From an uncultured Candidatus Nemicrothrix sp. (GTDB lineage: Bacteria > Actinomycetota > Acidimicrobiia > Acidimicrobiales > Aldehydirespiratoraceae), in NCBI GenBank assembly GCA_964504305.1, contig CAZDEB010000001.1, forward strand, positions 233,826 to 297,825: DNA of 64,000 bases, in the 5' to 3' direction. Position numbers and translations under genes: made by a program. A model generated the notes under the pieces. The model ran no database searches and had not been told where the DNA came from. It saw only the letters and a program-made list of their open reading frames with translations. Position 1 is the first letter of the stretch. Each line of letters starts with the position of its first letter. Shown here one piece after another: positions 1 to 64,000 of the stretch.

Positions 1-296
1 TCTGACCCCGGCGAGGGCGGGATGGTGATGCGACCGCATTCGCGCCCATAAGGCGACTCGCCGCTGCATGCCTCGGGGCTGACCTCGAGTGGAATCTGAC
101 GGGGAGGTCGCCCTTCGGGTGACTGGTCGAGGGCCGCACCGTGCACGGGCGGATCGGGCAACGAATTTGCTCCGAACGCCGGGTCGATGGTCGGATCGTC
201 GTAGCGAGACGCCAACTCTTGAGGGCTGATACTCGAACAGGCCGACGCCAATAGACCAAGCACAGCAACCCAAGCCAACACGGTTTTCCTGCTCAT
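1..296 (-). CDS. putative lipoprotein, N-terminal part only (gene runs off the window start)
   Basis: Manual minus-strand translation from ATG 296..294 (or 299..297) stays open to position 1. It reads MSRKTVLAWVAVLGLLASACSS..., a signal peptide plus lipobox (LASAC). It is absent from the ORF track because no stop lies inside the window. Confidence 0.45.
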   Translation of the reverse strand, partial: MSRKTVLAWVAVLGLLASACSSISPQELASRYDDPTIDPAFGANSLPDPPVHGAALDQSPEGRPPRQIPLEVSPEACSGESPYGRECGRITIPPSPGS

Positions 297-298
297 CA

Positions 299-2179
299 TT
301 GGCAGTCTACGAGGGGCTTGTCGGGCGGGTCGGTACCATTCCGGCGGTGATTACACGGGACGATCTCCGCAACGTGGCGATGATCGCCCATGTTGACCAC
401 GGCAAAACAACACTGGTCGACGCTCTGCTGCGTCAAGCTGGTGCCTTTCGCGAAGGGGCCGAGCTGACCGACCGCGTCATGGATTCCATGGACCTCGAAC
501 GCGAGAAGGGCATCACCATTCTCGCCAAGAACACCGCCATTCGGTACCGCGACTACAAGATCAACATTGTCGATACCCCAGGCCACGCCGACTTCGGGGG
601 AGAGGTCGAACGGGCCCTCACCATGGTCGATGGTGTGATCCTTCTTGTCGACGCGTCGGAGGGCCCGCTGCCTCAAACCCGCTTCGTGCTACGCAAGGCT
701 CTCGAACTCGAACTTCCGGTAATTCTTGTGATCAACAAGATCGACCGGCCCGATGCTCGTATTGCCGCGGTTGTCGACGAGGTATACGAGTTGTTCCTCG
801 ATCTCGACGCCGACGAGTCGGCCATTGATTTCCCGATCGTCTACACAATTGCTCGCGAGGGTATGGCTACTCTCGATCCCGACCTTCCGGGCACCGACCT
901 CACCGCGCTGTTCGACGTGCTACTCGAGGCGGTGCCGGCACCGGTCCACGATCCAGATCACCCCATGCGGGCGTGGGTCACGAACCTCGATGCGTCGCCG
1001 TATGTGGGACGCATCGCTCGTTGTCGCGTTCAGCACGGCACGATTCGCAAGGGTCAGTCGGTTGCTTGGTGCCAGTCAGACGGAACCATCAAGAGTGCCC
1101 GAGTCGGCACTCTCACTGTTACCGAAGCTCTCGACCAAGTCGAGGTCGATTCTGCTGGCCCTGGCGAGTTGATCGGTATCTCAGGAATCGAACAGGTAAC
1201 GATTGGCGACACGCTGGCCGACCCCGAAGATCCGCGACCGTTCCCGGCCATTACGGTCGACGAACCCACACTGTCGATGACGATCGGTGTCAACACGTCG
1301 CCGTTGGCGGGGTCCGAAGGCAAGAAACTCACCGCCCGGCTCATCAAGGCTCGTTTGGATGCCGAGTTGGTAGGCAACGTCTCGATCCGGGTACTGACGA
1401 CCGAACGGCCCGACACGTGGGAAGTTCAGGGGCGAGGCGAGTTGCAATTGGCGATCCTCGTCGAGACCATGCGTCGCGAAAATTTCGAGCTCACCGTTGG
1501 CAAACCGGCAGTGCTCACTCAAGAAATCAACGGAACCCTTCACGAGCCGACCGAACGTCTCACCATCGACGTTCCCGAAGAACATGTGGGTTCGGTTACT
1601 CAACTGCTTGGCGCCCGCAAAGCCAAAATGGAAGACATGTCCAATCACGGCACCGGTTGGGTTCGCCTCGACTACGTGGTTCCCGCACGCGCCCTTATCG
1701 GGTTTCGTACGGAGTTCCTGACCGAGACCAGGGGCACTGGCCTGCTCCATCACATCTTCGAAGGCTGGATGCCGTGGGCGGGCGAGATTCGCACTCGGCT
1801 CAACGGCAGCGTTGTGGCCGACCGCACCGGTGACTCCACTGGCTACGCAATCGCGGCGCTGCAAGAGCGCTCGGCGCTCTATGTCGGACCTGGGGCCAAA
1901 GTTTACGAAGGCATGGTGGTCGGCGAGAACGCCCGCAACGAAGACATGGACGTCAACATCGTTCGCGAAAAGAAGCAGACCAATATTCGCACCCAATCAT
2001 CCGACGACACGATTCGCCTCACGCCCCCCAAGACCTTGTCGTTGGAGCAAGCGCTGGAAACGATCGCCGACGACGAGTGCGTCGAGGTGACACCCTCGTC
2101 GGTTCGGGTTCGTAAGACGATCCTCGACGCCGGCGAACGCGCCCGAGCACTCAAGCGAACTAAGAACCCTCGAGATTGA
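299..2179 (+). CDS. typA: translational GTPase TypA/BipA
   Basis: 626-aa ORF. G1 motif [24 protein letters not shown] and NKID are present, and the EF-G-like domain order is typical of BipA. The true start may be the in-frame GTG at 347 ([21 protein letters not shown]). Confidence 0.95.
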
Positions 2180-3233
2180 CCGGCAGAGATTTTAGCGAGT
2201 TGTTCAAATTGCTGCGCTGCCAGGTTGCTGGGCCGGCCTGAAGCAGTTGCGGCCACCGGCTGAGGGTTTCTTCGAAGAAGACTCGCCCTTCGAGGCGGGC
2301 GAGGTGCACTCCTAGGCAGAAGTGGGTTGCGATCCCGAACGATAGGTGAGGATTCGGGTCTCGCCGGATGTCGAAGCGATTCGGGTCCGCAAACACCTCT
2401 TCGTCGCGGTTCGCCGAGGTGTAAACCATCGCAACCTTGTCGCCCTTTGCGATGTTGGCATCGCCCAGTTTGGTGTTGCGAGTAGCGGTGCGGCGGAAGT
2501 AATGAAGGGGGTTGGCGTACCGCAAGATCTCCTCGACAGCACCCTGTATCAGCCGGTGATCGTTGCGTACGAGTTCGAGTTGATCAGGGTGTTGGAGCAG
2601 GCAGTACATGCCGCTCGACAACATGGTTCTTGTGGTGTCGTTGCCCGCGGTCACCAGTTGAACAAAGAACCTGGCAAAGTCGATGTCGGTCATCTGGTGG
2701 CCATCGAATGTTTCCGACAGCAACAAGTCGGTCAGATCGCCTCGCGGCGGTTGATCGCGGCGGACTGCGGCAAACGCCATCGCGTACATGGCCATTTCGA
2801 CGCTGGCCGATCCGCGTTCGTTGCCGTCGCCGATATCGGGATCCTGGCCTCCGCTGTTGCGTTCGGCCATGGCGTGGATCTTTGGCCAGTCCGACGCCGG
2901 CAGTCCCAAGAGTTCGCCCACTATCTGGCTGGGTAGTCGCGCGCACACATCGTGAACGAACTCGATTTCGGGTCCGATCGTGTCGGCATCGTCGAGAGTT
3001 CGGCGGGTGATCGTGCGTATTCGCGGCTCTAGTCCGGCAATTACTCGAGCCCGGAATCGTGCGGCGACTGGCTTGCGATAGCTGGTGTGTCTCGGTGGGT
3101 CCATTGCCAGCAACATGTCTCGCATGTTTTCCAAAGCGACCGGGTCGAGGTCTTCCAAAACGACCCCTCCTTCGGATGCACTGAACAGGTCAGGGTTCTT
3201 GGCGACCATGACCACATCGCGGTGCCGTAGCAC
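2160..3233 (-). CDS. cytochrome P450, N-terminally short relative to the family (possible pseudogene)
   Basis: Heme-ligand loop FGIATHFCLG, K-helix EEILRY and I-helix AGNDTT are present. The conserved P450 sequence continues in frame upstream of the GTG start (…LARLRLEAPVSWVELEDGSGYWAV) with no ATG/GTG/TTG before the TGA at 3327..3329. Confidence 0.8.
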   Translation of the reverse strand: MLRHRDVVMVAKNPDLFSASEGGVVLEDLDPVALENMRDMLLAMDPPRHTSYRKPVAARFRARVIAGLEPRIRTITRRTLDDADTIGPEIEFVHDVCARLPSQIVGELLGLPASDWPKIHAMAERNSGGQDPDIGDGNERGSASVEMAMYAMAFAAVRRDQPPRGDLTDLLLSETFDGHQMTDIDFARFFVQLVTAGNDTTRTMLSSGMYCLLQHPDQLELVRNDHRLIQGAVEEILRYANPLHYFRRTATRNTKLGDANIAKGDKVAMVYTSANRDEEVFADPNRFDIRRDPNPHLSFGIATHFCLGVHLARLEGRVFFEETLSRWPQLLQAGPATWQRSNLNNSLKSLPVNLEGS

Positions 3234-3326
3234 AGCCCAGTATCCAGATCCGTCCTCTAATTCGACCCAGCTGACAGGGGCCTCTAGACGAAGTCGAGCG
3301 AGGGTGGTGTGAAGCTTGCGAACCGT

Positions 3327-3704
3327 TCAGCCCAATCCTCGGAGATCAACCACGAACACCAGTGTCTCGTTGGGGCCGATCACGCCGCCGGCGCCTTGTT
3401 GTCCGTAGCCGAGCTCGGGAGGAATCGTGAGCCGTCGGCGACCACCGACTGCCATTCCCTGCACCCCTTGGTCCCAGCCACCGATTACCTCGCCACGGCC
3501 CAGCCCGAACGAAAAAGTATCGTTTCGGTTCCAGGAGGCATCAAATTCGAGGCCGGTAGACCACGAAACGCCGACGTAGTCGACAGTAACCTGCATCCCC
3601 GCCTTGGCCTCGGCCCCGTCGCCGACCACGATGTCCTCAATCGTGAGTTCGGTGGGTGCGGCGTTGTCGGGGATAGTGACGGTTGGTTTCGCGTCGGTGC
3701 TCAT
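3327..3704 (-). CDS. FKBP-type peptidyl-prolyl cis-trans isomerase
   Basis: C-terminal 125 aa of track ORF 3327..3965: MSTDAKPTV…VTVDYVGVSWSTGLEFDASW…GLGRGEVIGGWDQGVQGM…RRLTIPPELGYG…LVFVVDL, a typical FKBP core. ATG 3704 was chosen because it lies 12 nt after the upstream gene's stop (3716). Confidence 0.85.
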   Translation of the reverse strand: MSTDAKPTVTIPDNAAPTELTIEDIVVGDGAEAKAGMQVTVDYVGVSWSTGLEFDASWNRNDTFSFGLGRGEVIGGWDQGVQGMAVGGRRRLTIPPELGYGQQGAGGVIGPNETLVFVVDLRGLG

Positions 3705-3715
3705 GGCCCTGCAAG

Positions 3716-5119
3716 CTAGTCGGCGACCACCGTAGAGACGCGTAGGTGGACGGTAGGAATCCATACCGGTCCGAGCGGCGAGCTGATGGCCCGCATCCAC
3801 TGTCCGTTGCGGCGTCTCAGTGGCCCGCCTTCGAGCCCGGCCGCATTGCTGCGGAATCGGAAGACGCGGTCGCCGATTTCTGCTCCGGGAGGCACTCCTA
3901 CGATGTCGTAGATCCGGCGTCGCCGAGTGATTAAGCCCGGGCCGACCAGCAACGCGAACTGCCATGCCAAACCGCCGGCGACCGCTGTTGTTGGTACCTC
4001 CAGATCGAGCAGGACCTGAAACGTTTGGCGCACCGAGGTAACAACGGCGCTCTGACGGAGGCTTCCCTCTACTTTGCTGACCAGAGCGGGCGCCGGGCGG
4101 GCTGCAGCATTAGGCGTTCGGGACGCGACGGCCGCCACCAGTTGGCCGGGGTTGTCAAGGTCGACCATCAGTGGTGCGGCGCCGGTGTCGCTGGCGCCGA
4201 TCACGTAGGGGTTGATCGGGTCGCCGTCGGAATCGACCGCGAGGATCGCCGCGTCGCTGGTATCGATGACATCGATCGACACCGCGAAACTGGACCGTCG
4301 ACTTGGGCTGCCATCGTCGATTGCGGTTATGCGAATGGTTACCGGCTCTGGGGCCTGGTCGGCCGGGACTTCCCACCGAAGCACGCCGTCGCTGATGGTT
4401 GCCGACGTCGAGGACTGGGTTCGCCATTCGTGGGAGTTGGCCGGTTCGTCCTCATCGACGGCGGTGAACGTCAACTCCAGGGTCTTGCCGGGAAATGCGG
4501 TTCCCGTCGCCGGTCCTTCGATTGCGGGGGGTGAATTGGTCTCAGCGACGAGGAGGCGGGCGTCGATGCGCTGGGTGCTCTGATCGGCCCGTCGAGCCAA
4601 GATCGCGATGACGACGGTTGACCCGCCGGTGCTTTCGGGAGGTGTCCATTGCAGGATTCCTCCCGGAGAGATCGTGGCTCCGGCGGGCGGGCTCACGAGG
4701 GAGTAGCTCGCGGCATCGGTCTGGGCCACGTTCAACAAGACTGGTACGTGTTCCTCGCCGACGCCGTAGTAGACGAGAACGTCTCCCTCGAGCGCGACAT
4801 TGTCGGGCAAGGTGCTGGTTGTGGTGGTCGACGTCGGCGCGGGGCGACTGGTTGTGGGAGCGAACGTAGGTGGCGTGACGGTGGCGGGCGTCGTGGTTGG
4901 CGGGGCTGTTGTCGGTATCGAGGTTGTTGGCGCTGGTGTGGTCGTCGAAGGAGCGACGGTCGGGTAGGTCACCGGAATAGACGTCGTTGTAGTTGACGGC
5001 CCGGTCGACGGATATGTGGACGGTGGCGGCGTCGGGTTTCGGGCCGCGGCAGGCGAACCACCGACAGCAACAAGTCCCACAAGCAACGCCGTGGCCACGA
5101 GACCTGATCGTTGGATCAT
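3716..5119 (-). CDS. membrane-anchored Pro/Thr-rich surface protein with Ig/cadherin-like repeats
   Basis: It has an N-terminal hydrophobic signal/anchor (LVATALLVGLVAVGG), a roughly 90-aa P/T/S-rich linker, repeated beta-rich segments (…LQWTPPES…, …LRWEVPAD…) and a C-terminal TM (AVAGGLAWQFALLVGPGLI) followed by RRRR and a 70-aa tail. The start overlaps the upstream gene's stop (ATGA 5116..5119). Confidence 0.6.
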   Translation of the reverse strand: MIQRSGLVATALLVGLVAVGGSPAAARNPTPPPSTYPSTGPSTTTTSIPVTYPTVAPSTTTPAPTTSIPTTAPPTTTPATVTPPTFAPTTSRPAPTSTTTTSTLPDNVALEGDVLVYYGVGEEHVPVLLNVAQTDAASYSLVSPPAGATISPGGILQWTPPESTGGSTVVIAILARRADQSTQRIDARLLVAETNSPPAIEGPATGTAFPGKTLELTFTAVDEDEPANSHEWRTQSSTSATISDGVLRWEVPADQAPEPVTIRITAIDDGSPSRRSSFAVSIDVIDTSDAAILAVDSDGDPINPYVIGASDTGAAPLMVDLDNPGQLVAAVASRTPNAAARPAPALVSKVEGSLRQSAVVTSVRQTFQVLLDLEVPTTAVAGGLAWQFALLVGPGLITRRRRIYDIVGVPPGAEIGDRVFRFRSNAAGLEGGPLRRRNGQWMRAISSPLGPVWIPTVHLRVSTVVAD

Positions 5120-6360
5120 GACCGAATCGAGCCGACCGCAACCGCTTCAGATGCGAGGCTTTCGGCCAACGGAAACACCACTTCGAATCCGCCGCGATCG
5201 TCCTCGCCCAGCTGGGTAATGACCACGCCAAGGTCGGCGGCGAAGGAACGGGCCGACGCCAAATGGCGACCAAAAGCGGTGTCGACTGGCGAATTGAACG
5301 GTCGAGGATCGCTAATTTCGTTGGCTCGATCGATTACATCGCAGGTCGAAACTGTCACTTTGGCCAGTCCGTCCCGGCTGCTGATCTGGATCATCGGATC
5401 GCGGTTGTCAGCAATCGTCGCCAAGAGCGCGGCGACCATCGTGGCGAGCTGCTCGTCATCGGCAACAACGAGGGCCGACTCGCCGTGCACTGGGATCATC
5501 TCGAAGTGCTCGACTCGGTTAACCGCACTTGCGGCGGCCATTCGAAGATCGGTCGCTCGGCGCCGACGAAGGGCGCCGTCGGCTCCAACCCCAACCAATG
5601 CTGCGGTCTCGGCCAGCCGTTGGTCGGCAACTGCCGGTGCGACGTTGTGGGTGATGGTCGTTCGCAGTTCGCTCACAGATTGGGCGACCGCTCGAAGTTG
5701 GTTGTCGCGGCGTAGAGCGTCACGGTTCGCGGCAAGTGCGAGGGCTTGGCTCTCTATGTCGGGGCGGGTGAGCCCGCGGTATACGGCTATGGACAGAGTC
5801 GGGACAACGAACAGCAGAGCCAGGCCCGCGAGAGTGCTGAACCGGTTCAGGCGGTTCTCTGACGACTCCAATATCGAGGTCAGCGTGCTGCGAGAGAGAA
5901 CCTGGGCGTCGAGTAGGTCCTGGAAGGAATTTTCGACGCCGGCCACCTGGTCCGGAGCTGGTCGGGTGCCGGTCGAAATGGCGTCAGTCAAGGTGGTCAC
6001 CGCCGTTGTGAACGCTTGTGACTCGACCGGTGTGCGGGTGTCCAGCCTCAGGATCTCTACGGCGGCATCGATCTCGTCCAGCGATGGGGGAGTGGTTCCG
6101 TCGTTGACCGCGACCGCCGCCAGGATGGTCATCGTGCGGGCAACCGTCGCGGCCCGGATAGCTTCGTCGGTTCGACTCAAGGCGTTGGCGTCCCGCGATA
6201 TCGCTCGGGCCGAGCTGACCACCGAATTTGTCGCCGCGACCATCAAGACGAGAATGATGGCGGCCATTAACGCGATGACAAGCGACCGCAATTTGCGATC
6301 TCCGTTCAGTGCTCCGAGTCGTCGTGACCAGTCCCCTGGTTGTCGATCCACCAATTGCAT
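5116..6360 (-). CDS. two-TM sensor, degenerate histidine-kinase-like protein
   Basis: It has two TM segments flanking a roughly 130-aa extracytoplasmic region. The H-box-like VSELRTTIT has Ser where SHELRTPLT has the phospho-His. The C-terminal HATPase-like region has poorly conserved G-boxes. Confidence 0.5.
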   Translation of the reverse strand: MQLVDRQPGDWSRRLGALNGDRKLRSLVIALMAAIILVLMVAATNSVVSSARAISRDANALSRTDEAIRAATVARTMTILAAVAVNDGTTPPSLDEIDAAVEILRLDTRTPVESQAFTTAVTTLTDAISTGTRPAPDQVAGVENSFQDLLDAQVLSRSTLTSILESSENRLNRFSTLAGLALLFVVPTLSIAVYRGLTRPDIESQALALAANRDALRRDNQLRAVAQSVSELRTTITHNVAPAVADQRLAETAALVGVGADGALRRRRATDLRMAAASAVNRVEHFEMIPVHGESALVVADDEQLATMVAALLATIADNRDPMIQISSRDGLAKVTVSTCDVIDRANEISDPRPFNSPVDTAFGRHLASARSFAADLGVVITQLGEDDRGGFEVVFPLAESLASEAVAVGSIRS

Positions 6361-6511
6361 GCTGTGGTTATCGGCGGAGCGGATGCTCTACCCGTGGGCC
6401 ACTTGCATCTAATCAAAAGTGACCAGAGTCCCACCCACAAGGTCCCTTCTTGTTGTGTAGTTCGTCCCGAACCTATGCAGACCGATTGGTTGTGAGTCGA
6501 TAGGCCACTCA

Positions 6512-8062
6512 ATGCAGTCGCTGACACATGAGGATCGACCGACCGCCGGTAGAGCCGCGTTTGCGCGGTCGCTGTCGGCTGGCCGAGCCGTTACCTCTCT
6601 CGTGGCTGTCCTAGCCACACTGTCGGCACCGGTATGGCGTGAGCCGCTGGCTATCGACATCGTTGTTCTGGTGCTGGCGTCGGCCGGGGCAATCCTCGCG
6701 CGCGAAATCGTGCGTTGGGCCAAGCGGGTTGCTGATCGACCCGATCCGTCAATGATCATTGCCGACGCCGCGATGGCCGTGGCGCTACTAGCGGTCGTGG
6801 GCGATTCGGCCGGACCAGTCGGATGGATCGCCATGGTGCTCCCCGTTATGGAAGCGCTGGTCTGGAGTGGGGTGATCGCCGCGGGCCTTACTTGGGTCTC
6901 CGTCGGCGGTCTCTACGTGGTGCTGCGAACAATGGGCGGCGCCGAAACCGATGTTGTCTTGTTGGACTTGCTGGGTCATGTCGGTGGATCGCTGCTTATC
7001 GCGGTGCCGGCGTGGGCCGCCGGGACCGTTATTGCCCGTGAACTAAATTCTGCGGATCACACCCGTAATCGAGCCGAGGGGCGCGCTCGACAGATCGAGG
7101 CGCTGGCCAACGTCGGTCACCGACTTGCGAGCGCAACCACCCAAGACGAGGTGCTCGACCTGCTGGCGGAGTCCGGAACCGAACTCGGATTTGTCGCCGC
7201 CGATGTCGTCAGACGAGATGAGTCAGGGGTGTGTCACGTCGAGCGCCTTGCCGGGCGGTTCGAGGAGGGTCCACCTCGGGTCGAGTGGCTGATCGAAGAA
7301 GCGCGTGACCGTGGCGTGGCCTCGACCAATCGAAACCGTGACGTCCAGGCCCTTCATCGTTGCGGACTTCGGTCGGGGGTCGCGGCGCGGGTCACCGACA
7401 AAACCAGCTCAATTATTGTCCGCCTCTGGCGCATCGAGGATGCCCGCGACGGAGTCGACGACCGAGAACTAGCCCGGACCCTCGCCAACCAGGCCGCCGT
7501 TGCTTGGCATCACGCAGCAGTGCGTGACGAACTCGAAGGACGCGCTCGGACCTTGGCTCACGACGCATCCCACGATGCTCTTACCGGCCTGGCCAACCGC
7601 AATGGGCTTATGTCGTATCTGGACACTGTCGGTTACGAGATGCGTGGTCAGTTGGCCCTGTTGTACATCGACCTCGACGGGTTCAAAGCAGTGAACGACA
7701 CCCTCGGCCACGACGTAGGAGACGAAGTGCTCCGGGTTGTCGCTCACCGAGTCGGCTCCACAGTTGGGAGTGGCTTCGTAGCGAGGCTCGGCGGCGACGA
7801 GTTCGTTGTTGCCTTGGGCGTGGACTCAATCGATATGGCGGCCGGAATTGGCGACCGCATTGTGGCTAGCCTCGAGCACTCTTTCGAGACCGCGCCCGGG
7901 GCGATCATTAGTTGCTCGGTCGGTGTAAGTCTTGTGGCCAAGGACGCTGATGTGCATTCGATGATGCGTTCAGCCGATCAAGCAATGTATGCGGCGAAAC
8001 GGGCCGGAGGTGGGCGTGTCGCCGCTGCTCGGCCGACAGATAGTGTGAACCCCGCCACCTAG
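6512..8062 (+). CDS. membrane-bound diguanylate cyclase (multi-TM N-terminus, GAF-like middle, GGDEF)
   Basis: DALTGLANRNG…LLYIDLDGFKAVNDTLGHDVGDEVL…ARLGGDEFVVAL matches the GGDEF domain with an intact active site. The N-terminal 170 aa are hydrophobic. Confidence 0.85.
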   Translation: MQSLTHEDRPTAGRAAFARSLSAGRAVTSLVAVLATLSAPVWREPLAIDIVVLVLASAGAILAREIVRWAKRVADRPDPSMIIADAAMAVALLAVVGDSAGPVGWIAMVLPVMEALVWSGVIAAGLTWVSVGGLYVVLRTMGGAETDVVLLDLLGHVGGSLLIAVPAWAAGTVIARELNSADHTRNRAEGRARQIEALANVGHRLASATTQDEVLDLLAESGTELGFVAADVVRRDESGVCHVERLAGRFEEGPPRVEWLIEEARDRGVASTNRNRDVQALHRCGLRSGVAARVTDKTSSIIVRLWRIEDARDGVDDRELARTLANQAAVAWHHAAVRDELEGRARTLAHDASHDALTGLANRNGLMSYLDTVGYEMRGQLALLYIDLDGFKAVNDTLGHDVGDEVLRVVAHRVGSTVGSGFVARLGGDEFVVALGVDSIDMAAGIGDRIVASLEHSFETAPGAIISCSVGVSLVAKDADVHSMMRSADQAMYAAKRAGGGRVAAARPTDSVNPAT

Positions 8063-8141
8063 GGGCGGAAATGACCGGTCAACGGGGTACCTTCGAAGGT
8101 CGGTCACACCGAGTGACAACAGTTCTGAGGAGGAGACGACT

Positions 8142-8414
8142 ATGGCTACAGGTCGATCTAGCTTCGCTAAGCGCCAGCGAGATATGGCGAAAAAGGCAAA
8201 GGCCGCGGCCAAGCGCGAGCGAAAGCTCGATAAGGACGGTTTCGAAATCGACGACGCCGAAGACGCGGTCGAAGACACCGGTCCAAAAGTCTCGAACGAA
8301 GAAATCATGCAGCGAGTTGCCGACCTTCACGCTCGTTACGACGACGGGCAAATGGATCTCGACACCTTCGACGAGGAGAGAGCCAACCTGATGTCGATGA
8401 TGGTGATCGACTGA
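8142..8414 (+). CDS. small charged hypothetical protein (SHOCT-like C-terminus?)
   Basis: 90-aa ORF preceded by a strong SD (GAGGAGGAG, about 6 nt before the ATG). It has a Lys/Ala-rich N-terminus and an acidic C-terminal helix, EEIMQRVADLHARYDDGQMDLDTFDEERANLM. Confidence 0.55.
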   Translation: MATGRSSFAKRQRDMAKKAKAAAKRERKLDKDGFEIDDAEDAVEDTGPKVSNEEIMQRVADLHARYDDGQMDLDTFDEERANLMSMMVID

Positions 8415-8435
8415 TCGACCCCGGGGTCGCTGCGG

Positions 8436-9332
8436 CTAGCGGATTGTCTCCAGCGAGCCACCGTCGAACAAAGGTTCTATTTGTTGTTCGGCACGATCTT
8501 GGGCCAGTTCGGCGGGATTAGGCGATGTTTCGTCGTAACTCGCCGCTGCTTCGAGGGTGCCCCGCAGCAATCGGGCGTCGCTCGACGTGTTGAGAAATAC
8601 CCGGTTGTCGCTCAATACGAAGTTGACGGCTCGTTGTAGCGCGGCTGGGTCTTCGATGGGTTCGTACCACGAGAAGTGAGGGTCGTCCGGGCGAGCCCAT
8701 CGGCGACGAGCAATCGACTTGATTGTCTGCACCGCTACACCATGGTTGGCGCACAAGGTGTGCAACATTTCTACGTCGGCGGCGTAATCGGTGATTTCGG
8801 CCAGGCTGTGATTCCACGGCAACAGCACTGAGGCAAACGGGGCCTCGGCGAGGCTTCGAAGATGCATTCGGGCGATCCGCAAGCCGTGGCCGGTTACGCC
8901 AACGTGGCGGCAAAGACCTTCGTCACGAGCCTTGAACAGCGCCTCGACCGCACCACCCGGCGAAAATGACGTTCGCCATTCGTCTTCCTCGACAAGATTG
9001 TGTAGCTGAATCAGGTCGACATGACTAACCCCGAGTCGCTCAAGGGACCGTTCGAGCTCTTCACGAGCGGCGTGACCGGTGCGACCCCCGGTTTTGGAAG
9101 CCAGAAATACGCCGCGCCGGTGATCTTGGAGAAAGTCGTGGAGCCGGAGTTCGCTATCGCCGTACGACGCGGCCGTGTCGATGTGGTTGACCCCGAATTC
9201 GAGCATCGTAGAGAGAGTTTGATCGGCCCTTTCGGGTCTCATGACCGCCAACGCAGCAGCGCCAAAGATCACTCGGCTGCTGGTGTGGCCGGTTGAGCCG
9301 AACGCCATGGCGGGGACAGTAGGGGTACTCAT
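8436..9332 (-). CDS. aldo/keto reductase
   Basis: GVNHIDTAASYGDSE and related AKR motifs are present. The start was trimmed to ATG 9332 (MSTPTVPAMAFG…), which overlaps the engB stop (ATGA 9329..9332). Confidence 0.85.
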   Translation of the reverse strand: MSTPTVPAMAFGSTGHTSSRVIFGAAALAVMRPERADQTLSTMLEFGVNHIDTAASYGDSELRLHDFLQDHRRGVFLASKTGGRTGHAAREELERSLERLGVSHVDLIQLHNLVEEDEWRTSFSPGGAVEALFKARDEGLCRHVGVTGHGLRIARMHLRSLAEAPFASVLLPWNHSLAEITDYAADVEMLHTLCANHGVAVQTIKSIARRRWARPDDPHFSWYEPIEDPAALQRAVNFVLSDNRVFLNTSSDARLLRGTLEAAASYDETSPNPAELAQDRAEQQIEPLFDGGSLETIR

Positions 9333-9925
9333 CTTGCTCCCAATAGTTCTCGGACCCGTGCTCGGAGCTCGGGGATGCCGGTACCGCGGTCGGCGCTGAC
9401 CCACAGGATTTCGCTCCGGGCGATACCGAGTTTTTCGAGCACCTCATTGCGTCGCTTCTTGCTTTTTGACGGGCGGACCTTGTCGGCTTTGGTGGCCACA
9501 TAGGTGATCGGCCGACCAAGCGAGGTCAGCCACTCGACCGTTTGGAGGTCGAGCGCGGTGGGTCCGACCGCGCCGTCGATGAGCAACAAGATGGAGACCA
9601 GGTTCTCGCGCTCTTCGATGTAAGCACTGAGCATCGTTGCCCACTTGCGTTGCTCGGCTTTTGGGACCTTGGCAAAGCCGTAACCGGGTAAGTCCATGAT
9701 CCACCGACCCGAGTTCTCGGGCGAGAGCTCGAACGCATTCATGAGTTGAGTTGCGCCCGGCGTCTTCGATGTCTTGGCCAAACCCTTGTGCTGGGCGAGC
9801 GCGTTGAGCAGCGACGACTTGCCGACGTTGCTGCGACCAACGACGGCGACCTCCGCGTTGACATGCGGAATGGCATCGATATCGACGTAGGAACGCACGA
9901 AGGAGAGTTGAAGGGGCCCAGCCAT
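9329..9925 (-). CDS. engB: ribosome-biogenesis GTPase EngB/YsxC
   Basis: VGRSNVGKSSLLNAL (G1), DLPGYG (G3) and TKADK (G4) are present. Size is 198 aa. Confidence 0.9.
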   Translation of the reverse strand: MAGPLQLSFVRSYVDIDAIPHVNAEVAVVGRSNVGKSSLLNALAQHKGLAKTSKTPGATQLMNAFELSPENSGRWIMDLPGYGFAKVPKAEQRKWATMLSAYIEERENLVSILLLIDGAVGPTALDLQTVEWLTSLGRPITYVATKADKVRPSKSKKRRNEVLEKLGIARSEILWVSADRGTGIPELRARVRELLGAR

Positions 9926-9971
9926 CCGTTGAATTTAGGCCGGTCGCCGCGCCGCGCCCTACCATCTCGTC

Positions 9972-10733
9972 ATGAGCGCACTAAAAGGCCGCACCATCTT
10001 GATTACCGGCGGCAACGGTGGCATTGGTTTGGGCATGGCCAGATCGGTCGCGGCAGCGGGCGCCAACGTGGTCATTTGGGGGCGAAACACCGAGAAGCTG
10101 AAGGTCGCGGCGGGCCAACTTCAGGACTTCGATGTTGCGGTGAATGCTGTTGAAGTCGACGTGAGCGACGAGGCGGCGGTGATGCGCGGGTTCTCGCAGT
10201 CGCTGGAGGCGGCCGGCGGTCGAATCGACACTGTCATTGCCAATGCTGGGGTCGGTGGGGACGGCAGTCGATTTCCCGAGGTCACCCTCGAAGAGTGGCG
10301 TCGGGTCATGACCACCAACCTCGACGCGGTGTTCTTGGTTTTTCGGGCCGCAGCGTTGCACATGATCGAACACGGCCAAGGCGGTGCCCTCGTTGCGGTC
10401 TCATCGACGTCGGCCATTCATGGCGCGGCCGGTAACGAGGCCTACGGAACCAGCAAAACCGCCTTGCTCGGCTTCGTGAGGGCCCTCGCCGTGAACTTGG
10501 CTCGTCACAAAATTCGGGTCAACGCGCTGCTTCCTGGCTGGACCAAAACCGACTTGGCGCAGTTTGCCTACGCCAACGAAAAGTTCCGCGACAACACCAT
10601 CAAGCGCACCCCGGTGCGTCGGTGGGCCGAACCCGACGAGATGGGTCCCGCGGCGGTGTTTCTGGCCGATCCGTCCAACAGCTTTCACACCGGCGACTCG
10701 ATTGTTGTCGATGGCGGCTACACCATCTATTGA
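9972..10733 (+). CDS. short-chain dehydrogenase/reductase (SDR)
   Basis: TGGNGGIGLG cofactor motif and YGTSK catalytic motif are present. Size is 253 aa. Confidence 0.9.
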   Translation: MSALKGRTILITGGNGGIGLGMARSVAAAGANVVIWGRNTEKLKVAAGQLQDFDVAVNAVEVDVSDEAAVMRGFSQSLEAAGGRIDTVIANAGVGGDGSRFPEVTLEEWRRVMTTNLDAVFLVFRAAALHMIEHGQGGALVAVSSTSAIHGAAGNEAYGTSKTALLGFVRALAVNLARHKIRVNALLPGWTKTDLAQFAYANEKFRDNTIKRTPVRRWAEPDEMGPAAVFLADPSNSFHTGDSIVVDGGYTIY

Positions 10734-10757
10734 GTATCAGGTATTGCCCGAGCGCAG

Positions 10758-11426
10758 CTAAGCGTCGAGGTCGTCAAGGAGCGCGTCGAGCCGGGCAGTC
10801 TGGTGAGCCAACGCCTCTTCGAGAGCGCTAACTCTGGTCTCCAGGTCGGAAGCGGGCGATGATGGTGTTGACGGCGGCGCCTCGACAGGGCGGGCCATGA
10901 CCGGCGCCTGTTGTTCGCCCGTCCAGATCTCGACAATTCTCGGCTCGCGTTCGCCGGGCTGACGGTCGAGTCGGGCCGCTAACGGTTCGTCGCGGTTGAC
11001 CAGCCGGTCAATCGCCGCCTCGACCTCCTCGGTGTCGCCTCCCGGGCCGTCTGAGTAACGCTCGGTGCGGGTCGTGATCTCGTTCAGCGTCTGCGGGCCC
11101 CGCAGCAACAAGACGGCGAGCACGGCGGCCGTAGGGCCATCGAGTCCGAGCGTTTCGTCCACAACGTGACGATGTTTGGAAACCCGATGACCAGCGCCGC
11201 TGAGGGTCCGGGCCAAGTGACGTGCTCGAAGTTCGAGCACTATGGCGTCGACCTCGCGTTCTGAGTAGTCGACCACGGGCTCGCGGTTGGTCGACTGGTT
11301 GCACGCGGCCACCAACGCGTTGGTGCTCAGAGGGTAGTTGTCCGGAGTAGTGCCAGCTTTTTCGATAAGGGCTCCTACGACGCGAGCTTCTTGCGGGCTG
11401 AGTTGGTCTGCGAGGTCCACGTTCAC
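10758..11426 (-). CDS. DUF480/YceH-family protein
   Basis: LSPQEARVVGALIEKAGTTPDNYPLSTNALVAACNQSTNREPVV is characteristic of the UPF0502/YceH family. The start was trimmed to GTG 11426 or 11420. Confidence 0.7.
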   Translation of the reverse strand: MNVDLADQLSPQEARVVGALIEKAGTTPDNYPLSTNALVAACNQSTNREPVVDYSEREVDAIVLELRARHLARTLSGAGHRVSKHRHVVDETLGLDGPTAAVLAVLLLRGPQTLNEITTRTERYSDGPGGDTEEVEAAIDRLVNRDEPLAARLDRQPGEREPRIVEIWTGEQQAPVMARPVEAPPSTPSSPASDLETRVSALEEALAHQTARLDALLDDLDA

Positions 11427-11485
11427 GATCGTAGGCGCTCGAATGCATCGGGTGGCGCCGTAATCGGCGTCGGTCGGGGCAACAT

Positions 11486-12805
11486 GTGGTGATGTCTCGC
11501 CGCTCGATATACGTCCTGACTGCACTGGTTGTCGCCGCTGCGGCCATCACCATCGCGCGAGCCGAGAGCTCATCAGAGTCCGGACTGGACCGGTCCTCAT
11601 CGACGACGAGCACCACCCTGGCCACTACAACAACGACGACCACCCTGACCACTACAACAACGACAACGACGACAACGACGACTACAACAGTGCCGCCGGG
11701 TGACGTGGTGATCGAGTCGCTGCTGGCCGAAATGACCCCGCAACAAAAGGCAGCCCAGCTCGTGGTGTTCGGTGGTTCTGGCACCGGCCTCGGCCGTACC
11801 GTCGCTGACGCCGCTGGTACCGAGTGTGTTGGCGGCCTGTTTGTTTCGAGCACGTCAGGAAATTGGGCACCGGCCGACGATCTCAACGCCGCGAGGGCCG
11901 CCATCGCCACCATCAAAGAGCTAGGTGTTGATTGTCCTGTCCGATCGCTGGTGGCGACCGACGCCGAAGCGGGGCGAGCGGTACTGAAGGTGCCAGTGCG
12001 GCCGTTGCCTTCTCCGGCCGAACTCGCGGCCAACCACGAGATCGACCCGGCCACCACCAGCGAGGGGCTAGCGCCCGCCGCCTACGATTTCGCCCAGCAA
12101 CTGGCCGACGCCGGGGTAGATGTCAATCTCGGAGTGATTGCCGATGTTGATGCCGGCAACGACTTCTACATGGCTCGTCAGGGACGAACCTTTGGATCGG
12201 ACCCACTTGCGGTGGCAGCCATCACCTCAGCAATTGTCGAAGGCCACTGTCGAGCCGGCGTAGCGGCGACCCTCAAACACTTCCCCAATCAGGGCTCGAC
12301 CGCCGACGATCCTCACCGGGCCGACTCCGTGTCGGTCAACGATCAGCTCGCATGGTTCGACCTGGGACGAGTTCCCTACGTCGATACGGCGGCGCCGTTG
12401 GTGATGACTGGGCACATCCGCTACGAAGGAGTCGATGATGGTCTCCCGGCGACGGTGTCGCGGGTCATAACCACCGGCTGGCTCCGCAACGGCCTCGGCT
12501 ACGACGGGGTCGTAATCACCGATGATCTTTTTGCCATGCACGGCCTCTCCGACGATCTGACGATAGTCGACCGAGGCGCCGCGGCAATTTCGGCCGGAGC
12601 AGATCTGGCCCTGTTTGTCGATGCGAGCCGAGCGGCCGAGATCATCGATCACATTGTCGAGCGAGCGGCCGCCGATCCCCAATTTGCCGTCCTTGTCGAC
12701 GCCAGCGTCGATCGGGTGCTTCGCCTCAAAGGGGCGCTCGGGCTGATCCGAGACGCCCCCTCGGACTGGTTCAGCCTGTGTGGCTCAGGCGTTGTCGCCG
12801 AGTGA
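11486..12805 (+). CDS. secreted glycoside hydrolase family 3 (NagZ-like beta-N-acetylhexosaminidase) with poly-Thr linker
   Basis: It has an N-terminal signal, a run of about 30 Thr-rich residues, and GH3 N-domain motifs (KHFPNQGSTADDPH, VVITDDL). Confidence 0.75.
   Translation: MVMSRRSIYVLTALVVAAAAITIARAESSSESGLDRSSSTTSTTLATTTTTTTLTTTTTTTTTTTTTTVPPGDVVIESLLAEMTPQQKAAQLVVFGGSGTGLGRTVADAAGTECVGGLFVSSTSGNWAPADDLNAARAAIATIKELGVDCPVRSLVATDAEAGRAVLKVPVRPLPSPAELAANHEIDPATTSEGLAPAAYDFAQQLADAGVDVNLGVIADVDAGNDFYMARQGRTFGSDPLAVAAITSAIVEGHCRAGVAATLKHFPNQGSTADDPHRADSVSVNDQLAWFDLGRVPYVDTAAPLVMTGHIRYEGVDDGLPATVSRVITTGWLRNGLGYDGVVITDDLFAMHGLSDDLTIVDRGAAAISAGADLALFVDASRAAEIIDHIVERAAADPQFAVLVDASVDRVLRLKGALGLIRDAPSDWFSLCGSGVVAE
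11599..11689 (+). repeat. coding low-complexity ACN (Thr) codon run with an internal ~30-bp duplication
   Basis: caccaccctggccactacaacaacgacgac is followed by caccctgaccactacaacaacgacaacgac. The region encodes STTSTTLATTTTTTTLTTTTTTTTTTTTTT. Confidence 0.85.
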
Positions 12806-14053
12806 TTCCAGACGCTGTGCCAGCCAGGCTCGTTCCGCTTCGTTGCTGACCAAATCGAGAGCTCGCCGGTAGGCCCGCTGCGCTTTGTCACGGTGCTCGG
12901 ATCCATCGACCTTGCGGTGCAGTTCGGCTCGTGCGCTATGGAAGTAGTGGTATTGGTCCAACGCCTCGGCGAGGCGAGGTTGGTTCAACCGTGCCAGTCC
13001 TGCTTCGGGGCCAGCGGCCATCGCGACGGCGACGGCCCAGTTGAGTTCGACAACCGCGGTACGGCGATGAGCATGGAGCGCCCGATACAAAGCGACGATC
13101 TCGGGCCAGTCGGTGGCCTCCGAAGATGGGGCTTCGGCGTGCACCGCGTTGATCGATGCTTCGATCTGATACGGACCGGGGCGGCCGAGCCTCAGCGCCC
13201 GTTCGATGGTTGTGGTCGCCTCGCTGATCGCCGCGTGGTTCCAAGCAGTGCGATCTTGAGCATCGAGCAGCACGATCGAACCATCGACGTGTTGTCGGGC
13301 ATCGCGACGAGAATCAACCAACAAGAACAAGGCCAGAAGGCCCTGAGTCTCGGCGTCGTCAGCCATGAGCGTCGACAGCACGCGAGCGAGACGGATGGCT
13401 TCGGCGGCCAGGTCGAGTCGGTGAACGTGTTGACCCGAGGAGGCGTAGGCCCCTTCGTTGAAGATGAGATAGAGGACGTGATGCACGACTCGTATTCGGT
13501 CGAGAAGCTCGTGATCGTCGGGGATCCGGAACGGGATCGTTGCCCCAGCGATTTTGCGTTTCGCTCGTACTATCCGCTGGGCGACCGCGGTCTCGGTTGT
13601 GAGCATGGCCCGCCCGATCTCGGCCGTTGTAAGTCCGCCCAGGCTGCGCAGAGTGAGAGCGACCTGAGCTTCGACGCTGAGGGCCGGGTGACAGCAGCCG
13701 AAGAAGAGCCTGAGTTGCTCGTCGCCGATAGCAGTCGCGGTGTAGATCTCGTCGGGCCGGTCTCGGCTTGCTTTTGTGGCCTCGAGCCGAGCGAGCAGGT
13801 CGGACTTGTCGCGGCCCGTGCGTTCGCGCCGTATTCGGTCTACGGCGCGACGCCGGGCCACGGTGGTGATCCACGCGCCAGGACGATCAGGGATGCCATC
13901 GTCGAGCCAGCGCTGCAAAGCAATCTCGGCTGCTTCCTGAGCGGCGTCTTCGGCGGCTTGCAAATCGCCCAGGTCGCGGTGTAGCACCGCCATGAGGCGG
14001 GGCCACTCGTCACGAACAACTCGGGTAATCGCGTCGTGAACCGATGTCACCAC
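12785..14053 (-). CDS. ECF sigma factor with long C-terminal TPR-like extension (ECF42-type)
   Basis: Sigma-2 (PGAWITTVARRRAVDRIRRER) and sigma-4 (LGGLTTAEIGRAMLTTETAVAQRIVRAKRKI) are followed by about 200 aa of extension. The gene lies directly downstream of a DGPF/YCII gene, as is typical for ECF42. Confidence 0.8.
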   Translation of the reverse strand: MVTSVHDAITRVVRDEWPRLMAVLHRDLGDLQAAEDAAQEAAEIALQRWLDDGIPDRPGAWITTVARRRAVDRIRRERTGRDKSDLLARLEATKASRDRPDEIYTATAIGDEQLRLFFGCCHPALSVEAQVALTLRSLGGLTTAEIGRAMLTTETAVAQRIVRAKRKIAGATIPFRIPDDHELLDRIRVVHHVLYLIFNEGAYASSGQHVHRLDLAAEAIRLARVLSTLMADDAETQGLLALFLLVDSRRDARQHVDGSIVLLDAQDRTAWNHAAISEATTTIERALRLGRPGPYQIEASINAVHAEAPSSEATDWPEIVALYRALHAHRRTAVVELNWAVAVAMAAGPEAGLARLNQPRLAEALDQYHYFHSARAELHRKVDGSEHRDKAQRAYRRALDLVSNEAERAWLAQRLESLGDNA

Positions 14054-14067
14054 TTACCTACGGGTGT

Positions 14068-14427
14068 TCAGCCGAAATCGGGCACCGGACGAACCTCGAC
14101 CGTGCCGGTTGCCGCGTGGGGAATCTGGGCCGCCCAAGAAATGGCTTCGTCGAGGTCGGCGCACTCGAGGATGTAGAAACCGCCAAGATGCTCTTTGGTT
14201 TCGGCGAACGGTCCGTCGGTTGTGAGGGTTTCGCCGTTGCGAACCTGCACCGACGTTGCGGTGCTGGTTGGCTGCAACGGTTCGCCGGCCACGAACGCTC
14301 CGGCGGCCTCGACCGCGGCGCCGAAGGCCATGTAGCCGCTCATGATTTCGCCGAAGGCCGGGTCGGTTGGGTCGGGGTTGATCTCGCCATCATTTTCGTT
14401 GGAGTAGATCAGGCATGCGTACTTCAT
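14068..14427 (-). CDS. YCII-related / DGPF-domain protein
   Basis: MKYACLIY…TDGPFAETKEHLGGFYILECADLDEAISWA carries the DGPF motif. Size is 119 aa. Confidence 0.8.
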   Translation of the reverse strand: MKYACLIYSNENDGEINPDPTDPAFGEIMSGYMAFGAAVEAAGAFVAGEPLQPTSTATSVQVRNGETLTTDGPFAETKEHLGGFYILECADLDEAISWAAQIPHAATGTVEVRPVPDFG

Positions 14428-14462
14428 TGGTGCTCCAGTGTTCTTGGTGGTTGTTTGTGACC

Positions 14463-14491
14463 TCGACGAACAGCACCGACGGTTTTCGACA
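14463..14491 (-). promoter_or_regulatory. candidate ECF42-type promoter upstream of the DGPF gene
   Basis: The minus strand reads TGTCGA-aaaccgtcggtgctgtt-CGTCGA, ending about 36 nt before the ATG at 14427. As I recall it, this resembles the TGTCGA / CGTC motif reported for ECF42 targets. Confidence 0.3.
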
Positions 14492-14580
14492 CCGCGGCAA
14501 ATATTTGTGAACTATTCGACGGGCGCGGCATTGACGACGCGGGATACTTCGAGTGAGCGGACCATGACCGCACCGTAGCC

Positions 14581-16593
14581 TCAGTCCCAGAGCGCCGCGA
14601 GCGCGACGTCGACCTCGTCGCCAACACCTACTGACACGAGGGGATTGGTGGCCTCGTGGCCAAGACCCGACATTGTCGGCTCATCGAACAGTTCTCGAAC
14701 CGGTTCGATGAAACGGCTCAGCTGCGCGTAAACGTGGCGGTCGTCGTTGGCGTATCGGTTGACGTGAAACCGAAGGGGAAAATTGACCGTGAGTTCGTCC
14801 TTGGCTCGGGTGAGGGCCACGTACATGAGGCGCAGTTCCTCGGCCAGGCCGGAGTCGTCGCCCAATGCCATCTCTGACGGCATGTTGCCGTCGGCGGCGT
14901 GCAGCAGATGAACGCCGCGCCATTCGAGGCCTTTGGCCGAGTGGATCGTGGACAAAGTTAGCCAGTCGTCGTCGAGGTGAGGGGGGCCGGCCTGATCGCT
15001 GGTTTTGCTGGGAGGGTCGAGGGTCAGTTCGGTGAGAAACCGGCTGCGGCTGGCGTAGGCCGAGGCCGAGGCTGCTAGCTGGTCGATGTCGGCCAGTCGG
15101 GCGGCGGCGTTGTCGTAGCGGGACGGAAACACCAAGGCACAAAACTGTTTGAGCCGGTCGACCTGCTCGGCTGGCGGTGAGCTCGGGCTGAGACAAAGTG
15201 TGAACGCTTCTCGCAGATCCGAAGCTTGGGTGTCGGCGGCGTTGGGAACCTGCCCAGCCCCATCGACGAAGCGGGCCAGCGCGTCGCTTGACTCGTTGCC
15301 GACACCGAGCTCGTCGCAGAGTCGGCGGACGGTCGCGGGGCCGACTCCTTCGAGCGTGGCGAGCACCCGGTGCCAAGCGAGCTGATCGGCCGGGTTATCG
15401 AGGATCCGTAGAAGCGATAGGAGGTCTTTGACATGACCGGATTCGAGGTACTTGAGCCCGCCGTACTTGACGTAGGGAATGTCGCGGCGAGTTAGTTCGA
15501 GTTCGAGTCCGTCGGCGTGGTAGCCAGCGCGGAACAAAACGGCCTGATCTCGTAGATCCAGGCCTCGTTCGCGGGCGTTGAGGATGGCTTCGCACACCGA
15601 CTGGCTCTGGGCTCCTTCGTCGTGGTGGGTGCGCAACGTGGGAGAGATGCCGGACTGTCGGTCGGACCAAAGTTGTTTCGCAAAATGATCAGACGATTGG
15701 CTGAGTACCGCGTTGGCCACCGCAAGAATTGGCTGAGTCGAGCGGTAGTTCTGTTCGAGGGTGACGGTGCGAGCGCCGGGGAAGTGTTCGGCGAAATTCC
15801 ACATGTTTTCGACAGTTGCGGCCCTGAAACCATAGATCGCTTGGGCGTCGTCACCGACCGCACAAAGATCGGTATCGCCTCGACACATCCCGGCGATGAT
15901 GTCGGCCTGGATCGGGTTGGTGTCTTGGTATTCGTCGATCAAGATGTGATCAAAAAGATCGCGCATTGCACCACCAACCGAACTGGCAGTGAGTCCACGC
16001 CAGTACAACAACATGTCGTCGTAGTCGAGCACGTTGTTGCTGCGCTTTTTGGCGGTGTAGGCGGTGAAGATTGTGCGGAGGTCGTCGATGTGGTCGGCGC
16101 ACCACGGATAATCGGTTTCGAGAACGTCGGCGAGTTTGGCTTGGCTGCTGACCATGCGCGAATAGATCCCGACCACGGTTTCCTTGCGAGGGAAACGTTT
16201 GCCGCGCTCACCAAAGCCTTCTTCGGTGCGCACCATGCCCATGAGGTCGGTGGCATCGCCTTGATCGAGCACTGTGAACCCCGCCGAAAGCCCCGCGCTT
16301 TGGCCAAAGTTGCGAAGGATCCGGTTGGCGGTGGAATGAAATGTGCCTCCCCACACCCGCGCCGCCGAACGGTCCGAGCCCGCGGCCGCGACCCGATGCA
16401 GCATTTCGGTGGCGGCGCGGCGGGTGAAGGTCAGCAATAACACCCGGTTGGGATCGGCGCCGTCCTCGAGGATCCGGGCGACTCGAGCGGCGAGCGTCTT
16501 GGTCTTGCCGGTACCGGCCCCCGCGACGATCAGAAGCGGTGATCCGGTGTGGTCGACAGCGGCCTGCTGTTGCGGGTTGAGAAGATCGAACAT
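14581..16593 (-). CDS. UvrD/PcrA-family ATP-dependent DNA helicase
   Basis: Walker A AGAGTGKTKT, DEYQDTN, QNYRST and the C-terminal helicase motifs (TIHSAKGLEW, YVALTRA) are present. Size is 670 aa. Confidence 0.9.
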   Translation of the reverse strand: MFDLLNPQQQAAVDHTGSPLLIVAGAGTGKTKTLAARVARILEDGADPNRVLLLTFTRRAATEMLHRVAAAGSDRSAARVWGGTFHSTANRILRNFGQSAGLSAGFTVLDQGDATDLMGMVRTEEGFGERGKRFPRKETVVGIYSRMVSSQAKLADVLETDYPWCADHIDDLRTIFTAYTAKKRSNNVLDYDDMLLYWRGLTASSVGGAMRDLFDHILIDEYQDTNPIQADIIAGMCRGDTDLCAVGDDAQAIYGFRAATVENMWNFAEHFPGARTVTLEQNYRSTQPILAVANAVLSQSSDHFAKQLWSDRQSGISPTLRTHHDEGAQSQSVCEAILNARERGLDLRDQAVLFRAGYHADGLELELTRRDIPYVKYGGLKYLESGHVKDLLSLLRILDNPADQLAWHRVLATLEGVGPATVRRLCDELGVGNESSDALARFVDGAGQVPNAADTQASDLREAFTLCLSPSSPPAEQVDRLKQFCALVFPSRYDNAAARLADIDQLAASASAYASRSRFLTELTLDPPSKTSDQAGPPHLDDDWLTLSTIHSAKGLEWRGVHLLHAADGNMPSEMALGDDSGLAEELRLMYVALTRAKDELTVNFPLRFHVNRYANDDRHVYAQLSRFIEPVRELFDEPTMSGLGHEATNPLVSVGVGDEVDVALAALWD

Positions 16594-16623
16594 GCGTTCG
16601 ATCGTAGTCGAGTCGGTGATGCC

Positions 16624-18507
16624 CTAGTGCGCACAGTCACTGATTGTGAGAGTGAGCAGCACCGTTGTGGTGTTGCCTCGGTCATCAGTGACCTGGATGG
16701 TGATCTCGGCCGGATTGATTGTCGGAAGCTTGAGCCATGGTCCGATGGTTGCGGACCACATGGTCGGGTCTTTGGCCAGCGGCGTCAGTGGAGTGATCGA
16801 CTGATTCCAACCGACTTCGGCGCTCTTGATGGGGCTCTCGTCGCTGATGAATACCGAGACCGTCGCCTGGGTCGCTTGCTCGTTGCCGATGCAGTTTGGA
16901 GATCCCAGGAATATTTGTCCCGGGCTGACCGTAGCTTCGACGATCGGGGGTGTTTCGACCGTGGCGGCGAGCGCCACGTCCATTGCTGCTCCCGCATTGG
17001 ACGACAGAGTGAGCGTGTCGACGTAGCGGCCTTCTGGTAGTCGTACTCCGCTAGCAGGGTCGGTTCGGGCAAACGAAATGCCGATGTTGGCAGTGGCGCC
17101 CGGGGCGAGCGGGCTATCAGCGCGATTGACGACGATCGTGAATGACGAGCCCGGGGGCACCGCGAATGACCAGGTGAGGGGTTGATCGCCGTCGTTGGTG
17201 ATAGCGAGCGTGGTTTTGGTGACGAGGGCGCCGAGATCGATGCTTGGAGCGCTCAAAGTCAACAAAGGACCTATTGGCGGGGCAGTGGTTGGCGGCGCAG
17301 TAGTCGGCGGCGCAGTGGTTGTCGGGGCCGTGGTTGGTGGGGCAGCGGTTGTGGGCGCCGCGGTTGTAGGAGCCGGGCCAAGTACCACTGTCGTGGTTGC
17401 CGGTGGTGCGGTGGTTGCTGGTGGCGCGGTGGTCGCTGGGGCCGTGGTCGTTGGCGCCGCCGTCGTGGTGGTCGGCGCGTCGGTGACCGGCGGGGCCGCT
17501 GTTGTTGTCGGAGCGGCGGTGCTCGGCGGGTTGACTTGGACTTCGCCGGCCACCTCGGCCTGCGTTTCGGGGGTCTCTACGAATGCGACTGGCCACGCAA
17601 GAGCCGCGACCGTAGTGACAGTGGTGACGATCACCGAGATCACCGTGAGTACCGAGCTCGACACCAGCGTAGAACCAATGGTCGATCCCACCGACGAGCC
17701 GCCCGATACGAGGGCTGCGGCCCGTAGCCCGATTGGGGCGGGGTGTGCTGGCATCGCGGCAGCAATCGATTCCCAGCCGATAACCACCTTTCGAGTTTTG
17801 CTGCAGGTGTCGCAGCTTTCGATGTGGCGGGTAACGCTCGAACGGATCGCCAAAGAGTACGAACCATCCCACGATCCGAGGAGCTGGTTGAGGTCGGCAC
17901 AGTCCTTTCGGCCTCGGCGGGCGACCAGCAGGGACCCAACCGCGGTCCCGAGGCGTTCCTTGAGCCGTTTGACCATTACGTATACGTGGGCTGGTTCCAC
18001 GTTCATGGCCAGCGCAAGGTCGGCGCCGTCGAGTCCTTCGCGAAGGTGCAGTTCGAGCAGCTCTTGGTCTCGGGGTTGAAGGCTGGCGGCGGCATTCCAA
18101 AGGAGCAACCCAGATTCTTCGGCTTCGAGGTCGCGTCCGGGAGCTCGCTGGGTGGCGGTCATTTCAGCGGTCGTCTCGGTGTCGAGTGACGCGGCCGCGC
18201 GGCGGGTTCGGTCTCGTCCGACATCGATGATTGTTGTGCGGGCGATAGCGAATAGCCAGGGGCGGAATTTGGTTGGGTCGTCGAGGGTGTCGAGACGTCG
18301 GTGAGCGGAGATGAACGTGGCCTGCAGAGCGTCGGCTGCGTCGGCAGGATCGCGTAGCCGCGACATCGCAAACGTATGTATACGGTCGGAGTAGCGGTCG
18401 TAGAGATCTCCGAACGCGGTCTCGTCGTTGGCGAGAGTGGCGGCTACGAGTGACTCGTCGTTTCGAGTTTTCACCGCGCTCCCTCCCAAGATCGCTAGCG
18501 GTTCCAA
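16624..18507 (-). CDS. fusion protein: ECF sigma factor + ZAS anti-sigma motif + TM + PT-rich linker + extracytoplasmic Ig-like domains
   Basis: Residues ~25-190 carry sigma-2 (FRPWLFAIARTTIID) and sigma-4 (LREGLDGADLALAMNVEPAHVYVMVKRLKERL). These are followed by C-x25-H-x3-C-x2-C (CADL…TRHIESCDTC), a hydrophobic span, about 80 aa of PT repeats and about 220 aa of beta-rich C-terminus. The likely true start is GTG 18474, preceded by GGGAGGGAG. Confidence 0.75.
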   Translation of the reverse strand: MEPLAILGGSAVKTRNDESLVAATLANDETAFGDLYDRYSDRIHTFAMSRLRDPADAADALQATFISAHRRLDTLDDPTKFRPWLFAIARTTIIDVGRDRTRRAAASLDTETTAEMTATQRAPGRDLEAEESGLLLWNAAASLQPRDQELLELHLREGLDGADLALAMNVEPAHVYVMVKRLKERLGTAVGSLLVARRGRKDCADLNQLLGSWDGSYSLAIRSSVTRHIESCDTCSKTRKVVIGWESIAAAMPAHPAPIGLRAAALVSGGSSVGSTIGSTLVSSSVLTVISVIVTTVTTVAALAWPVAFVETPETQAEVAGEVQVNPPSTAAPTTTAAPPVTDAPTTTTAAPTTTAPATTAPPATTAPPATTTVVLGPAPTTAAPTTAAPPTTAPTTTAPPTTAPPTTAPPIGPLLTLSAPSIDLGALVTKTTLAITNDGDQPLTWSFAVPPGSSFTIVVNRADSPLAPGATANIGISFARTDPASGVRLPEGRYVDTLTLSSNAGAAMDVALAATVETPPIVEATVSPGQIFLGSPNCIGNEQATQATVSVFISDESPIKSAEVGWNQSITPLTPLAKDPTMWSATIGPWLKLPTINPAEITIQVTDDRGNTTTVLLTLTISDCAH

Positions 18508-18579
18508 TCGCCCCCGCGCCGCTAATAGTGGGCCATGTTGGCACTACTGAGCAATCGCGACGCGGTTGTGGGGCTTGGG

Positions 18580-18726
18580 CTAGCCGGCAACCACATACCA
18601 AACCAATGCGGCGATCATCGTGCACAAGAGCGCGGTGAGCAGCCCGAGCAGTCGCCGCTGGGCGGGTGTTGCGGTGGCGTTTCGAAGGGGAATGAACACT
18701 GAGAAGTTGCTGAGCGGCAGGGTCAT
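18580..18726 (-). CDS. possible 48-aa single-TM peptide
   Basis: Manual translation gives MTLPLSNFSVFIPLRNATATPAQRRLLGLLTALLCTMIAALVWYVVAG. Its ATG overlaps the upstream lipoprotein's stop (ATGA 18723..18726). It is below the ORF-track size cutoff. Confidence 0.3.
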   Translation of the reverse strand: MTLPLSNFSVFIPLRNATATPAQRRLLGLLTALLCTMIAALVWYVVAG

Positions 18727-19022
18727 TTTGTGAAGCAGTTGGTGGTGCGAGCGTCGAGTTGGTTGGAGAGGCTGTCACTGAAGTCACCGGTCTTTTCGAA
18801 GTGGCTTACGTCGCGGGGCGACAAGTCGAGGGTTCGAACGCCGTCGACGATGCACGTGGTCAAGTCCGCCGCGAGTCCTTCGTCGAGCAACTGGCCTTCG
18901 AGGCCGCTGTAGAACGAACTTGGTACTTCGGGGTTGGTGCCGCCGCACGCGGCGAGTGGGAGAGAACTCAGCACGAGTGCGGCGGCGAATTTGGCGTTGA
19001 ACGTTGGTTTGGCGTCGAACAT
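18723..19022 (-). CDS. small lipoprotein
   Basis: Signal peptide plus lipobox (LSSLPLAACGG). Size is 99 aa. Confidence 0.6.
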   Translation of the reverse strand: MFDAKPTFNAKFAAALVLSSLPLAACGGTNPEVPSSFYSGLEGQLLDEGLAADLTTCIVDGVRTLDLSPRDVSHFEKTGDFSDSLSNQLDARTTNCFTK

Positions 19023-19078
19023 TGGGGGTCCTCACGATCTCGCCCGAGGCGAAAGGCGGCGAATGGGGGATTCGTTGG

Positions 19079-19354
19079 TTAGGGGGTGCCAGACGGACAG
19101 ATCTGGGTGGTCGACGTGGAGCCGATGGCGATCATGTCGATCGCCGCGCTGTCGCGACACTGCAATGCGCCCCGCTCGGTGCGGGTTGTCGACGAAACGG
19201 TTCCGTCGACAACCGAGCGGGCCGCGATCACGAAACTGACCAGCAGTATCACCACGGCGACCAAGACCGTCAGCGCTTCCTGCACCCGGCCGCGACGCTG
19301 AGCGTCGAGCAAGGTGTGGTTGGAGTCGGAAGAAATGCTGAGTGCTTGATACAT
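19079..19354 (-). CDS. small membrane protein (91 aa), TadE-like N-terminal segment?
   Basis: This is an internal ATG of track ORF 19079..19699, preceded by a perfect AGGAGG 8 nt upstream. It reads MYQALS…RRGRVQEALTVLVAVVILLVSFVIAA followed by a Ser/Thr/Cys-containing tail. Confidence 0.55.
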   Translation of the reverse strand: MYQALSISSDSNHTLLDAQRRGRVQEALTVLVAVVILLVSFVIAARSVVDGTVSSTTRTERGALQCRDSAAIDMIAIGSTSTTQICPSGTP

Positions 19355-19484
19355 CGGATTGACCTCCTGTCTCTGTCCGTCCGGCAGAGGGGAGACGCTC
19401 AATTCGCCTCTGGTCTGACACCCCAGGGAGAAAAAATTCCGAAATGGTAATCCGGCTGCCGCAACCGGGGTCGAGCAGTCCACA

Positions 19485-20714
19485 ATGAGTCCCATGCGTC
19501 GCACATCTGTTCTTTGGTTTCTTGTCGTCCTGGCCTCGTTGGGTCTGATCGCCGCCGCTTGTGGGTCCTCAGACACGACGGCCGAGTCGGTTGCGGCGAC
19601 CACCACTACGACCACCACGCCCCCGACCACTGCGCCTACGACTAGCGAGCCCCCGCCGACGACGACAGCAGTTCCGACCACCAGCGCGGCGCCGTTCAAT
19701 ACACGGTTTGATGGCTTTGGTTCGTACTCAGTGGGTCGTCAGGTGGTCGAGGTCGTCGACTCCGCTCGCGATGGCCGGACCCTGCCGGTGCAGGTCTGGT
19801 ACCCCGCCGAAGAAAGCGGGGAGCCGTTCACCGAATACGTATTCCTGCCGCCGATGCAATTCTTCTCCGACTTTGCCCTCGACAGCCCAGCGGTGGCGGC
19901 ATCGCCGACCGAAGCTGGGTTCCCGACAGTATTTTACTCTCACGGCAACAACGGGTGGGGTTGGGTGCATTCGACGTTGATGGAGCGCCTCGCCAGCCAC
20001 GGGTTTGTGGTGGTGGCGCCCGATCACGTGGGCAACACGTTGGTCGACTCGGTCCTTGGCACCTCAGACGAACAAGAGGTCGTGGCCCAGAACCGCCTCG
20101 ACGATGTGAACTTTGTGCTGGCGGCCCTCGAGACCGATCCCGCGTTCTCGAAGTTTGCCGATAGCGCCGACGAGACCCGCATCGGATTTGTGAGCCATTC
20201 GCTGGGAGGTTGGACGGGGCTTACCACCCTCGGTCAACAAGGCGCCGATTCGATAATCGATGCCTATGTCGGCCTCGCTCCCTTCGTCGAAGTGATCGAC
20301 GACGAGACGTTCGCCGCGATCGAGCGTCCAGTTCTGATGATTTCTGGCAGTGTCGACGAAACCACGCCGGCTGTCGAAGTCAAACGGCCCTTCGACATCA
20401 TTTCTTCTCGGCCGCTCATCTGGGCTGATGTAATCGGCGGCGGTCATCAGAGCTTCGCTGATGCCTGCTTCATCAGGGATCAACTAGGTCTGATCGCCGG
20501 CGTTCCCGACCTGTTCCTCGAGTTGGCTGATGGTTATGCCGAGTCGGGATGCGGCGAGGGGATCGTGGCCGTCGATGTGGCCCAACCAGCAATGAATCAC
20601 CTCGCAACGGCATTCTTGGTCAGCAACCTTGGGGGCGACGTCGGCAACGCCCTCGACCCGGCCTATATCGAAACCGAGTTCCCAGGCGTGTTCACGATCC
20701 AGGTTGGCGACTGA
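19485..20714 (+). CDS. lipoprotein alpha/beta hydrolase (PAF-acetylhydrolase/dienelactone-hydrolase-like)
   Basis: Lipobox LIAAAC, a PT-rich linker, the nucleophile elbow VSHSLGGW and the block FYSHGNNG…GFVVVAPDH are present. Confidence 0.75.
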   Translation: MSPMRRTSVLWFLVVLASLGLIAAACGSSDTTAESVAATTTTTTTPPTTAPTTSEPPPTTTAVPTTSAAPFNTRFDGFGSYSVGRQVVEVVDSARDGRTLPVQVWYPAEESGEPFTEYVFLPPMQFFSDFALDSPAVAASPTEAGFPTVFYSHGNNGWGWVHSTLMERLASHGFVVVAPDHVGNTLVDSVLGTSDEQEVVAQNRLDDVNFVLAALETDPAFSKFADSADETRIGFVSHSLGGWTGLTTLGQQGADSIIDAYVGLAPFVEVIDDETFAAIERPVLMISGSVDETTPAVEVKRPFDIISSRPLIWADVIGGGHQSFADACFIRDQLGLIAGVPDLFLELADGYAESGCGEGIVAVDVAQPAMNHLATAFLVSNLGGDVGNALDPAYIETEFPGVFTIQVGD

Positions 20715-20723
20715 AGCAGGCGT

Positions 20724-22310
20724 CTAGCTTCTTGCCGCTCTGTTGCGGAGTTCGTACTTGAGGACTTTGCCACTGGCGTTGAGCGGCAAAGCGTCGACGA
20801 ACTCCACGAAGCGGGGAGCCTTGTAGTTGGCCATTTCGGCGCGGCACCACGTGACCAAGGCGCCGGGTGAAGCGGCGGTGATCGCGGCATCGGGAGTCGG
20901 CACCACGAAGGCATAACCAACTTCGCCGAGACGACTATCGGGCACGCCCACGACCGCGACCTGACCCACATCGGGGTGGTTCATCATCAAGTTCTCGATC
21001 TCGGCCGGGTAGGCGTTGAAACCGCCGTTGATGAACATGTCTTTGACCCGGTCGGTGATATCGATATTGCCATGTCTGTCCATCACTCCTATGTCGCCGG
21101 TGTGAAGCCAGCCGTCGGAGTCGATGGTGTCGGCGGTCTTGGCCGGATCGTCCAAGTAACCCACCATCACGTTGTAGCCGCGGACCACGATCTCGCCCGG
21201 TTCGCCGCGGCGGACCTCGTTGGTCGCATTGTCGGGGTTCTCGGGGTCGATTACCCGAACTTCGACGTCGTCAATCGCTCGCCCCGAAGTGGTAGCGATG
21301 ATTTCGGGGTCGTCGTCGTGACGACACATCGTGGCGATGCCGGTGACCTCGGTGAGGCCATACCCGGTGACCACCTTTTCGAATCCGAGCCTTGATCGCA
21401 TTTGCAGAATCATTTCGACCGGGATCGCCGCCGCCCCGGTGACGGCGAGGCGCAGCGTCGAGAAGTCGAACGATTCGAGATCGGGATGGTTGAGAATCGT
21501 CTGATAGATGGCGGGTGGGCCGGGCAGCATCGAGATGCGTTCTTCAGGGATACGAGCCATCACCGATGCCACGTCGAACACCGGGTGCGGAACGATGGTC
21601 GATCCAGTCAACAGACACGCAACGATCCCGGCGTTGAGTCCAAACGAGTGAAAAAACGGGTTGATGATGAGGTAGCGGTCTTGGTCGAGACCAATCACGT
21701 CGGACCACGACCGAAAGGCGCGACACGTCGCCGAGTGGGTGAGCATCGCTCCTTTGGGATCGCCGGTGGTCCCCGACGTAAACATGATGTTGCAAAGGTC
21801 TTCGTCGCCAACGCGTGCCGCGGCTTCGTCGAGGGTTTCTTCGAGACATAGCGCCCCTCGGGCGATGAAGTCGGCGAACCCGGTGGCGGTTGATGGCACT
21901 GCCCCGCGCATCACCACGATTTCGTTGAGCGACGGGGGTAGCGCCGCGCCGTCGGTCAGCAGCTCGACGTAGTCGGTGTCGAGGAAATCGGTGACGGTGA
22001 AGAGGATGCTGGCCTTGCTGGCTTCGAGCACGAACCGGGCTTCGCGCCCCTTGAAGCGGGTGTTGATCGGTACAACAATTCCGCCCACGGTGTGCACTGC
22101 CAGCGCCGCCACTGCCCATTCCCAGATGTTGGGGGCCCAAAGCGCAACCCGGTCGCCCTTTGTCACTCCCGAAGCAATGAGCGCTTTGGCGGCCGAGCGG
22201 ATCTGTTCTCGGAATTGGGTGAAAGTCCAACGGACTTCGCCATCGACGATGGCTTCGTTGGGTCCGAACTTCTCTGCCGCCGAATCGATTACCTGACCGA
22301 TTGTGGTCAC
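20724..22310 (-). CDS. AMP-dependent acyl-CoA synthetase/ligase
   Basis: AMP-binding motif FTSGTTGDPKGAMLTH, GYGLTE and TGDIGVMD are present. Size is 528 aa. Confidence 0.9.
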   Translation of the reverse strand: MTTIGQVIDSAAEKFGPNEAIVDGEVRWTFTQFREQIRSAAKALIASGVTKGDRVALWAPNIWEWAVAALAVHTVGGIVVPINTRFKGREARFVLEASKASILFTVTDFLDTDYVELLTDGAALPPSLNEIVVMRGAVPSTATGFADFIARGALCLEETLDEAAARVGDEDLCNIMFTSGTTGDPKGAMLTHSATCRAFRSWSDVIGLDQDRYLIINPFFHSFGLNAGIVACLLTGSTIVPHPVFDVASVMARIPEERISMLPGPPAIYQTILNHPDLESFDFSTLRLAVTGAAAIPVEMILQMRSRLGFEKVVTGYGLTEVTGIATMCRHDDDPEIIATTSGRAIDDVEVRVIDPENPDNATNEVRRGEPGEIVVRGYNVMVGYLDDPAKTADTIDSDGWLHTGDIGVMDRHGNIDITDRVKDMFINGGFNAYPAEIENLMMNHPDVGQVAVVGVPDSRLGEVGYAFVVPTPDAAITAASPGALVTWCRAEMANYKAPRFVEFVDALPLNASGKVLKYELRNRAARS

Positions 22311-22747
22311 GTTGTGGCGCTATCCAGATCGAGTCCTTCGGACCACATGAACTCTTCGACCAGTTCGCGACTCTTCCAGCCGTCATCGGTGCGCACCAGC
22401 TGATGGTTGTAGAAACCGCCCGTAGAGAAGAACGGACCGCCGTCGGCGAACTTCATGGGGTTGTAGAACATGGCTCGGACCGACGCCGAGTCGCCGTTGA
22501 TTGTGACGTCAAGGTTGGAGATGAGATGTTGCGTCATCTCGAACATGGCCAGCGACGCCTCGAGCCAGGCCGCCACCGTTTCGGCGTCTCCGGATGCACC
22601 CCCTACCGAGCTGTAGTCGATGGTCGCGTCGGCGGTGAACAACGACTTCCAAAGGTCCCAGTCCTGGGTGTCGACGGCGTGGGCATACCGGGTTAGAAGG
22701 TCGGCGATTTCGATTCGGTCGCTGATGGTCTGAAGATCGAGCGTCAT
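22307..22747 (-). CDS. SnoaL-like / NTF2-fold protein
   Basis: ISDRIEIADLLTRYAHAVDTQDWDLWKSLFTADATIDYS is typical of SnoaL_4 domains. Both ends overlap neighbouring genes by 4 nt. Confidence 0.7.
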   Translation of the reverse strand: MTLDLQTISDRIEIADLLTRYAHAVDTQDWDLWKSLFTADATIDYSSVGGASGDAETVAAWLEASLAMFEMTQHLISNLDVTINGDSASVRAMFYNPMKFADGGPFFSTGGFYNHQLVRTDDGWKSRELVEEFMWSEGLDLDSATT

Positions 22748-23724
22748 TTGGCGATCGGAGCCTTTCGAAGATGGAACGGAATGGTCACGCCGATTTCGGC
22801 GGCCAGGTCGTCGTGTTGAGAGTCGACCGGTGCGCCGATGGAGTCGAGCAGGCGGTTCATCATGCAGAAGTTGGCGGCGATCATCGCGACCCGGTCGGCT
22901 CCGTCGCGGCCCAACGCCAGTTCGACTCGTACGCGAGCATCGGGATACTCGGCGAGGTCACCGAGAACGATCGCGTCGACAAAGGCCAGAATCTCGCGAG
23001 CGAACGGCACTCCGCAATCGTCGATGATCACACCGGTTCCGATCGGAACGCAGTCGACCGTTCCGTCGGCTTTCTTGACACTCGCACGGAGCATCGAAGC
23101 GTGGCCGAGTAGTCAATAGAAGCAGTCGTTGAGCTTTGATGTTCTGGCGGCAACGAGCTCCATTTGCGGCCGAGTGATGCCGTCTCTCACGATGGCCAAG
23201 TCGCCCATTTCTTCGAGGCTGAGGTACAGCACCCCGTGGGCATCGAACATAACTTCGGTCGCGCCTGGCACCGCGGTGAGCGCGTTGGGCGGAAACGCTC
23301 TGCCGCGTGTAGGAACCCAGCCGTCGCTGAGCGACACACCGTCGGGGATTTCGTGGCTTGGCCCGCCCAGCCGGGGGCGGGGAAGCGGCGGGCGGTCGAG
23401 GCCGAGGCCGAATGCCGCGGCATCGATGGCCGCCAACCGGCTGACAATGCCGACCAGTTCGACATAGGCGTGGACGTCGAGGCCCAAATCGGCCCAACGT
23501 TCGATGTCGACTGAGCGAATGGTGTGGGCTTCGGTGGCCACCCTTCGAGTCGCCTCTCGCGCCGCGGCCGGCAACGTGGCGGTCGAGGGCAGATCGTCGC
23601 CCGCCATGCGTGCTTCGGCGGCTATGGCCACGGAGTCCTCGCCGCTCCACCACGCCCCGGGGCTCGCGAGGTCGTCCCACTGTCGCGCAACGAGGGCATC
23701 GAAATCCGCAATCAGGTTTGTCAC
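22744..23724 (-). CDS. AhpD/carboxymuconolactone-decarboxylase-family redox protein with in-frame TGA at 23113..23115 (selenocysteine candidate or pseudogene)
   Basis: Track ORFs 23113..23835 and 22744..23094 share one frame and are separated only by a TGA. The joined translation is …ARTSKLNDCFY[TGA]LLGHASMLRAS…, i.e. C-x-x-[TGA]-x-x-x-H. The downstream part continues the CMD fold (…RVAMIAANFCMMNRLLDSIG). The N-terminal start was trimmed to GTG 23724. Confidence 0.6.
23080..23110 (-). promoter_or_regulatory. stem-loop starting 3 nt 3' of the in-frame UGA (candidate bacterial SECIS)
   Basis: The mRNA reads ACUCG-GC-CACG-[CUUCGAUGCUC]-CGUG-CGAGU. That gives 5 bp + a 2-nt bulge + 4 bp with an 11-nt loop. 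Pairing was checked by hand on both strands. Confidence 0.3.
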
Positions 23725-23767
23725 GCCACCATTGTGGCGCGTCGCGGCGCTTAGTCCTAGACGGCGC

Positions 23768-24736
23768 CTAGGCCGTGAGCAACAGCTTTCCGGTTGTGGC
23801 CCGCGATTCGAGTGCGACGTGAGCCTGACCGGCATCGCTCATGGCGTAGGTATGGCCGATTCTCACGTCGAGCTGTCCGGCCGACACCCAGTCGCACAAC
23901 TGGGTCCAGCGGGCGTCTCTGTCGCCAGGACTGGAGATGTAGTCCCAAAGTTTGGGGCGGGTGACGTAGAGCGATTTAGCCATGAGTTGCAGTGGCGAAA
24001 AGGGAGGCACCGGACCTGACGCATTGCCGAAAGTCACCATTGTTCCTCGAGGCCGCAGCACCATGAGCCCGGCATCGAACGTTGCCGCGCCAACGCCGTC
24101 GTAAACAACGTCGATCGCATCGGTCCCCACGGCGGCCTCGATGCCGGCAACCATTTCGACTTCGTTGTAGTTGATCACGTGATCGGCCCCCGCCGACCTC
24201 GCCAATTCGACCTTGGACGCTGACCCAACCGTGGCCACGACCTCGGCCCCGGCCAGTTTTGCCATCTGTACCATGAGGCGCCCTGTGCCGCCCGCCGCGG
24301 CGTTGATGAGGCACCGGTCGGTGGTACCGAGTCGATAGGTATCGCTAACGAGATAGTGCGCCGTCATACCTTGCAGCGGCAAAGCGGCCGCGATGTCGAG
24401 CGAAACCCCATCGGGAACAGCCATCAGCGAGGAGGCGGGAGCAGCGATTCGAGTGGCGTAACTTCCGGCCACACCCACCCAGGCCACTCGATCGCCCACC
24501 TTCACCGACGCGACGTCAGAACCAACCCCGGCAACGGTTCCCGAACCTTCTGATCCGGGGACAAACGGCAGGGGCATCGGGTAAAGCCCCGAGCGGTGAT
24601 ACGTGTCGATGAAGTTGACGCCCGCGGCGTGAACGTCGATCACGACCTCGCCAGAGCCGGGTTCGTTGACCGTCGTGGGGATCCACTCGAGCACTTCGGG
24701 GCCGCCGGTTGTCGAAACTTGTTGAGCGAAGTTCAT
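23768..24736 (-). CDS. NADPH:quinone oxidoreductase (zeta-crystallin/MDR family)
   Basis: MNFAQQVSTTGGPEVLEW…AGVNFIDTYHRSGLYP…AAAGGTG matches the family. The start was trimmed to ATG 24736. Confidence 0.85.
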   Translation of the reverse strand: MNFAQQVSTTGGPEVLEWIPTTVNEPGSGEVVIDVHAAGVNFIDTYHRSGLYPMPLPFVPGSEGSGTVAGVGSDVASVKVGDRVAWVGVAGSYATRIAAPASSLMAVPDGVSLDIAAALPLQGMTAHYLVSDTYRLGTTDRCLINAAAGGTGRLMVQMAKLAGAEVVATVGSASKVELARSAGADHVINYNEVEMVAGIEAAVGTDAIDVVYDGVGAATFDAGLMVLRPRGTMVTFGNASGPVPPFSPLQLMAKSLYVTRPKLWDYISSPGDRDARWTQLCDWVSAGQLDVRIGHTYAMSDAGQAHVALESRATTGKLLLTA

Positions 24737-24804
24737 CTCACACTTTAGAACTCCCGGGTGAGGGGTGCCTTCCATCGCACCCCCAGAACTGTTAGGCACT
24801 GCCT

Positions 24805-25203
24805 ATGCCGCACATCATTATCGAATACAGCGACAACCTCGATCGTCTGTTGCCCGTTGACGACTTTGTCCAAGCCGTCCACGCCGCCGCCGTTGATGAC
24901 GGCATCGCCCCTGTTGATGGGATTCGCACCCGCGCCATCTTGCATCGGCATTACCAGGTCGCCGACCAAGACCCGGCCAACGCGTTCGTGGCTATCATCG
25001 CCCGGCTCGGTCCTGGTCGCCGCGACGACGAGATCCAACGTTTTCTCAACCGACTGATCGATACCAGCGAAACGGCGGTGGCCGAATTTGCCGATCAGAT
25101 CGCGGTCGCCATCAGCGCCGAGATCCAATTCATCGATGCCAACGTAAGAATCAACCGCAACCATGTTGCGACACGGATGGCGGCCAAAGCCGCCTCCGGT
25201 TGA
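24805..25203 (+). CDS. 5-carboxymethyl-2-hydroxymuconate isomerase-family protein
   Basis: The N-terminal MPHIIIEYSDNL signature of the CHMI family is present. Size is 132 aa. Confidence 0.75.
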   Translation: MPHIIIEYSDNLDRLLPVDDFVQAVHAAAVDDGIAPVDGIRTRAILHRHYQVADQDPANAFVAIIARLGPGRRDDEIQRFLNRLIDTSETAVAEFADQIAVAISAEIQFIDANVRINRNHVATRMAAKAASG

Positions 25204-26540
25204 GCAACGAGCGCGGCGCGTTGCCATCGAGGTTGACGTTGGCAGTGGTGGGTCTGTTGGCATCGTCGTGTGTCACGGTCGCGCCCGAAGCCGCTCCTGT
25301 CGATCCCGCGGAACCGCCCACCACCACCACGGTGGCTGTCCTCGAGGCGCCAATACCGGCCGTTACCGTCGGCGCCGAGGTACTGGCCGATTCGGGTTTT
25401 GCGATCCTCGACGGATCTCGTGTCGGCTTGATCGTCAACCAAACCTCGCTGGTCTACGGCGAGCATCTCATTGACGTCATCGATAGTGCCCCCAACGTTG
25501 AGTTGGTATCGGTGTTTGCGCCCGAACACGGGGTGCGCGGCACCGCCGGGGCTGGTGCTTTGGTCGACGACGAGATCGACTCGGTCACCGGTGTTCCCAT
25601 TTTGAGCTTGTACGGCGATACCCGAAAGCCAACTCCGCAGATGCTCGCCGGGATCGACACCCTTGTCTACGACCTCCAAGATGTCGGCGGCCGGTTCTAC
25701 ACCTACATCTCGACGATGGGGCTGGCGATGCAAGCCGCGGCCGCGGCCGGGATCCGGTTTGTGGTCCTCGATCGACCCGATCCATCAGGTGGGGCGGTGC
25801 CCGCCGGATACGTGCTCGAACCGGCGAAGGTGTCGTTTATCGGCCAGTATCCGATCCCGTCGGCTTACGCCATGACTGCGGGCGAACTGGCCAACGCCAT
25901 CGTGGGCGAGCAATGGCTCGACGGGCTGGCAAATCTGGACCTGTCAGTTGTCGAGATGCGCGGTTGGCTTCGGGGTATGACATGGGAAGAAACCGGGCTC
26001 GACTGGATACCACCCAGCCCGGGACTGCAGTCGTCATCGTCGGCGTTGACCTACCTCGGCACGGTGCTGTTGGAGGCGACGTCGATCAGCTACGGCGGCG
26101 GAATGGACGAAACCTTCGAGCTGGTTGGCGCCCCGTGGGCCGATGACCTAACGATGGCTGCCCGCCTCAACGGCCGCGGCCTGCGCGGGGTCTTGTTCGA
26201 ACCGGTCGTGTTTACGCCGGGACCTTTACCGGGCCGAACCAACAATCCCCGTCTGAGCGGCGTCGAGCTGAGTGGGGTGAGGATTCATGTGACCGAGCCC
26301 GGCCCGTTCGAGCCGGTGGCGGTTGGTGTCCATATCCTCCACGAGTTCATGGCCGCCGCGGCCGAGCTAGAAGTCCAAGGCGAGTTCATCAACCGCCCGC
26401 AGACCATGGGGCTGCTGGCCGGCACCGATGCTTTGGTCGATGCCCTAGATGCGGGGGCTGGTGCTGATGAGATCATCGCTGGTTGGGAAGACGGTCTGCG
26501 GGCGTTCAACACGGTGCGAGCCAATTATCTGCGCTACTGA
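25200..26540 (+). CDS. DUF1343-family lipoprotein (NamZ-like exo-beta-N-acetylmuramidase)
   Basis: Lipobox LLASSC and the blocks GLIVNQTS…FAPEHG…SLYG…DTLVYDLQDVGGRFYTYISTM…VVLDRPDP are typical of DUF1343. Confidence 0.8.
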   Translation: MSNERGALPSRLTLAVVGLLASSCVTVAPEAAPVDPAEPPTTTTVAVLEAPIPAVTVGAEVLADSGFAILDGSRVGLIVNQTSLVYGEHLIDVIDSAPNVELVSVFAPEHGVRGTAGAGALVDDEIDSVTGVPILSLYGDTRKPTPQMLAGIDTLVYDLQDVGGRFYTYISTMGLAMQAAAAAGIRFVVLDRPDPSGGAVPAGYVLEPAKVSFIGQYPIPSAYAMTAGELANAIVGEQWLDGLANLDLSVVEMRGWLRGMTWEETGLDWIPPSPGLQSSSSALTYLGTVLLEATSISYGGGMDETFELVGAPWADDLTMAARLNGRGLRGVLFEPVVFTPGPLPGRTNNPRLSGVELSGVRIHVTEPGPFEPVAVGVHILHEFMAAAAELEVQGEFINRPQTMGLLAGTDALVDALDAGAGADEIIAGWEDGLRAFNTVRANYLRY

Positions 26541-26603
26541 ACCGGATTGCTTGCAGACCGCGCTCGTCGACCGATAGGGATTTGAGAAAGTACTGGAGAT
26601 CTC

Positions 26604-27737
26604 GTGGGAACGCGTACCCGACAACTAGCGGCAGCAGCACGCACTATCAGCAAGGGCGAGTTGGCTCGCTACAGCGGCCGTTCGATCGGACAAACGATCC
26701 GGTTCGAAACATTGCTCGCGGCCCACACCGGGAGCGCTCATGCTCGTGCTGTCAACAGTGGCACCAGCGCGCTTACTTGCTCGCTGGCCGCCCTCGGAGT
26801 GGGCCCGGGCGACGAGGTGCTCGTGCCGGCCTATACGTGGGTTAGCAGCGCGGCGGCGGCGGTGATGGTGGGCGCGGTGCCGATTCTGGTCGAGATTGAT
26901 CAGAGCCTCACGATGGATCCCGTCGATCTCGAAGCCAAGATCACCCCACGCACCAAAGCCATTATCCCGGTCCACATGTTGAACCTGCCTGCCGACATGG
27001 ACACCATTGTCGAGATCGCCGCACGCCACCAGCTCGTAGTTCTAGAAGATGCCTGTCAGGCCGTTGGGGTCACATACAAGGGTCGCCAATTGGGTTCGAT
27101 TGGCCAAATGGGGGCGTTCAGCTTCAACGACCACAAGAACATTCGAGCCGGCGAAGGCGGCGCGTTCATCACCAACCGCACCGACTTGTACGAACGGGGT
27201 TCGATGTTTCACGACGTCGGGTCTTATCAACGTCGCGGTGTCGACTTGAGCGAGACGGCCTTTGTCGGGCTGAACCTGCGAGCCAACGAACTCTCGAGCG
27301 CAATCCTGATCCCTCAGCTAAAGGCATTAGAGCGCCAAATGCGAGCAAGGGCCCGACGAACCGCGGTCCTCTCCGATGCCCTTGGCCGCCGCGACGATCT
27401 AACGGTTAGCCCGCACAACTCGCCCGCTGATGCGGTGAGTCTGAGCGTCAACTTCGACGACCCGGAGAAAGCCAAGAGGTTTGCCGACGCGGCCACGGGC
27501 GTGACCCGGTTGATCGATACCGGCCGACACGTCTACTCGAACTGGCAGTCGATTTTGGCCAGGCGCACGTTTGACGACCGGGTCAACCCATGGGCCGATT
27601 GTGATATCGACTACGTCGGCTCGTGCCCCGGCACGACCAGAATTCTCGAGCGCACGTGCAGCGTAAGCACGCGCCCCGACCTGCCCATGCCCGTGGTGTG
27701 GAAACTGGCCCGGGACTACTCGCGCCTCTCGGTCTAA
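26604..27737 (+). CDS. DegT/DnrJ/EryC1/StrS-family PLP aminotransferase
   Basis: AVNSGTSALTCSLAALGVGPGDEVLVPAYTW…AIIPVHMLNL…FSFNDHKNI matches the family (Lys in the DHKN context). Confidence 0.8.
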   Translation: MGTRTRQLAAAARTISKGELARYSGRSIGQTIRFETLLAAHTGSAHARAVNSGTSALTCSLAALGVGPGDEVLVPAYTWVSSAAAAVMVGAVPILVEIDQSLTMDPVDLEAKITPRTKAIIPVHMLNLPADMDTIVEIAARHQLVVLEDACQAVGVTYKGRQLGSIGQMGAFSFNDHKNIRAGEGGAFITNRTDLYERGSMFHDVGSYQRRGVDLSETAFVGLNLRANELSSAILIPQLKALERQMRARARRTAVLSDALGRRDDLTVSPHNSPADAVSLSVNFDDPEKAKRFADAATGVTRLIDTGRHVYSNWQSILARRTFDDRVNPWADCDIDYVGSCPGTTRILERTCSVSTRPDLPMPVVWKLARDYSRLSV

Positions 27738-27750
27738 CGAACTCGGTCGG

Positions 27751-28575
27751 TCAGCGGCAGCGGTTATGGGTCGCGCCGATGCCTTCGATCTCGCAGTGCA
27801 CCACCGAGCCCGCGGTTAGCCATTGGGGAGGAGTACGCGCCGCCCCGACTCCGCCTGGTGTTCCGGTGGCGATGATGTCGCCCGGTTCGAGGGTGATCAC
27901 CCGACTCAGATCTTGCACGATGTCGACGGCTCCGAAGCAAAGCTCGGCCGTGTTCGACTCTTGTTTACGAACTCCGTCGACTTCGGTCCAGATAGCTAGG
28001 CCGCTGGCGTCGCCGACCTCGTCGGCGCCGACCAATATCGGCCCTACGGGGGTCATGGCTTCGAAGGTCTTACCCGCCAGGAACTGAGTGGTCCGCCGTT
28101 GGTAGTCCCGGGCCGTCACGTCGTTGAGGACCGTGAACCCGGCGATGGCATCCATGGCTTGGCGCGCCGAAGCGTGTCGACATGGTGATCCAATGACGAT
28201 GGCCAACTCGGCCTCCCAGTCGATCGACGTTGATACTTCCGGCGGCGGGAGAACGATGTCGTCGTGGGCGCCGATCAGCGCGGACCGATACTTGGCAAAG
28301 TAGGTCGGCGCGGTGGGACGGTCGCGGCCCATCTCGGCTATGTGGTCGAGATAGTTGACGCCCACGCACACGATTTTGTCGGGCCGCACGACAAGGGGCG
28401 CGAAGTCGCAATCGCCAAGCGCCATTGACTCCATTTCGGTCGGCGGGTTTGGGCTGGCTAGCACCGCACCGACATCGGCGGCGTCGAGCACAATGGCATT
28501 GTCGCCTTCGATGCGGACGGCGTGCGTGTGACTCGAATGGTCGTTGTCGTGGATGCGTATGGTGGCGAGCTTCAT
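27751..28575 (-). CDS. fumarylacetoacetate hydrolase (FAH)-family protein
   Basis: KIVCVGVNYLDH…IDWEAELAIVIG…FTVLNDVTARD…GDIIATGTPGGVG matches the family. The start was trimmed to ATG 28575 (MKLATIRI), which overlaps the upstream stop (ATGA). Confidence 0.85.
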   Translation of the reverse strand: MKLATIRIHDNDHSSHTHAVRIEGDNAIVLDAADVGAVLASPNPPTEMESMALGDCDFAPLVVRPDKIVCVGVNYLDHIAEMGRDRPTAPTYFAKYRSALIGAHDDIVLPPPEVSTSIDWEAELAIVIGSPCRHASARQAMDAIAGFTVLNDVTARDYQRRTTQFLAGKTFEAMTPVGPILVGADEVGDASGLAIWTEVDGVRKQESNTAELCFGAVDIVQDLSRVITLEPGDIIATGTPGGVGAARTPPQWLTAGSVVHCEIEGIGATHNRCR

Positions 28576-29765
28576 GGGTTTCTCCATGTGTTGAGTCGTT
28601 CGCCGAGCTGATCGATCTGTTCGCCCGAAAGGTTGGCAAAGCTGAATCGAAGCATCAGCTCGTCGGTCGGTGTGAACGCGGTGCCGGGGATCACCAAGAT
28701 GTCGTGCTCGACCACCAATGATCTGACGATGGCCGCGGTCGTGGCTCCTGTCGACGGGGGTGCTTTTACCCAACCAAAGTACGCGCCGGCGGAGACCAAC
28801 TCGAACCCACCGGGCTGACTGTGCATGAGGTTTTCGAACCGTTCTTGCAACTTCGCCACGCGTTGGGATTGCTCCACGCGCCAATCCGTCGCCGACCGTA
28901 AACCGGTGATTGCTGCTTCCTGCCCAATCCATGGCGCACTGATGGCCACGCAATCGAGAATTTTGAGGGCCTCGACCCGTACTGCTTGTCCGGCTACGAC
29001 CGCGCCGATGCGATATCCAGGAATAGCCAAGTCTTTGGAAAACGAATGCAGGCTCACCACCGTGTCTTGCCAGTCTTGCCCCAGTCGGCCTGTCTCGCCG
29101 GGGTCGCTCTTGGGAAAGAGCGAATGGGCCGGGTCATGGCTCGGGCGAAAGTTGCGGTAGGTCTCGTCGATGATCAGCGCAATATCGTGGCGTTCGGCAA
29201 GCAGCGCGAATTGGTGGAGTCGTTCGGGCGGGATCGTTATCCCGGTTGGATTTCCGGGCGTGACCAACACGATGGCCCGCGTGGACTCGTCGATTAGTTG
29301 CTCGGCGTGGGCCAGGTCGGGCCACAACTGCTGGTCGTTGGCTATGTGGCGCGGCTCGATGCCTTCGACCTTGAGCCACATTTCGTGATTGAAGTAAAAC
29401 GGCGTAGCGAGCAGCACCGAATCGCCGGGGCTCGCCAACGCGTTGATCGTCACACAAAACGCTTGGTTGCAGCCCGCCGTGATCAAGACGTCGTCGGCCG
29501 AGACCGAAGCTGCGTAGGCGCCGCTGAGGTCGGTTGCGAACGATTCTCGAAGCGCGGGTAAGCCTGGTTGGGGCGCATAGCGAGCGCTCGAGGGCTCGAA
29601 CGCCGCGGCGGCAATCCGTTCCTGCACAACCATCGCCGGCGGATAGGCCGGCGCCGCTTGCGAAAGATCGAGAAGCGGTCGATCATTCACCCGGTGCGCC
29701 AACAAGCTATGAGCGGCGCCGATCGGCGAATGAATCAGGTCGGTGGTGCGAGACGAAAATTTCAT
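28572..29765 (-). CDS. class I/II PLP-dependent aminotransferase
   Basis: ITAGCNQAF…PGNPTG…SFSKDLAIPGYRIG contains the Schiff-base Lys motif. Size is 397 aa. Confidence 0.85.
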   Translation of the reverse strand: MKFSSRTTDLIHSPIGAAHSLLAHRVNDRPLLDLSQAAPAYPPAMVVQERIAAAAFEPSSARYAPQPGLPALRESFATDLSGAYAASVSADDVLITAGCNQAFCVTINALASPGDSVLLATPFYFNHEMWLKVEGIEPRHIANDQQLWPDLAHAEQLIDESTRAIVLVTPGNPTGITIPPERLHQFALLAERHDIALIIDETYRNFRPSHDPAHSLFPKSDPGETGRLGQDWQDTVVSLHSFSKDLAIPGYRIGAVVAGQAVRVEALKILDCVAISAPWIGQEAAITGLRSATDWRVEQSQRVAKLQERFENLMHSQPGGFELVSAGAYFGWVKAPPSTGATTAAIVRSLVVEHDILVIPGTAFTPTDELMLRFSFANLSGEQIDQLGERLNTWRNP

Positions 29766-29807
29766 GAACTATTCGAAGTGTTGCTCATCGAGACGGCCGG
29801 TGCCTAG

Positions 29808-30587
29808 ATGACTCAGCCCGAAGCCAAACCGGCGGCCACGGCCGAACAGTACCTCGACCGGATTCGCTACACCGGCGACATCGACCCGACCCTCGAATCG
29901 TTGGAGGCTTTGCAGCGGGCCCACATGACGGCCGTGGCCTTCGAGAACATCGATGTGTTTCGTCGCGTTGGTGTGAGCACCGACATCGACACCACGCTGA
30001 CCAAGATCGTGCAAAACGGCAGAGGCGGGTGGTGCTTCGAGAACAACGGTGCCTTCGCCTGGCTGCTCGACCAGTTGGGGTTCGACGTTCGGCGCTTGGG
30101 CGCGGCGGTACTCCTTGGCGGCCCGAACCAACTCATAGACCATCTGACTCTCGAGGTAACGCTCGATCGCCCATACCTGGTTGACGTTGGATTCGGCGCG
30201 TCGTTCGTTCGGCCGCTGGCCCTCAACGTGGCCGGCGCCCAGGACGGAGGCGCAGGGTGCTTTGAGCTGTTGCCGAGTCCGCAAGGCACAACATTGGCTC
30301 GTGATGACGACGGAGTCCCGGTGCCGCAATACCGGTTCAAACGCGTCACCCATGCCCTCGCTGACTTCGAACCAGCCTCGAGGCGGCTTCAGACCGATCC
30401 GAGTGGTCACTGGCTCCAGGGCCCCTTCGCAACCCGGTTGATTGACGGCGGCCCCGACCGGGTAACGCTACTGAAGGACCGGATCAAGTTCGAGCGTGGC
30501 GGTCAGACCGAAGTGGTCGATGTCGCGGCATCTGATTGGTCCGAGACCCTGGCCACTTGGTTCGAGATGACCGTGCCGATGTCCTAG
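29808..30587 (+). CDS. arylamine N-acetyltransferase (NAT)
   Basis: YLDRIRYTGDIDPTLESLEALQRAHMTAVAFENIDV and the catalytic Cys context GRGGWCFENN are present. Confidence 0.85.
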   Translation: MTQPEAKPAATAEQYLDRIRYTGDIDPTLESLEALQRAHMTAVAFENIDVFRRVGVSTDIDTTLTKIVQNGRGGWCFENNGAFAWLLDQLGFDVRRLGAAVLLGGPNQLIDHLTLEVTLDRPYLVDVGFGASFVRPLALNVAGAQDGGAGCFELLPSPQGTTLARDDDGVPVPQYRFKRVTHALADFEPASRRLQTDPSGHWLQGPFATRLIDGGPDRVTLLKDRIKFERGGQTEVVDVAASDWSETLATWFEMTVPMS

Positions 30588-31846
30588 GGCTGGTAGCCGG
30601 TGCGAGCAGCGAGACCAGGGTTGGCGGCGTCGGGGTCGACCGTTTCGAGGCTGCCGCCCTCCGCCCACCATAAGAACCCCAACCCGATCACACCGAAGAT
30701 CACGCCGCCCACCGCCATCGGCGTGACCGTGTTGGTGATCTGACGGTCTACCAGCGCAGCCAACAAGGCCCCGCCGCCTTGGGTTGCCAGCCCCCTGGCC
30801 GCGGCCGCGGTGCCGGCCAAGCGAGACATGGGCTGGAGGGCCAGTGACACGCCCGATGTGGTGACCATGGTCGAAAACGTGCTGGTGGCGGTGATCAATG
30901 CGACCCACACAAAGAACGGCGGAACCCCGTTGGTGGCAAGCGTCGTTACCAGCAGAACCGCGAACGTGGCGGTGAGTCCGAGGTAGGCGCGGCGCACAAG
31001 TTTTGCCGCTCCGACTCGTGCGACGAGGCGGCTGCTCAACCAGATGAACGTGCCGTTGACGGCCGATATCGCGGCGAAGGTGAGTGCGAACCAGTTCTTG
31101 TGGCCGTATATGACGTCGACGATTGGTTGGCTGCTGCCCAGAAACACATAAAACGCGCCGTCACTGAACACCATCGCGAGGATGTATCCAGCGGTCGAAC
31201 GGTTGGAAAACACGGTGCGGTAGCCGCGCGCCGTAGAGCGAAAGTCGAGCGGTCGGCGGTTCTCGGCCGGAAGAGTCTCGCCGAAGTGACGGACCCAGCC
31301 GACGGCAATCAGCGCCAACAAGACCGCGGCGACAAACACTGCTTGCCAGTGCCCGCTCAACAGGAGTCCTTCACCGATGAGGGGCGAGATTGTTGGCCCG
31401 ATCAAGAACGCGGCCATCACCAGGGCCAGTACACGAGCCATCTGGTCGCCGTCGTAAAGATCGCGGGCGATGGCGTGCGAGAGGACGCTCGGCCCCGCCG
31501 CGCCAATACCCCACACCAGTCGGGCCACCAGAACCCACGAAAAACTAGGGGCAACGCTCGCGCCCAAGGCCCCGAGGGTGTAGAGCCCGAGCGACGCGTA
31601 GAGCACCGGTTTGCGGCCGAATCGATCGGCGACTGGTCCGTACAACGGTTGGCCGACCGCCAGCCCAAAGAAATAGAAAGTGACGAGCAGCGATACCTGT
31701 CCGGACCCGCTGCTGAGGGAGAATTCCGAGCGGATTTCGTCGAACGCCGGCAGCACGGTGTCGATCCCGAAGGCCAACAAGAAGCTGAGAAACGCGAGGT
31801 AGGCGATAACTCCCCGCTCGTCGCGGTGATCAGTAAGCGTGGTCAC
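30584..31846 (-). CDS. MFS transporter (Bcr/CflA-like)
   Basis: It has a 12-TM-like hydrophobic pattern and the motif GPVADRFGRKPVL. The start was trimmed to GTG 31846, which overlaps the upstream stop (GTGA). Confidence 0.8.
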   Translation of the reverse strand: MTTLTDHRDERGVIAYLAFLSFLLAFGIDTVLPAFDEIRSEFSLSSGSGQVSLLVTFYFFGLAVGQPLYGPVADRFGRKPVLYASLGLYTLGALGASVAPSFSWVLVARLVWGIGAAGPSVLSHAIARDLYDGDQMARVLALVMAAFLIGPTISPLIGEGLLLSGHWQAVFVAAVLLALIAVGWVRHFGETLPAENRRPLDFRSTARGYRTVFSNRSTAGYILAMVFSDGAFYVFLGSSQPIVDVIYGHKNWFALTFAAISAVNGTFIWLSSRLVARVGAAKLVRRAYLGLTATFAVLLVTTLATNGVPPFFVWVALITATSTFSTMVTTSGVSLALQPMSRLAGTAAAARGLATQGGGALLAALVDRQITNTVTPMAVGGVIFGVIGLGFLWWAEGGSLETVDPDAANPGLAARTGYQP

Positions 31847-33267
31847 GGGTTCGGGATTGTTTTGCCCGGGTTGAACAAACCGTGCGGGTCGAGAGCATTT
31901 TTGATCCGCCACGCCAGTTCGATTTCGAGCGAATCTTTTTGGGTTGACATTTCGTCTCTCAGCACCTGGCCCACGCCGTGTTCGGCGCTGAGGGTGCCGC
32001 CAAACTCGAAGGTAATGGCATCTATCGCGGCCTTGGCGGCGAGTCGGTGCGACGGTTCCCAGTCGCCACTCAGCGGCGGCAAGACATGCAGGTGAATGTT
32101 GCCGTCGCCAATATGGCCGAAGGAGAACGGACGCCATCCGGGTGCGGTCTGGGCAACCGCGGCCTCGGTCTGTTTGACGAAATCGACCACCCGCCCCACC
32201 GGGACCGCCGTGTCGTACTTGATATAGCCGTCAAGGTTGTCCCACAGCTGGGTTGGTGGCATTTCGTCGCGGATCATCCAGAGCGTTTCTTCTTGATCGG
32301 TAGTCGCGGCGATCGTGGCATCGACGATGAATTTGTTGGTGTGAGCGGCCTCGAGAAAGTGCGTTATTGCGTCGGCGGCGTCGAGGCCGTGAGGGGTCGC
32401 CACCCTGACGAGCACGTACCAAGAGCCGACAGTCTCGATCGGTCGCAGCAGGTCGAACTTTTCTACGGCTCGGTCGATCCCGGCCTTTGGCATGAGTTCG
32501 AATGCGGTAACGGTTCCACCAGTCGAACGAGCCAAGGCCAGCAACGACAACACGTCGTCGATCGACCGCAGGGCCACGAGTGCGGTCTGATGGTCGTGGA
32601 TCGCCGGTAGCAGCTTGACCACCGCTCGGGTCACGATTCCCAACGTTCCTTCGGCTCCGATGAAGAATTGGCGGAGCTGATATCCAGTCGAGTCCTTGCG
32701 AAGGGCGCTGAGGCCGTTCCAGATCCGACCGTCGGCCAGCACGACTTCGAGGCCAAGTATGTGGTCTCGGGTCGGACCGAACTGCAAAACGTTGATGCCG
32801 CCGGCGTTGGTCGAGATGGCGCCCCCGATGGAGGCCGTGCCGCGTGCGCCCCAGTCGGGGGCAAACATTCTGCCCGCGCTGGCAGCGGCGTCCTGGATTG
32901 CTTGGATGGTCGTCCCGGCCTGAACCGTGGCGGTGGATCCGGCAACATCGACCTCTTCGATTGCTCGCATCCGGCTGAGCGACACCACTACCGACGCTTG
33001 GCCGTCGACCGGCTGAGCCCCGCCGCTGAGCCCGGTGTTTCCGCCCAACGTGCAGACGCTGATGCCGACCTCGGCACAGGCTCGCACGACATCAGAAACC
33101 TCGTTGGTCGAACCGGGACGGACCGCGGCGACGACCGGTCCGGTAACTATGCCGCGTTGATCTCGTCCGTATTCTTCGGCTTCGGCCTCGGCAAAAGTGT
33201 TGCCCGGGCCGACGATCGCCGCCAGCTTCTCGAGCAACGATTGCCAGTGGTCGGTCCCCGCGCTCAC
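31843..33267 (-). CDS. FAD-linked oxidase (GlcD/D-lactate dehydrogenase-like)
   Basis: The FAD_binding_4 pattern (VCTLGGNTGLSGGAQP…) and the C-terminal GGTLSAEHGVG motif are present. Size is 474 aa. Confidence 0.85.
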   Translation of the reverse strand: MSAGTDHWQSLLEKLAAIVGPGNTFAEAEAEEYGRDQRGIVTGPVVAAVRPGSTNEVSDVVRACAEVGISVCTLGGNTGLSGGAQPVDGQASVVVSLSRMRAIEEVDVAGSTATVQAGTTIQAIQDAAASAGRMFAPDWGARGTASIGGAISTNAGGINVLQFGPTRDHILGLEVVLADGRIWNGLSALRKDSTGYQLRQFFIGAEGTLGIVTRAVVKLLPAIHDHQTALVALRSIDDVLSLLALARSTGGTVTAFELMPKAGIDRAVEKFDLLRPIETVGSWYVLVRVATPHGLDAADAITHFLEAAHTNKFIVDATIAATTDQEETLWMIRDEMPPTQLWDNLDGYIKYDTAVPVGRVVDFVKQTEAAVAQTAPGWRPFSFGHIGDGNIHLHVLPPLSGDWEPSHRLAAKAAIDAITFEFGGTLSAEHGVGQVLRDEMSTQKDSLEIELAWRIKNALDPHGLFNPGKTIPNP

Positions 33268-33274
33268 CGCAGCG

Positions 33275-33829
33275 TCAGTCGTGGCTGGCTAGGCGAAGCG
33301 ACAACTCCGACACTCGTGAGCGCACCGCGTCACGGTCGATGCCAAAGTCGGCCAGCCCCGCCATGATCTCTTCTTCGAACGCGCCCCAACCAAACTGAAG
33401 GGCCGCACACAGGGCAACTTCGGCGAGAAGATCATCGTCGGTTTCGTGACGACCGCTGGCCGCGGCCTGACCTCGAACAATTCGGTGCATGAGGGCAGTC
33501 ATGGGCGACATCGCCTCGTCGATCTCCAACTTGGCGAACGTGCGGTAGCTGGACGCGTCGTCGCCGGTGTTGACCGGAAGAACCCCGTTGGAGTCCCAGC
33601 GTTTGCCCATTTCTTCGGTCGCGACGGTGACGGCCTCGGCGAAAACGGCGTCCTTTGAACCAAAATAGTGATGGATCAGGCCGTAGTTGACCCCGGCGGT
33701 CTTGGCCAATTCTCGACCCGAGATCTGCCGCGGTGACCGCATAGCCATCAACTGGACGGCAGCATTGATCAGGCTGCGGCGCACCGCCTCGGGACCCCGC
33801 ACCGACGGCGATGCCGCGGTATCGGACAC
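33275..33829 (-). CDS. TetR-family transcriptional regulator
   Basis: The N-terminal HTH ISGRELAKTAGVNYGLIHHYFGSKDAVF is present. Size is 184 aa. Confidence 0.85.
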   Translation of the reverse strand: MSDTAASPSVRGPEAVRRSLINAAVQLMAMRSPRQISGRELAKTAGVNYGLIHHYFGSKDAVFAEAVTVATEEMGKRWDSNGVLPVNTGDDASSYRTFAKLEIDEAMSPMTALMHRIVRGQAAASGRHETDDDLLAEVALCAALQFGWGAFEEEIMAGLADFGIDRDAVRSRVSELSLRLASHD

Positions 33830-33830
33830 G

Positions 33831-35687
33831 TCAGCGACCGATCTGCGAGACGTCTCGAACCGCCCCTTGGTCCGCCGATGTCGTCATCGCCGCGTAGGCC
33901 CTGAGCGCCGCCGAGACCTTGCGGGGACGAACCTCGGCCGGTTGCCACGCGGCATCACCCTTGGCTTCCATCGCGGTTCGTCGACGAGCGAGTTCGTCGT
34001 CGGTCACGCGAACAGCGATGGTGCGATTGGGGATGTCGATATCGATGATGTCGCCATCTTCGATCAACCCGATCGCGCCGCCGCTAGCGGCCTCGGGGGA
34101 GGCGTGACCGATCGACAGCCCTGACGTTCCGCCCGAAAACCGGCCGTCGGTGAGCAGTGCGCATTCTTTGCCGAGATTTCGGCTTTTGATGTAGCTGGTC
34201 GGGTACAACATCTCTTGCATCCCGGGGCCGCCTTTGGGTCCCTCGTAACGAATGATTACGACGTCCCCAGCTTGGATCCCGCCTTCGTCGAGGATCCCGT
34301 CGCAGGCCGCTTCTTGACTCTCAAATACCCGAGCCGGGCCAGAGAAGGTGAATATCGACGGATCGACTCCCGCGGTCTTCACGATGCAGCCATCCTCGGC
34401 GATATTGCCAAAGAGCACGGCCAAACCACCGTCGGCAAAGTACGGCTGGTCGGTCGATCGGATGCATCCTTCGGCGCGGTCCAGATCGAGGGTGTCCCAT
34501 CGGGTGCTTTGGCTGAATGCCGTCTGGGTAGGGATACCAGCGGGGCCGGCCCGGAAAAACTCGACCACCTCGGCCGATGGGCTACGAGCCACGTCCCACT
34601 GTTCGAGCGCCGCTTCTAGCGTTTCGCTGTGGATCGTGGGCCGCGACGTGTCGATGAGCCCACCACGAGCGAGTTCGCCGATGATCCCCATGATCCCTCC
34701 GGCTCGATGAACATCTTCGACGTGATAGATCGGCGACGCGGGCGCCACCTTGCAAATTGCCGGGGTGTTGCGACTGAGACGGTCGATGTCGGCCATGGTG
34801 AAGTCGACTTCGCCTTCGCGGGCCATAGCCAAGATGTGCAGAACCGTGTTGGTGGACCCGCCCATCGCGATGTCGAGGGTCATGGCATTTTCGAACGCCG
34901 TTTTGGTGCAAATCGAGCGGGGCAGGACCGAGTCGTCGTCTTTTTCGTAGTAGCGCCGAGCGATGTCGACGATGCGGTTCCCGGCTTCGAGGAACAGCCT
35001 TTCGCGGTCGCTGTGGGTCGCGACCACGGTGCCGTTGCCGGGCAGTGACAACCCGAGCGCCTCGGTGAGGCAATTCATGGAGTTGGCGGTGAACATTCCC
35101 GAACACGAGCCGCAGGTCGGGCACGCCGACCTTTCCATCTGAAGCACGTCTTCGTCGCTGACCGAGACATCGCCGGCTTTGATCATCGGGTCGATTAGAT
35201 CGAGTTTGACTTCGACCCCAGCCAGCTTGGTCTTGCCGGCCTCCATCGGCCCGCCGGTTACAAATATGCACGGGATGTTGAGTCGCATGGCCGCCATCAA
35301 CATTCCCGGTGTGATCTTGTCGCAGTTGGAGATGCAGACCATCGCGTCGGCGCAGTGAGCGTTGACCATGTACTCCACGGAGTCGGCGATCAGGTCGCGC
35401 GACGGGAGGCTGTAGAGCATGCCGTCATGGCCCATGGCGATTCCGTCGTCGACCGCAATCGTGTTGAACTCTTTGGCAACCCCACCCGCGGCCTCGATTT
35501 CGCGAGCGACGAGTTGGCCCAGATCCTTTAGGTGTACGTGCCCCGGCACAAACTGGGTGAAGGAGTTGGCAACCGCGATGATGGGCTTGTCGAAATCCTC
35601 ATCGGTCATGCCGGTGGCTCGCCACAAAGAGCGAGCGCCCGCCATGTTGCGTCCCTGCGTGCTGGTTCTAGAACGGTAGTCAGGCAT
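33831..35687 (-). CDS. ilvD: dihydroxy-acid dehydratase
   Basis: [26 protein letters not shown]…CDKITPGM…[17 protein letters not shown] matches IlvD. Size is 618 aa. Confidence 0.95.
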
Positions 35688-35766
35688 GAGCCAAAGGCTA
35701 GTTTCTTTTTAGCCAAAGCTCCTTTTGGCGCCGATCGCGTCGCGTGCGAAGCGGTAGGGTGCCGAG

Positions 35767-36888
35767 ATGTACGTACCGCATCGGGTTCTTTTGGCCCTGC
35801 GGGTTAGCACCGAAATGGGACTGGTTCTGGCGACCGCCGTAGCCACCGCCACCTTCGTCGCCACTCCTTTGGTGCTCAGTGCGGTTGCCGAACGTTTCAG
35901 TGTCAGCGTTGGCACCGCAGCGCTGTTTTCGGCAAGCCAGTTGGGCTGGTTCGTTGTCGGCTCATGGACCGCGGGACGGTTTGTCCAACCCTCGGCAAGG
36001 CTTTTTGTTGCGTCGCTCTTAGTACTGGCTCTCTCCAACCTCGTGAGCGCCGTTGTAACGGCATTTGTGTTGTTGGTGATAGTTCGTGGTGTGGCGGGGC
36101 TGGCCCTGGGAGTCTTGACATGGCTGTCCTATTCACAAGTGTTTGGTAACGCCGAGCGGACCAGCGATATCGCGGTTGTCGGTCCCATTACCGGGGTCGT
36201 TGTCGCCCCACTTTTTGGCCTGCTCCTGAGGGTCTCAGATGTTCGGTCGGTGTTCGTTGTCCTAGCGGTTGTGGCCCTCGTGCCTCTCGTGGCGATACCC
36301 CGGTTCTCGGCTATCCCTCAGCGACGCGATGTTCGCAATCGGGCAATGCCCGCCGCACTGGTGCTCGTCGGTGCTCTCGGTTTTGTCACCCTCGGCGGCT
36401 CGGCGGTGTTCGTGTTTACCGGAGCGATTGCCGCCGACCGGTTCTCGTTGGGGGCGTTCGAACTCTCGTTGGTGTTCTCGGCCAACGCGGCCGCAGGCAT
36501 CCCGGCTGCCCGGTGGCGCGGCGCTCGACCTTTGGCGGGCGCGTGGTTCCTCGTCCCGGCGATTTGCGCGCTCGCGATCGGCCGCCTTAGCGAGCCGGCG
36601 GTGTTCGTGACCGCCATTGTGGTTTGGGGTTTTGCTTTTTGGGTTGCCGTTCCGGGCACCTACAACCTGCTCGCCGAACGGTCGCGGTTTCCCGCCGAAC
36701 GGGCCGGTGACGCCCAAGCAGTGATGGCGGCTGGTCGGTCGGTTGGTCCGCTCTTGGGCGCGTCGCTTGTCGCGGGAGGCTCCTATGCGGTTCTCACCGG
36801 AGTCGGAGCGTTGATACTCGCAGCAGCGGCGCTGGTGATCGTGTCTGTCGAGTTGGGCTCATCCCCGGCGGTGACCGTCGACGGCTAG
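35767..36888 (+). CDS. MFS-type membrane transporter
   Basis: 373 aa, hydrophobic throughout with roughly 10-12 predicted TM segments. No finer assignment is possible by eye. Confidence 0.65.
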   Translation: MYVPHRVLLALRVSTEMGLVLATAVATATFVATPLVLSAVAERFSVSVGTAALFSASQLGWFVVGSWTAGRFVQPSARLFVASLLVLALSNLVSAVVTAFVLLVIVRGVAGLALGVLTWLSYSQVFGNAERTSDIAVVGPITGVVVAPLFGLLLRVSDVRSVFVVLAVVALVPLVAIPRFSAIPQRRDVRNRAMPAALVLVGALGFVTLGGSAVFVFTGAIAADRFSLGAFELSLVFSANAAAGIPAARWRGARPLAGAWFLVPAICALAIGRLSEPAVFVTAIVVWGFAFWVAVPGTYNLLAERSRFPAERAGDAQAVMAAGRSVGPLLGASLVAGGSYAVLTGVGALILAAAALVIVSVELGSSPAVTVDG

Positions 36889-36899
36889 CGTCGAGGTTT

Positions 36900-37916
36900 A
36901 TGCCCGCCGATCCTGTGACCCTCGAAGTTGATGGGCGCGAGGTAAGGGTCACGAGTCCCGACAAAGTCTTTTTTCCGAAGCGGGGCGAAACCAAGCTCGA
37001 CCTTGTTCGCTACTACCTTGCGGTGGCGGAGCCGTTCTTGCGGGCGGTCGGCGGACGACCGCTCCTGTTGGAGCGCTATCCAGACGGCGCCCGCGGCAAG
37101 TCGTTCTTTCAGAAACGGGTTCCGAAAGGGGCGCCGGATTGGCTGAGCACTGTCGAGGTGAGTACCCCCAACGGCACTACATCGAACGCGTTGGTGGCGG
37201 CGGACATGGCCAACATTGTTTGGGCGGTCAACATGGGTTGCTTGGGATTTCACGTGTGGCCGTACCGGGCCGCAGAGCCTGCTTGCGCCGACGAGCTTCG
37301 CATCGATCTCGACCCGCAGCCGGGGACGAACTTTGATGATGTCCGCGCCGCAGCCTTCGCAGTCAAAGCACTCTTGGACGAGGTCGGCATCGTTGCGTAC
37401 CCAAAAACTTCCGGAAGCAAAGGCATCCACATTTATGCCCGGCTCGAGCCCCGGTGGGACTCAATGGCGGTGCGTTACGCGGCGGTGGCGCTGGCCAGAG
37501 AGCTGCAAAAGCGCCACCCCGAAACTCTCACGTGCGAGTGGTGGAAAGAACAACGAGGGGAGCGGGTATTTGTTGATTTCAATCAAAACGCGCCCCATAA
37601 AACGGTGTTTGGAGCATGGTCGGCGAGGCCACGCGTTGGCGCTCAAGTTTCGACCCCGATCACCTGGGCCGAAGTCGCCACTGTTCAGTCCGAGGAGTTG
37701 ACGATCGAGACGGTTCCCGACCGCCTGGCGGCGATGGGCGATGCGTGGGCATCAATCGACGACAACTTGCAGTCGATCGAACCGTTGCTCGAGTGGCATC
37801 GCCGCGACTGGGACCACGGGATGATGGACGCTCCTTGGCCGCCCGTGTATCCCAAGATGCCCAACGAGCCGCCGCGTGTTAGCCCAAGTCGGGCCAAGAA
37901 AGAGCCGAACGGTTAG
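36900..37916 (+). CDS. stand-alone LigD polymerase/primase domain (NHEJ PolDom)
   Basis: VTSPDKVFFPKRGETKLDLVRYY…LLLERYPDG…FFQKRVPKGAPDW…KTSGSKGIHIY matches the LigD Pol domain. Confidence 0.85.
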   Translation: MPADPVTLEVDGREVRVTSPDKVFFPKRGETKLDLVRYYLAVAEPFLRAVGGRPLLLERYPDGARGKSFFQKRVPKGAPDWLSTVEVSTPNGTTSNALVAADMANIVWAVNMGCLGFHVWPYRAAEPACADELRIDLDPQPGTNFDDVRAAAFAVKALLDEVGIVAYPKTSGSKGIHIYARLEPRWDSMAVRYAAVALARELQKRHPETLTCEWWKEQRGERVFVDFNQNAPHKTVFGAWSARPRVGAQVSTPITWAEVATVQSEELTIETVPDRLAAMGDAWASIDDNLQSIEPLLEWHRRDWDHGMMDAPWPPVYPKMPNEPPRVSPSRAKKEPNG

Positions 37917-38899
37917 GACTTGGTTGCTTCGAGCGTCCAGAGGGCCGCTCCGAGAGCCCCGGCATCGTCGCCTAGTTCGGCCATCACCACATCGATCTTC
38001 GGGCGGTGGTCGGCGCCAAGTAGCAACCGCTCGAGCCAAGCATCGATACCGGCCCTGAGTGGTTCGCCGATGTCGGTGAGTCCACCGCCGATCACGACCC
38101 GATCGGGGTCAAAGATGAGCGCCAGGTTCGCCAGCCCGCGTGCGACATGGCGACAGAATTGGTCGAATATTCGCGCCGCATGCGGATCGCCTTTGGCTAG
38201 TGCTTCGGCGACGGTAAAGCCGTCGATCGCCTCGACGCGGCCCGCAATCTCGAGGGCCAGCGGAAAGTGCCCCACCGCGGCCTGAGCCTGACCCAGGCGG
38301 CCGAGCGCGGAACCCGAGGCGTAGTACTCCCACGGACCTTGCTGACCGGTGTGATGGGTGGGGCCGTTGGCGTCTACGACCATGTGGCCCGCTTCTCCCG
38401 CAAATCCGTTGGCACCGTGGATCAGTTGCCCGCCGCAGACGAACCCGGTCCCGATCCCGGTACCGAGGGTGGCGACCAAGAAGTCGTCGGTTCCTCGCCC
38501 GGCACCCAGCTTGGCTTCGGCCCAAGTGCCGGCGGTGGCGTCGTTCATCACTTGGACCGGCACCCCGAGGGCGTGTTGCAGTTCGGTACCCAGTGGATAC
38601 TCGATGAGTTCTGGCAGGTTCGGCGAATAGTGCACGACCCCGGATCGGTGGGCGAGCCCGGCGACACCCAAACCCACCGCGTCGATGGACACCGAGTTGC
38701 GGTCGCGGAGCCGGTCGACCATACGTAACAAGGTGGCGAGCAGCACAGGACCGGGACCGGCGCTCGATTCGCGGTCGCGGTCGACGATTTCTCCACTCGA
38801 TGCCTCGATGAGCAGAGCGCGGGCGTTGGTTCCGCCGACGTCGAATCCGATGATCATGGCGGCCAGAGTAGGCCGGTCGGGATCGCAGACCTTGGTCAA
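37913..38899 (-). CDS. ROK-family sugar kinase (glucokinase-like)
   Basis: IGFDVGGTNARA… and …GFAGEAGHM… are present. An alternative start is ATG 38857 (MIIGFDVGG). Confidence 0.85.
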   Translation of the reverse strand: MTKVCDPDRPTLAAMIIGFDVGGTNARALLIEASSGEIVDRDRESSAGPGPVLLATLLRMVDRLRDRNSVSIDAVGLGVAGLAHRSGVVHYSPNLPELIEYPLGTELQHALGVPVQVMNDATAGTWAEAKLGAGRGTDDFLVATLGTGIGTGFVCGGQLIHGANGFAGEAGHMVVDANGPTHHTGQQGPWEYYASGSALGRLGQAQAAVGHFPLALEIAGRVEAIDGFTVAEALAKGDPHAARIFDQFCRHVARGLANLALIFDPDRVVIGGGLTDIGEPLRAGIDAWLERLLLGADHRPKIDVVMAELGDDAGALGAALWTLEATKS

Positions 38900-38906
38900 G
38901 CGTCGA

Positions 38907-39593
38907 TCATGTACATCGGCCGCTGTTCACGGGTACTTCCGAAATGCGCTCGGCAAGCATGGTTATCTCCGTAGCGGCCACCGCGTAGGCCAGTTGGTTC
39001 TCGCGCGAAGTTGCGTAGATGATTCCGAGCAATTGGCCGTCGTTGTCAATGACTGGCCCGCCAGAATCACCGTGGACGACTGCGGTGTTGATCTCGAGTC
39101 CTTGGCGCGTGACCGTGTCTTCTACGTAGATGTCTTCAATCGTCACTGAAACAGGACGGTTGACTCGTACTTTCCGCCGGTCGAAACCGGTGCTGGGGTT
39201 CCAAGTTGTGAGCGTGGCCGGTTGGCCTCGGTGAATAGTCCCAGCGGACAACTTGTTGAGTACTAGGTCATCGACCCGCAAGATCGCGACGTCGGCATCT
39301 GCGTCGAACGCCACCAAGGAGGCGAGATGCTCTTTGTCGTCGGCGCCGCGCACCACGATTTCGTTGGCGCCGGCCACGGTGTGGGCGCTGGTGGCGACGA
39401 AGGTCTGTTCCGGCGATGAGAACTCGGCATCCACCTTGAGGGCGACGCCCGTGCCGAAGGCGTCGACCAGCGAACACCCACGGGCGATGACGCCCACCGC
39501 CGAGTTGCTCAGCGATTGGTCGACCTCGTCCGCGGTGGTGCAGGCCGCGACCACAAAAGCTGCGGCGCTCACGAGAACCGCGACACGAAGCAT
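38907..39593 (-). CDS. trypsin-like (S1) serine protease lipoprotein
   Basis: Lipobox FVVAAC, the His context TSAHTV, the Asp context DADVAILRV and the Ser motif GDSGGPV are present. Confidence 0.7.
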   Translation of the reverse strand: MLRVAVLVSAAAFVVAACTTADEVDQSLSNSAVGVIARGCSLVDAFGTGVALKVDAEFSSPEQTFVATSAHTVAGANEIVVRGADDKEHLASLVAFDADADVAILRVDDLVLNKLSAGTIHRGQPATLTTWNPSTGFDRRKVRVNRPVSVTIEDIYVEDTVTRQGLEINTAVVHGDSGGPVIDNDGQLLGIIYATSRENQLAYAVAATEITMLAERISEVPVNSGRCT

Positions 39594-39604
39594 TATCGAG
39601 TCCG

Positions 39605-40696
39605 TTACACCGGCATCATCGCGCCGTCTGATCCTGCGCTTTGGACCGCGACGTCGCAGAGTTGCTGAACTCGGAGGCCGTCATCGAAGTTCGGTGTGCA
39701 TGGCCGGCGACTTTGCACCGATCGCACGAAGTCCCCCACCATCGCGCCCTCTTGGCGAAACACGTCGCGGTAGGTGTTGTGGACCGTGTCGCGCCGGGCG
39801 TTGCCCCAGATCGAGTCTGGTATGGGAAGGGTTTTCGGCGGCCCCGAGTCTCCGGCCTTCAGGCCCTTTACTTCTTGCACTGTTTGCCAATCACAGGACG
39901 CATACAGCGTGCCATCACGGCCATGAGCGTCGAGCTGGTGAGTTTGACCGAAGCCGCTACCTTCCCAGCACACGGCGCTGACTTGAAGGGTTGCGTAGGC
40001 GCCTGACTCGAAGCGGGCCGTCAGCACCGCGGAGTCTTCGCCCCGCTCGTAGGGGCGTCCGTCGGGACGGTCGGCGCGGGGAACAAAGCGACTGCTGGTC
40101 GCTCCGAGAGCCACGATTTCACCGAACATCCACCGCGCTAGATACAGCCAATGCGACCCGAGGTCGCCTATCACGCCGCTACCGGCTTCGGAGTTGTCGA
40201 ATCGCCAGGCGTATTCGCCTTCGCGAGCGAACCCGGTGAAGTAGCGCAAGCCAAGATGGCGCGGTTCGCCGAGGTATCCATCGTCAATCAACTGCTTAAC
40301 GTGTTGGAAAATTGGCATGTAGCGGTAGGTGAACGGCACCATCGTGATCGTGTTGGTCGCCGCGGCTAGGGCAGCCATCTCGGTCGCTTCGGAGGTGCTA
40401 CGGCCGAGCGGTTTTTCGCACAAGACATCGAGTCCGCGCTCCAAGGCGGCCATGGTGAGCCGATAGTGGGCTTCGTTGCCTGCCAATATGAGCACGGCGT
40501 CGAGATCTTGATCCATCAACTGGTCGGCATCGGTGAACGCTTGGGCGATCTCCCATCTGGTCGCGAAGTCGGCGGTGCGTTGCTGATCGCGACCGGCGAC
40601 CCCCACAACGGTGACGTTGTCGAGGGCCCGTAGCGCAGGGAGGTACATGGCGTCGGCCCACCAAGAGGTGCCGACCACGCCGACCCGAACGCTCAC
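39605..40696 (-). CDS. Gfo/Idh/MocA-family oxidoreductase
   Basis: VRVGVVGTSWWADAMYLPAL… is a Rossmann start and EKPL is present. The start was trimmed to GTG 40696, which overlaps the upstream stop (GTGA). The remaining 5' part of track ORF 39605..41338 overlaps the PhyH gene. Confidence 0.8.
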   Translation of the reverse strand: MSVRVGVVGTSWWADAMYLPALRALDNVTVVGVAGRDQQRTADFATRWEIAQAFTDADQLMDQDLDAVLILAGNEAHYRLTMAALERGLDVLCEKPLGRSTSEATEMAALAAATNTITMVPFTYRYMPIFQHVKQLIDDGYLGEPRHLGLRYFTGFAREGEYAWRFDNSEAGSGVIGDLGSHWLYLARWMFGEIVALGATSSRFVPRADRPDGRPYERGEDSAVLTARFESGAYATLQVSAVCWEGSGFGQTHQLDAHGRDGTLYASCDWQTVQEVKGLKAGDSGPPKTLPIPDSIWGNARRDTVHNTYRDVFRQEGAMVGDFVRSVQSRRPCTPNFDDGLRVQQLCDVAVQSAGSDGAMMPV

Positions 40697-41643
40697 GAGG
40701 CGTCGTCCTCGATGTCGCGACCTATTCGAGACTTTCCTTCGGCTTCGTCGAGCAGTTCGGGGTATGGATAGTCGAGGGCCATCAAGCGCCGCAGCGTAGG
40801 TGTTGCTCGCTCGACCACCTCGGCACGAACGCTGCGCCGAAGATCTTCGAGCGGGGCCACGAACTTGGGCAGGTATTCGATGAGAATTGCGGTGCGGTCC
40901 TGCTGGCTGTTGTTGGGCATGGCGCAATGCCAACACATGCCGTTGAAGATTACGCAGTCGCCGGGGTTGCCGACCATTCGTTGGGCGGTTTGGTGGAATT
41001 CTTCGCGATCGGCGGCGTCGGGGTACCGAAGCGTGCCTTGGCTGTAGGGCAGGTAGGCAGTTGCGCCAGTCTCGGTCGTGAAGGGGTCGAGCAACACGGT
41101 GGCTTGAGCGTTGAGTGGGTACGACGAGTTGATGTTGGTTGGAAACTCGTCGCGCTTGTACATGTCCCAGTAGGGATAGTCGATGTGGGGTTCTTGGCCG
41201 GGTCCGCCGGGAAGTAGGCGGTTGGCGGCGACCGAACCCATGATGAACGCGGTGCCGAGGAACTTGCTGATGATTTCCATGACGGTCGGGTGTTGGACCA
41301 TCTCCTCGAACACTTCGCCTTTGTTGAGCAGATTCCAAACCCGGCGTTGCAGGTGCAACGAGTCGGGGTTGGCGCCCTGAAAGTGGGTTTCGCGGTCGTC
41401 TTCGACCGACGACAGGTGCATGATCTGGTCCCGTGCCCGGCCAATGTCGGTCGCCGAGAAGGCGTCACGGATGACTATCGCGCCCGAACCGGTGAGTAGT
41501 TCGGCGATCAGCGCCGGAATCTGATCTTCGAGCCGGTCGACCTCGACCTCGAGCATTGGCTGAGTAGATACAGGCTGAGTAGATACAGGCTGAGTGGATA
41601 CAGGCTGGGTAGATACTGGCTGGTTAGCTAGAGGCTGGTTCAA
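40693..41643 (-). CDS. phytanoyl-CoA dioxygenase (PhyH)-family Fe(II)/2OG oxygenase with (QPVST)n N-terminal repeat
   Basis: GQEPHIDYPYWD has a HxD-type facial-triad context and …CWHCAMPN a distal His. The TTG start at 41643 is preceded by GAGAGGAA. An alternative ATG at 41556 lies just after the repeats. Confidence 0.75.
   Translation of the reverse strand: MNQPLANQPVSTQPVSTQPVSTQPVSTQPMLEVEVDRLEDQIPALIAELLTGSGAIVIRDAFSATDIGRARDQIMHLSSVEDDRETHFQGANPDSLHLQRRVWNLLNKGEVFEEMVQHPTVMEIISKFLGTAFIMGSVAANRLLPGGPGQEPHIDYPYWDMYKRDEFPTNINSSYPLNAQATVLLDPFTTETGATAYLPYSQGTLRYPDAADREEFHQTAQRMVGNPGDCVIFNGMCWHCAMPNNSQQDRTAILIEYLPKFVAPLEDLRRSVRAEVVERATPTLRRLMALDYPYPELLDEAEGKSRIGRDIEDDAS
41558..41640 (-). repeat. 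15-bp tandem repeat, about 5.5 copies (plus strand GGCTGAGTAGATACA)
   Basis: Copies begin at 41558, 41573, 41588, 41603, 41618 and 41633. The first two are identical and later ones diverge progressively. In frame they encode QPVST repeats. Confidence 0.9.
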
Positions 41644-41646
41644 GGG

Positions 41647-41680
41647 GCGGTTCCTCTCAGGACGCGGTTCTTCTCAGGAC
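41647..41680. repeat. 17-bp tandem duplication with one mismatch (GCGGTTCCTCTCAGGAC / GCGGTTCTTCTCAGGAC)
   Basis: It spans the LacI stop codon (41674..41676). The second copy supplies the SD-like GAGAGGAA in front of the PhyH TTG start. Confidence 0.85.
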
Positions 41681-42675
41681 AGGGTGGCGGGCGCGGCGCT
41701 GGTGCCTCGTTGTACGAGGGTCGGCTGAAGGTCGTGGTGCACGGCCTCGACTCGGCCTTCCTCGATGCGTTCGAGCACGGTGCGCATGGCCAGTCGACCC
41801 ATGTCGTGGCGCGGCTGGTTGACGGTTGTGAGCGATAGGCGGCGCAGCCCGGCGATGAAGGTGTTGTCGTACCCGACGATGGAGACTTGGTCGGGTACCG
41901 CAACGCCGGAGTCGATGAGCTCGTCGAGCACTCCGGCGGCGAGCAAATCGTTGAACGCGAAGATCGCGGTCGGCAGTTCTGCGGTGCCCACGAGCTCTCT
42001 GATGGGCTGGCGGGCTCCGTCTTCTTCGTCGCTTCCGATAAGCACACGCGGCTCGAGTTGGGCGTTACGCATGGCGTCTACGTAGGCGTCGCGTCGGGCT
42101 TTGGCGGAGATGTTGGCGCCGCCGTCGATGTGCAAGATCGACCGGTGGCCCAGTTGGATCAGATGGTTGACTGCGAGGTGGGCACCGGTGGCGTCGTCGG
42201 CGGTGATGGTGTCGATGTCGGGATGGTTGCGGCCGGCAGCAACGATGATCACCGGGGCGTGACGCGATGCCGATAGCAACTGTTCGTCATCGAGCCTCGG
42301 GCCGATTAGGACCAAGGCTTCGACGCGGAATTGTATGAACGTGTCGATTGCTTGTTGTTCGCGTTCGGGATCGCGCCCGCCGTTGAGAATCAGGACGCGG
42401 AGCTGGTTCAGTTCGGCCTCGGCTTCGACCCCGTCGACAACTTCGGAAAAGAACGGGTTGTGGAGGTCGTTGACCAGCACCCCGATGGTTTGGGTTCGCT
42501 GTTGGGCGAGATTGCGGGCGTGAAGGTTGGGTTGGTATCCGAGTTCGCGTGCGGCGTTTAGTACGGCGTTTCTTTTCTGGTCTGAAACCTTGGGGGAGTT
42601 GTTCAACACCAGACTTACCAGCGCCCGCGAAACGCCAGCTTTTTCGGCGACTGTTTCCATCGTTGGTCGCCCCAT
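41674..42675 (-). CDS. LacI-family transcriptional regulator
   Basis: The N-terminal HTH TMETVAEKAGVSRALVSLVLNNSPKVS is followed by a periplasmic-binding-protein-like effector domain. Size is 333 aa. Confidence 0.9.
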   Translation of the reverse strand: MGRPTMETVAEKAGVSRALVSLVLNNSPKVSDQKRNAVLNAARELGYQPNLHARNLAQQRTQTIGVLVNDLHNPFFSEVVDGVEAEAELNQLRVLILNGGRDPEREQQAIDTFIQFRVEALVLIGPRLDDEQLLSASRHAPVIIVAAGRNHPDIDTITADDATGAHLAVNHLIQLGHRSILHIDGGANISAKARRDAYVDAMRNAQLEPRVLIGSDEEDGARQPIRELVGTAELPTAIFAFNDLLAAGVLDELIDSGVAVPDQVSIVGYDNTFIAGLRRLSLTTVNQPRHDMGRLAMRTVLERIEEGRVEAVHHDLQPTLVQRGTSAAPATLS

Positions 42676-42721
42676 CGGGTCCCTCCTGCGACGTCGCGCT
42701 AACCGCTCTGCATGGTACGGC

Positions 42722-42750
42722 TTGACAAGTACTGCCGCGAGCGTAACGAT
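42722..42750 (+). promoter_or_regulatory. candidate promoter of the iol operon (perfect -35 TTGACA, weak -10)
   Basis: TTGACA lies at 42722..42727, and AACGAT follows 17 nt later at 42745..42750. The same 9-mer TTGACAAGT recurs at 43737..43745, upstream of the binding-protein gene. Confidence 0.4.
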
Positions 42751-42765
42751 TAGAGCGCTCTAATC
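42748..42765. promoter_or_regulatory. perfect 18-bp palindrome GATTAGAGCGCTCTAATC, candidate LacI-family operator
   Basis: It lies in the divergent LacI / iolE intergenic region and overlaps the putative -10. The central GCGC core is typical of LacI/GalR operators. Confidence 0.55.
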
Positions 42766-42819
42766 TTCTCTTAGGGAGCAATCGGTGTCCAGTCGGTCGA
42801 CGGTATTGCAGAGTCGCCA

Positions 42820-43728
42820 GTGACTTTCCTTGATCGTCTCGGCGGCGCGCCCATCAGCTGGGGCGTATGCGAAGTCCCCGGATGGGGAATCGAGCTTTCT
42901 AGCGACCGCGTTCTCGCCGAGATGGCCGAGGTTGGTTTGACCGCTACCGAGCTTGGCTCGGACGGATACCTTCCTTCTGACCCTTCCGAACTGCGTGACC
43001 TTGTTGGTGGTCACGGACTGGAACTGATCGGCGGTTTCGTCCCGCTTGTTCTTCACGACCCCTCCCAGCGCGATGCGACCATCGAGGAGGCTCACCGCTC
43101 CGCTTCTCTCATGGGAGGAGCCGGTGCTACCGAGTTCATCACCTCGATGGTCGCGTCGTTTGCTTGGGGTCCACGCGTCGAGCTCGACAACGACGGGTGG
43201 GCTTATGCCGCGGCATTGCTCGACGAGATCGAAATAATCGTCGGCGACTACGGAATGCATCAGGCGATTCATCCGCACCTGGGCACAATGATCGAGCGGC
43301 CTGCCGATGTTCGACAACTGCTCGACCGAAGTCCGGTTGGGTGGTGCTTTGATACCGGCCACCTGCTCATCGGAGGCTACGACCCTCTCGATTTCCTCCG
43401 AGATGCGCGCGACCGCATACGGCACGTTCATCTCAAGGACACGATTCTCGATCTTGCTCGCCCGGTGTTCGAGCACGATCAGTCAATCATGCAAGGAGTG
43501 CAGAGCGGCATGTTCTGTCCCATGGGGCGAGGTGACGTGCCGATCGGACAGATCGTCACAGAGCTCGAACGCTCCGGGTACGACTGCTGGTACGTGCTCG
43601 AACAAGATGTGGCGTTGACCGAGGGCGAGCCGCCCATTGGTCAGGGTCCGAAGCTCGACGTTGCTCAAAGCGTCGATTATCTCCGCGGCGTCGATGCCGC
43701 GCTCCGTGCCACTTCGGCGGCCCAATGA
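42820..43728 (+). CDS. iolE: xylose-isomerase-like TIM-barrel protein, IolE-like inosose dehydratase
   Basis: The N-terminal LGGAPISWGV… pattern resembles IolE. The sugar-phosphate isomerase/epimerase fold and the genomic context in an iol cluster support the call. Confidence 0.7.
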   Translation: MTFLDRLGGAPISWGVCEVPGWGIELSSDRVLAEMAEVGLTATELGSDGYLPSDPSELRDLVGGHGLELIGGFVPLVLHDPSQRDATIEEAHRSASLMGGAGATEFITSMVASFAWGPRVELDNDGWAYAAALLDEIEIIVGDYGMHQAIHPHLGTMIERPADVRQLLDRSPVGWCFDTGHLLIGGYDPLDFLRDARDRIRHVHLKDTILDLARPVFEHDQSIMQGVQSGMFCPMGRGDVPIGQIVTELERSGYDCWYVLEQDVALTEGEPPIGQGPKLDVAQSVDYLRGVDAALRATSAAQ

Positions 43729-43777
43729 GCGCGGACGTTGACAAGTCGGTCCACACAAACCCTGAGGAGGGGGCTTT

Positions 43778-44782
43778 ATGAGTAAGCGATTCAAGTTGCT
43801 GGCCATCGTGCTGGCATTGGTTACGTTCGCGGCTGCGTGCAGCAGCGACGACGGTGGCGACACGTCGGCGAGCGAAGACACGTCGACGGGAGCCGACGCG
43901 GTTGATCAGACCCAAGGTGGAGATCTCACCTTCTACATGATCACGCACTCCGACGATGGTCCGTTCTGGTCCGTTGTCAAGCGTGGTGCCGAGGCTGCCG
44001 CCGCCGACGTTGGTGTGAACCTCGAATGGAAGCCGGGGAACAACGATCCTCAGCAAATGGTTCAAGACATCGAGGCGGCCATTACCGCAGGCGCCGACGG
44101 CATTGCTGCGTCCTTGCCTGATCCCGACGCCCTTACCGGTCCGCTCCAGCGGGCCGTGGCCGCCGGTATCCCGGTTTACACCCTCAACTCGGGTGTGGAC
44201 TTCTACAAGGAAATCGGCGCAACCAGCCACGTTGGTCAGACCGAAACCGTTGCTGGCAACGGTGCCGGCGAACGTTTCAATGCCGCTGGTGCGGGCCACG
44301 TGCTGTGCGTCTTCCAGGAAGAGTCCAACGTTGGTCTAACCGAGCGCTGTAACGGCCTCGAAGAGACCTTCAGCGGTACCGTGACTGTTGCTTTCGGCGG
44401 ACTTGACGCCGACCAAACGCAGCAGGAAGCAACCATCAACGCACTGCTCGCTGAGGATCCGTCGATTGACGCGGTGCTTGGTACCGGTCCGGTTATCGCT
44501 GTTTCGGCGCTTCGTGCGTCCGACGCGGTTGGCCGCGATGCAATCATTGGTGGCTTTGATATCACCCCCGAGATCATCGACGCCATCGAGGCTGGTGACA
44601 TTGCGTTCACCGTTGATCAGCAGCAGTACCTGCAGGGCTACTTGCCGGTCATCTTGATGTACCTGGAGCAGACCAACCAGAACACCGCTGGCGGTGGCCT
44701 CCCGATCCTTACCGGCCCAGGCTTTGTTACGCCTGACAACGCCGCTCAGGTCAAGGCTCTCGTAGCTGCGGGAACTCGTTAA
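43778..44782 (+). CDS. sugar ABC transporter substrate-binding lipoprotein
   Basis: Lipobox LVTFAAAC and periplasmic-binding-protein type I sequence are present. A strong SD (GAGGAGGGGG) precedes the ATG. Confidence 0.85.
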   Translation: MSKRFKLLAIVLALVTFAAACSSDDGGDTSASEDTSTGADAVDQTQGGDLTFYMITHSDDGPFWSVVKRGAEAAAADVGVNLEWKPGNNDPQQMVQDIEAAITAGADGIAASLPDPDALTGPLQRAVAAGIPVYTLNSGVDFYKEIGATSHVGQTETVAGNGAGERFNAAGAGHVLCVFQEESNVGLTERCNGLEETFSGTVTVAFGGLDADQTQQEATINALLAEDPSIDAVLGTGPVIAVSALRASDAVGRDAIIGGFDITPEIIDAIEAGDIAFTVDQQQYLQGYLPVILMYLEQTNQNTAGGGLPILTGPGFVTPDNAAQVKALVAAGTR

Positions 44783-44799
44783 GTCGAGTAAGTATTGAA

Positions 44800-44842
44800 A
44801 GTGCCGTAGGGCACTCCGGGGCCGACAACTTGTCGGCCCCGG
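44800..44842 (+). promoter_or_regulatory. two adjacent intercistronic hairpins between binding-protein and permease genes
   Basis: The first is AGTGCC-GTAG-GGCACT (44800..44815). The second is CCGGGGCCGACAA-C-TTGTCGGCCCCGG (44816..44842, up to 13 bp). No U-tract follows. Confidence 0.45.
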
Positions 44843-44893
44843 GGTGTTCGCGGCTGGCAATGCGCACATTCTTTTGGGGGGGGAACGATTGTT

Positions 44894-46807
44894 ATGACGA
44901 ACGCAAACACCGATGTCGGTGTGGCCATGACCAACGACAGCCGGCCGGGGGAGGCAGACGAACGGCTCGCCTATCGAGGGCTCGGCCAGCGAATGCTGAT
45001 CCGACCCGAAATCGTCGGCATGATGGCGTCGGTCTTGTTGTTCATGTTTTTTTGGGGCGTTACGCGCCCATTCGGTAATGCCGGTGGGGCGGCTACCGTG
45101 CTCGACGTTTCGGCAACTCTGGGAATAATGGCGGTTGCTGTGGGCGTATTGATGATCGGCGGCGAATTCGATCTCTCGTCGGGGGCGATGACCGGAGCGA
45201 TGGCCATAGTCATCGTGTTACTGGTCAAAGACACCGGCGATCTTGGTGGCGCCGGAATCACTTACTGGATAGCGATACCGATCTCGCTGTTGGTAGCCCT
45301 CGGGATCGGCTGGCTCAACGGCACGATGGTGGAGCGCACCGCCTTGCCGAGTTTCATCGTCACTCTTGCCACGTTCTTTGTTCTTCGTGGCCTGAAATTG
45401 GCGGGCTCGAAAATCATGGTCGACCAGATCCAAGTCGGGCGCGCCGACGAGGGTCCTCACTACGACTTCTGGCAGAACATTTTTGGATCGACATGGATCC
45501 GCGGTGATCATGTGTGGGAGGGGCGAGACGCCGCCTACACCGTCTTGTGCCTGCTAGGCGCCGTGATTGTTGTCGCGGCGGTGTATCAACTTTCTTTTGC
45601 CAGGCGACCCAGTCTGAATTCGGCCGGGGTGGTGCTGCTCGGTCTCGGTGTGGTTGGCATTGCGGGCGGCGTTGTGCTCACCCACGTGCTTGACGGGACC
45701 GATTGGTTGCCAATGCTCGTGATTGCCGCCGGCGGCTTCGCCTCGGTATATGGCCTGGGCGCCTGGCGTTTCTCGCTGGTCGTGGATCGCGGCAACGCGG
45801 CCCTACCTGTAGACGTGACGAGGCCGCTCATGAAAGCTGCGGGCTACGTAAGCGCCGCGGTTGTGGCGGCCCTGGTATTCGACTCGGCCGACGACACCAA
45901 TATCGTGCCGTTCGTGACCGAGCAGGGCCTGAGGGCAATTCTGTTCATGGTGCTGCTGGCGCTCGGAGCAACCCAACTGGTCGTTGCGGCAACTCGCTCG
46001 ACCAAAGTTTCGGTGGCGGCCCGCAGCTTGGTTATCGGGATCGCATCCGTAACGACGTTGCTGTTGGCCCTCTTTGTGCAAAGTGAGTCAACGAGTCACA
46101 AGTTCCGCGCCGAACTGTTCACCCAGATGTGTGTTGTTGCGTTGCTGCTCGGGTGTTATGCCCTGGCCTCGTATTTCTTCGAGACTCGAACAGCCGAAGA
46201 CCCCGATGCCGATAGCGGGGCGCGACGGTTGGCGGTGATCGGCGGACTTCTGGTGTTGGCCGGGATCGTTGTTCGCATGTTGTTCGCGGTGCAGGCCGAG
46301 ATCGATGCAGAGGATCCATCTCGACTAGCGGCCTTCAGCATCCGCATCGTGTGGTTCTTGGGGTTTGCGGCGGTGATGACTTACGTGCTCAAAGCCACCC
46401 CATGGGGTGGTTGGGTGTACGCCGTTGGCGGCAACAAAGAGGCGGCCCGTCAGATTGGCGTCCCGGCCGCTAGAACCAAAACCCAACTCTTCATGTTGGT
46501 TGCCGCGGCAGCGTGGCTTGTCGGCATTTTGTTGGCCTTCAGGCTCAACACGATCCAAGCCGGCACCGGCAACGGACTCGAGTTCGAGTACATCATCGCC
46601 GCGGTGGTCGGAGGCACACTCCTCACCGGCGGTTATGGCACCGCACTTGGTGCCGCGATAGGTGCGGTGATCATGGCGATGGCCAAACAAGGAATTTCGT
46701 TTGCCGGTTGGAACACCGACTGGAGATTCGTGTTCATCGGATCAATATTGCTTATCGCGGTCTACGCCAATGGAGCGGTTCGCAAGGTCGCGGAGGCAGC
46801 ACGATGA
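44894..46807 (+). CDS. ABC sugar permease (BPD_transp_2 type) with a large internal multi-TM insertion
   Basis: The N-terminal part (…[11 protein letters not shown]…[16 protein letters not shown]) and the C-terminal part (…[20 protein letters not shown]…[20 protein letters not shown]) match ribose/xylose-type permeases. They are separated by about 300 hydrophobic aa, giving 637 aa in total. Confidence 0.8.
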
Positions 46808-47586
46808 GCCATCTTCTCGAACTCACCGACATCGCAAAGTACTACGGCAACATCAACGCTCTCGAAGGCGTCACCACGACGGTCGAGGCCGGCGAGGTCA
46901 CGTGTGTGTTGGGCGACAACGGGGCCGGCAAATCGACGTTCATCAAGATTCTGGCCGGGGTGCACAAGCACAATGCCGGCACGATGAAAGTCGAAGGGGT
47001 AGAGGTCGATTTCGACTCACCTCGTGACGCGCTGGGTCGCGGCATCGCCACCGTTTATCAGGATTTGGCCATGGTGTCGCTCATGTCGGTATGGCGGAAC
47101 TTTTGGCTTGGTCAGGAGCCCCGTAAAGGTCGCGGCATCTTTACCCGCATCGACGAAGCTCCGGCCAAGGCGATTGCCAAAGAAGAGCTTGCCCAAATGG
47201 GCATCGATATTCGTGATGTCGAACAGCCTGTTGGCACTTTGTCGGGCGGCGAACGCCAGTCGGTGGCGATCGCTCGAGCCGTGCACTTCGGCGCCAAAGT
47301 CCTCATCCTCGACGAGCCGACCTCGGCGCTTGGCGTAAAGCAGTCAGGTGTCGTGCTCAAGTACATCCTTGCGGCACGCGACCGCGGGCTGGGAGTGATC
47401 TTCATCACTCATAACCCCCATCACGCCTATCCGGTCGGCGATCGATTCATGATTCTCAACCGTGGCAAGAGCTTGGGGAACTTCGCCAAGTCCGAACTCC
47501 CGCGAGACGAACTCGTGAAGATGATGGCTGGCGGAGCAGAGCTTGATCAGCTCACCCACGAGCTTGAGTCGGCCGGCGGAGGCTGA
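46804..47586 (+). CDS. ABC transporter ATP-binding protein
   Basis: Walker [10 protein letters not shown], the signature LSGGERQ and Walker B ILILDEP are present. ATG 46804 overlaps the permease stop (ATGA). Confidence 0.9.
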
Positions 47587-47593
47587 ACCCACC

Positions 47594-48565
47594 GTGGTCG
47601 CGTTCGATCTTCTTTCCATCGGGCGTGTCAGCGTCGACTTGTACGCCGAGCAACCAGGCGTGTCACTTAGCGAGGTCAGCACCTTCCGGAAATCCATCGG
47701 TGGGACGGCTACCAACGTCGCGGTAGCCACCGCGCGGTACGGGCATCGTGTTGCGCTCGCGACGCGTGTGGGCGACGATCAGTTCGGCCGCTACATCGGT
47801 CACGCGCTCGAAAACACTTTCGGAGTTGACCCTCAGTTCGTCGCGACCCATCCGACGTTGAGGACCCCTCTGGCTTTCGCCGAGCTCGATCCGCCCGCCG
47901 ACCCGACGATAATTTTCTATCGCGAGCCGGCCGCACCCGACACCGAAATAGAGGCGACACCAGAGCTCGTGGCCGCAGTTGTCGAGGCTAAAATCTTCTG
48001 GGTTCCAGCGAGTCGCTTTGCCTTTGATCAAAGCCGAGAAGTGGTGACCAGCCTGCTACGCCAAAGGGCCAGTTTGCTACCCCAAAGAGCCAGCCGCCAC
48101 ACCGTGCTCGATCTCGACTGGCGCGAGATGTTTTGGGTCTCGGAGTCCGAAGCGACGAGCCGCATCGAGCCCATGCTCGAACATGTTTCGATAGCCATCG
48201 GCAACCGCAAGGAGTGCGAGGTCGCGGTTGGCAGCTCAGATCCCGACACCGCGGCCGACCGCCTTTTGGAATACGGCCTTGAAGCCGCGGTCATCAAGTT
48301 GGGAGCCGAAGGCGTGATGGTCGCCACCACCGAGCGCCGCGAACGGCTAGCGCCCTTTCCGGTGGCGGTTGTGTGCGGTTTGGGCGCCGGAGATGCGTTC
48401 GGAGGAGCGTTTTGTCACGGACTCCTCGAAGGCTGGGACCTGCCAGAAGTTGTGCGGTACGGCAACGCCGCTGGCGCGATCGTGGCCGGCCGAATGATGT
48501 GTGCCGACGACATGCCGACCGCCGCCGAAGTCGACCAGTTTCTTCAGGAGCGTGATCCACGATGA
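47594..48565 (+). CDS. iolC: 5-dehydro-2-deoxygluconokinase (PfkB family)
   Basis: FDLLSIGRVSVDLYAEQPGVSLSEVSTFRKSIGGTATNVAVATARYG and the C-terminal GAGDAFGGAF motif are present. The start was trimmed to GTG 47594 to avoid a 44-nt overlap. Confidence 0.8.
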   Translation: MVAFDLLSIGRVSVDLYAEQPGVSLSEVSTFRKSIGGTATNVAVATARYGHRVALATRVGDDQFGRYIGHALENTFGVDPQFVATHPTLRTPLAFAELDPPADPTIIFYREPAAPDTEIEATPELVAAVVEAKIFWVPASRFAFDQSREVVTSLLRQRASLLPQRASRHTVLDLDWREMFWVSESEATSRIEPMLEHVSIAIGNRKECEVAVGSSDPDTAADRLLEYGLEAAVIKLGAEGVMVATTERRERLAPFPVAVVCGLGAGDAFGGAFCHGLLEGWDLPEVVRYGNAAGAIVAGRMMCADDMPTAAEVDQFLQERDPR

Positions 48566-49455
48566 GCGACCTTCACCTGACGAGTCCTGCTCTCAGTTTG
48601 GGCACCGACCCGATCCACTTGACCCCCGAAAGGGCCGGTTGGGTCCACACGGGACTGCGAGTGCTCGACATTGGACCCGGAGAGGAACGCACCATAGAGA
48701 CCGCGAACGACGAAATGATCGTCTTGCCGCTGAGTGCGCAAGATGTGAGCATCAAAGTCGGGGAAGACACGTTTCGTCTCGACGGGCGGGAATCGGTGTT
48801 TGCTCGGGTTAGCGACTTCTTGTACGTCGGGCGTGATTCGACCATCACGATCGAGGCCACTACTGGCGGAGAGATCGCCCTCGCCACGTCTCGATGCGAT
48901 TTGGCGCTGCCTCCGAAGTACGGAGCGACCGACGGGATCGAGGTCGAGGTGCGAGGCGCTGGTCCGGCCACCCGACAAGTCACCAACTTCGCGAGCCCGT
49001 CAACATGGGGTCACGCGGACAAGATCATGTGCGTCGAGCTACTGACGCCGGACGGTAACTGGTCTTCGTATCCGCCTCACAAACACGACGACTCGCCCGA
49101 GTGCGAAGTCAACAACGAAGAGATCTACTACTTCCGAATCGGCAAGGCTGGCACCACCCAGTACAGCGATGCGGGCTTCGGGATGCACCGGACTTACACC
49201 GCCGACGGCGCGATCGACGCCAACGTTGCGGTCGGCGATGGCGACGTATTCCTTGTGCCGCGCGGCTATCACGGTCCGTGTATCGCCGCTCCCGGCTACA
49301 CGATGTACTACCTCAACATTCTCGCCGGTCCCGGCGCCGAACGTTCGATGGCCTTCTGTGACGATCCCGCCCATCACTGGGTTCGCGACGAGTGGGAAGC
49401 CATGGCGACCGATCCTCGCTGCCCCATGGTGACCTCGGCCGGAGTAGTGAACTGA
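48562..49455 (+). CDS. iolB: 5-deoxy-glucuronate isomerase
   Basis: The KduI/IolB cupin motifs …WSSYPPHKHDD…EEIYYFR… are present. Size is 297 aa. Confidence 0.85.
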   Translation: MSDLHLTSPALSLGTDPIHLTPERAGWVHTGLRVLDIGPGEERTIETANDEMIVLPLSAQDVSIKVGEDTFRLDGRESVFARVSDFLYVGRDSTITIEATTGGEIALATSRCDLALPPKYGATDGIEVEVRGAGPATRQVTNFASPSTWGHADKIMCVELLTPDGNWSSYPPHKHDDSPECEVNNEEIYYFRIGKAGTTQYSDAGFGMHRTYTADGAIDANVAVGDGDVFLVPRGYHGPCIAAPGYTMYYLNILAGPGAERSMAFCDDPAHHWVRDEWEAMATDPRCPMVTSAGVVN

Positions 49456-49457
49456 CC

Positions 49458-50378
49458 ATGGCCGATCGCATCTACATCGATCGGCCGCTTCCGCCGGGAT
49501 TCGATCAGCTGTTTGGGCCCGACTGGGAAGTTGTCGGCCCAGACCCGGACGAACTGCCTACCTGTCGCGCCGCTATCGCCGGCGCGTCGTTGTGGCCAGC
49601 CGACCGCATCGGCGAAGGAGCAATGCTCGAGGTGATCTCGCGGTCGGGGATCGGGTTCGACACCGTCGATCTGGCGGCGGCCGCGGCTCAAGGGGTAGTG
49701 GTGTGCAACACCCCTGACGCTCCGTCGATATCGACCGCCGAGCACACCCTCAGCTTGTTGATGGCGGCCACCAAGTTCACGGCCAACAACGTTGCCCGAC
49801 TGCGGGCCGGCCGGCACGACTTCTACGCCGCCAACGAAGGCATCGAACTTGCTGGTTCCACGATCGGCGTTGTTGGTTTCGGGCGAATCGGGAGTCGGGT
49901 GGCGAGAATGTGCGCGGCGATCGACATGAGGGTGCTGGTTTGTGACCCTTACGTAGAGGTTGTCGAGCACGAGCAGGTTGATCTCGCGACGATCCTCGCC
50001 GAGAGCCGAATAATCACGCTGCATACGCCGCTAACTGATGAGACCCGCAACCTTTTGGATGCCGACGCCTTTGCGGCGATGTCGGATGGCGTTGTGATCG
50101 TGAACGCCGCCCGAGGTGGGGTGATCGACACGTCGGCTCTGGTCGCGGCTCTCGATTCGGGCAAGGTGTACGCGGCCGGACTCGACGTGACAGCGCCCGA
50201 GCCGCTCGAGCCGGGCCACACGTTGCTCAACCGCGACAACGTCGTCGTTACACCCCATATTGCTTCGGCTACCGACAAAGGGCGCCAGCGGATGTATCGG
50301 GGCGCAATCGAAAACGCTCGACAAGTGCTGGCCGGCGAGCGGCCACAGAACGTTGTGAATCCGGAGGTCTACAACTAA
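49458..50378 (+). CDS. D-isomer-specific 2-hydroxyacid dehydrogenase
   Basis: GSTIGVVGFGRIGSRVA (NAD motif), …NAARGGVID… and …TPHIASAT… are present. The start is ATG 49458 (MADRIYI). Confidence 0.85.
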   Translation: MADRIYIDRPLPPGFDQLFGPDWEVVGPDPDELPTCRAAIAGASLWPADRIGEGAMLEVISRSGIGFDTVDLAAAAAQGVVVCNTPDAPSISTAEHTLSLLMAATKFTANNVARLRAGRHDFYAANEGIELAGSTIGVVGFGRIGSRVARMCAAIDMRVLVCDPYVEVVEHEQVDLATILAESRIITLHTPLTDETRNLLDADAFAAMSDGVVIVNAARGGVIDTSALVAALDSGKVYAAGLDVTAPEPLEPGHTLLNRDNVVVTPHIASATDKGRQRMYRGAIENARQVLAGERPQNVVNPEVYN

Positions 50379-51559
50379 TGACGGAGCGTAAGAAGATTCG
50401 CATTGGGGTGGTTGGGTTCGGATGGATGGGTCAGGCTCATAGCCGCTCCTACCAACGGATCCCGACCCTGTTTCCCGAGCGCACCTACGACCCCGAGCTG
50501 GTCATGATCAGCGACAACGACCCGACGCGGGTCGAGCAGGCCGTAGCCGACTTCGGATTCGAGCACGGCAGCCTCGATTGGAACGACCTGGTCGGGCGCG
50601 ACGACATCGACGTGGTCTGTATCTGCGCCCCGAACATGCTGCACGAGCCGGTCGCCGTCGCCGCCGCCGAAGCCGGAAAACATGTCTTTTGCGAGAAGCC
50701 GGTCGGCGGAACGCCTGCTCAGACCGTTCGGATCGAGGCCGCGGCTCGCCAGGCCGGTGTGATTACCGGCGTTGGCTACAACTATCGGTGGGCGCCGCTG
50801 GTGCAGTACGCCAAGCAGTTGATCGAGGCCGGCGCCCTCGGCGAGATCACCAACTACCGTGGCCGATTCTTCTCGATGTACGGCGCTGACCCTATGGGTT
50901 TGCTGAGTTGGCGTTACATGCTCGACGAGGCCGGGCACGGAGTCTCGAGCGACATCTTGAGCCACTCGATCGATCTCGCTCACATGCTGATTGGCCCAAT
51001 CAAGAAGGTGGTTGGGGCTGGCCACACGTTCATCGATCAGCGGCCGCTTCCCAAACCCGGCGGCACCCACTACGACAGTGGCAGCCCCGGCGATCCCACG
51101 GGTGCAGTCGAGAACGAGGACTACTTCGGGGCGTTGGCGGTATTCGAAAACGGCGCCCGCGGCGCGTTCGAGTCGAGCCGTTCGATCATGGGGCCAGAGA
51201 GCCAGTGCGCTTTTGAGGTCTATGGCACGTTGGGGTCGCTCAAGTGGAACCTCGAAACCATGAACGAGCTTCAGCTTTACCTCGCCGGCGATACCGCCCG
51301 CGGGTACACCACGGTCTTTGGCGGTGACCGGTACCCCTATCACGGCCATTTCGTGCCAGGCGATGCCAACCCGATCGGCTACGAAGATCTCAAAGTCATC
51401 GAGGACTACGAGTTCTTGTCATCGGTTGCGGCTGGTCGCCAGCACCAACCGGGGTTCGCCGAGGCCATCGACTATGTCAGCGTGCAAGACGCCCTGCTGC
51501 GGTCGTGGGAAAGCGAGCGGTGGGAAACGGTCGAGCGCTTGGTTCCGAGGGAGACATGA
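50378..51559 (+). CDS. Gfo/Idh/MocA-family oxidoreductase (paralogue 1)
   Basis: IRIGVVGFGWMGQAHSRSY and CEKPV are present. Size is 393 aa. Confidence 0.85.
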   Translation: MTERKKIRIGVVGFGWMGQAHSRSYQRIPTLFPERTYDPELVMISDNDPTRVEQAVADFGFEHGSLDWNDLVGRDDIDVVCICAPNMLHEPVAVAAAEAGKHVFCEKPVGGTPAQTVRIEAAARQAGVITGVGYNYRWAPLVQYAKQLIEAGALGEITNYRGRFFSMYGADPMGLLSWRYMLDEAGHGVSSDILSHSIDLAHMLIGPIKKVVGAGHTFIDQRPLPKPGGTHYDSGSPGDPTGAVENEDYFGALAVFENGARGAFESSRSIMGPESQCAFEVYGTLGSLKWNLETMNELQLYLAGDTARGYTTVFGGDRYPYHGHFVPGDANPIGYEDLKVIEDYEFLSSVAAGRQHQPGFAEAIDYVSVQDALLRSWESERWETVERLVPRET

Positions 51560-53409
51560 TGGAGACCATCAAACTCACGACCGCAGAAGCGATCGTTCGC
51601 TACCTGATTGCTCAACGGACCGTAATCGATGGCCAGAATGTGGCGTTGTTCCCAGGGGTGTTCGCCATATTCGGCCACGGCAACGTCACCTGTCTTGGGC
51701 ACGCCCTCGAGCAGCACAACGACGAACTCCCAACATGGCGTGGCCAAAACGAACAAGGCATGGCCCTGGCGGCAACCGCCTACGCAAAGTCGATGCGACG
51801 CCGTCAGATCATGGTGGCGACATCGTCGGTTGGCCCCGGCGCAACAAACATGGTCACCGCCGCGGGGGTTGCCCACTCCAACCGCTTGCCGTTGTTGCTG
51901 ATCTCCGGCGACACCTTTTCGTCCCGTTTGCCCGACCCCGTGTTGCAGCAGGTGGAGCATTTTGGCGACCCGTCGACCACGGTCAACGATTCGTTTCGTC
52001 CGGTCAGCCGTTACTGGGACCGGATAACAAAACCCGAACAAGTAGTGACATCGTTGCCTCAGGCGGTTCAAACAATGCTCGATCCGGCGACCTGCGGCCC
52101 GGCGTTCATTGGGCTACCTCAAGACGTCGGTGCCGAGGCCTACGACTTCCCATCACGGTTCTTCGACGTCACCGTTCACGAGATTGCTCGCCCCCGCGCT
52201 GACCGCGGTCAGCTAGAGGCCGCCAAGTCGGCGATCGCCGCCGCAAACAAGCCGCTCATTATTTGTGGCGGAGGCGTGCATTACTCCGGCGCCGAGTCCG
52301 AACTTGCCGCCTTTGCCGAGACCCACAACGTCCCCGTCGTCGAAACGGTCGCGGGTAAGGCCACGCTGCTGGCGTCACACCCGCTCTATGCGGGGCCGAT
52401 CGGAGTTACTGGTTGCACCGCGGCCAACGCGTTGGCGGGCGAGGCCGATGTTGTCATTGCCGTTGGTACGAGGCTGGCCGACTTTACGACTGGGTCATGG
52501 ACTGTTTTCAGCAACGAAAGCACTCAACTCATCGGGCTCAACGTTGCCCGGTTTGACGCCAGCAAACACCGGTCTCTGGCCGTAACCGGCGATGCTCGCG
52601 AGACATTGCACGAACTTTCGCGCCTGCTCGGCAGCTACCAAGCGGGCGACGATTGGACACGTTTCGCCGCCACCGAAACGGCACAGTACAACGCTTACAT
52701 CGACAAAATCGCTGCGCCGGGTTCTGCCCCGGGCGAGCTACCTACTTATGCGCAGGTGGTCGGCGCCATTGATCGCCTGGCCGGCCCCGACGACTTCGCC
52801 TTGGCCGCGGCCGGCGGTTTCCCCGGCGAAGTCAACAACGGTTGGCGACAAAAGGCCCTCAATAGCTTTGACTGCGAATACGGCTATTCGTGTATGGGCT
52901 ACGAGATCTCCGGTGGATGGGGAGCGGCCATGGCCATGCCGGACAAAGACGTGACGGTGTTTGTCGGCGACGGGTCGTACCTGATGTTGAACAGCGACCT
53001 CTATAGCTCGGTGCTTTCGGGGCACAAGATGATCGTGATTGTTTGCGACAACGGCGGGTTCGCGGTCATCAATCGGCTTCAGGTCAATCAGGGCGGGGTG
53101 CCGTTCAACAACCTGCTCGCCGATTCCAGGATCGTCGAAGAAGTGCGCGTCGACTTTGCGGCCCACGCGGCAGCGATGGGATGTGTCAGCGAAACCGTGA
53201 GCACCATCGAGGAACTCGAAGCGGCCTGGCTTCGTGCCAAGTCAGCGGATCGAACTTCGGTGATTGCGTTGAAAACCCACAACAACTCCTGGACCGAAGG
53301 CGGCTGCTGGTGGGAGGTCGGCGTGCCCGAAGTGTCGGCGCTGCAGACCGTTCTTGATGCTCGGGCCGAACTCGATGACGACAAGGCCGCCCAACGAGCA
53401 GGTTGGTGA
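51556..53409 (+). CDS. iolD: 3D-(3,5/4)-trihydroxycyclohexane-1,2-dione acylhydrolase (ThDP-dependent)
   Basis: TTAEAIVRYLIAQ…IFGHGNV…, the ThDP motif GDGSYLMLNSDL and the matching length (617 aa) fit IolD. The ATG overlaps the upstream stop. Confidence 0.9.
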   Translation: MMETIKLTTAEAIVRYLIAQRTVIDGQNVALFPGVFAIFGHGNVTCLGHALEQHNDELPTWRGQNEQGMALAATAYAKSMRRRQIMVATSSVGPGATNMVTAAGVAHSNRLPLLLISGDTFSSRLPDPVLQQVEHFGDPSTTVNDSFRPVSRYWDRITKPEQVVTSLPQAVQTMLDPATCGPAFIGLPQDVGAEAYDFPSRFFDVTVHEIARPRADRGQLEAAKSAIAAANKPLIICGGGVHYSGAESELAAFAETHNVPVVETVAGKATLLASHPLYAGPIGVTGCTAANALAGEADVVIAVGTRLADFTTGSWTVFSNESTQLIGLNVARFDASKHRSLAVTGDARETLHELSRLLGSYQAGDDWTRFAATETAQYNAYIDKIAAPGSAPGELPTYAQVVGAIDRLAGPDDFALAAAGGFPGEVNNGWRQKALNSFDCEYGYSCMGYEISGGWGAAMAMPDKDVTVFVGDGSYLMLNSDLYSSVLSGHKMIVIVCDNGGFAVINRLQVNQGGVPFNNLLADSRIVEEVRVDFAAHAAAMGCVSETVSTIEELEAAWLRAKSADRTSVIALKTHNNSWTEGGCWWEVGVPEVSALQTVLDARAELDDDKAAQRAGW

Positions 53410-54245
53410 TGTCTGAGCCCCAAGACTTTGCGGGCCGGGTTGCGTTGATCACCGGAGGTACCCAAGGCCTCGGGTATGCGGTAGCCGACCTGCTGCGGGC
53501 CCGAGGAGCGGCCGGGTTAGTGCTGGTCGGGCGCGACCAAGCCAAAGGCGCCGCCGCGGCGGAGTCGTTGAGCAGCGAATCGTGCCGGGCGGTATTTGTG
53601 TCGGTGGACCTCGCGCACCGGTCGGCCATCGACGAAGTGATGCAAATAGTCGAAGCCGAGTTCGCCACGCTGCATGCCGTCGTGAACTGTGCTGCCAAAA
53701 CCGATCGCGGTTCGGTCTGGGACACATCGCCGGAACTTTGGGATCAGATGCTCGCGCTCAATGTGCGCATGCCGGCGCTGCTGGCGCAAGCCGCGGCTCG
53801 CATCATGGCCCGCGAAGGCGTCGAAGGGTCGATTGTCCTTATCGGCTCGGTTGCCCATCACGGCGGTGCCGCGAACTTGCTGCCCTACTCCACATCGAAG
53901 ATGGCGCTCGTCGCCATGACTCGCAACATGGCCTATCAACTGATGCGACATCGCATCAGGGTGAACCTGATAAATCCGGGGTGGATGGACACTCCCAATG
54001 AAAATCTCACCCAGCGCAAATGGGAAGGCGCAGGCGACGGCTGGCTCGAGGCCGCCGAGGCCGCGCAGCCGTGGGGCAAACTGATCAAGCCTCCCGAGAT
54101 TGCTCGCACCATCGTGCACCTCGCTACTGCCGAGAGCGGAATGATGTCTGGAGCCAGTATCGATTGGGACCAAACAGTGGTGGGGGTTGGTCCAGGGGTT
54201 CGCGCCGAGCCAGAGCTTGGTGAACTCCCCAAGGATATGCGGTGA
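53409..54245 (+). CDS. SDR-family oxidoreductase
   Basis: ALITGGTQGLGYA and YSTSK are present. Confidence 0.85.
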   Translation: MSEPQDFAGRVALITGGTQGLGYAVADLLRARGAAGLVLVGRDQAKGAAAAESLSSESCRAVFVSVDLAHRSAIDEVMQIVEAEFATLHAVVNCAAKTDRGSVWDTSPELWDQMLALNVRMPALLAQAAARIMAREGVEGSIVLIGSVAHHGGAANLLPYSTSKMALVAMTRNMAYQLMRHRIRVNLINPGWMDTPNENLTQRKWEGAGDGWLEAAEAAQPWGKLIKPPEIARTIVHLATAESGMMSGASIDWDQTVVGVGPGVRAEPELGELPKDMR

Positions 54246-55234
54246 TGGGAGGTCGGCCGCTTCGGGTAGGCGTCGTCGGCGCGGGTGGCATGGGAGCGTG
54301 CCACGCCCGAAATGTTGCCGAGATCGCCGGTGTCGAACTTGCGTGGGTCGCTGATCCCGACGACTCAACCGGCCCCGAAATAGCGGCCGACCTCGACTGC
54401 GGCTGGGTCCCCGATGCCAACGAGGCGATCGACGAATGCGACGCCTTGGTGGTGGCCTGTCCCGATCGGTTCCACGCCCATTTCCTAAACGCCGCGCTCG
54501 CCCGCCGCTTGCCGGTCTTGTGCGAGAAACCAATGACCGTAGAGCTCGCCGATGGGCGCAGAATCATCGACACAGAACAAGAGATCGGTCGGCGACTGGT
54601 GCAGGTGGGATTCATGCGCGTCTACGACGAACGCCATGTTCAGGTAGCCGATGCAGTGGCCGGACTCGGTGTGGTGAACCACATCCGCAGCGTCCATCGC
54701 AACACCAACGAGGTCGCTCGCCCGCTTGACCAGATGCTCGTCGAGTCGATGATCCACGATATTCATTCGGCTCGTTGGCTCTCAGGCGCCGAGATTGTCG
54801 AGGTTCGGACCTCTGTTGTTCGGCGCGATCGTGGCATCCGAATGGCGATCCTCACGTGTCGGCTGTCAAACGGCGGAGTCGCGACCCTCGAATTTGACGA
54901 CGCCGCCGCCGGCTACGAAGTCTCGATCGAAGTTTCCGCGGACCGTGGCAATGTGGTGTCGGCCGAGACGCCCCGAGCGGTTGTTCGTGCCAATGGCTCG
55001 GTGGGGGCAGAACTCGGTGATGACTGGTTCACGCCGTTTCTTGCGACTTACCGCGCCGAGATGGGCGATTGGCTCAGCTCCATTGGTGACGGCGTAGCTC
55101 GTGGGCCATCAGCGTGGGACGGGTACGCCGCTCAATGCGTGGTGGCCGCGGCGGTTGCGTCCTACGAGTCCGGGTTGGCGGTTCCGGTCGAACTTGGCGA
55201 TCAACCAAATGTCTATCAGGAAGGCCCATCGTGA
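54242..55234 (+). CDS. Gfo/Idh/MocA-family oxidoreductase (paralogue 2)
   Basis: LRVGVVGAGGMGACHARN and CEKPM are present. Size is 330 aa. Confidence 0.8.
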   Translation: MMGGRPLRVGVVGAGGMGACHARNVAEIAGVELAWVADPDDSTGPEIAADLDCGWVPDANEAIDECDALVVACPDRFHAHFLNAALARRLPVLCEKPMTVELADGRRIIDTEQEIGRRLVQVGFMRVYDERHVQVADAVAGLGVVNHIRSVHRNTNEVARPLDQMLVESMIHDIHSARWLSGAEIVEVRTSVVRRDRGIRMAILTCRLSNGGVATLEFDDAAAGYEVSIEVSADRGNVVSAETPRAVVRANGSVGAELGDDWFTPFLATYRAEMGDWLSSIGDGVARGPSAWDGYAAQCVVAAAVASYESGLAVPVELGDQPNVYQEGPS

Positions 55235-56235
55235 CGGTGAGAATTGTGGTGCTTGGTACCGGGCGGATCGGATCGATGCACGCCGAATACATTCACCATC
55301 GCGTTGATGGTGCCGAGGTCGCCGGCGTCTTCGATGTCAGCGAGCAAAGCGCACGGGCGGTCGGATCGAGTCTTGATGTGGCCGTGGCCGCAACGCTCGA
55401 CGAGGCGCTGGCGTTTGATGCCGACGCGGTCGCCATTTGCACATCCACCGACACCCACGTCGACACGATGGTCGCATCGGCTCAGGCCGGCCGGGCAATC
55501 TTTTGTGAGAAGCCGATATCGCTGAACATCGCCGAGGTTGATCGCGGTCTGGCCGCGGTGGAGACCGCGGGCGTTGCGCTCCAGATCGGGTTCAACCGGC
55601 GCTTCGATCCCAGCCACAAGGCCGTCGCCGACGCGGTGCGTCACGGAGCGGTAGGGGACGTAGCCGTTTGCAACATCACCAGTCGCGACCCAGGTCCACC
55701 GCCCATCGAGTACATCAAAGTGTCCGGCGGGATCTTCAACGACATGACAATTCACGACTTCGACATGGCTCGTTATGTCACGGGCAGCGAGGTCGAGTCG
55801 GTCTACGCGGTGGGAGCGGTAAGGGTCGATCCAGCAATAGGTGAAGCGGGCGATGTCGACACTGCGGTGATCGTGTTGACCCACCAAAGCGGGGCAATCA
55901 CCACCATCGACAACTCTCGTAAAGCCGTATACGGCTACGACCAACGAGTCGAGGTGTTTGGCAGCAAGGGCATGGCTCAGTCAGACAACTTCCACGACTT
56001 CAACAGCCGCCTGGCAACCGATCAGGGCTTTCGCCAGCCGCCGTTGCAGAACTTCTTTCTCGAGCGCTACACCACCAGCTACCTCGATCAGTGGGCGGCA
56101 TTCGTGTCTGTCGTTGCCAACGGCGGGGCGTCGCCCGTGTCGGGCCAGGACGGCCGAGCCCCGCTGCTGATGGCCGTAGCGGCAAAGAGAAGCTTGGATG
56201 AAGGACGTCCCGTGCGAATTGAGGAAGTCGAATGA
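55231..56235 (+). CDS. iolG: Gfo/Idh/MocA-family oxidoreductase, IolG-like inositol 2-dehydrogenase (paralogue 3)
   Basis: VRIVVLGTGRIGSMHAEY…CEKPISL…GFNRRFDP… resembles IolG/IdhA. GTG 55231 overlaps the upstream stop (GTGA). Confidence 0.7.
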   Translation: MTVRIVVLGTGRIGSMHAEYIHHRVDGAEVAGVFDVSEQSARAVGSSLDVAVAATLDEALAFDADAVAICTSTDTHVDTMVASAQAGRAIFCEKPISLNIAEVDRGLAAVETAGVALQIGFNRRFDPSHKAVADAVRHGAVGDVAVCNITSRDPGPPPIEYIKVSGGIFNDMTIHDFDMARYVTGSEVESVYAVGAVRVDPAIGEAGDVDTAVIVLTHQSGAITTIDNSRKAVYGYDQRVEVFGSKGMAQSDNFHDFNSRLATDQGFRQPPLQNFFLERYTTSYLDQWAAFVSVVANGGASPVSGQDGRAPLLMAVAAKRSLDEGRPVRIEEVE

Positions 56236-57068
56236 GTGAGGCTCACCTGATCCGGTCGAACGATACGTCGTCGCTTCGTGTCGAAGTCACACCCCATAGC
56301 GCGTCGTGGAAGTATCTGAGCTTCTCGGTGATCGATCTCGGCCCGGGCGGTTCTCATCGCACCCACCTCGCCAACGAGGAGACGGCGATAGTTCCGCTGC
56401 GAGGATCGGCGATGGTTCGGGTGGGCGACGTCGAGTCTCACGTCTCGAGATCCGATGTATTCGACGAGATGCCACGCGTTGCCTACGCCCCACCCGGTTC
56501 GCCAGTAGAGATCGTTGCCGACGAACACTTTGAATTCGCCATCGGCTCAGCCCCGGCGCAAGGAATCTACCCCGCCCGCATTATCGAACCGAACGAGATG
56601 AAGAGCGAGGTCCGTGGCGGCGGTGCGGCTCGTCGACAGGTAAATCACATCTTGGCGCCGCCGATCGATGCCGAGCGCCTGATCTTGTACGAGGTCTACG
56701 TGCCCCGAGGTTCGTGGTCGGGGTGGCCGCCGCACTGTCACGACGGGTTCGATGGGTCGCCTTATCTCGAGGAGACCTACTACTTCCGGCTCGATCCGGC
56801 CGACGGATTTGCCATGCATCGCAACTGGCGAACCGACGAAGACTTCGACGAGGTACTGACGGCCGGAGATGGCGACTGCGCTCTGGTCACCAAGGGATTT
56901 CATTCGACGGCCGCCGCGCCGGGAAGCCACATGTTCTTTCTCAACTATCTCGCTGGCGATCTGGTGGACGGCGAGCGGGTCACCCCACCCTGTTTCCACG
57001 AGGCCTACACATGGATAGAGGCTGACTGGGATGCGTTTGGGTGGGAGCTCCCAAAGGTTCGACCATGA
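56232..57068 (+). CDS. second IolB/KduI-family cupin (5-deoxy-glucuronate isomerase paralogue)
   Basis: …WSGWPPHCHDG…EETYYFRL… parallels the first IolB. Size is 278 aa. Confidence 0.75.
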   Translation: MSEAHLIRSNDTSSLRVEVTPHSASWKYLSFSVIDLGPGGSHRTHLANEETAIVPLRGSAMVRVGDVESHVSRSDVFDEMPRVAYAPPGSPVEIVADEHFEFAIGSAPAQGIYPARIIEPNEMKSEVRGGGAARRQVNHILAPPIDAERLILYEVYVPRGSWSGWPPHCHDGFDGSPYLEETYYFRLDPADGFAMHRNWRTDEDFDEVLTAGDGDCALVTKGFHSTAAAPGSHMFFLNYLAGDLVDGERVTPPCFHEAYTWIEADWDAFGWELPKVRP

Positions 57069-57922
57069 GTTTGTCCCACCTCACCAACCAACATGGCCGA
57101 TTTGGAGTATTTGCTATCGACCACCGCGACTCGTTTCGGGCGTTTCTGTCACCCGATGATCCCGGCGCGTTGAGCGCAGCCGAAATCACCGCCCGCAAGA
57201 TCGAGATGGTCGCGGCGATCGGGTCGGAGGCGACGGGCGTGATGCTCGAACCCGAGTACTCGGTGCCACAGGTCATCGATGCGGGGGTACTGCCCGAGGG
57301 AGTCGGGTTTACCATCGCCCTCGAGTCGCAGGGGTACTTGGGCAATCCCGAAAAGGGACCGACCACGCTGCTCGACGGTTTCTCTATCGAGCAGGCCAAA
57401 GCCACCGGCGCCAGTTGTGCCAAGTTATTGCTGCCATACCGACCCGATCGTCCGCTGGCCGCGGCGCAGGAAGCAGTTGGTCGCGACGTAGTTCACGAGT
57501 GTCGCCGCGTCGGGATTCCGGTCGTGCTCGAACCGCTGTTCTACGGCCTCGATGATCCCGCTGATCGGCCCGAACTCGTGCTGACCACGGCGACACGATT
57601 CGCCAATATCAACCCCGACCTGCTCAAGTTGCCGTTCCCGATCGACGCCGCCCACGACCCCGATACCGATCACTGGTTCGCGGCGTGCCGCGCCATCAGC
57701 GAGCTGTGTCCCATGCCGTGGGTGATGCTGTCCGGTGGCGGATCTTTCGATACTTACGCCGCTCAACTCGAAGTCGCCGTACAAGCGGGGTCGGCGGGGT
57801 TCATGGTGGGGCGTGCTTTGTGGGGCGAAGCCGCTCTGGCGTCCGCCGCGGATCGCGGCCGGTTGCTAACCGACCTTGTCCGGCCGCGGATGCGCCAGCT
57901 TCGGGCACTGATCGACGGCTAG
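57065..57922 (+). CDS. class I aldolase of the LacD/YihT type (candidate 2-deoxy-5-keto-gluconate-6-P aldolase)
   Basis: GRFGVFAIDHRDSF resembles the IDQR block of tagatose-bisphosphate/sulfofructose-P aldolases, and a K in …CAKLLLPY… is present. It occupies the last position of the iol operon. Confidence 0.6.
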   Translation: MSLSHLTNQHGRFGVFAIDHRDSFRAFLSPDDPGALSAAEITARKIEMVAAIGSEATGVMLEPEYSVPQVIDAGVLPEGVGFTIALESQGYLGNPEKGPTTLLDGFSIEQAKATGASCAKLLLPYRPDRPLAAAQEAVGRDVVHECRRVGIPVVLEPLFYGLDDPADRPELVLTTATRFANINPDLLKLPFPIDAAHDPDTDHWFAACRAISELCPMPWVMLSGGGSFDTYAAQLEVAVQAGSAGFMVGRALWGEAALASAADRGRLLTDLVRPRMRQLRALIDG

Positions 57923-58022
57923 CCGGCTCCTTCCCGCAACACGAAACGCTTTTCCGACAACACCAAACGTCGAGACTTCGGGTCAATTTGAGCGACCGGT
58001 TGGACCGGCTACGGTTCGCCTC

Positions 58023-59603
58023 ATGCAGCCAGGACCGAAGAACCGCTTTCTCGCCGCGTCGGGCAACGCGATGGCCCACGGTCGATGTGATCAACAAGAC
58101 AATGCGCCGTGGCGCGGGCCAGAGGGCCCGAGCGAGACCTTGACCGATGCAGATCTGCAGCACACGTGGCTCGGGCCGTGCCATTTTGGTGGCAACGTTT
58201 CGGGTCCCTACGCCGACGGTCGCCGCGTCGTGTGGAGCAACGGGCGCCAAACCATCGCCAAACTCGACTACGACACTCTCGAATTGCTGACCGAGCACGT
58301 AATTGTTGGCGGCGAAGGAAAAACCCCGCAAGCCGATCTCGAAGACAATCTGCGGGGGCTCGACGACAAAGAAGGCTGGGACGCGATCGAGCACGCGATC
58401 AACCTGTCGTTACGGTTCATGACCGGCCTCGACGGCGTCTACAGCCTCCTCGACTGCGACCACACGTTCTTTCTCGGCCGCAAAGATCACGCCGTCGCGT
58501 ATGTCGAAACCGATCCCGCCGACCCTTCTTCGCCGCTCGTCGAACGAGATCGCTGGATCAAACCAGACGAGATCGAAGGCTTCTTTGTGGGTATCAACAT
58601 CACCTTTGACGGTTGGCTGGTGATGACCACCGATCACGGTTGGGTCGTGGTGTTGAAACGCGATTTCAGCCAGCACCACGCCATTCAGGTAAGGGGAGGA
58701 GCGCAAGAGGCGTCCGACTACTGCGCGGCGATGGCCGCCGATCGGGGCCATACCGGCTACGGCTGGATGCGCACCAGTGCCTGCGTGGATGACGAAAACT
58801 CGATCTACGTGTCCTCCAACGATCACCATCACAAGGTGCGCTGGCTCGGCGATCGGCTCTCTATTGACGAGACCGACGGGGCCTGGACCATTCCGTATCG
58901 CAACGGAGGGGGGACCGGTAGCGGCACCACGCCTTCGCTCATGGGGTTCGGCCCGGACGAAGATCACTTTGTGGTGTTCGGCGACGGCGACGAAGTTGTC
59001 AACATCACCTACGTGTGGCGCGACGCAATCCCCGACGATTGGGAGCAACTCCCGAACGCTCCGCATCGCCGCATAGCCGGCATCGGTCCCGCCAATATGG
59101 GCAACCCCGACTTGGTGTCCATACAGACCGAGCAATCAATCACCGTGTCGGGGTATGGCGCGATGACCGTCAACAACGAACCGGCCACGATCCCAGATGG
59201 CATCCCCAAACAGGGCGCTCGAATGTTGTGCTTCATGCTCGGGCACAAACCCGAATACACGCCGCACGGAATGCACAAATACGAGTGGAACCCCCAAACC
59301 CGACACCTCGAGCAGGCGTGGGTCAACTCTGATATCTCTTCGCCGAACTCGGTGCCGTACGTCGCTCAAGAATCTGATCTGGTCTACACCTGCGGAGTAC
59401 GGGGCGGGCAATGGACAATCGAAGCAGCTAACTGGACGACGGGCGAATCGGCCTTCCACTACGTGCTCGGCGGATCAAAGTTCAACACTCTCGGGGCGGG
59501 CGTAACCATCGATGATGACGGCCGCCTCTTATTCGGAAGCATGTACGGAAAGACCCGCATTCTTCGAGGCCCTGGCGAGGTGCAGACCAGCGGCCGGACT
59601 TAG
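58023..59603 (+). CDS. hypothetical 526-aa protein, probably beta-propeller-like, no recognised motif
   Basis: It is a long ORF with coding-like third-position GC bias. It is rich in W/G/D/H with repeated beta-strand-like blocks. It has no signal peptide, and the start codon is uncertain. Confidence 0.6.
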   Translation: MQPGPKNRFLAASGNAMAHGRCDQQDNAPWRGPEGPSETLTDADLQHTWLGPCHFGGNVSGPYADGRRVVWSNGRQTIAKLDYDTLELLTEHVIVGGEGKTPQADLEDNLRGLDDKEGWDAIEHAINLSLRFMTGLDGVYSLLDCDHTFFLGRKDHAVAYVETDPADPSSPLVERDRWIKPDEIEGFFVGINITFDGWLVMTTDHGWVVVLKRDFSQHHAIQVRGGAQEASDYCAAMAADRGHTGYGWMRTSACVDDENSIYVSSNDHHHKVRWLGDRLSIDETDGAWTIPYRNGGGTGSGTTPSLMGFGPDEDHFVVFGDGDEVVNITYVWRDAIPDDWEQLPNAPHRRIAGIGPANMGNPDLVSIQTEQSITVSGYGAMTVNNEPATIPDGIPKQGARMLCFMLGHKPEYTPHGMHKYEWNPQTRHLEQAWVNSDISSPNSVPYVAQESDLVYTCGVRGGQWTIEAANWTTGESAFHYVLGGSKFNTLGAGVTIDDDGRLLFGSMYGKTRILRGPGEVQTSGRT

Positions 59604-59639
59604 CGCTCGCTATTGGGCATGGCCGTCAACTCAGTATCG

Positions 59640-60656
59640 CTAACACAGGGCCGCCTGCAGCGCGGCGGCAACGATGCTGACGTCGCCCTCCTCAATGTCG
59701 AGATGAGTAACGATCCGACTCGAAGCCGATCCATCGGCGGCGTGGCTCCACAGGCTCTTGATTCCCGAAGCTGCGAGCTGGTTCTCGATGTCGACCGGTG
59801 CATCAGCTATCGACACGAACACCATGTTGGTGTTTTGGGCTCGCACCGTGATGCCATCGATGTCGCTTAGAACGGCCGCGAACGCCGCCGCGTTGGCGTG
59901 GTCGTCGGCGAGACGATCGACGTTGTTGGCCAGCGCGTAGAGGCCAGCAGCCGCCATCATTCCGGCCTGGCGCATGCCACCGCCAAGCATCTTGCGGGTG
60001 CGACGAGCGGCCGCGATCAGGTCGGCCGGACCGCTCAGCACCGAACCCATCGGTGCCCCGAGGCCCTTGGAGAGGCACAGCGACACCGTGTCGAAGTCGG
60101 CGGTGAGTTCTTCGCCCGAAACGCCGAGGGCCACCGCCGCGTTCCACATCCGGGCGCCGTCAAGGTGCGTGGCCAGCCCGTGCTTGCGAGCCACCGACGT
60201 GGCCTCACGCATCCGATCCACCGACTGGACCATGCCGTCCTTGGTGTTCTCGACACAGACCAGTTTGGTGCGGGCATAGTGCGGATCATCGGGTTTCACC
60301 ACCGCATCGATCGCGGCCGGGTCGACCAGGCCATCGGCGAGCATCGGCACCGTCTGGGGTTGAACGCTCCCCAATACCGCCGCGCCCCCGGCCTCCCACC
60401 GAAACGCATGAGCCATGTCGCCGGCGATGTATTCGTCGCCGCGTCCGCAATGAGACATGACCGCACAAAGGTTTGATTGAGTGCCGCTGGTGACAAAGAC
60501 CGCCGCTTCCTTGCCAAGACGTTCAGCCACCACAGATTCGAGACGGTTGACGGTCGGATCATCGCCGAATACATCGTCGCCCAAAGGGGCATCGAGCATG
60601 GCTTGCTTCATTGCCGCGGTGGGCTGGGTGACAGTATCGGAGCGAAGATCGATCAT
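59640..60656 (-). CDS. ltaE: low-specificity L-threonine aldolase
   Basis: MIDLRSDTVTQPT…DDVFGDDPTVN…SGTQSN…CLSKGLGAPMGS contains the PLP Lys. Size is 338 aa. Confidence 0.9.
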   Translation of the reverse strand: MIDLRSDTVTQPTAAMKQAMLDAPLGDDVFGDDPTVNRLESVVAERLGKEAAVFVTSGTQSNLCAVMSHCGRGDEYIAGDMAHAFRWEAGGAAVLGSVQPQTVPMLADGLVDPAAIDAVVKPDDPHYARTKLVCVENTKDGMVQSVDRMREATSVARKHGLATHLDGARMWNAAVALGVSGEELTADFDTVSLCLSKGLGAPMGSVLSGPADLIAAARRTRKMLGGGMRQAGMMAAAGLYALANNVDRLADDHANAAAFAAVLSDIDGITVRAQNTNMVFVSIADAPVDIENQLAASGIKSLWSHAADGSASSRIVTHLDIEEGDVSIVAAALQAALC

Positions 60657-60689
60657 TTCGCAAGGCTAGACACCGCGCCGACTCGATGC

Positions 60690-63600
60690 CTAACGGTCGG
60701 CCAGTGCTCGGGCCTGGTCGTCGAGTTCTTCGGTGGCCAAGCCAAGGTCCTCGGGCGAGAAACTGGCCACTCGATCGATCTGCCCGGCCGCGTCCACCTG
60801 GTACAGCTGAAGGAGCTCTTCGCGCCAGCCGCCGGTCGCATCGCTGGCCGTGATTCGAGCGAGAGCGAGCCGTTCGCCGCGAGTGTCAACAATGGCGACG
60901 GAGTAGTCGGTGAGTCCATTGCGCGGATGGACGAGAAGTTCGAGAAAGGTGCGGACGCCAGCACGGTCGAGGACCGGCGACGCCACCAGTCTGCGGCGAT
61001 CGATGCTCACGGCGTCCGACGACACCAGATCCAAGGCTCCTTCGACATCAAGATCGCGAAAAACTCGATCCCAAAATCGCTCACAGCTTTGAGACGCAAG
61101 GTTGGCCAGTGAGGGTTCGGCCAGTTCAGCAAACCGCGCCAGCGCAGTTTCGGCGTCGTCGACTTCGAAGACGTTCGACTCAACGACCTTGGCATCGACC
61201 ATTTTGACGGCCGCCAGCCCCCACTCGCGGGCGCAGGCCAGAGCCTCATGGGCTGACTCTTCTTCAAATGTTGCGGCCCGTATGGCCCGATCATCTTCGT
61301 CAACCTCAAAAACGCTCACCCACACCATCTCCGCAGAAGCCGCGGTCCCCCACGTGATCCGGAAAACGCCGATCCGATCAGTGATGTTGGCGATTGTTTC
61401 GCTCGAGATCGCCCCATCGAACGTGTCGGAGAGATCGATCGCCGATTGTGCGGCCAAGTCCCGGTCAACCTCCGCGACCGGCATACCGGGGCGGTGGCTC
61501 ACAAATAGGAAGTCCGATCTATGCAGTGCGGTCCAAGCTTCGAGCGATCGGTCGCGGATGGCGGCCATGTTGTTGCTCACGTACAGTTCTACCGAGGTGG
61601 TCGTTGCCGCCGCACCAACCTGATGGTGGTGGCGGTCCGACACCGCCACTGCGCCTTTTGCTTCGAACAATCGCTCGGCGTCGGCTTGGGCTCGCTTGAA
61701 CGGCGTTCCCTTTTCGTTTTCAGACCGAGCCGTGGTTTCGTCCTCAGAAAGAACCCGGGCCAGTGTCTGAGCGGCGACTGCATGGTCCATGGTGAGGTCG
61801 GTGCCGGCCGCGATCGCAACGGCCTCGCGTGCCAGAAGTTCGGCTTCGGCACGGTGGCCGAGGGCCGCTTCGATCTCGGCTCGTGCCGCCCGTGAAGCAA
61901 TCGCGGTTTGGAGATTGCGACCAGCATTGGCCTCCGAAGCCTTTGCGTGGCGCTCGGCGTCTTCGACGCGGCCCTGGGCCAGAAGGGCTCTGGCCAACAG
62001 CGCCTCAGCTTGGCCGGCATCGGCACCGATTCCGAGCTGTCCAAGACCGGTGTGAGCAAGAGTTAGCGACTCCTCGGCCGCTTCGTAATCCTCGGCCAGC
62101 AAATCTATGTAGCCGGCAAACATCGCCGTCTCGAGCACACCATGACGAAGGCCGATCTCGTCGGCGATCTCCCTCGAACGGGCAATGAGATGGCGCGCCT
62201 CGTCGAAGCGTCCCCGCATTGCGTCGAGAACGGCTTGGCACCGCAGTGAGGTCGCCTCGACCAGCGGTGACCCGGTTGTGATCCGCAGCAGTCGAACGAT
62301 GTCAAGGCAACGACCCCCGGCTCGCGCCACCGGACTGGGCCCCCAGAGCGCGGCGATGGGCGCGGCGGCGAGCACTGCGGTAATACGCCGTCGATCGCCG
62401 GCCGCCCGTGCCGCCTCTAGCGCGGCGTCGAGTTCAGCCTCGCACGCCGCGACTCGACCTTGTCGAGCCAGGATGAGCGCCCGAACGAGCCGAGCCTTGG
62501 CCACGCCAGCTTGATCCCCCAGGTCGGCGAGCGCTGACGCCGCGGCGGCAACGCTCGGCTCCATTTCATCAAGGCGTTCCGGTGCAGTGAATACGACAAG
62601 TTGACCTTCAAACGCCGCGGTCCATGCGGCCATCCGGGCGCTCAGCCCGCGATGAGCGGCCAGTTCCTCGAATAAAGACAGCCCTTCGGCGACGTGCGCA
62701 GCCGAGAAGAATGCTTCGCAGCCGATCAGCGAGAGCTCGGCGCGACGATGATCGTCGTCGAGGAGGCGAGCAAGGGCCCGAAGCGTTAGGGCGCCGGCGG
62801 CCAGGAGGTCGTCTTCGTCCAACGCTCGCTGGGCCGCCACAGTCAACAAGTCAGCGGCTCGACCTCCCACATCGATCGCCGCTTTCGTCGGGCTGCCGAG
62901 TTGAGTCAGGTATTCGTGGGCTCGCTCGTAATGGAACGCGATCGAGATTTCGGCATCTTCGGCTAGGTCGGCGGCAACGACGGTTGTCCATTCGGCCACT
63001 TGTTGATGAAGCTCAGCGCGTCGCTCCTTCAAGAGTCGGCGGTAAGCGGCATCACGAATGAGGGCGTGGTGAAACCGCCACTGCGGTTCGTCACCCCAGT
63101 ACCAGCCGGTCGGGTCGACGATCTCCTGACGACGGAGCCGCTCGAGGATCCGGTCGAGACGGCCGGTGCCGATATCGGGCAAGAGGGCGGCGACCGCGCC
63201 GCGGGTGAACTCGGACCCGACTACCGCGGCCTTCTCGGCAACGCGACGCTCCTCCTCATCCAAACGCTCTACGCGAACCGCGAGCAGCGACGTAATCGTG
63301 GGAGGAATGTCGATTGCGGCCGCGTCGACCGTCAGCGCCCATCCGTTTGACCTCTCGGTAAGGGTGCCGTCGTCGATCAGCATGCGAATGAATTCGCGGA
63401 CGAACAGTGGGTTTCCTTCGGTGGAGACAGGGAGCCGCTCGGACAGGCCATTGGGGAGCGGCGCGCCGAGAATTCCTTCGGCAAGAGCGGCTGTGGTCGA
63501 CGAGTCGAGTCCCTCGAGCGAGAGACATGCGGCGACGCGGCGCCCGGTCTCGACGAGCGCAGGCCGCAGATCGCGAAACTCCGGGCGCGCCAACGCCAAC

Positions 63601-64000
63601 AAAAGGACCGGCCCGCGAGCCCATTCGACCAGATGTTCGAGGAGATCGAGAAACAGCGGGGTGGCCCATTGCACATCGTCGACGGTCACGACCAGCGGAC
63701 CGGTCGATGCAAGGATCTCGATCAGGCGACGACAACCCCATAAGGCTTCTTCGGTTGAGCGGGAAGGTGACGCGCCAAGAAAGCCGGCAAGCAGTGGGCT
63801 CAACCGGTCGGCGTCGGGCTGCTCGGCGACAAGGGCGGCGACGGCCTCGACGATGCGGTCCTCGCGAGCTCCAACACTGAGGCCCGTGACGGCTCGCAGC
63901 AGGTCCCCGATCGGTTCGAATGTTGCCGTCCTTTCGCTATCGATGCGGAGATGAAACGCGGTGCCGTCGCTCATTTCGCTCGCCAGTTGCGTCGCTAAGC
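60690..64000 (-). CDS. large STAND-type (AAA_16) ATPase-TPR protein, N-terminus outside the window
   Basis: The frame stays open upstream of the track's Met to position 64000. …LVVTVDDVQWATPLFLDLLEHL… and …EGNPLFVREFIRML… are typical of MalT/AfsR-like NTPases. A long TPR-like helical region and a roughly 340-aa unassigned C-terminus follow. Confidence 0.7.
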   Translation of the reverse strand, partial: LATQLASEMSDGTAFHLRIDSERTATFEPIGDLLRAVTGLSVGAREDRIVEAVAALVAEQPDADRLSPLLAGFLGASPSRSTEEALWGCRRLIEILASTGPLVVTVDDVQWATPLFLDLLEHLVEWARGPVLLLALARPEFRDLRPALVETGRRVAACLSLEGLDSSTTAALAEGILGAPLPNGLSERLPVSTEGNPLFVREFIRMLIDDGTLTERSNGWALTVDAAAIDIPPTITSLLAVRVERLDEEERRVAEKAAVVGSEFTRGAVAALLPDIGTGRLDRILERLRRQEIVDPTGWYWGDEPQWRFHHALIRDAAYRRLLKERRAELHQQVAEWTTVVAADLAEDAEISIAFHYERAHEYLTQLGSPTKAAIDVGGRAADLLTVAAQRALDEDDLLAAGALTLRALARLLDDDHRRAELSLIGCEAFFSAAHVAEGLSLFEELAAHRGLSARMAAWTAAFEGQLVVFTAPERLDEMEPSVAAAASALADLGDQAGVAKARLVRALILARQGRVAACEAELDAALEAARAAGDRRRITAVLAAAPIAALWGPSPVARAGGRCLDIVRLLRITTGSPLVEATSLRCQAVLDAMRGRFDEARHLIARSREIADEIGLRHGVLETAMFAGYIDLLAEDYEAAEESLTLAHTGLGQLGIGADAGQAEALLARALLAQGRVEDAERHAKASEANAGRNLQTAIASRAARAEIEAALGHRAEAELLAREAVAIAAGTDLTMDHAVAAQTLARVLSEDETTARSENEKGTPFKRAQADAERLFEAKGAVAVSDRHHHQVGAAATTTSVELYVSNNMAAIRDRSLEAWTALHRSDFLFVSHRPGMPVAEVDRDLAAQSAIDLSDTFDGAISSETIANITDRIGVFRITWGTAASAEMVWVSVFEVDEDDRAIRAATFEEESAHEALACAREWGLAAVKMVDAKVVESNVFEVDDAETALARFAELAEPSLANLASQSCERFWDRVFRDLDVEGALDLVSSDAVSIDRRRLVASPVLDRAGVRTFLELLVHPRNGLTDYSVAIVDTRGERLALARITASDATGGWREELLQLYQVDAAGQIDRVASFSPEDLGLATEELDDQARALADR

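Follow-up and report, generated by a model that had tools for sequence, protein, structure and literature searches.

The locus analyzed here lies in a 64-kb stretch of DNA, referred to below as the window, and consists of one minus-strand gene of 326 codons (23724..22744) in which the sequence, the open reading frames and the translation place a sole in-frame TGA, at 23113..23115. The minus-strand ORFs 23113..23835 and 22744..23094 share a frame and have this TGA as their only intervening stop, as the original prediction had stated. From a GTG at 23724, 203 codons lead to the TGA and a further 122 codons lead to the terminal stop. The terminal stop shares nucleotides with the start codon of the next gene (ATG, 22747..22745), and the ATGA junction that had been described at the end of the downstream ORF is indeed found, at 22747..22744. 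Gene callers divide the locus into separate products of 203 and 116 aa.

The peptide context of the internal stop is ...ELVAARTSKLNDCFY[TGA]LLGHASMLRAS..., with the local form NDCFY[TGA]LLGH. TGA thus occupies the second Cys position of a C-x-x-C-x-x-x-H motif, in agreement with the earlier claim that it falls on a redox Cys of CxxCxxxH. Confirmation of the base call had been asked for at the outset. Two other assemblies, one from ENA (L001, 100% over 20.6 kb) and one built separately from a Logan run (L002, 99.98% over 6 kb), contain the entire 981-nt gene without any difference, TGA included, which excludes an assembly error, and the exact 203-aa product is on record for 7 contigs. The window was also screened for further genes in which an in-frame TGA is flanked on either side by coding-like GC3. 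This gave off-frame junk only, a weak negative, as the GC3 filter also missed the gene described here. The features of the locus are collected in Table 1.

Table 1. Positions of the features at the locus, in window coordinates
Feature	Coordinates	Strand	Details and basis
Predicted complete selenoprotein CDS	22744..23724	-	GTG start 23724..23722; 203 codons + Sec-UGA + 122 codons; stop 22746..22744
In-frame UGA, predicted selenocysteine, residue 204	23113..23115	-	TGA in 80/80 loci; 139 of best 150 cluster representatives end one residue before; Cys in six full-length homologues
Predicted catalytic signature E189-x11-C201-x-Y203-U204-x3-H208	23101..23160	-	E189 and C201 invariant in 40 homologues; His in 81/81
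Signature codons	Glu 23160..23158; Cys 23124..23122; Tyr 23118..23116; Sec 23115..23113; His 23103..23101	-	
AhpD/CMD-type catalytic core, aa 176-298, spanning the Sec codon	22831..23199	-	PDB 2prr alignment, Pfam CMD, homologue model
N-terminal lobe, aa 1-175, family-specific, mostly helical	23200..23724	-	Conserved in 40 homologues (Y87, E89, WVPT motif)
Predicted bacterial SECIS hairpin core	23077..23095	-	5′ arm GAUGCUC 23095..23089; loop CGUGC 23088..23084; 3′ arm GAGUGUC 23083..23077

Relatives and fold of the read-through protein

A search of species-level genomes, seeded with a 12-sequence alignment, yielded 80 related loci (78 distinct sequences) with 34-64% identity to the window protein. 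TGA stands directly 3′ of C-F-[YF] at the homologous codon in all 80 of these species-representative genomes. In 79 of the loci it is followed by an in-frame ORF of 113-142 codons, and in the remaining one (L048) by an ORF of 377 codons. The C-terminal regions match in 80/80 cases at E < 1e-3, and in the ten nearest relatives the part following the TGA shows 50-62% identity, as compared with 51-64% for the part preceding it. His at position +4 from the TGA is invariant (81 of 81 homologues). The residue immediately after the Sec site is Leu in the window (CFYUL), and across the 81 homologues it is T in 35, V in 21, L in 20, A in 3 and M in 2.

At the protein level, a profile of the N-terminal part was run exhaustively against a library of 1.84 billion proteins and recovered 1422 relatives. 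Among the best 150 cluster representatives, 139 terminate exactly one residue before the Sec site, and UGA is present in about 93% of cluster representatives. Six homologues (P0116, P0145, P0217, P0226, P0230 and P0248) read through the site as full-length single chains with the motif CFYC, and the Cys codon is UGC in each of the five for which DNA was read. Another non-Sec homologue, P0002, has Arg (CGG) at this site, and some genomes carry two Sec paralogues; two TGA copies are present, for example, in complete Candidatus Poriferisodalis chromosomes (NZ_OZ242364.1, NZ_CBDCBD010000003.1).

With Sec replaced by Cys, the read-through protein scored 230.4 bits (cutoff 175, E = 3.6e-68) against NCBIfam NF041238, the equivalog model 'AhpD_rel_CFYUT, alkylhydroperoxidase-related (seleno)protein', with aa 6-311 aligned to model positions 3-346 of 357. 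In a 2026 review the family is identified with 'hypothetical protein 1' of the selenoproteome described from the Sargasso Sea in 2005 (PMC13188914; PMC1088965, Zhang, Fomenko and Gladyshev 2005). The window gene is an ordinary member of this selenoprotein family, which is thus already known and has a curated model in NCBIfam. The initial description of an AhpD-like selenoprotein is correct insofar as the protein is AhpD-related and belongs to the curated CFYU family, but it is not of the classical COG2128/TIGR01926 type, as TIGR01926 gave 34.5 bits against a cutoff of 81.8 and matched aa 179-220 only. A further expectation, that such a gene would be unusual in a high-GC lineage, was not borne out. 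Nearly all of the 80 genomic matches are from Acidimicrobiia, and the Actinobacteria belong to the three phyla that are rich in selenoproteins (PMC1794560); judged by these matches, the CFYU family is a typical feature of this high-GC lineage.

The downstream ORF had been proposed to continue a CMD fold, and this is supported by the alignment of aa 176-298, a segment that spans the Sec codon, to residues 61-181 of PDB 2prr, with Sec placed opposite the second Cys of CLYC. All sequence matches in the PDB were AhpD-core or CMD proteins in which Sec faces the second Cys. Pfam PF02627 (CMD) matched aa 175-214 with 20.4 bits, below its gathering cutoff of 23, and TIGR00778 (AhpD core) gave 23.4 bits, below its cutoff of 27.8. 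The homology to the AhpD/CMD superfamily indicated by these comparisons is real but distant.

As a structural proxy we used the AlphaFold model of P0002, a full-length homologue that is 51% identical to the window protein. The model (pLDDT 95.3) has an all-helical fold, and its best Foldseek matches are AhpD/CMD structures (6k40, 2gmy, 2prr, 2oyo, 3c1l, 3lvy and 6e8l; probability 0.99-1.0, TMt 0.53-0.74). Over its whole length it matches the two-lobed Sestrin2 fold (TMq 0.48). Within the N-terminal lobe of the window protein, aa 49-109 have a weak sequence match in the C-terminal half of PDB 2oyo; the lobe is probably a degenerate second AhpD-like repeat.

A hairpin downstream of the TGA

The predicted SECIS core begins 17 nt 3′ of the UGA and comprises 7 bp, including two G-U pairs, closed by a 5-nt xGUxx loop that begins 24 nt after the UGA. 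In 81 sequences 90.5% of the cells in the core are paired, as opposed to 29-45% in slid controls, and three of the pairs show compensatory changes. The orthologue alignment that had been suggested as a check shows TGA at this position in 80/80 related loci and, in the conserved hairpin, pairs that co-vary. The calculated energy of the core is -7.4 kcal/mol (z = -2.6 vs shuffles), and it reaches -8.5 kcal/mol with a 3-bp extension (23074..23098). Published criteria for bacterial SECIS elements specify a loop of 3-9 nt with G within the first two positions followed by G or U, an upper stem of 4-16 bp, a UGA-to-loop distance of 16-37 nt and a minimum free energy of -7.5 kcal/mol or lower (PMC13188914). 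With its 5-nt loop CGUGC, 7 bp and 24-nt distance the window hairpin falls within these ranges, and in energy it is borderline. It is a weak hairpin, having two G-U pairs and a core at the very edge of the energy criterion.

Across the family the core is nearly invariant, with the consensus GCUC-xGUxx-GAGC and the loop GGUCU in many members, and synonymous positions are affected as well. The Leu codon at +8 is CTC in 81/81 sequences, compared with 39% of the remaining Leu codons in the same genes, and the Ser codon at +11 is AGY in 81/81, compared with a background of 28.5%. Codon +9 is always NGU or NGG while the amino acid varies among R, G and S. This choice of synonymous codons in the Sec genes indicates that the hairpin is held in place, and the conserved peptide M/L-L-x-x-S could explain part of the conservation. 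In the Cys homologues just 4-6 of the 7 pairs form, and two of five use other Leu codons at +8 (CUG, CUA). P0002, the homologue with Arg at the Sec site, still has 7/7 pairs.

A different stem-loop, at 23080..23110 (5 bp, 2-nt bulge, 4 bp, 11-nt loop), had been put forward originally. It can be drawn as claimed, and this competitor of the conserved core is the minimum-energy structure when 48 nt of the window are folded alone. It is not the conserved SECIS, however, whose core is the overlapping 23077..23095. Its cells are paired in 66.7% of cases in the 81 homologues, as compared with 90.5%, its energy is that of shuffled sequences (z = 0.10), and it would hide the conserved loop G-U inside a stem. 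An Rfam scan of the whole window at gathering thresholds returned no match; Rfam covers few bacterial SECIS elements.

Readings of the internal TGA

We conclude, with a probability of about 0.93, that the locus is one intact gene for a 326-residue AhpD-related 'CFYU' selenoprotein of family NF041238, in which UGA is read as Sec by way of the downstream hairpin. On comparative sequence grounds, the TGA at 23113..23115 is a selenocysteine codon and not a nonsense mutation. The selenoprotein reading of the original prediction has in this respect held against its pseudogene alternative, given the TGA in 80/80 loci, the conservation downstream, the Cys homologues, the SECIS-type hairpin and a score above the NF041238 cutoff.

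According to the mechanism we propose, the ribosome would decode this UGA as selenocysteine owing to the mRNA hairpin 17 nt downstream (23095..23077), whose loop CGUGC would present the G-U recognized by bacterial SelB and so recruit SelB with Sec-tRNA(Sec). The product is predicted to have an AhpD/carboxymuconolactone-decarboxylase-type helical core. Because Sec204 would stand where the AhpD redox pair has its second Cys, the protein would most likely act as a selenol/thiol oxidoreductase, reducing peroxides or disulfides through a Cys201-Sec204 selenenylsulfide. The true stop, which is also TGA, has no such hairpin in this model, and termination there would be normal.

Genes for selA, selB, selD and tRNA-Sec were found neither in the 64-kb window nor in the sequences that flank the 80 related loci, and ARAGORN detected no tRNA-Sec in the window or in 60 related loci. 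When E. coli SelA, SelB and SelD were compared by tblastn with the window and all loci, the only matches were weak ones of SelB to other translational GTPases; the SelB-like match at 299..2179 was rejected as SelB, as by sequence it resembles a translational GTPase of the TypA/BipA type. Related Acidimicrobiia from marine and sponge sources have documented Sec machinery (bioRxiv 10.64898/2026.04.03.716425; PMC5649159), and we infer that the source organism has the Sec-decoding trait. Across the family, no conserved neighbor names a partner, and neither ahpC, lpd nor dlaT adjoins the window gene. Only in the five nearest relatives is the gene preceded by a quinone-oxidoreductase-like one, and SnoaL-like and AMP-binding neighbors are not conserved.

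Insertion of a standard amino acid at the UGA, through near-cognate reading as Trp, Cys or Arg or through a lineage-wide reassignment, would accord with the fact that sel genes and tRNA-Sec were not found in the 64-kb window, but we consider it very unlikely. Reassignment conflicts with the use of TGA as the ordinary stop of this same gene and with window ORFs that fit standard TGA termination. More generally, the hairpin matches a bacterial SECIS in its loop G-U and its spacing and degrades in the UGC homologues, the site is that of a redox Cys, where Sec/Cys exchange typically occurs, the family is curated as a selenoprotein, and Sec machinery is present in the related marine and sponge Acidimicrobiia cited above.

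Less probable again is a true stop that separates two polypeptides, a 203-aa N-terminal product and a 116-aa C-terminal product initiated at the ATG at 23094, possibly as a split enzyme. The window does contain this ATG 6 codons past the TGA, and gene callers predict the 116-aa product, but the position is occupied by Met in 42, Leu in 38 (mostly CTG) and Ala in 1 of the 81 homologues, so that about half of the family has no start there. Such a division would also split the catalytic helix between two active-site residues, Cys201 on the 5′ side of the TGA and His208 on its 3′ side, while the Cys-containing homologues are single full-length chains. Furthermore, according to the original prediction the ATG lacks a preceding Shine-Dalgarno sequence, and the region upstream of it is coding.

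The chance that we are dealing with a fresh pseudogene, a Cys-type AhpD-like gene inactivated by one TGC-to-TGA nonsense mutation, appears slighter still. TGA is one step from TGC, UGC-type Cys homologues exist and gene callers annotate two fragments; nonetheless, TGA recurs in all 80 related species-level genomes at 34-64% protein identity, these loci are not redundant copies of one genome (78 distinct sequences), and 139 of the best 150 cluster representatives end at the same residue. The downstream frame is open and conserved at the protein level, and the hairpin 3′ of the TGA is under synonymous-site constraint. Finally, a sequencing or assembly error with TGC as the real codon, which has only its general possibility in its favor, is negligible given an identical gene in the window, the ENA assembly and the Logan assembly of a separate run, the 203-aa product on 7 contigs, and a TGA common to all relatives.

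For the selenoprotein reading that we prefer, the practical consequence is one of annotation: the 203-aa and 116-aa 'hypothetical proteins' should be merged into a single selenoprotein of 326 residues, with codon 204 entered as a Sec exception. Most public copies of the family are mis-annotated in the same way: 139 of the best 150 cluster representatives stop short at the Sec site. The gene would further imply that this Acidimicrobiia organism decodes selenocysteine and puts selenium into an AhpD-type redox protein. A bolder view is that the CFYU family is essentially an invention of Acidimicrobiia, almost wholly Sec-dependent, with a two-lobed, sestrin-like protein whose partner or substrate is unlike AhpC. 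We regard this view as unlikely; if true, it would describe a lineage-specific selenoenzyme in abundant marine and sponge-associated Actinomycetota.

Comparison with known systems

The finding adds a member and no new kind of system, the family and its selenoprotein status having been described since 2005. By-products of modest use are a conserved SECIS with precise positions, the observation that it decays in Cys homologues, and the finding that the family is strongly concentrated in Acidimicrobiia. With the NF041238 family the window protein has in common the C-F-Y-U motif, a length class of about 330 aa, and a CxxU redox motif followed by a bacterial SECIS. It differs in having Leu after Sec (CFYUL) in place of the Thr of the family name, and is otherwise of the same kind.

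AhpD-like selenoprotein families 1 and 2 (COG2128/TIGR01926, PF02627) are abundant CxxU selenoproteins in marine metagenomes (PMC2398784). What they have in common with the window protein is the helical core of AhpD/CMD proteins, Sec in second place of a CxxU motif and a marine metagenomic distribution. Their members consist of one domain and about 180 aa, whereas the window protein, with 326 aa, has a conserved N-terminal lobe of about 175 residues in addition.

The proton relay of AhpD consists of E118/C130/H132/C133/H137 in M. tuberculosis AhpD and of E36/C48/Y50/C51/H55 in P. aeruginosa PA0269 (PMC3141380). The arrangement Glu-x11-Cys-x-(His/Tyr)-Cys-x3-His is reproduced exactly in the window protein, with equal spacing, and PA0269 likewise has Tyr at the third relay position; an all-helical fold is a further point of agreement. 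Both of these enzymes are of the Cys type, in contrast to the window protein, which is predicted to carry Sec for the second Cys and has a different N-terminal lobe.

The hairpin, for its part, resembles the SECIS of E. coli fdhF. Both are small apical hairpins within the coding sequence just 3′ of the UGA that expose a G-U in the loop, which in fdhF is GGUC. The window loop, starting at 24 nt, lies about two codons further from the UGA than that of fdhF, and no bulged U is evident in the window hairpin, for which a role in SelB binding is predicted here.

Gene anatomy and family assignment

Two minus-strand ORFs share a frame whose sole break is a TGA, and read-through translation from the GTG start yields 203 residues, the TGA codon and a further 122 residues. 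The sequence around the break reads ...PQMELVAARTSKLNDCFY[TGA]LLGHASMLRAS.... The original prediction had placed this TGA on the second Cys of an AhpD-type C-x-x-C-x-x-x-H motif, in a gene running into its downstream neighbor by an ATGA overlap, and its coordinates, frame, motif and overlap were all reproduced by our ORF and translation check. The base call holds up in other assemblies: an ENA assembly (L001, 100% over 20.6 kb) carries exactly the same 981-nt gene, as does a Logan run assembled separately (L002, 99.98% over 6 kb), and the exact 203-aa product is recorded on seven contigs.

Positions of features in the window
Feature	Position	Strand	Remark
Translational GTPase, 626 aa	299..2179	+	TypA/BipA-like by sequence
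ORF with cytochrome-P450-like haem-binding signature	2160..3233	-	FGIATHFCLGVHLA; overlaps end of GTPase gene
PETase/chlorophyllase-like alpha/beta hydrolase	19485..20714	+	Pfam label on identical contig
SnoaL-like gene, then AMP-binding acyl-CoA-synthetase-like gene	20724..22747	-	ATGA overlap with selenoprotein gene
Candidate selenoprotein gene	22744..23724	-	GTG at 23724; final TGA 22746..22744 overlaps next ATG
Upstream ORF	23113..23835	-	
Downstream ORF	22744..23094	-	
In-frame TGA	23113..23115	-	residue 204
Conserved hairpin	23095..23077	-	GAUGCUC / CGUGC / GAGUGUC
Originally predicted stem-loop	23080..23110	-	
Zinc-type quinone oxidoreductase/ADH gene	23768..24775	-	upstream of selenoprotein gene
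CHMI-family isomerase	24805..25203	+	Pfam label on identical contig
NamZ-like (exo-MurNAc) protein	25245..26540	+	Pfam label on identical contig

The two downstream genes have overlapping stops and starts. The oxidoreductase gene is the only neighbor to recur, and its recurrence is limited to the five nearest relatives; no family-wide conserved neighbor was found in the comparison of related loci, and no ahpC adjoins the gene. The hydrolase, isomerase and NamZ-like genes are unrelated to the selenoprotein.

For profile scoring, Sec was replaced by Cys in the read-through protein. Residues 6-311 matched NCBIfam NF041238 (E = 3.6e-68), scoring 230.4 bits where the cutoff is 175. This equivalog model, 'AhpD_rel_CFYUT, alkylhydroperoxidase-related (seleno)protein', has the motif of the window gene spelled out in its name. 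The generic models fell below cutoff, with matches confined to about 40 residues around the motif: Pfam CMD (PF02627) gave 20.4 bits (cutoff 23), TIGR00778 (AhpD core) 23.4 (27.8) and TIGR01926 (peroxidase-related) 34.5 (81.8). The protein is thus a distant AhpD relative, and the TIGR01926 score led us to reject a classical COG2128 'AhpD-like' selenoprotein as its identity. The Sargasso Sea selenoproteome had already listed AhpD-type CxxU selenoproteins, with 27 AhpD-like sequences, 4 CMD-domain proteins and 4 of 'hypothetical protein 1', itself a CxxU protein with Cys homologues (PMC1088965), and few marine selenoprotein families are more abundant (PMC2398784). A 2026 review treats NF041238 and 'hypothetical protein 1' as one and the same family (PMC13188914). 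Since the window gene passes NF041238, the finding is the recognition, correctly made in the original prediction, of a member of a described and curated selenoprotein family. What we add is of modest extent: which hairpin exactly is conserved as the SECIS and how it relaxes in Cys forms, how strongly the CFYU family (NF041238) is concentrated in Acidimicrobiia, and that its mis-annotation as an ORF cut short at about 205 aa is near-universal.

Conservation of the TGA codon

Of 103 homologues found by a word-indexed search, about 95 are products of roughly 200-210 aa (62% query cover) ending in C-F-[YF]. A GTDB scan with one genome per species gave 197 relatives; the best 80, which were kept, come almost all from Acidimicrobiia, as MAGs or complete chromosomes, with Candidatus Poriferisodalis and bins bearing the label Microthrix among them, so the gene is not, as had been supposed, unusual in this lineage. 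The codon after C-F-[YF] is TGA in all 80, with no TAA, TAG, TGC or TGT among them. In 79 of the 80 the frame stays open for 113-142 codons past the TGA, and in these 79 the His four codons on is invariant. C-terminal regions match at E < 1e-3 in 80/80, and identity in the ten nearest relatives is 50-62% after the TGA versus 51-64% before it; at the protein level the two parts are equally conserved.

An exhaustive HMMER search with an N-terminal profile against 1.84 billion cluster representatives found 1422 relatives. Among the best 150, 139 end precisely one residue before the Sec site and ten continue past it, six with CFYC, one with S-R-Y-C and three with Gly or Ser; the word-indexed search added three full-length homologues with Arg, Leu or Gly. 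This variation is the classic Sec/Cys pattern, which excludes a fresh nonsense mutation: a newly made pseudogene is at odds with a TGA kept in 80/80 relatives, with representatives that stop there in 139 of 150 cases, and with six CFYC homologues. Together with the conserved hairpin described below, these data support the original reading of the gene as a selenoprotein rather than a pseudogene, to which we assign a probability of roughly 0.93.

In one relative (L048) the frame stays open for 377 codons past a TGA at about 10624, suggesting that the stop codon was lost or that the gene has fused to the one that follows. The full-length minority with neither Sec nor Cys, carrying Arg (CGG), Leu, Gly or Ser (P0002 at L085 376-1365, P0006 at L087 435-1514, P0014, P0130, P0209 and P0214), may be inactivated or neofunctionalised copies. 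Genes from bins labelled Gammaproteobacteria, Kiloniellaceae, Chthoniobacterales, Deltaproteobacteria and Dehalococcoidia (L009, L020, L034, L044, L050) sit among Acidimicrobiia homologues and could reflect mis-binning or horizontal transfer.

A conserved SECIS hairpin and probable Sec decoding in the lineage

We folded the 60 nt past each TGA, numbering from the U of UGA. One hairpin recurred, its 5-nt loop closed by pairing of positions 21-27 with 33-39. Across 81 sequences aligned without gaps, pairing reaches 90.5% of cells, versus 29-45% when partners are shifted by 1-3 columns; compensatory changes occur at three pairs, and the observed covariation score was matched by no shuffle. The inner GCUC/GAGC is invariant. 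Counting codons from the TGA, Leu +8 is CTC in 81/81 (39% among these genes' other Leu codons), Ser +11 is AGC or AGT in 81/81 (background 28.5%), and +9 is always NGU or NGG although its amino acid changes among Arg, Gly and Ser, so that G-U or G-G is kept at loop positions 2-3. Such codon use argues that the invariance is due to RNA, not protein. Five Cys-type homologues, each with UGC at the site, served as a control: their DNA allows just 4-6 of the 7 pairs, two of the five have CUG or CUA for Leu +8, and in three codon +11 is other than Ser. P0002, with Arg CGG at the site and its motif shifted to C-L-C-R, retains 7/7 pairs, apparently a recently orphaned 'fossil' SECIS.

[quoted passage not shown] Its energy is borderline for the core, at -7.4 kcal/mol (z = -2.6) against a published -7.5 or lower, and reaches -8.5 with a 3-bp extension. 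The stem-loop originally proposed as the SECIS exists, but it overlaps the conserved hairpin, the two are mutually exclusive, and only 66.7% of its cells are paired (z = 0.10 versus shuffles); we rejected it in that role, as forming it would hide the loop's conserved G-U within a stem. When the window alone is folded over 48 nt, a longer form of this stem-loop is favoured (-12.8 kcal/mol, z = -0.7); the preference for the conserved hairpin rests on comparative sequence data.

Neither a tRNA gene nor a match to any Rfam family was found in the 64-kb window, and E. coli SelA, SelB and SelD queries returned nothing but other translational GTPases, either there or in about 1.3 Mb of related loci, whose fragments of about 20 kb are each <1% of a genome and make such absence uninformative. 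The only SelB-like tblastn match in the window, a weak one, was the 626-aa GTPase, rejected as SelB on its TypA/BipA-like sequence. Sec decoding in the lineage is supported indirectly, by the TGA and SECIS kept across 80 species, by two TGA paralogues within single Poriferisodalis chromosomes, and by published work: selA, selB, selC and selD are reported from 84/84 complete genomes of Actinomarina, class Acidimicrobiia (bioRxiv 10.64898/2026.04.03.716425), most sponge-symbiont bins carry both SelA and SelB (PMC5649159), and the Actinobacteria count among three phyla rich in selenoproteins (PMC1794560). The Poriferisodalis pairs (L035 and L066 on NZ_CBDCBD010000003.1; L043 and L068 on NZ_OZ242364.1) have diverged into an 'LFGH' and a 'TSAH' type, and both retain the in-frame TGA and hairpin, so the family duplicated while keeping Sec.

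Fold and active site

A PDB sequence search matched AhpD-core and CMD proteins only (2prr, 2oyo, 2ijc, 7xw1, PA0269 (2o4d), 3c1l, 2pfx and 6k40). Residues 176-298 align with 2prr residues 61-181, Sec facing the second Cys of C-L-Y-C. As a proxy we modelled the full-length homologue P0002, which is 51% identical to the window protein. The model is all-helical (pLDDT 95.3, pTM 0.92), and Foldseek places AhpD/CMD structures first among its matches (probability 0.99-1.0, TMt 0.53-0.74), with weak E-values of 1.6e-2 or worse; two-lobed Sestrin2 spans its whole length (TMq 0.48). The N-terminal 175 residues are conserved and family-specific, and may form a degenerate second repeat, as this lobe aligns weakly with the C-terminal half of an AhpD core in the PDB search.

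The window protein would be a selenol/thiol oxidoreductase in which Sec204 attacks and Cys201 then resolves through a selenenylsulfide. The nucleophile of M. tuberculosis AhpD is Cys133. Glu189 and Cys201 are invariant among homologues, and His208 is present in 81/81. The spacing of Glu189/Cys201/Tyr203/Sec204/His208 is identical to that of the proton relays of M. tuberculosis AhpD (Glu118/Cys130/His132/Cys133/His137) and PA0269 (Glu36/Cys48/Tyr50/Cys51/His55) (PMC3141380).
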